Source of the DNA: Ionaspis alba
Lineage: Eukaryota
Reading direction: 5' to 3'
DNA length: 24,089 nt
NCBI GenBank assembly: GCA_964255285.1
Contig: CAXUUL010000007.1
Location: 62,001 to 86,089, forward strand
Part shown: piece by piece, positions 1 to 24,089 of the stretch
Numbering within the stretch: the first letter of the stretch is position 1
Layout: each line of letters begins with the position of its first letter
The notes under the pieces: generated by a model
Told to the model about the DNA's origin: nothing
The model's database searches: none
What the model saw: only the letters and a program-made list of their open reading frames with translations
Translations under genes and position numbers: made by a program

Positions 1-2021
1 GTCGTGTACTTCTGCAATATAGGTATCTGTGGTAACCTCAATGGTAGTCGTTTGGGTATGTGCTTCCAAACTGGTGAAATGGATCTTCAAAATCTTTGGT
101 GGTCCCATCCGAGGAGTTGAGTGGACGACAGGAATGCCAGGTCTATCCGCGAGTGTTGCGGATTGCTTCCTTGCGGCGAATGTGAAGGGCTTGATAACGC
201 TAGAATTCAAGGGAGGTCCGTCAGATGTTGTGGCCTCCGTCACACCTTCAGCCGAGTCCTGCGCCAGATTCTCCGTGACAATAGGATCCTCGGCTAACTC
301 GTCGAATTGCTTGGTGTACCTGGGGGTGAGCCTCCTATTCTCGTTATACTGCGCGTCAGAGGCTTCAACGAGCGCGAAATCGTCGTAAGCTTTGCCTCTT
401 GACCGTCCTCGAGCAGGTCGATTGTTGTTGGACGTGAAATCAACCATGGGACTGACACGATTTAAGGCAGGGAAGTCGTATTCAACTTCTCCGTCGTCCA
501 CGATCCGTAATGTCCACCGATTGACGTCTAATTTGCTCTTGGCTATTGGCGGCTTTAGTCCTGCCTCGTGATACCGCCAGAGGCTGAGACCAATAGCATC
601 CGCGACCGTGACTTGGGGATTGTCTCCAGTATCACTATTTGGTACTGTTCGTTGCAGAGGCATATCGACAGCTTCTCCAGGAGAATCCGAGAAAGGAGCG
701 TAGATTCTGATGTTGAGTGGGTTTGGGACACCCTTTCCAGATAGCCTGGCGAAAGACTCCACGGGATTGTGTGGCTTCGATTGCCTAGCTCTGATAGCTT
801 GGCCCAAGGCGCTGACCGGCAGAACCGTACTGATTGGTCGAGGTGGTGGAAGTGCTTGAAGAACATTGGCCTGCAGGGACCTGACTTTCTTTGGTGATGG
901 AGGATTGAGGGTCAATCCGGGCGGAAGCGTGATGAGAGGAGACGACGCAAGGTGGTCGTGAACTCCATCGAGAAGAGATTCCGAGTCTGCTGTCTCGGCA
1001 AACTCGGACGAGAGGCTGGTGTCTTCGGATTCATCGCCAGACCTTTGACCAATGTCCGATGTCACCTCTCGCACCTGCTTCCGCTCCTCCTCTTTGTGCC
1101 GTCCTTGCAAATTGCTTGTGTTTCCAGTATGCCTGCGTGGATTCACCTGCCTCCGCTGGAAAACAGAAGGGTCTAACTCATTCTCCGACGACATTTCGCT
1201 ACTCGTAGCTGTATCTCGCCTTTCTCGTTGTTTGACAGCTTCAACAACACCGAGCGAACCGCGTCTGAACCTTCCATCGGTGGAACGCCGGGACGGAGAG
1301 GTGACTAGTACTTCAGGGCCCTCTTTGGCGCTCAGCGTACGTATCGGTGACGAACCTGCTCGAATACGCACTGGCATCTTGGCAAACTTGATCTGCTGGG
1401 CTGCGCTGAACTGGCCTTTGAATACAAGGGTATGATATAGCGTGGGTAGGGAGAATTCTTACCGTTGAACGCCTTCGGTGTCTTCTTCGCTTTCATCGCT
1501 TAGATCGCTACTATCGTCCTCTTCATGCTGCTCCCTCCGGCGCCTCTTCTTCACGGTCGGAGTCGGACCGACAGTATCTGTGCTTCCTCGCCCAGTGACC
1601 ATGCCACCCTCATCGTCATCTTCGCCAAGCTCTGCAGGCGCGAATCCCGCCGACTTGATAGGGGCTGAGAAGTAATCCGACGCGATGGCTGCAGTGGGTA
1701 TTGGGGGCGAGTATGTTCTTTTGATGTCTGCATCGTTTGGCGTCCAACCAGCCGTTCGGAAGCTTGGGTCGTTCAATATGCTAGAATCGACGTTGATGAG
1801 CCTTTCTCCAACCCCATCTTTTATGTTCGTTAGATACGAGGTCCGTAGCTGCCAGATGAGAAAGCTTCGATGCGGTCAGCATAGTCCTGGAGGTTTTCCC
1901 AACACAATGGCTGGAGATAAGACGACTGAGGTAAACTGGGAGTAGAACACTGAGCAATGACGGGAGGACTTAGACGTCGACAGCGCCGATAGACCTACTC
2001 CGGATTCTGCAGCAAAGACAT
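1..2021 (-). CDS. SIN1: TORC2 subunit Sin1/Avo1 (stress-activated MAP kinase-interacting protein), 3' end outside the window; exons 2021-1999, 1864-1463, 1405-<1
   Basis: Spliced N-terminus MSLLQNPD/FLIWQLRTSYLTNIKDGVGERLINVD...FRTAGW is typical of fungal Sin1. The CRIM-like segment RWTLRIVDDGEVEYDFPAL lies near 470-520. Introns: GTAGGT..CTGAC..AAG (1998-1865) and GTAAGA..CAG (1462-1406). The last exon appears to stay open to the window edge. Confidence 0.88.
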
Positions 2022-3004
2022 GTTCTCCCAGCCGTTCCAAAGTGTCCACTTTCACATTTTTGACACCTTTGGGTTCATCATGCTTTCTGTCGACCTGTCT
2101 AGCGAAAAAATGAATCGTTGGTCGACGTGACAGGTGCGACAGCGATACGGTCAGCCCTAAGATTCCTGGTCGGATTAGAGGAATCTGTCACTACAAGTAG
2201 TCTAGCCCAAGGGCGGAGCAAATAATAAAAAGAGAGGTTTCATTGCCGCTACACAATTAGCATAATTTCTAGCAAACCAGGGATCTTTTGGGGGTGTCGC
2301 CCTTGTTTTTGGTCCCCTATATCCACCAATTAGGGACCCCCGGAGCTCTTTTCGCCAAGGATCGTGCTAAATACGTAGCGCCAACGTAACCTTTCCATGA
2401 ACCTTGGGATCCGTTGACGACCCTCGGGGCCGGAGGACAGGTTGTGTTTGTCGCGGTACAGTACAATCAGGACAGCCCTTTAGCCACCTGGCCACCTGGC
2501 CACCTGTTGTCCGTCCAGCTTCGCAGTTATAAGGACAGTCGCGTGGGTTGATTTTACATGAGACATGATCCGCACGAGTAATCAAACTTATCGTACATAT
2601 TGTCACTACTACTGACTCCGCCGTGTTTCTCTTCCAGTTCTTGCATCTCGGTGGGGAGTATGGAAATCGTATGTTTTCTCTTCCTTCTACCCGGTAAAGA
2701 TAAGCCGTTGATTCTGCAGCCACAAAGAGGATTTCTCTTCGACTTGTCCTTCGTCCACTACAAAAAATGCCCTCGAAAAAATTGTGGAATACGCTCAAGT
2801 CTCAGCATACCCAGGTCTACTTCCCACTCTTCTAGACTGATCATGGTAGCGGAAGGTCATTAAGACCTCGAGTTTTTGAGGCGCTGAGGAAGGGACAAAT
2901 ACGAAGCCTTGACTGTCGAGAGCTCCGTTCCTCTGAGCATACTCCTGTAATACTTCCATGATCAAAAGGGTCCTAATACTATCAAGTCCCGCAGCCGGTG
3001 CTAC

Positions 3005-5047
3005 ATGGCAGGAGCTGGAACGATTCAGCAAATTTTTCAGGACGCCTGGGAAGCTTTTAAGCTCGTGGGTCATTCTGCATATGTCCTATTGCTTCGATTG
3101 GAGGACTGACCGCAACTCGTACCGCGTAGACCTTCCAAGTATCGTGGCAAAGGTCAATAAAATCGTGGCTCTGTGTACCCGTCGGAGTCTGTTTTACTCT
3201 GCTAGCATGCCGGGGCATTGATCGATTGATCAGGCTTGGTTCTATTTCTTTTCCTGCTTCCGTTGCGCTGCTGATACTCCTCTTCATTTTGCTCATTACT
3301 TGTCAGCTATTTCTGGGAGACAAGTGGACAAGGGAAATTGTCCGCGTACTCGATGTTCCTGTCAGTGAATCTTCTCGTGCTGTTACATTGGTGACCGAGT
3401 AGCCCGACAGGCTGGCTTTGCACTACGTTACATTAATGTTCTCTTCACGCCCTCATTTGGTGAGCACTTATGAAGTTTATATTGTTCCGTCCAGAGTAAG
3501 CTCATCTGGACAGTTCTCTTATCGCTGAGTTCTCTAGTCAGCGGACTTGGGGTCGGTAAGATCGTTGCGGTATTCTGTAAGCTGCACCAATGATGTTAAA
3601 CACTTCTTTACTGAATTTTAGCAAATGCTCGCCTACCTCCTTGTGCTTGCTACTACAGCTTACCTTGTTCGGGGACTTCAAATGGTCCTAGGCACCTCGA
3701 AGAGAGCTTCGACTCAAAGAGCCGAGGAAATGGCATTCGAAGAGGATGATATCCCTCTTGCTGTCCGCACCATGGCGGAGTCTTCGCGCCCAGTGGCCCT
3801 TTCTCGAGAGGATTTAGATGCAACACTAGTGTCACCATTTCCGACGCAGGATCCCTCTCGTGTGCGAATGCTCAATCCCACCAATATGCCCCGCCTGCCA
3901 GGCGCTGTGGGGGTAGCTGTTGCGTCGACAATATTCCGACAAGACTCGTTCCCAGCCACTCGTCCACGAAGATGGGTAGCAATGCTGAATGCACATATGG
4001 ATACTTTCATTTACGTGAACAGCTTTCTATTTGCCGGTATCCCCGCTATACTTTGCAATTGGGTATGCTATGCCAGTGCATTTGGCTTTGAATGTCCTGG
4101 CCTACTTCTTGGCAATCACCCCACCATTGAGCTGGAAGCGCTTCATGCACCCGGTGCTCGTTGCTTCAGCCATCATAGTTTTTGGCATCTGGATCCTCTC
4201 ACGATGCCGCAAAGAAACATTAGAAATTGCCCTTCGTGCCTATTCAACTATGACTAAATACTTGCAAATCTGGAGTGGACAGGGGCATCTACCACTGCCA
4301 GGCGCCGGAGACATCTTTAGCAGTGTTCTTGACGTTAGCATTGTTGCACTTGCACTTCCACTGTTTCAGTACCTGAATGAGCTAAAGTGCCATGTGAGTC
4401 TAAACCCTCAAAATGAGCTCTCTTGCCTGCAGAAGTCCTGAGTCTCTGTCTAAGTTCCTTTCAATCTTCATTCCTAGCATAGCAATATCTATCACCTCAT
4501 TATTCGGATATCCAGCACTTTGCTTCGCCATTGGCATCTCAGCTGAGAGAAGCTTGTCCTTTGCAGCCAGATCACCAACACTAGCGCTGGCCACACCTGC
4601 AGTCACCAATCTAGGTGGTGATCTGAACCTTGTGGCGGTACTGTGCATCATGAGTGGAACCTTGGGCGTGCTCGTCGGACCATCTATATTGAAATGGCTG
4701 AGAATACCAGAAGGTTAGTGACTGGACTGGAAATCATACTGGAAATATCTGCAACTAGCAAGCACTTGCTTAAGAAGCCGAGAAAGCCTAGGATAGCACT
4801 CGTTGTAGTCATTTGGTACTGCTTCAGGAGTATGCTATTGTCCTCTACAAATGACTACGTTACTCGTGATGTCACATTAGGAGGCAATTCATCAGCCATC
4901 GCAACAGCGTTGCTGCTTCCATCAGATCCCCGGGCGGCGGCACTCTCAAGTCTATCAATGGGCTTGTTCGGTACAAGCATGGTAGCTCTCACATCGATAA
5001 CATCTGTCGCCGGCGCTGTGATACATTTGGTAGGGCGTGAGACATGA
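3005..5047 (+). pseudogene. LrgA/LrgB-family (PLGG1-like) multi-pass membrane protein gene, apparently disrupted; exons approx. 3005-3064, 3130-3360, 3411-3459, 3514-3576, 3626-4393, 4455-4713, 4851-5047
   Basis: Spliced translation gives LrgA-like SISFPASVALLILLF...AGFALRYINVLFTPSF and LrgB-like LDVSIVALALPLFQY, SFAARSPTLALA, DDYVTRDVTLGGNSSAIATA. Lesions: an extra base at 4041-4045 (ATC CCC G CTA TAC) and frame-preserving acceptors that read AA instead of AG at 3624-3625 and 4849-4850. Confidence 0.75.
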
Positions 5048-5956
5048 AGCTATGTATATGTTGGCAAACCATACCTTGCCCTGAAGGATTCTGGGACATT
5101 AAGTTTCTCATATTGTCTTCGGACGGCTCTCCCCAGGGTGACTTATTCAAAGACTCTTGTTAGCTTATGTAAGTAGGATAGATAGATACTTCATTCATGC
5201 TTTGTTATGCTGTACCGAGAATGTCTTTTAGTACGCTTGGTAAGACACATGATTGTTCTCTGATTGAGTGCTTAGGATTCTGTCCTGTGAGACTACATTC
5301 ATTTGGATCGTCGAACTTGATCCAGCTTGAGCGAACCATAGTTCATTTTCTCAATGAAAATCGACCCTCCTACTCGTAGGGGCGCTCTCATAGCTAACAA
5401 TAGAAGTCGATAAATCCAATTCGAATCAGAAGCTCCACGGGCCAAGTACCAGGCATGCGATTCTAGGGCGGCTATACTTTGACTTTCCATTAAATTGTTG
5501 TTCGTCTCTGTACGGGTGTACCTGGAAAACTCTACCAGCTGTAGGTAGAAGTTAGGAAGCAAGCCCAAATATGATCACAGGAGCAGACTGCCCTGTCATA
5601 AGAACCTTTCATTGCAGATGGCGAGACATAAGACTTAAGGAGCTTGGAAAAGTGACCGTTTGTAAAGCCTTGTATGTTTCGTGTTCACTGAGTGCTGAAT
5701 CTCATCATTTCTTATTTACAAATGATACTTAGAGTGATAGCCGTATAACCTTGAATCCGAATATGCTACTGGGAATATATACATCCAAACAGAACTACAG
5801 GTGCTTTGCCAAGTATGCAAACTCCTCCAGAATGGTATTCAGAACGCCCTTCTATGCATCACTCCATTTTCCCAGAGAGCACGAACTCCCCCCGTTCCGT
5901 TGAATTGACAGTAGCTGTCTACTGAAATGCAGCTTCGTGCTCCGATTATGCACTGA

Positions 5957-6939
5957 TCAGTCGACCCATCGAGCCAAGAATTTCTGCATGTCATTCGAGG
6001 GCAAAGGTGCCGGAGAAGCCTAAGAGTTAAAGATAAGTATCCGAATGAGTGCAGAAAGTTGTTTGACCCACTGTGTTCTCCCTACTCTCTACGCTATAGG
6101 TCACCGATTGTGTCATGGTCGTTACCACACTTGGGGTTGGAAGGAATGTGGTCGCTACGTCGAAATGGCTCGTAGGATACTGAGGATCAGTGGCTTGGGC
6201 AGTGATCTTGGTAGGCGGCTTCGCTTGCATTGGGGCGTAACGTGTAAGACCAGTCGTCTGAAATTGGTAGGAAACTCCGTAGGGACCATCGGCTGCACCA
6301 CCAGCCCCTGGCTGTGCATTGGAACCGGCGATAGTATTGGCTGTGGGAGGAACCGAGTCGGTGCTCCCCGCTACAGCTTTGTAGGCCGTCTGCAGCGACG
6401 GCGAGGGCCAAGTACCGGTCATGCCCGATATGGAGAACCGTCTCGAGTAGTTTACCACAGTTCCAGTCCCAGCTGTGGGGGCTGAGATCATCTTGAGAAA
6501 GCTGAAAAAGAGCGGAAAGGGTGTTTTAGTATGCGAAAGATATAAGCAATGCATTCGATCCTACATACTAAGCATTGGGATCCTTTGGCCCAGCCGAAGC
6601 AGGCACTTGAAATGTGATAGATGTGCCAGCAGTGTGAGCACCTGCTATCGAGGCTGGAACAGTAGCCACTTGTAGCTAGAAAATCACCACGTCAGATGGA
6701 GCACGAATATATAGAGCTTCCGGTCTTACCGATGTAGCTTCAGTATTGCCCCCTATCATTAGAAAGATAGAATAGCCAGCCAGATCCGTCAGTGGCGGAG
6801 AGACGCCAGAGTCTTTCCAAGAGACTGATATTGTCGATCCAGCTGTGGCAGAAACACCAGCTGCAGGCGCTATAAAAGCAACATCGGCGAGACTGAATGG
6901 TAGGCAGAGGGTAAGAAGAGCAAGCCGACGGCCGAACAT
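5957..6939 (-). CDS. KRE9: Kre9/Knh1-family secreted beta-1,6-glucan synthesis protein; exons 6939-6730, 6675-6569, 6501-6072, 6019-5957
   Basis: Signal peptide MFGRRLALLTLCLPFSLA, then VSWKDSG, YFLKMIS...NYSRRFSISGMTG, QTTGLTRYAPMQ, SRENT and C-terminus ASPAPLPSNDMQKFLARWVD*. Three GT-AG introns keep the frame. Confidence 0.9.
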
Positions 6940-7380
6940 CCTGAACAGTGCTTTGCGATCCTGAGCGGCAAAAGTGTCGAGACAGCAGGCGGACGAGACT
7001 GAAGTCGAAGGGGAGGAAAGACTGTGTACGCACTATAGCCTCACATACGAATCTTGGACCGTGAAGCGTGGAGGTAAGAAGTTGTCGGGTTGAGTTTTCA
7101 TTATTATTGACGAAACAAGTTCGCCGTTCCTGTTCCTGCAGCCACTACAGAATAGTGATCTATGGGCAAATGGTAATTCCGGGGCATTTGAGGACCCTGA
7201 AACAGGTTATGCTTGCTTACATAACCTCCCTTCTTCCTGGCCTAGCAGCTTTTCGCCTCCTGTGACAGCCAAGAATCACCAATCGCGCTAAGCCCACAAA
7301 TACTGTTTTGTGGTTGCGCTCAAGGTCAAGGGCGAATATTTTTGATCACCATTAAAGCGTGCCTCAACTCCGCAGCAAAG

Positions 7381-7869
7381 ATGACCAAGCGCACAAAGAG
7401 TATGTTTTGTGTCCTCTCCTCGGCTCTTTTCGACAAAAATACTGATTCAAATCTTTAGAGGTCGGGGTGACCGGGAAATACGGTACCAGGTAAGCCATCG
7501 ACATGGGACACTACTCGACAATCACATCTACACCTACGTGCCAGATGCTCAATGGATCATCTTTTAGATATGGTGCCTCGCTACGGAAACAAGTCAAGAA
7601 GATGGAAATCACCCAACACGCTCGATATCCTTGCACCTTCTGCGGTAAAGTCACTGTGAAGAGACACTCGGTCGGCATTTGGAGTTGCAGATCTTGCAAG
7701 AAGACCGTAGCAGGCGGAGCATGGACAGTCTCGTTAGTGAACGGAGCTGATGCTCCATATCAAGTCCAGCTGTGCGATTTTGGTTGTTGACAATGTATCC
7801 TTCAGGACGCCTGCCGCTGCTGCAACGAGATCGACTATCCGTCGCCTTCGAGAAATCGCAGAGGTCTAG
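7381..7869 (+). CDS. RPL43: 60S ribosomal protein eL43 (L43/L37a), 92 aa; exons 7381-7399, 7459-7489, 7568-7732, 7806-7869
   Basis: [44 protein letters not shown]...WSCRSCKK...[12 protein letters not shown] with a C4 zinc finger. The four exons sum to 279 nt. Confidence 0.97.
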
Positions 7870-8680
7870 AGCTCACAAGCTTTAATGGGGGAGGAGCGGA
7901 GGGTTCACCGGGATTCGCAACATGTTTTCACGCGGACGAGGATGCACTCGATAGTCGATAGCTGGGAAGAAATAAATAATGCTTTCTCCAAATACCCACC
8001 GTTCTAAAACTCTAGGCGGCAAAAGAATCACACTCCTTTCTATGGAACTTCCATGACGCGCAACGTGAGATTGTATAACGACCAATTGGGCTCATCTCGA
8101 CTGCCCAAAATGATACTTCTGAGACCTTGAGTGCGGAGTCGTGCCCAGCTTCAAGTTAGAAAGCATCGAGTCGTCACGCTATCTATCAACGATGCAGGCT
8201 ACCGCGCAGGACCTTACGCTTGTTGCTGGCAGCAGTGCTGGTGAATCTGAAGTAGCTTAAAAATTCTCATGACGTTTTGCACTTTCCACAGCGATTAAGG
8301 CTGGCAGGTTTGCTGCTGTGGTAGCTTAGCACTCCTTCGAGGCCGCGGTGTGCAATGTAAGTACAACATCCTCTCCTTCAATCACGTCGACCTCACCTGA
8401 AATTCTGCCAGGCAACCGCTTCAGATTTATGATATTCTAGTTGTCGGCATGCACTGTACGGCTGATAAGTCGATCTCGCCCGTGACTAAGTCATGCACCT
8501 CCCTCTCGCTTGGGCTCTAATGACTAGCGTGGCCCGCTAAATAGCTGGCTTTCCGTTCTCGAACTTCGTCGTCTCTTCAAACCAACTGTAATCGCGAAAT
8601 TTGCCTAATCGCTTTCGTCCCCTCACTGATGGTCTTACGCTCCCCTGACACATCGAGACCTCAGTTTTTCTACCTTACCG

Positions 8681-10675
8681 ATGTCAGAGACCTGCATTGT
8701 CTGTCTGGGAGATCTTGGCGGAAACGTCACTGATGTACCTTTTCCCCTGAGCACCGACAATTCAGCAGAAGATGTAAGGGCCAGCGATGGCCACGCCAAG
8801 TTGTCCCATGATACCATTGCCACGATGTCAATACGTCCTCCTCATGACACCCTACTGATTGCCCACCTTCTACCTTGTGGTCATAACCTCCACGACGAAT
8901 GTCTCAGGCCTTGGGTAGAACGCGCCAACAGCTGCCCCATTTGCAGGCAGAACTTCAATCAAGTTGAACTTTGTACCCATGTTGGAGGTGAGAGTGTCTG
9001 AGTTACTCTGGACGGCTCAAGGAATGTGCTGACATACTGTTCAGGCTCGATCACTTCCTCCTACCCTGTACATGACCGCACGCAGGTAGCGGATCTCGAC
9101 GAATCTCTATTGATCGATGACTACGACGAACTTGAGGCGCAGCCATGCCCGATCTGCGGGCTTGATGACCATGAAGAGGTTCTTCTTCAATGTGATGGGT
9201 GCGACGGCTGGTATCACACGTACTGCGTGGACCTCGAATCTGTTCCGTCCGGCGCTTGGTTTTGTGGACGTTGCACAGAGGATCGGGTTTTTGAATCCAC
9301 CCCGGAGCGAGTGAGGTCCCGAAGTCACAATCCTTCGGATCGACGAACCAGAGGTCAACAACGGCGAGTGCAGAACCATAACCAAGTAACTTCGTCTGGC
9401 TGGTCTCGAGTTTGGCAGTCGGTTTGGGATCAACTCAACCTTGACCTTGACTTCCCCTTCGATGACGGCCCCAGTCCAGCCCAATTCCGAGGAGCATACC
9501 AGACGAACGCGTCTCAAGGGCGTGAGTTCACAGAGTGGGAACGGAGACTTCGAGTAGCGGAACGGCAAGGCGGTGCCAACCGATTTCGGGACACCGCTGC
9601 AACACTGTTAGATCGTGATTCAGTAGTCGTGTCGCGGCCACGTCCAAACGACCCCGAGCCAGAGTCCGTCGAGGAAATATTAGCATGGAATGCTTTGGAG
9701 AAAGCCAGAGATATTGATGCAGATCCAACTTCAAGGACAAAAAAGCGAAAGTCGGCTTCCGCCTCACCATCCGAATCAAATCCATTCTCTCGACAAAAGA
9801 AACGCAAGTCAGCCACCTCCTCCCCAGCGGATCTGACACCAACATCTCCCCCAGAGCGAAGACTCAAGAGACCTCAGACTCGGAGAACTCACGACCTTTG
9901 CGATGCCGCTTGCGATACTAATCGAGAATCTTCCCGTTGCCCCCAGCGGAGATCAGCGTCATCCGTACGCCACGAATATGTATCCATCATCCCTGCAGCC
10001 GGGAACGGTCCTAGCTTCTTGCAATCGTTACTTACAGAAGTAGAGTCATCAGGGGCGCAAGATGGGCAGCGAATCCTGAGACGTCCCGGTCTTGCATCGT
10101 CTAACCCCGCCACTTCCGACTACTCGTCGCCTAGACCTTCGTCCCCTGGCGACTCACCGACCGCCTCGAATCATCCCAGTCCACGTGCCTTATCCACAAC
10201 TCCTCCGCCGATACATTCTACCAGATCTGGATCGCCCATCCCGCTATCATCAAGAGTTGAGCCGATATACACCACCTCTGCTCTTTCCTCCGAAGGTCCA
10301 ACAACTCATCGGCCGAATCAATCGACACAAAGTCCGGTGTTAGAAGGACCACCAGCTCGAACGGAATGTTCGGATCTACTAGCGCCCAGTCCATTCCGTT
10401 CCGACGAATCCTCGCCGAATCGCCCAAAATTGTCCTTGTCCGCTAAATCAGATGTTCAATTGATGGTGAAGGAAGCCTTAAAATCTCCTTATAGAAGAAA
10501 TCAGTTGACCAAAGAACAATATACGGACATCAACCGCAAGATATCGCGGCTACTATACGAAAGAGTAGGGGATTCTGACAGGCTTGATGTTGAAATGCGG
10601 GAGAAATGGAAGAGTGTGGCAAAGGAAGAGGTAGCAAAGGCGATGAGGTCTATTGGAGTATCTGGCGGGACTTGA
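8681..10675 (+). CDS. RING + PHD finger protein with a C-terminal helical domain (Asr1/PHRF1/SCAF11-like); exons 8681-8987, 9045-10675
   Basis: RING-H2 (CIVC...CGHNLHDEC...CPIC), PHD (CPIC...CDGC...HTYC...WFCGRC), a Ser/Pro-rich linker and C-terminal VKEALKSPYRRNQLTKEQYTDINRKISR. One intron, GTGAGA..CTGAC..CAG, at 8988-9044. Confidence 0.88.
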
Positions 10676-11732
10676 TCTGTAAGAGGATAGCGCGAATCAA
10701 CGCTCGTCCGATCTGGGGCAGGCGAAACGTCCATATGAGCGGCCCGCTCAGCAGTTGAGCGACAATGTGGTAGTCGATAGCAATGTATAACGTCTTCTGC
10801 TCGAATATCAATTGGAGTCATTACGGCCCGATAATTCAGCGCGTGATTCTGCCCGGACGTGTAAATGCCCATGCTAAGAAATGGTGGAGGAAACGTCATG
10901 CTTCCCGTCTGACCCGTCGGGACGGGTGGGAGAGGACTCGTCTGGATGTCCCAGCTCGGTGGCTCCCCGACTGGACCTCGAAGGGAATTTACTGTCGTCG
11001 CTTGATATAAATTGGCGTTGAGCAGCATATCAACCCTGATCTCCAGTGTCCACATCTCCGTGCAAGCGCGTGTGATGATTTACCTGTCCTTGTGATATGC
11101 GGGCTTGATTCACGAGTATAGGAGCAGTCTCACCACTACCGTCAGCCGATCAATGTTCTCCCCTAGAGTGTGGACAGGAGCAGACACCGGCATAACAGGA
11201 ATAGATGACTTTAGCTTAGTTACGCAAAGGATTATTATTGACACTAACGAAGTAGACCGGCATATGAGAAGCAACACGGAAATGAAAGTGTACCGTCTAG
11301 GTGGAACGAGTTGAGAAATCAAGCCCAGATCATCGATTAGAGGCAGCAATGAATATAATCAAAGCCTGAGAGCCCGGCGGGACAATATCTCTGTAGAATT
11401 TCAATTTAGCTAATGCCGTATACGCAGCATCTATCTAACCGTAGCCTCTGAGATGAAGAAGGTACCGCTAGCGAAAAAAGGCTGCATGGGTTCTTTGTTG
11501 GCACCACTGAATGATCAATATACTGATGGAGGAGTTTGGAGCATTGACGATAAGGAAAGGGTGCCGTGTTTCTGTGTTCCCTTCGGCAAGAACAGAAGAG
11601 TTGGAATGAGAGCCAGCAAGCTAGAGATTGAGACTAAGCAGAGAACGGTTAGAGTCAGGCTAAAGAGCATCCTTGCCAGCCGCGGCTCAGATTGCGCGCC
11701 GTCACGTCGTGCCATGATTCAAACAACTTCAG

Positions 11733-11738
11733 ACGCGT
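11733..11738. promoter_or_regulatory. MCB element (ACGCGT), putative MBF G1/S site
   Basis: Exact MluI cell-cycle box about 95 nt upstream of the ATG at 11830, with further CGCG cores at 11681 and 11695. Confidence 0.45.
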
Positions 11739-11829
11739 TCTACGACATCAGGTCCTATCGAGTAAACTCCACCATCTCATCACCGTTCCTTCATATCTGA
11801 CGAACCGTACGAGGCTGTTTTGCCGTAAG

Positions 11830-13590
11830 ATGCCACGGCCGAGACGAACCAAAATCGCTCCTTCGGTTCCGACGGTAGGCGTCCCGACAAGGACCAATGC
11901 CTCGTCCATCGTTCCCAAGCACATTGTATCTCTGCACCCATCAAGTCGGGACAGCACCAACAGCGATGATAGTGAAGGGCTGGTCAAAAAGAGCAAGGCT
12001 TGGGCTGACCGCAACGGAAGCGCTCTTCAGGATGTGCGCATGAGTGGAGCACTGGCTATCGAGGACGGTGGAGGATCGACACGGCTGCGTCCGCTGAGCG
12101 GAAGGGAGCGGGAATCGCTCTTGAGGATCGTAAGAGATGCCGACTATGCGAGGAAGGTTGAGCCTCTGAAGCGAAACACGAAGAGAGGTACCAGGGATGG
12201 AAAGGGAAAGCAAGCCGAGAGTGCCTTACTATCTTCTTCCATGCCTGAAGCGCAGGAGCACCAGACCATTGATCGAGCTAAGCCGAATGAAGCGTCCGTG
12301 ACCAGAGTTGCGGTTCTGCACGCAAATCGGCCTGCACCACGCCCAGATGCTGAGGCACAGATGACGGCAGCTGCGGAGGCGTCCGTCTTAGCGCTCGCGA
12401 GATTTCGGAAACGAGCCCGGCAGGCCAGTATACTCCAAATTGGACACCAGGATGATTCGCCCTTACCGAGCTATACTCTCGATGACCTCGTTGACTTTAA
12501 TCCGGTCGACGAATCTACTCCACTGCAAACATCGAAGATTGGGTCGACATCACACATTCAATCGCCGCGTGGTCCTAAACCTCCTCCCTCCTCGATTTCC
12601 TTGCCCTTGACTGCGACCAGCTCACACAAGCGTAAGCTAACGGCACCAGTCGTACAAGTCCCTCGCTCGCAGATATCGGTTCGTCAGGCTTCATCCACTC
12701 TATCAGAGCGAGATTCCAAGTTGGACGCAGAAGACGACGAGATCCAATCTAGTATGCCGGAAGGGACACAATTGATCTTACCGCTCATGCGCGAGAAGCG
12801 AGTTCTGACATCAGAGACAGGGAGCAGTGTATTTGCCCTACCCCAGAGTTGTAGCCCATCTCAATTGGAATCAGATCAGGAACACAGAAAAGACTCGGCA
12901 TGGCATTACCAAGGTCATAGTAGAAGGGCAGATAAGCGCCGTGATCTGCCCGCTATACAAGCCTACCAGCGCTTCACCTCAGGGCAGAGAAGAGCCCGGA
13001 CTGAGCCTCTCAAGTCCCTCTCCACTGCCACACTCCAAGATTTCCTTCCTCGTCGGCGCCTTCGCAAAGCCCGACACCTCATGGGTGAGACTGACATTCT
13101 GAACAAGAGCGATAACGAACCCAGGCTTTCGGAACCAGCTGACGACCACGACGAATTGACTTATGTTTCCCCTCGTGCCAGGAAAGGTGGTAGAAAAGAC
13201 CTAGGAGGCACTAAGTGGAAGAGGTCTGGAAAGATCGTCGTGGATGCAGAAATGGGGGCCACCTCCCGGCGAAGATCCAAATTCAAAAGTCGGAACGTCA
13301 GTAATCGCGCGGTCAAAGGCGTAACGCAAACATACTCACGCCGGACATCCGACAAGGAAAACCGACCTACAATTCGTGGCCTAGAGAGCGAGAAGGATGG
13401 TACCGACTCCAACTCGCTATCAGCTACATCAGACAATGCAAGTCGTGACGGCGTGAAAGCTACGGATATCCCGAAGAGATTAAGGACGGAATTGGCGACG
13501 TTGGTCAAGAAGTTCCAGGAGGTAGATGAATGGGACTTGCAGTTCGAGGAGGTAACAGCTAGCAGCAGCTCGCCACTCGAGGCTCGATGA
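11830..13590 (+). CDS. 586-aa basic, low-complexity protein; candidate sororin-like cohesin regulator
   Basis: Intronless ORF starting MPRPRRTKIAP. It has short ordered-looking islands (SVLALARFRKRARQASIL; LSTATLQDFLPRRR), TYSRR, DKEN and C-terminal ELATLVKKFQEVDEWDLQFEEV. The ORF is solid and the functional call is inference. Confidence 0.8.
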   Translation: MPRPRRTKIAPSVPTVGVPTRTNASSIVPKHIVSLHPSSRDSTNSDDSEGLVKKSKAWADRNGSALQDVRMSGALAIEDGGGSTRLRPLSGRERESLLRIVRDADYARKVEPLKRNTKRGTRDGKGKQAESALLSSSMPEAQEHQTIDRAKPNEASVTRVAVLHANRPAPRPDAEAQMTAAAEASVLALARFRKRARQASILQIGHQDDSPLPSYTLDDLVDFNPVDESTPLQTSKIGSTSHIQSPRGPKPPPSSISLPLTATSSHKRKLTAPVVQVPRSQISVRQASSTLSERDSKLDAEDDEIQSSMPEGTQLILPLMREKRVLTSETGSSVFALPQSCSPSQLESDQEHRKDSAWHYQGHSRRADKRRDLPAIQAYQRFTSGQRRARTEPLKSLSTATLQDFLPRRRLRKARHLMGETDILNKSDNEPRLSEPADDHDELTYVSPRARKGGRKDLGGTKWKRSGKIVVDAEMGATSRRRSKFKSRNVSNRAVKGVTQTYSRRTSDKENRPTIRGLESEKDGTDSNSLSATSDNASRDGVKATDIPKRLRTELATLVKKFQEVDEWDLQFEEVTASSSSPLEAR

Positions 13591-13916
13591 CGGAGTAATT
13601 GGATCTTGGCTTCATGATGAACAGATATTCTCCTTATCAGAGTCGCGGAGATTATGATCACCGTTCAGTACAACTCATACACGGCGAACAGAATATGATG
13701 AGCCTTGGGATTTGAATGTAACGGCTCCTATCTAAGATGTTTCCACGACCTATGAGAGATACGTGAACCAGATGCAGCCCATTGAAGAACCATTTGACGC
13801 TCTATACGACTATTTTCGCCAACGGCTTTCGTGCAAGTTAAACCCGCATTCCGTTTCGAATGTTGGATTTGTCTGTGAGTAGACATAACAGAAGGTTCCC
13901 AAGCTTGCAGGAGCCT

Positions 13917-15558
13917 TCAAATGTCTTCGCGCGCAGGCGTATGCTTCCCACTCGCATGGCCGCCCTTTCTGACGAGACTGATGTTCTCTCTCAGCGCGAC
14001 ATATTCCGAATCTGCATAACCTAGGACACTTCTGATCTCCATGCTTTGCAGTCCCTTTATTCGGGAGATCTCCGTAGCAGAGTAATTGACCAATGCTCTA
14101 CCCACTTCCACTGGAGGAGGATTTACTGTCTCGTACGAGTTTGAAGATGTTACTTCGTGATCAATGCGTTCCTTAGGGATGATTGAATCGTCTGTGGCTG
14201 TCAAAAGCGATGGGATTGGCACTGAAGGGGTAACGACTCGTAGTCTCCTAACAACCACTATTCGTACAGCTTCTTCCTGAGCAAAGGTACCTTCCACGTC
14301 TACGATCCCGACGGGCAAAAGGCCGGCTTTGTCGAGTAAAGCACGATGAGCGCCCTCGTCGATGAATATCGTACCATGAGGAGCCAGTCCGTAGAGAATC
14401 CAAAAGGATCGATCGCGAATTGGATGTGGGTCCGGCAGAAAGCGGGTGTGCAGTGGCGCTTTGTAGAGCTCTTCGGCTTTGGACAGCTGGGCCGAGTCGG
14501 CTTGATGCATCGAGACTTGTTTTGGCGTAGCGGACAGGCCAGACGAATCCACCGTGAGGGTTTTGAGTTGCTGAACATATTTCACAATGTCAGCAACGTT
14601 CCCAGGTTTTGAGGAGCGGGTTATGACGGTTGTAACGCCTGCAGAGGTTGCGAGACGAGCGGCTACGATCTTGGTGGACATGCCACCTGTACCAAGACTA
14701 CTGCCAGAGCTGGAAACATCTGCAGCGATACTTGAAATATCACTAACAACTTCAATGGCCTGGGCATTGGGATGAGTACGTGGGTTAGTGGTGTATAGGC
14801 AATCGACATCCGTCATGAGAAATAGATAATCAGCCTGGACCATCGCTGCTGTGATGGCGGACAATGTGTCATTGTCTCCAAATTTAATCTCCTGGAAGGT
14901 GTCAGAGAAGAAAGTCTCGCCAGGGACGAAGAGGTGCAAGCATTCTTACAGACACTGCGATGGTGTCGTTTTCGTTCACTATCGGGATCGCACCTGTATT
15001 GAAGAGCTCGTTGATGGTGTTTTGAGCGTTTTGGTATTGTGTCCGCTGAAAGTTCCGTCAGCAGCAAAGGCTCATGGCCGGACGAGAAAACATACATCTG
15101 CTATGGTTGTCCTGGTCAGGAGTATCTGACCGACCCGATGCCCTAAGTGCTCAAACATTCTTTTCCATAAACTGATGAGCTCGCACTGTCCGACTGCCGC
15201 TAGTGCCTACTGCAGGGTAAGGATGGAAAGGGCCATCGTAGTTGAGCACGGTCAAGGAGAGGGAGAAAATCTCACCTGTATTCCGGGAAGATGCTTCGGT
15301 CTCTTAGCTACACGCATCATCCACATTCCCATCCCTATCGCTCCCGAGGAGACGATAACAACCCGATGTCCATCCTTGCGTAGCTTAACAGCTGTCTCAA
15401 CGACAAGTGCCAGATTTGAAAGCAAAGGCTCATGGCTCTTCTCATCCACAATGGAGCTGGTGCCTGGTTCGTAGCAAAGATCAACCGTGCTCTGGCGACA
15501 ACTCCGGATCGTGCGTACCCAGCTTGATGACAATTGTGAGATATTTGTGGCCCTTCAT
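13917..15558 (-). CDS. PRO1: Glutamate 5-kinase with C-terminal PUA domain, 469 aa; exons 15558-15519, 15463-15276, 15206-15096, 15045-14950, 14891-13917
   Basis: [54 protein letters not shown], then PUA-like [13 protein letters not shown]...GRALVNYSA. Four GT-AG introns preserve the frame (1410 nt in total). Confidence 0.95.
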
Positions 15559-15809
15559 GCTCAGCTTACCTTGGGGGGTAGAGCGGTGCTGCCTGATTAT
15601 ACAGCAGACGTAACATCCAGTAGCATGCTGAATTCTTAGCCCCAATCATTCACTTCCGTGGAAGACGATCAGGGTGACTTGGGCTTTCGACTTAGAGACA
15701 GCTTAGAACTCCAATGAACACAGTGTAGCACAAGATATCACTTTCATAAACCTTTATGAAAACAAAACCTCAAAGCCCAGGAAACGACGAGATGTGTAAA
15801 CCGTGAGTA

Positions 15810-15816
15810 TGACTCA
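15810..15816. promoter_or_regulatory. Gcn4/CpcA recognition element TGACTCA
   Basis: Perfect AP-1/Gcn4 consensus about 250 nt upstream of the PRO1 ATG, in the divergent PRO1/ATP23 intergenic region. Confidence 0.55.
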
Positions 15817-16065
15817 GCTGAAACCCAATCAGGAAAAGGCTCCAGGCAAGCATTGCGCCTCCTCAACAGCCGGCACTAGTCCGATCTACAGTTGACCTAC
15901 CGCAGCTACAGCATATACATCAGTGTCATCCGATTATTGCCAGCGAGACATCATGGACAAGTGCTTCAGCGCAATTAACACACGCCGGTGAGCCGGACAA
16001 ATACAGGCCCACATCAGCTTCTTCAAGAACACCCTTCAGGACAGGATCTGCTCCTGGAGCTATTG

Positions 16066-16882
16066 ATGAGTGCACAAGACAACGGCGTACAGGCGGCCGA
16101 CAAGCCGTCAGGTTATACAGCTGGCAGCGATAGCTTCACTAGATGGCGCAATTGGTTCTCGCTCCTGACTGGACAGATGAACGGAAAAGACGTGGAGCAA
16201 TACCGAATCGACCGAGATCACCGAATGGAGGAAGCTGACTGCAAGCGCTGCGAGTCAAATCGAGATTATTTGCTACAATACAGTGGGTTTGCAGATCGCA
16301 AGCTCACGACTAGGGGGTCTGATTGAAGGCGGTTATTAGGTCCGGTCGTTCGCTTCATGAGAGACAACATCAATCAACTGGGAGGAGACATCCACAGCGG
16401 CAATGTACGGTGTCGAAGATGTGATACTCGCCAGTCCGGCGGATTCGACCCTAACTACGGAATCCGCATCTGCGCGAACGAGCTACGCAACCGAGGACAC
16501 CTCGAGGACACCATGGCGCACGGCAAGTAATCTACACTGCATCGCTTCTGTCCGTCCAGCTGACGACTCGATACTAGAAATGGTGCATGCCTATGATCAC
16601 CTCCGCTTCAAGGTCAAGTGGTCAGACGATCTCCGACATGCGGCCTGCACGGAAGTCAGAGCGTCCTCCCTCAGCGGTGAATGTAGATTCATGCGCGAAT
16701 TCCTTACCCGAGGTCAATGGAAGCTCACGCAGCAGCATCAGGAGTGCGTGAGGCGACGAGCTACACTTTCTGTGCGAAGTAGACCTGGTTGCAAGGATGA
16801 TGTTCATGCCGCAAGGATAGTCAACGAGGTATGGGACAGCTGCTTCGCAGACACGAGGCCCTTTGATGAGATTTACCGGTAA
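16066..16882 (+). CDS. ATP23: Mitochondrial inner membrane metalloprotease Atp23 (peptidase M76), 234 aa; exons 16066-16282, 16340-16522, 16578-16882
   Basis: [58 protein letters not shown] (HEXXH), [16 protein letters not shown] and [10 protein letters not shown]. The second intron is GC-AG. Confidence 0.95.
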
Positions 16883-17110
16883 GTCGGGTTTATCATGACT
16901 TGAAAGGTGCAACTTAAAGACTTTATGGTGCCTCTGAAAATGGTATCTGTGCAAGACGAACGTATTGTTTAGTAACAGTCAACGACATCCCGCGAATCAT
17001 GAGGTTGCAGTCCAATTCCGAACCCAATGGCATGTTACAATGCAACTATGCGACCTCCAACATGCCTCAGCGCGTGGCCTGAATTTATTTCAAGGTTGAT
17101 TACAACCACA

Positions 17111-18485
17111 TCAAGATGCTGTGGATTGGGCCGTGCGCGCCACTTTTCCATCCTGTTCATCCAGACTCCTCTTTGCTTTTCGTTCACCGTGTACGCAATG
17201 TTTGACAATCCAGGGGTGGTGCTGTACCTCATCCAAGGCCAGTCGCTTCTCCGGGTCTAGGACCAGTAACTGTGATAAGGTCAGCTTGACTCTTACGATT
17301 GACGTTGCCTCAGTCCCTTACCTTTTTGATAAGGTCTCTAGCTTCGGCACTCACGAAGGTGGGTACTTGCATGTCACAACGGGCTATCTTCCTCTGTGTT
17401 TGGATAGGTGTGTCTTCAAACGGTGCCTCCCCAACCAGAAACTCGTATGTTAAGACACCGAGGCTCCAGAGGTCCACGGCTTGACTGTAAAAGTTCTCCT
17501 GAGATCCGGGTTTGATCATTTCTGGGGGGAGATAATCCAGTGTACCGCACATGGTGTTTCTTCGGTTGTTCGGTGCGTGCACACTCCACCCAAAGTCCGA
17601 TATCTTGACTTCGCCGTGTATCCCAACGAGAATATTTTCGGGCTTGATGTCGCGATGCATAACGTGCTTTTTATGCAAATACTTCAGAGCAGCGGCCATC
17701 TGGGCAACGTACTGGGCAGCCTTCCATTCTGGAAATCTGCTCTCTTTTCGAAGATGCTTATAGAGCTCACCTTTACCTGCGTATTCTAGGATCAAGAAGA
17801 CCCGTTTGCTATCGTGGAAATGGCCGTACAATCGAAGGATATTTGGATGTCGTAGATTGCTCTGGATCTCGATCTCGCGCCGCACTTGTTTCTCCACCTT
17901 CCCTTGTTGAAGCTCACTCTTGTGAAGAACCTTTAGAGCGCAGACAAAGCCAGTTGTGCGTTCTCTAGCCAAGTATACTCTCCCAAATTTGCCTTTTCCC
18001 AGCGGTTTCCCGATTTCGAACATGCCCAGGTGAAACTTCTTTGGTTGAGGTTGCTCATATAATGGAGCCCCAGATAGTCTCTGAATGACCGGCTCGTCGG
18101 TGGTTCGGACGACGCCAATCATGGGATCTAAAGGTTTGCGTGGTGGGGACTGGGCGGACAATGGCATGTTTGGACTTTGCCTTTGTCCTGCTAGCGAAGG
18201 TATTGTGACTCCGGTTATGGTCGCACTAGTCTTGATTTCGGTATTGTTCTGCAGAGCAAGCTTGAGGAGGTTGGAGCGATTGGAGTTCGACATAAGGTGA
18301 GGAGCCACTGATGCTGTCGGTGCCGTCGATAGCGATCTCTGGAATCAATTCAGCTTGAAGCTCTTCACACAGCAAGGGTTGTATCTCACTTTCGACTTCT
18401 GAAACGTCAAGCCGCCATTGCAGTGCTCGTTTTCATCTGTCACCGTCAAATTCTCGAAACGAGACTCCAGTAATCTGACAGCCAT
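17111..18485 (-). CDS. IPL1: Aurora kinase (Ipl1/Ark1), 423 aa; exons 18485-18390, 18338-17322, 17269-17111
   Basis: [73 protein letters not shown] and [10 protein letters not shown]...HPWI, which is the Aurora signature. Confidence 0.96.
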
Positions 18486-19080
18486 GACTGCTGGTGCGGC
18501 GTGATTGAGGGTAGGCGCACAACGACGTTGTTCAAGCAGATACAATGAAGCGCGTACCGTACAAGATTCTCGACGTGGCAAGTCTGAGATTGAGGACCGA
18601 GTGCGCTTTGCGCCGGAGCTCAAGTTTAGGTGTTTGTCTTGCTTACAAGGGGTTGCCATGTCAACCAGCCGGCGCGCCAGCCTTACGTACCCACGTGACT
18701 CGCAAGAAGATCGGCAGACTAAAGCCGCAATTTGGCTGGCAATCCACTAAAGTCAGGCAGAACATCTTTGCAATAGGTGGCCTCCATACGCTCGTAGGCG
18801 TTGACTTCCTTGTAATATGTGGTACAAGTCCTTCCGGCGTGCTGATTTTCTGCCGCTCCCCCACATCGGCCTAGCATGTCCGGGTTCCGAAAGCTCTTTT
18901 CAGTCGAGCCCCGCGTCCTGTTCAATCCCTCTGTATCGGGACACTTAAATGTCAACACTGATGCGGGACACGCCAAAACGACTGTTCGACACAAGAATGC
19001 GCCATCTTCAGGAGGACGCTACCAAGACATTGTCTAGATGAACTCAGTAGACGGTCCAGTTTCCTGACCTTGTTCTAGCA

Positions 19081-20003
19081 ATGGATGGCCAGTCCAGTCC
19101 AGGAGATCGGTCCCCCGCGACTGCCGATGCGGGCAACACCCTCACTCATCAAGGCTTCAAAATCACTACCCGAAAATTGCCTATCCTCAAGGCTGAGCCC
19201 ATCGAGCAAATGACTGCCAACCTAGGGATTACACCTCCCGAAATGATATTTGGAGAAAATATGACTTCGATTGAATGTGCTGAGGCTGGGTGGAGCATCA
19301 ATTTCAACTCGTTTGATGCGCTCGATCGTGTGGACAAGATCGGAGTATCTATGCTGCAAGTGGCTCATTCGAAAGAGTGGCAGAGCACTAGGTGGAACTC
19401 GTCCAAGATAAAGTCGGCTCCGAGCCAAGTTCTAAATATTCGGCAGGCAACAAAAACATCACGGGATTACCGAGGTTGTCAAGCCCTTCGATTGGTCATA
19501 CACGACGGATTACAAAGGTACCCTCGTGTCTCAGACCTGTGAATTCAGACCATCGACGGATCCTATCCCTCTAGAGCTTCTCAAGCGGCCCGATCCCATC
19601 CTCTATTTCGACGAGGTTATGCTGTACGAAGACGAAATGGCGGACAACGGAATTACGATGCTTTCATGTAAGATACGGGTCATGCCTGCAAGACTACTCT
19701 TGCTATGTCGGTTTTTCATGCGTTTGGACGGCGTCATCTTTCGCATACGGGATACTAGAATATATGTCGATTTCTCAGCCGGCCGAGTCATCCGGGAATA
19801 CAGTGCCAAGGAGGGCAGTTATGAGAGTATCAGACAAGTAAAATCGAGGCGAGAATGATGCAGCAGGAATGATTGACTGACCTTGATATCAGTACCTTGC
19901 TTCCACTCGAGAAGACGTCCTTGCTCAAATGAGAGACCCGAATCGCCTTGCTGAGATCTTGCCAGTGGTGCAGAGCTCGTTGGAGGAGTTATTTGTTAGG
20001 TGA
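19081..20003 (+). CDS. TIP41: Tip41/TIPRL PP2A-family phosphatase regulator (TOR pathway), 270 aa; exons 19081-19391, 19447-19837, 19893-20003
   Basis: LGITPPEMIFGEN, VVKPFDWSYTTDYKGT, DPILYFDEVMLYEDEMADNGI and RFFMRLDGVIFRIRDTR. Two introns restore the frame (813 nt in total). Confidence 0.94.
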
Positions 20004-20441
20004 ATGGCTCAGTCGCTGCGCCGAAAGATGTAGTAGCAATTGACTCGATGAGACATGCAAATACACGTCTTTTCTGGTCTACAGCTTAGGTTCTCGTGTT
20101 TCCAATGCTTTTGGTAGTAGACAGGGTTTTTATACTCAAGCAACCTCCACACCATGATAGAGCGGAAGATACCACAACTGTCAACTTGCTCTCAAGCCTC
20201 GTTGAAAGCCGTGATTGAGTGAAGTGGAATTTGCATAGGCTTGGTAGATTCGCGTTCCAGGAGCACCGGAACTGCGTTGCTCGGTTAACAACGGGATTAA
20301 TTTTCCAATTTACGATCTTGCGTAACACGCCGCTTCACTTCCTTGCATCCTTCCATCCTCTGTCGCACCAATTCTTCACCTTTCGATAGCAAGAAGTTAA
20401 GGAACGGCCAAGATCAAGTCACTTCCTGGCATTCTTCCGTC

Positions 20442-22052
20442 ATGTCGGTGTCCTCAAGAGCGGAGGTCCCGCCAGCCGTGATGGATTCAATAATGCAGCA
20501 GATCGGGAACACTCCGATGGTGCGATTAAACAAAGTCCCGCTCAGTCTCGGGGTAGAAGCTATTGTCTACGCAAAGTTGGAGTTTTTCAATGCCGGTGGA
20601 AGTGTCAAAGACCGTATCGCTTTGAGGATGATTGAAGAAGCTGAAAAATCCGGCAGGATCAAACCTGGGGATACTCTGATTGAGCCGACGAGTGGCAATA
20701 CAGGTATTGGGCTCGCTCTAGTAGCCGCGGTGAAAGGATACAAGACTATCATCACCTTACCTGAGAAAATGTCTCCGGAGAAGGTGGCAGTCTTACGGTC
20801 ACTCAATGCGACGATCATCAGAACCCCGACGCAAGCTGCATTCGATTCACCGGAGTCTCACATCGGGGTCGCCCGCAAATTGCAGAAGAAAATGTCGAAT
20901 GCCCACATCCTTGACCAGTACGGTAATGTTGAAAACCCGTTAGCCCATGAATACGGCACCGCGGAAGAGATCTGGACACAAACGGAGGGCAAGATCACGG
21001 CAATTGTTGCGGGTGTTGGAACCGGAGGCACTATTACAGGCTTGGCTAGAGGGTTGAGAAGACACAATCCAGAAATCAAGGTCATAGGGGCAGATCCGTA
21101 CGGATCGATATTGGCTTTGCCAGCTTCACTCAATCAAAAGTACGCAAATGAATCATACAAGGTCGAGGGTATCGGATACGACTTTATACCAGACGTCCTG
21201 GACCAGCATACCGTAGATCACTGGTACAAGACGAACGATCGAGAATCCTTCGACTTTGCACGCAGACTGATAGCAGAGGAAGGCCTTCTAGTGGGGGGAA
21301 GCAGCGGCAGCGCGTTGGCGGCAATGGTCAAGAGTGCAAAAGACTTGAATATTACAAAAGACGACGTCGTGGTTGTCATCCTACCCGACAGCATAAGGAG
21401 CTATTTGAGCAAATTTGTCGACGACGACTGGCTTGCCGCGAATGATCTTCTTCCTCCCACACCCGTTGCTACAAATCCATCTTCTCCCGAGACTCGTTCT
21501 CAAGAGCCAGATGATCCTTTCAAGGGCGCCACGGTACGAACCTTGAGGCTCAAACCTGTCACGACTGTCATGTCCGATTCTCTATGTAGTGAGGCTATCG
21601 AAACGATGAGAGAAAAAGGGTTTGATCAACTGCCTGTCCTTGCATCGGAGGGACGTAAACTTGTCGGCTTGGTCACCCTAGGCAATATGCTCAGTTGGAT
21701 TGGTCAAGGCCGAGCGAGCGGAACTAGCTCTGTCTCAGAGGTTATGTTCAATTTCTCCAAAATCTCAGAAGTAGTGACTGACCCCAACGATATTGGACAT
21801 GATAGTCCTACGAACGGCAGGAAGAGATCCATGAACAAGCACATCACAGGCTCTCAACCACGCAAGCGGCGTCGAATATTCATCGAAATCACACTGGACA
21901 CACCGTTAAAAGCGTTAAGCCGCTTCTTCGAAAGGAACAGTGCAGCTGTCGTGACGGAAAGGGATGAGAAGAGAAATTTGAGACCAAACGCGGTAGTGAC
22001 AAAGGTAGATCTGCTCACCTGGCTCCTGAAGCAGAGCAAGCTACCACAGTAG
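20442..22052 (+). CDS. CYS4: Cystathionine beta-synthase (PLP catalytic domain plus CBS domains), intronless, 536 aa
   Basis: IGNTPMVRL, KLEFFNAGGSVKDRIA (PLP lysine), IEPTSGNTGIGLA, GVGTGGT, YKVEGIGYDFIP, PDSIRSYLSKF and CBS domain GFDQLPV. There is no N-terminal heme extension, as is usual in fungi. Confidence 0.96.
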   Translation: MSVSSRAEVPPAVMDSIMQQIGNTPMVRLNKVPLSLGVEAIVYAKLEFFNAGGSVKDRIALRMIEEAEKSGRIKPGDTLIEPTSGNTGIGLALVAAVKGYKTIITLPEKMSPEKVAVLRSLNATIIRTPTQAAFDSPESHIGVARKLQKKMSNAHILDQYGNVENPLAHEYGTAEEIWTQTEGKITAIVAGVGTGGTITGLARGLRRHNPEIKVIGADPYGSILALPASLNQKYANESYKVEGIGYDFIPDVLDQHTVDHWYKTNDRESFDFARRLIAEEGLLVGGSSGSALAAMVKSAKDLNITKDDVVVVILPDSIRSYLSKFVDDDWLAANDLLPPTPVATNPSSPETRSQEPDDPFKGATVRTLRLKPVTTVMSDSLCSEAIETMREKGFDQLPVLASEGRKLVGLVTLGNMLSWIGQGRASGTSSVSEVMFNFSKISEVVTDPNDIGHDSPTNGRKRSMNKHITGSQPRKRRRIFIEITLDTPLKALSRFFERNSAAVVTERDEKRNLRPNAVVTKVDLLTWLLKQSKLPQ

Positions 22053-22705
22053 GAATTTCCCACTATATATGCGGTTCGCTGCAAGTGTATAGATGGCATA
22101 AGATAGGAACAAGGCCTTTCATGGGACTAATACGAGCTTGGGAGCATTGGAATAGGGACGCCGCCTGGTCAGCTGTGTCGCCGGTCCGAGGTATCGACCT
22201 TTAAGAACTAGCAGATATACGTAGCACGAAATCTCAAGAGTAGACCACTTGAAAAGGGTGCTGAAGGACCAGGGACGAACAAGCGTCCGGCATTTGCCTG
22301 CCGCTTCGCTGCACCATTTCGTCACCGAGGCTTCCTCCGAAAATACACAGCAAGAGTGGAGTGGTGCCAGAAGGGTGGACTATAGTAGGCAGCATTGACC
22401 CAGTCAAACGTGTAGGACCCAATTTCAAGCTGCGCCGCAGCGATAGCCTTATCCGCTTATTCCAATCCTAGCTTAACCCATTTTGACAGCATCCAAAACA
22501 TGCCCATGAGCGTCGTGGCTCTCCCGCCCATATTAGATGGCACAGGACAGATTCTGCAGCTCCAACCACGGAAAGTTGGGTCGCAGTGCAGCTTCGATTG
22601 GAGAAGTCAATTCATGGTTAACTAGAAGCACCGAATGGCCACGAAGGTCAAGGGACGTGTAAACCTCCATTCCGTGGGGCTGTCAGCCAGAAGGGCCATG
22701 GAATA

Positions 22706-23639
22706 TCAATGGTTGCTGCCAATCCAATCCCACCATTTGCCGGCACCCAGCCCATCTGTTCCTAGGACACTCCCACCAAGGACTGTCACTGGAAGACCGA
22801 ACTCTTCCAGGTGGCTGAACTTGAAGTTTTCTTCTCCACCGTGACCGAGCCAGTCGTGCTCCTGATTTATGTTCACGTCATTCATACCAATGCCTGAATC
22901 AGGGAGACCATTCGCCCTCGAAGCCCGCACTTGACCAATCTCCAATTCCAGGGAATGTTCTACAAGTGAAGGGGGTAGTGCGGTGAAAAGATCGAGCTTA
23001 TTGACCGCAATAAGGACCGGCAGTTCTTTCAAAGCTCTCGAGGCCTTGGATACGGTCGACCGCTTCTGCAGCTGTAACAATACATCGTGCAAATATGTTG
23101 CCGCTTCCCTCAAGCCACCACTTTCAGTAGACATATTTGCTGCGTCCACAACGAAGATTATACCCCTCAGGTTCTGCGGCTTAACGACGTGGCTGATAGC
23201 ATGGGAGCGCAGCTTTCCATGTCCGGGGGTATCGACGAGAAGCACTCGCTTGTGGATCTGAAGTGAGGGATCGTTCGAAGATCGATATTTGGCAGATGCC
23301 GTGGCTGTCTCGACAGGTAGAGAAACTTCAACGGCAATGGGTGACTGCGAAGTATGAGTGGCCGCTCTCTGCCCCCGCTCAAGCTAGATACTACATCAGA
23401 TAACTCAAACAAGAACCATAGGAGAGAACGTAGTGCACCAGCGTCAGGAGAGCTGTTTTTCCAGAGCCGGTGGGTCCGACAAGTAAGAAAGAAGGCAAGC
23501 TGATGGTAGTGGGTGAGTGGTAGAATGCGAAGTGGATGAGAAGTGGGATGAATGCAGCGATGACGAGTGCAACGAGGATTGCCAGCGGGGACGGTCCAAG
23601 CAGAGAAGTCAACCAGGTGGTGGCCGAATGCCAGAGCAT
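22706..23639 (-). CDS. SRP102: Signal recognition particle receptor beta subunit (GTPase), 292 aa; exons 23639-23439, 23383-22706
   Basis: N-terminal TM helix, P-loop LLVGPTGSGKT, THTSQ, DTPGHGKLR, GIIFVVDA, and NKLD (G4) followed by LFTA. Confidence 0.93.
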
Positions 23640-23875
23640 ACTGTACTGGAAGAGCGAAGATGACGAAGAGTGGTCTGGGAACGGTAAGAGCAGACCGAAA
23701 GATTATGTAACGAATAACCAGGAAGCAAAGAGGCCAGGAGTTCGTAATACACGAAAAATTTAGAATGGTACAGCTTCACGGAACAACAATAGACCCTGCG
23801 CCACAGTGGCCGACCGCACATTAAGACCACCCACAATTCCACCAACAGCAAATTACAGAAGTAAACCCCAAAAGC

Positions 23876-24005
23876 AATTTTTTTTTACTATTTTAACCCC
23901 TATCTTACAAATTTGACCTTATTTATTTTATTAAAATAAACTATTTATGTATATAAATTTTAATAATTAACATACTACGCCAATAATATATATTTTAATA
24001 TTATC
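23876..24005. other. AT-rich low-complexity patch
   Basis: Abrupt shift to almost pure A/T with many TpA dinucleotides, a poly-T start and short inverted repeats, unlike the roughly balanced composition of the rest of the window. Confidence 0.6.
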
Positions 24006-24089
24006 GCCAGTTTCCACTTGTCAGAGAAACGACGATGAGCTACACATACTGGCTACCAATGATGGATAAATCATAGTAGTAAAATGTAT

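Follow-up and report, generated by a model that had tools for sequence, protein, structure and literature searches.

Sororin keeps sister chromosomes together and was, to our knowledge, long thought to be restricted to animals. The vertebrate protein (CDCA5) is disordered, carries a KEN box for APC/C-Cdh1 and a YSR motif in a basic stretch, and has a C-terminal gate-binding helix. The S. pombe protein Sor1 (SPAC9E9.05) is described as binding Pds5 and Psm3/Smc3, and deletion of wpl1 partly suppresses its loss (Nat Commun 2024, PMC11148194). In Drosophila, Dalmatian is reported to combine sororin with shugoshin-like protection (PMC11148194). The experimental literature on sororin in filamentous fungi includes the work on Sordaria macrospora (PMC12758814). 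Its Sororin, SMAC4_08091, is described there as a "largely unstructured" protein of 701 amino acids which genetically protects Pds5 and Rec8 from Wapl, the wapl deletion being epistatic (PLoS Genet 2025, PMC12758814). For A. fumigatus a protein was predicted to bind Smc3:Scc1N (PMC10656103). According to Prusen Mota et al. 2024, Pyrenophora tritici-repentis XP_001941430 is the best fungal match of the Sor1/sororin C-terminal HMM, and their Methods place it in an "uncharacterized family conserved within Pezizomycotina" (PMC11148194). The E-value reported for this bridge from Sor1 was weak (0.089). This paper was the only literature we found that pairs sororin with Pezizomycotina by name; its four text supplement files held no mention of Pyrenophora, Aspergillus, Neurospora, Pezizomycotina or XP_001941430.

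Here we analyzed a stretch of 24,089 nucleotides from Ionaspis alba (contig CAXUUL010000007.1, positions 62,001 to 86,089), referred to below as the window. An original prediction made from the DNA letters had proposed that one open reading frame of the window encodes a sororin. We conclude that this frame very probably encodes the Pezizomycotina orthologue of Sor1 and CDCA5, a disordered basic protein that would act through short linear motifs. The proposal is supported by membership in the family recovered with the published HMM and by residues of the C-terminal box and of the Pds5-interaction motif (PIM) that are conserved in register.

The Gene and Its Homologues

The gene is a single-exon coding sequence on the forward strand (11830–13590). 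It starts with an ATG at position 11830, stops at 13588–13590 and forms one intact frame of 586 amino acids with no internal stop codon, and all motifs listed in the original prediction were found at the positions given there. The search for protein homologues yielded 94 sequences with E-values down to 1e-85. These were colinear over the full length, many of the alignments covering 100% of the query, and 466 representatives matched a related profile. The start at 11830 is supported by the MPRPKR-type N-terminus with which 72 of the 94 homologues likewise begin (106 of 116 in a second homologue set); the window's protein begins with MPRPRRTK (11830–11853), the family version being MPRPKRTK. Glutamate 5-kinase was located downstream in 23 loci, and this synteny supports the orthology of the compared loci. 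Conservation was scored in an alignment of 28 sequences and in the 94 homologues; motifs were counted in the sets of 94 and 116.

The protein is a member of a family of "hypothetical proteins" that extends across the Pezizomycotina. Pyrenophora XP_001941430.2 (P0089), the fungal protein already assigned in print, matched it with an E-value of 2.1e-8, and of 1.7e-108 with the profile. This family member comes from another class, the Dothideomycetes, and shares about 28% identity with the window's protein. A lichen-centred alignment matched Sordariomycete-type members with a probability of 100% and an E-value of 2e-44 (hhalign). In the Sordariales, named members came from seven genera other than Sordaria: Podospora, Bombardia, Diplogelasinospora, Rhypophila, Cladorrhinum and Mycothermus/Humicola. 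The matches listed, in one search the best 120 of 633 with candidates limited by a word index, included none from Aspergillus, Neurospora or Sordaria, a result that because of these limits says nothing on absence. Compared by description only, SMAC4_08091 and the A. fumigatus protein would belong to the same family; the Sordaria protein is, like that of the window, a long and largely unstructured protein of the Pezizomycotina.

The predicted disordered and basic character of the protein was borne out. The calculated pI is 10.04 and 68% of the residues are polar, charged, Gly or Pro, with five SP sites and one TP site. AlphaFold2 modeling with the 94-sequence alignment gave a mean pLDDT of 46, and 424 of 586 residues remained below 50. 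The sole confident element was a helix of residues 549–567 (pLDDT ~92) within the C-terminal box; a helix of residues 399–404 reached 66–71. Thus, the model shows the largely unstructured chain with a short C-terminal helix that is expected of a sororin.

The C-Terminal Sororin Box

The acidic/aromatic segment LVKKFQEVDEWDLQFEEV was found near the C-terminus at 13501–13554, as had been claimed. It lies in a conserved sororin box (13474–13554, forward strand) made up of helix 549–567 and DLQFEEV. The core of the box, F562-Q-E-V-D-E-W-D-L-Q-F-E573, follows the pattern FxEVDxWDLxFE and ends 13 residues before the C-terminus. The box was present in 92 of the 94 and in 114 of the 116 homologues, always at most 25 amino acids from the C-terminal end, which is the extreme C-terminal location expected of sororins. 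F562 and D566 were invariant in the 28 aligned sequences, and V565 was at least 90% conserved.

The residues of the box were compared with those tested in other species. F299, V302, D303 and Y305 of S. pombe Sor1 were each reported as essential (PMC11148194). F562, V565, D566 and W568 are the counterparts of all four, alike in spacing and residue type. In human sororin F241, E245, F247 and E252 are reported to contact RAD21-SMC3, and the double mutants FA/FA and WA/EK, which affect F241, F247 and E252, lost binding. These contacts are matched by F562, D566, W568 and E573 at offsets 0, +4, +6 and +11, which accounts for four of the five mapped contacts. W233 of CDCA5 aligns to a glutamate at residue 554 and has no aromatic counterpart in the window's protein. 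The animal core consensus, given as FxE[A/hydrophobic][E/D]x[F/Y]ELx-hydrophobic-E (PMC10656103), is followed by F562–E573 with W in place of F/Y and D in place of E; the strict animal core occurred in 14 of 210 homologues. The last residue of CDCA5, E252, aligns to E573; in the fungal family the chain continues beyond this point as a conserved tail of 13 residues with TASSSSPLEAR (13555–13587), of which no equivalent was seen in the human protein. The final arginine, R586, is shared by all of the 28 sequences and conserved to at least 90% in the 94.

The Basic Stretch, the PIM and the KEN Box

The box is preceded by a K/R-rich stretch (residues 451–505, 13180–13344), with 19 K/R in residues 451–510, which corresponds to the published K/R cluster in front of the domain. 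In Sor1, too, a K/R-rich stretch precedes the Sororin domain at the C-terminus. An acidic/polar linker (residues 511–548) separates the stretch from the box; at about 40 amino acids it is longer than the 10–20 residues of animal sororins such as CDCA5.

The sequence QTYSRR (13327–13344) at the end of this stretch is a putative Pds5-interaction motif of the YSR type. The published PIM reads K/R-T/S-Y-S-R-K/L (PMC11148194). In the window's protein TYSRR occupies residues 501–505 with Q at position −1, so that the earlier caveat that TYSR is preceded by Q and not by K/R holds; this position is variable across the family. In contrast, the TY pair itself is conserved in the orthologues: all 28 aligned sequences share T501 and Y502, which are conserved to at least 90% in the 94, and a narrow regular expression found the TY motif in 85 of the 94 and 81 of the 116 homologues. 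For vertebrates, the YSR motif was reported to be dispensable under sororin overexpression (PMC10656103).

PIM-type motifs are also described in Wapl, Haspin and Eso1 (PMC11148194). Wapl, Haspin/Hrk1 and Eso1 share a motif of the type [K/R][S/T]YSR[K/L] that competes for one Pds5 site, but unlike the window's protein they contain catalytic or HEAT domains and lack the Sororin box. Leotiomycete and Dothideomycete members of the family have the consensus RTYGRR, which is also the motif of Arabidopsis WAPL. The fungal Wapl pattern TYxxxR[T/S]-hydrophobic-L is not fitted by the motif of the window.

A KEN box of the kind found in animal sororins follows directly after the PIM. DKEN was located at 13351–13362 by position search, exactly as claimed, with KEN at residues 509–511. 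A KEN within 18 amino acids after TY was counted in 45 of the 94 and 81 of the 116 homologues, and wherever present the spacing was 8–11 residues. The KEN box lies beside TY in most lineages, but is missing from 40 of the 85 TY-bearing members of the 94-homologue set. Members without KEN include many Lecanoromycetes of that set and Podospora australis. KEN was reported absent from Sor1 and AtSORORIN (PMC11148194) and from Sordaria Sororin (PMC12758814), whereas it stands beside the PIM in the window's protein and in most of the family. For vertebrates a KEN box next to YSR is not reported in the papers cited; here the two are adjacent.

An FGF motif was not found in the 586-aa translation, in contrast to CDCA5. 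FGF was also reported absent from the sororins of Arabidopsis (PMC11148194) and Sordaria (PMC12758814). Consequently, this motif is no defining feature of the family beyond animals. Compared with Sor1, which has 313 amino acids, a putative FGF and no KEN, the window's protein is longer (586 amino acids), lacks FGF, and has a KEN box, a clear TYSRR and about eight further conserved motifs.

The Promoter Element

The perfect MCB box that had been claimed at 11733 is present (ACGCGT, 11733–11738, forward strand), 97 bp upstream of the ATG. The core ACGCG/CGCGT was conserved 97–155 bp upstream of the ATG at 18 of 20 non-duplicate orthologous loci; its background rate was 136 of 1738 (7.8%) 65-bp windows. 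This positional conservation fits the idea of expression at G1/S. The hexamer as such is no commoner than by chance: ACGCGT occurred twice in the window against 4.0 expected from shuffles.

Further Conserved Motifs

Apart from the N-terminus, several other short motifs of the protein are conserved (all on the forward strand). Two of them precede the basic motifs, the acidic SDDSEGL (11962–11982), conserved in the alignment, and MSGAL (12040–12054), with M71, G73 and L75 at least 90% conserved. The basic FRKRARQASIL (12403–12435; family version F[KR][KR]RxRxxSIL), in which R195, R197, S200 and L202 were invariant in the 28 sequences, is present in a single copy here and in two to three copies in Leotiomycete and some Sordariomycete members. 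Such repeats were counted in 67 of 116 Dothideomycete/Leotiomycete and 24 of 110 Sordariomycete-dominated members of more than 400 amino acids. DFNPVDESTP (12493–12522; family DDFxPxDESTP) contains the only TP site; F223, T230 and P231 were invariant in the 94, and the motif was found in 89 of the 94 and 112 of the 116 homologues. HKRKL (12625–12639; family SRKRKL), with K269 invariant in the 94 and K267 and R268 at least 90% conserved, is likely a nuclear localization signal. The Ser/Pro patch ALPQSCSP (12835–12858; family APPxSSSP), where A336, S340 and S342 were invariant in the 28, may be a phosphorylation site. The segment LSTATLQDFLPRRR (13018–13059; family STAxLQxLLPRRR) contains a short predicted helix, with L402, P407 and R409 invariant in the 94, as were D441 and E442 of the acidic DDHDEL (13141–13158; family DEDEL). 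The internal basic motifs were also considered as shugoshin-like, securin-like or AT-hook elements, but these readings were dropped, as no profile or motif matched.

These motifs raise the question whether the orthologue has other jobs, namely as a multivalent chromatin hub comparable to Dalmatian, in which about eight extra motifs (MPRPKR, SDDSEGL, MSGAL, F[KR][KR]RxRxxSIL, DDFxPxDESTP, APPxSSSP, LLPRRR and DEDEL) would recruit partners. We regard this as rather unlikely, yet conservation of the extra motifs equals that of the sororin motifs, including the residues named above as invariant in the 94. Repetition, as seen for F[KR][KR]RxRxxSIL in some members, is a typical trait of binding motifs, the protein is much longer than Sor1, and Dalmatian offers a reported precedent for the joining of sororin with a second protective function (PMC11148194). 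However, a Pfam search with six fragments of the window's protein at E ≤10 returned only two unrelated weak matches and no family otherwise, shugoshin families included, and the extra motifs could serve the sororin function itself, as contacts to cohesin, Pds5 or Scc3 or as sites of phosphorylation.

Profile Searches

The original prediction had proposed a test against sororin C-terminal profiles, and this test was not passed at the Pfam threshold. The gathering score of PF25220 (Sororin_C) is 27.4 bits. Sororin_C did not match the window's protein at E ≤10, whether as a whole or as C-terminal fragments of 45, 50 or 100 amino acids, and its relatives reached at most 19.5 bits. In the full-length scans (28 plus 64 homologues, the truncated P0023 and P0061 being left out) Sororin_C matched 2 of 92 relatives with an E-value of ~0.02. 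When 45-aa C-terminal fragments were used, it matched 3 of 25 with 15.6–19.5 bits and a best E-value of 9e-4. For these fragments Sororin_C was, among 24,736 models, the Pfam family with the most matching members and the best E-value, and positions 7–21 of its 24 aligned to the box in three Pleosporales relatives. The Pyrenophora box, with F at the aromatic position, gave a weak Sororin_C match, whereas the window's copy gave none. PDB searches started from the protein, from the full alignment and from the alignment of the C-terminus found no sororin and only chance matches, to Erlin-2 and EsxB. In the ESM Atlas, residues 490–586 retrieved one ascomycete cluster at 0.76 and no sororin or named family.

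The lack of a curated profile at threshold could be taken to mean that the protein has no relation to sororin and does not antagonize Wapl, being instead a Pds5-binding or chromatin protein whose box and TYSR arose by convergence or chance. The likeness is indeed confined to short motifs, of which the PIM type recurs in Wapl, Haspin and Eso1, and the E-value of the published bridge is weak. Nevertheless, we consider such an origin improbable. All four essential residues of Sor1 and four of the five human contact residues lie in register, at the extreme C-terminus and after a K/R-rich stretch, and Sororin_C is the top Pfam family for the C-terminal fragments. Moreover, fungal proteins of such description act genetically as sororin in Sordaria, as reported (PMC12758814), and for one from A. 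fumigatus binding to Smc3:Scc1N was predicted (PMC10656103). That the 586-aa frame arose by chance in a GC-balanced fungal intergenic region and is no real gene has next to no probability and is refuted by its conservation, as seen in the 94 full-length colinear homologues with E-values down to 1e-85, the 466 representatives matching the related profile, and the conserved synteny and promoter element.

Discussion

The gene, the disorder of its product, its family membership and the conservation of its motifs and promoter element were observed directly in this analysis. Gate binding, competition for Pds5, KEN-dependent degradation and Wapl antagonism are known from papers on other species, and for the sororin of the window we infer each step of binding and regulation. 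Residues 549–575, a helix and strand with the core F562–E573, would bind across the interface of the Smc3 neck and the Scc1 N-terminus and thereby keep cohesin's DNA-exit gate shut. TYSRR in the K/R-rich stretch would take the Pds5 site that is also used by Wapl, and with this site occupied the Wapl-mediated release of cohesive cohesin would be blocked. Through the KEN box beside the PIM the protein may be removed by APC/C-Cdh1 in late mitosis and G1. The MCB box about 100 bp upstream may then restore transcription at G1/S.

A more far-reaching proposal can be made only tentatively. The sororin of the Pezizomycotina might be an expanded multivalent hub and not a minimal Wapl antagonist, given its roughly eight extra invariant motifs, for which Sor1 and animal sororin have no counterpart, the F[KR][KR]RxRxxSIL element repeated up to three times and the 13-residue tail. 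The coupling of PIM and KEN together with the MCB box would then make control by APC/C-Cdh1 and MBF ancestral for fungal sororin, and KEN would have been lost secondarily where it is absent (many Lecanoromycetes, Podospora australis and reportedly Sordaria).

The original prediction had called the gene hidden as a "hypothetical protein". This applies to the databases, where the named members found were all "hypothetical" apart from a few mislabeled as "ATP-dependent RNA helicase MRH4" or "Nucleo-P87", because a box of about 15 residues is all by which fungal relatives can be recognized. It does not apply to the literature (PMC11148194, PMC10656103, PMC12758814). The idea of a fungal sororin was already in print in 2023–2025, and the reading is not new, since the family had been linked to sororin (PMC11148194) and Wapl antagonism had been tested in Sordaria (PMC12758814); the gene of the window adds useful annotation. 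New here are the near-invariant TY of the PIM across the family, the KEN box adjoining the PIM in most classes although the three studied non-animal sororins were reported to lack it, the positional conservation of the MCB core in the promoter and the set of further conserved motifs. The conserved TY, KEN, MCB and extra motifs provide testable handles on the timing of Wapl antagonism in filamentous fungi.

Gene, Protein and Genomic Neighbourhood

The open reading frame at 11830-13590 (+) comprises 586 codons without internal stops. Translation from the first in-frame ATG yields the N-terminus MPRPRRTK, and the same type of start is found in 72 of 94 homologues. Many homologues align colinearly with the protein over its full length. 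Thus, no intron has to be assumed for this gene. Recomputation from the sequence showed that all coordinates originally given for the reading frame, its motifs and the MCB element were exact. The protein had been described as disordered and basic. This was confirmed by a pI of 10.04 and a mean pLDDT of 46 in the AlphaFold2 model (94-sequence alignment); hydrophobic or aromatic residues account for just 21%. A helix at residues 549-567 (pLDDT ~92) is the sole confident element.

The neighbouring genes encode a Sin1 CRIM protein, Kre9, a PHD-finger protein, glutamate 5-kinase, an M76 peptidase, a protein kinase, TIP41, cystathionine beta-synthase and SRP receptor beta, which are ordinary fungal housekeeping functions unlinked to that of the sororin gene. 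The glutamate 5-kinase gene (AA_kinase + PUA; 13917-14945, - strand) is transcribed towards the sororin gene, and beyond it lies that of the Atp23-type M76 peptidase (16361-16882, + strand); both are kept as neighbours in many orthologous loci, distant ones included. The upstream PHD-finger reading frame (557 codons; 9002-10675, + strand) is not a conserved neighbour across these loci.

Family Assignment and Distribution

A single-sequence search with the protein retrieved 94 proteins. The best matches (37-40% identity) stem from lichen-forming Lecanoromycetes (Trapelia, Xylographa, Circinaria, Umbilicaria and others), weaker ones from Dothideomycetes and Leotiomycetes. A profile built from the non-lichen members retrieved 633 proteins, and one built from three Sordariomycete-type metagenome ORFs retrieved 466 representatives (50% identity clusters) among 1.84 billion proteins. 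Among the named members are those of Podospora, Bombardia, Diplogelasinospora, Rhypophila, Cladorrhinum, Mycothermus/Humicola, Gaeumannomyces, Ophiostoma, Sporothrix, Ceratocystis and Plectosphaerella. The lichen-centred and the Sordariomycete-type alignments matched each other in hhalign with a probability of 100% (E 2e-44).

The link of this fungal family to sororin has already been published and is hence not new here. Prusen Mota et al. 2024 (PMC11148194) started from an HMM for the C-terminal part of sororin, which identified Schizosaccharomyces pombe SPAC9E9.05 (Sor1); Schizosaccharomyces sequences were then added to the HMM and fungi were searched. They name the Pyrenophora protein XP_001941430 as the top fungal match and as part of a family found across Pezizomycotina. 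Our homologue P0089 from Pyrenophora tritici-repentis is XP_001941430.2 and matches the window's protein (E 2.1e-8) and the family profile (E 1.7e-108). Consequently, the gene belongs to the family treated in that report. In AlphaFold models described by Nasmyth et al. 2023 (PMC10656103), an Aspergillus fumigatus orthologue binds Smc3 and the N-terminal domain of Scc1 through its Sororin box, as in animals and plants. In Sordaria macrospora the largely unstructured 701-residue protein SMAC4_08091 was named Sororin (PLoS Genetics 2025, PMC12758814). When it is deleted, Spo76/Pds5 and Rec8 are described as lost from the meiotic axes of early prophase; deletion of WAPL brings both back. From the descriptions in these sources and the named members of other Sordariales genera we infer that the Sordaria and Aspergillus sororins belong to the same family.

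Database names seen for the family are all "hypothetical" or "uncharacterized", barring evident mislabels. Ceratocystis members and one JGI record (P0290, P0365, P0237) are called "ATP-dependent RNA helicase MRH4, mitochondrial" or "RNA helicase", and the RefSeq entry P0089 "Nucleo-P87 multi-domain protein". In the family members scanned, with P0089 as the one of these four entries covered, no Pfam match supported either label.

C-Terminal Sororin Box

The C-terminal motif is conserved, being present in 92 of the 94 proteins and in 114 of 116 additional profile matches, always at most 25 residues from the end; the two members of the first set that lack it are truncated. F562 and D566 do not vary in a 28-sequence alignment. 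Conservation of V565 is at least 90%, and an aromatic residue stands at position 568 wherever the box was found. Sor1 is reported to require F299, V302, D303 and Y305 (PMC11148194), which correspond at identical offsets to F562, V565, D566 and W568. In Chen et al. 2026 (PMC12976308), the human sororin double mutants F241A/F247A and W233A/E252K lose binding to the recombinant RAD21-N103/SMC3 head, E245 is a predicted contact of SMC3 K1034, and binding is lost in the SMC3 K1034E/K1038E mutant. The human contact offsets 0, +4, +6 and +11 fall on F562, D566, W568 and E573, whereas the position of W233 (-8) is occupied by Glu, with a conserved Leu adjacent. The core of the animal box consensus, as given in PMC10656103, is present, F/Y being replaced by W and E by D; the strict animal core occurs in 14 of 210 relatives.

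The expected profile match to the sororin C-terminal domain was not obtained at the gathering score (27.4 bits) of the 24-position Pfam model Sororin_C (PF25220). Neither the window's protein in full length nor its C-terminal fragments gave a match. Among relatives, 2 of 92 full-length proteins (E ~0.02) and 3 of 25 C-terminal 45-residue fragments (15.6-19.5 bits, best E 9e-4) were matched. The three fragments, all from Pleosporales with F at the aromatic position, were aligned on the box, and Sororin_C was the commonest and best-scoring Pfam family for the C-terminal fragments.

Putative Pds5-Interaction Motif and KEN Box

Conservation of the YSR motif and the KEN box had been proposed as a check. 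A TY motif (narrow regular expression) occurs in 85 of 94 and 81 of 116 proteins, and KEN within 18 residues after TY in 45 of 94 and 81 of 116. Wherever KEN is present, the spacing is 8-11 residues. The Pds5-interaction motif (PIM) is printed as K/R-T/S-Y-S-R-K/L, with RTYGRR in Arabidopsis WAPL (PMC11148194). The family motif reads [variable]-T-Y-[S/T/G/A]-R-[R/K], with Q in first place in the window's protein and RTYGRR as the consensus of Leotiomycetes and Dothideomycetes. The window's motif does not conform to TYxxxR[T/S]-hydrophobic-L, the pattern described for fungal Wapl in PMC10656103.

KEN is reported as absent from Sor1 and AtSORORIN (PMC11148194), and both FGF and KEN as absent from Sordaria Sororin (PMC12758814). 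Despite these reports, most Sordariomycete representatives among the matches listed carry TYG...DKEN, so KEN seems to be an ancestral feature of the family that some branches have lost. Podospora australis (P0244) has DQEN instead. KEN-less members of the alignment that includes the window's protein are Teloschistales, Peltigerales and Ramalina-type lichens; KEN beside the PIM is replaced or lost, for example, in P0030, P0032, P0035, P0039, P0044, P0086 and other lichen members.

Further Conserved Motifs

Overall conservation is low (mean column identity 23-30%), yet a string of short near-invariant motifs runs along the protein: MPRPKRTK, SDDSEGL, MSGAL, F[KR][KR]RxRxxSIL, DDFxPxDESTP, SRKRKL, APPxSSSP, STAxLQxLLPRRR and DEDEL. 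Next comes a K/R-rich stretch with TY[S/G]R[R/K] at its end. SDKEN usually follows, and after an acidic/polar linker the protein closes with ELxxxAxKFxEVDx[W/F/Y]ELEFEEVTASSSSPxDAR. About eight of the motifs lie beyond those known from sororin and are equally conserved; a Pfam scan of protein fragments gave no family for them. The family proteins are about twice as long as Sor1, and the conserved tail past E573 has no counterpart in human sororin because the latter, as described, ends at the residue aligned to E573.

The window's protein has a single F[KR][KR]RxRxxSIL copy (12403-12435, + strand). Two to three copies occur in 67 of 116 Dothideomycete/Leotiomycete matches and in 24 of 110 Sordariomycete-dominated matches. 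Lecanoromycete and many Dothideomycete members have one copy, Leotiomycetes and some Sordariomycetes two or three; this was noticed in the window's protein, P0080, P0088, P0092, P0124 and others.

Promoter MCB Element

The perfect MCB box ACGCGT at 11733-11738 had been put forward as a promoter element. Its occurrence itself is not above chance, with two copies in the window versus 4.0 expected; thus, its presence alone says little. The other copy (9507) lies inside the PHD-finger reading frame. The position of the copy at 11733-11738, however, is kept. Among 70 orthologous loci from metagenome contigs, 20 non-duplicate ones with start codon and upstream DNA were compared, and 18 of the 20 have the core ACGCG/CGCGT 97-155 bp upstream of the ATG, against a background of 136 in 1738 (7.8%) 65-bp windows. 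Near-identical loci among the 20 (L003/L006/L008/L013, L002/L005, L011/L012, L019/L022) reduce these to about 12 independent promoters. Only the lineage L032/L046 lacks the core. In 9 loci the 400 bp upstream contain the full hexamer, in 8 of these at 104-121 bp, and its density is 1.18 per kb upstream versus 0.25 per kb elsewhere. Glutamate 5-kinase, encoded on the other strand, is the downstream gene in 23 loci, which supports positional orthology. MBF drives G1/S transcription through MCB elements in budding and fission yeast, and the same may apply in these fungi.

In several orthologous promoters (L002, L003, L011, L016, L028) the MCB core is followed within ~10-20 bp by a second conserved block, located ~10-25 bp past the core, which reads ATCATCAACGTCAC or similar and, in the window, ACGACATCAGG (11739-11760). 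This block could be the site of a second factor or the region where transcription starts.

Proposed Function

On the best-supported account, the window's protein would work by the mechanism published for sororin. The C-terminal helix and strand would lock the Smc3-Scc1 exit gate, and TYSRR would compete with Wapl for Pds5. Ser/Thr phosphorylation near the PIM might free Pds5 in mitosis, an effect reported for the human protein (PMC12976308). APC/C-Cdh1 would remove the protein through KEN, and the MCB element would bring expression back before S phase.

The predicted sororin identity is supported by the family match to XP_001941430.2 and by box residues in register with Sor1. The protein adds a lichen-fungus representative to a family that had already been assigned to sororin. 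Genetic evidence for a fungal sororin comes from Sordaria, as described in PMC12758814; the present analysis adds comparative details, namely the coupling of PIM and KEN, the conservation of the MCB element, the additional motifs and the wrong database labels.
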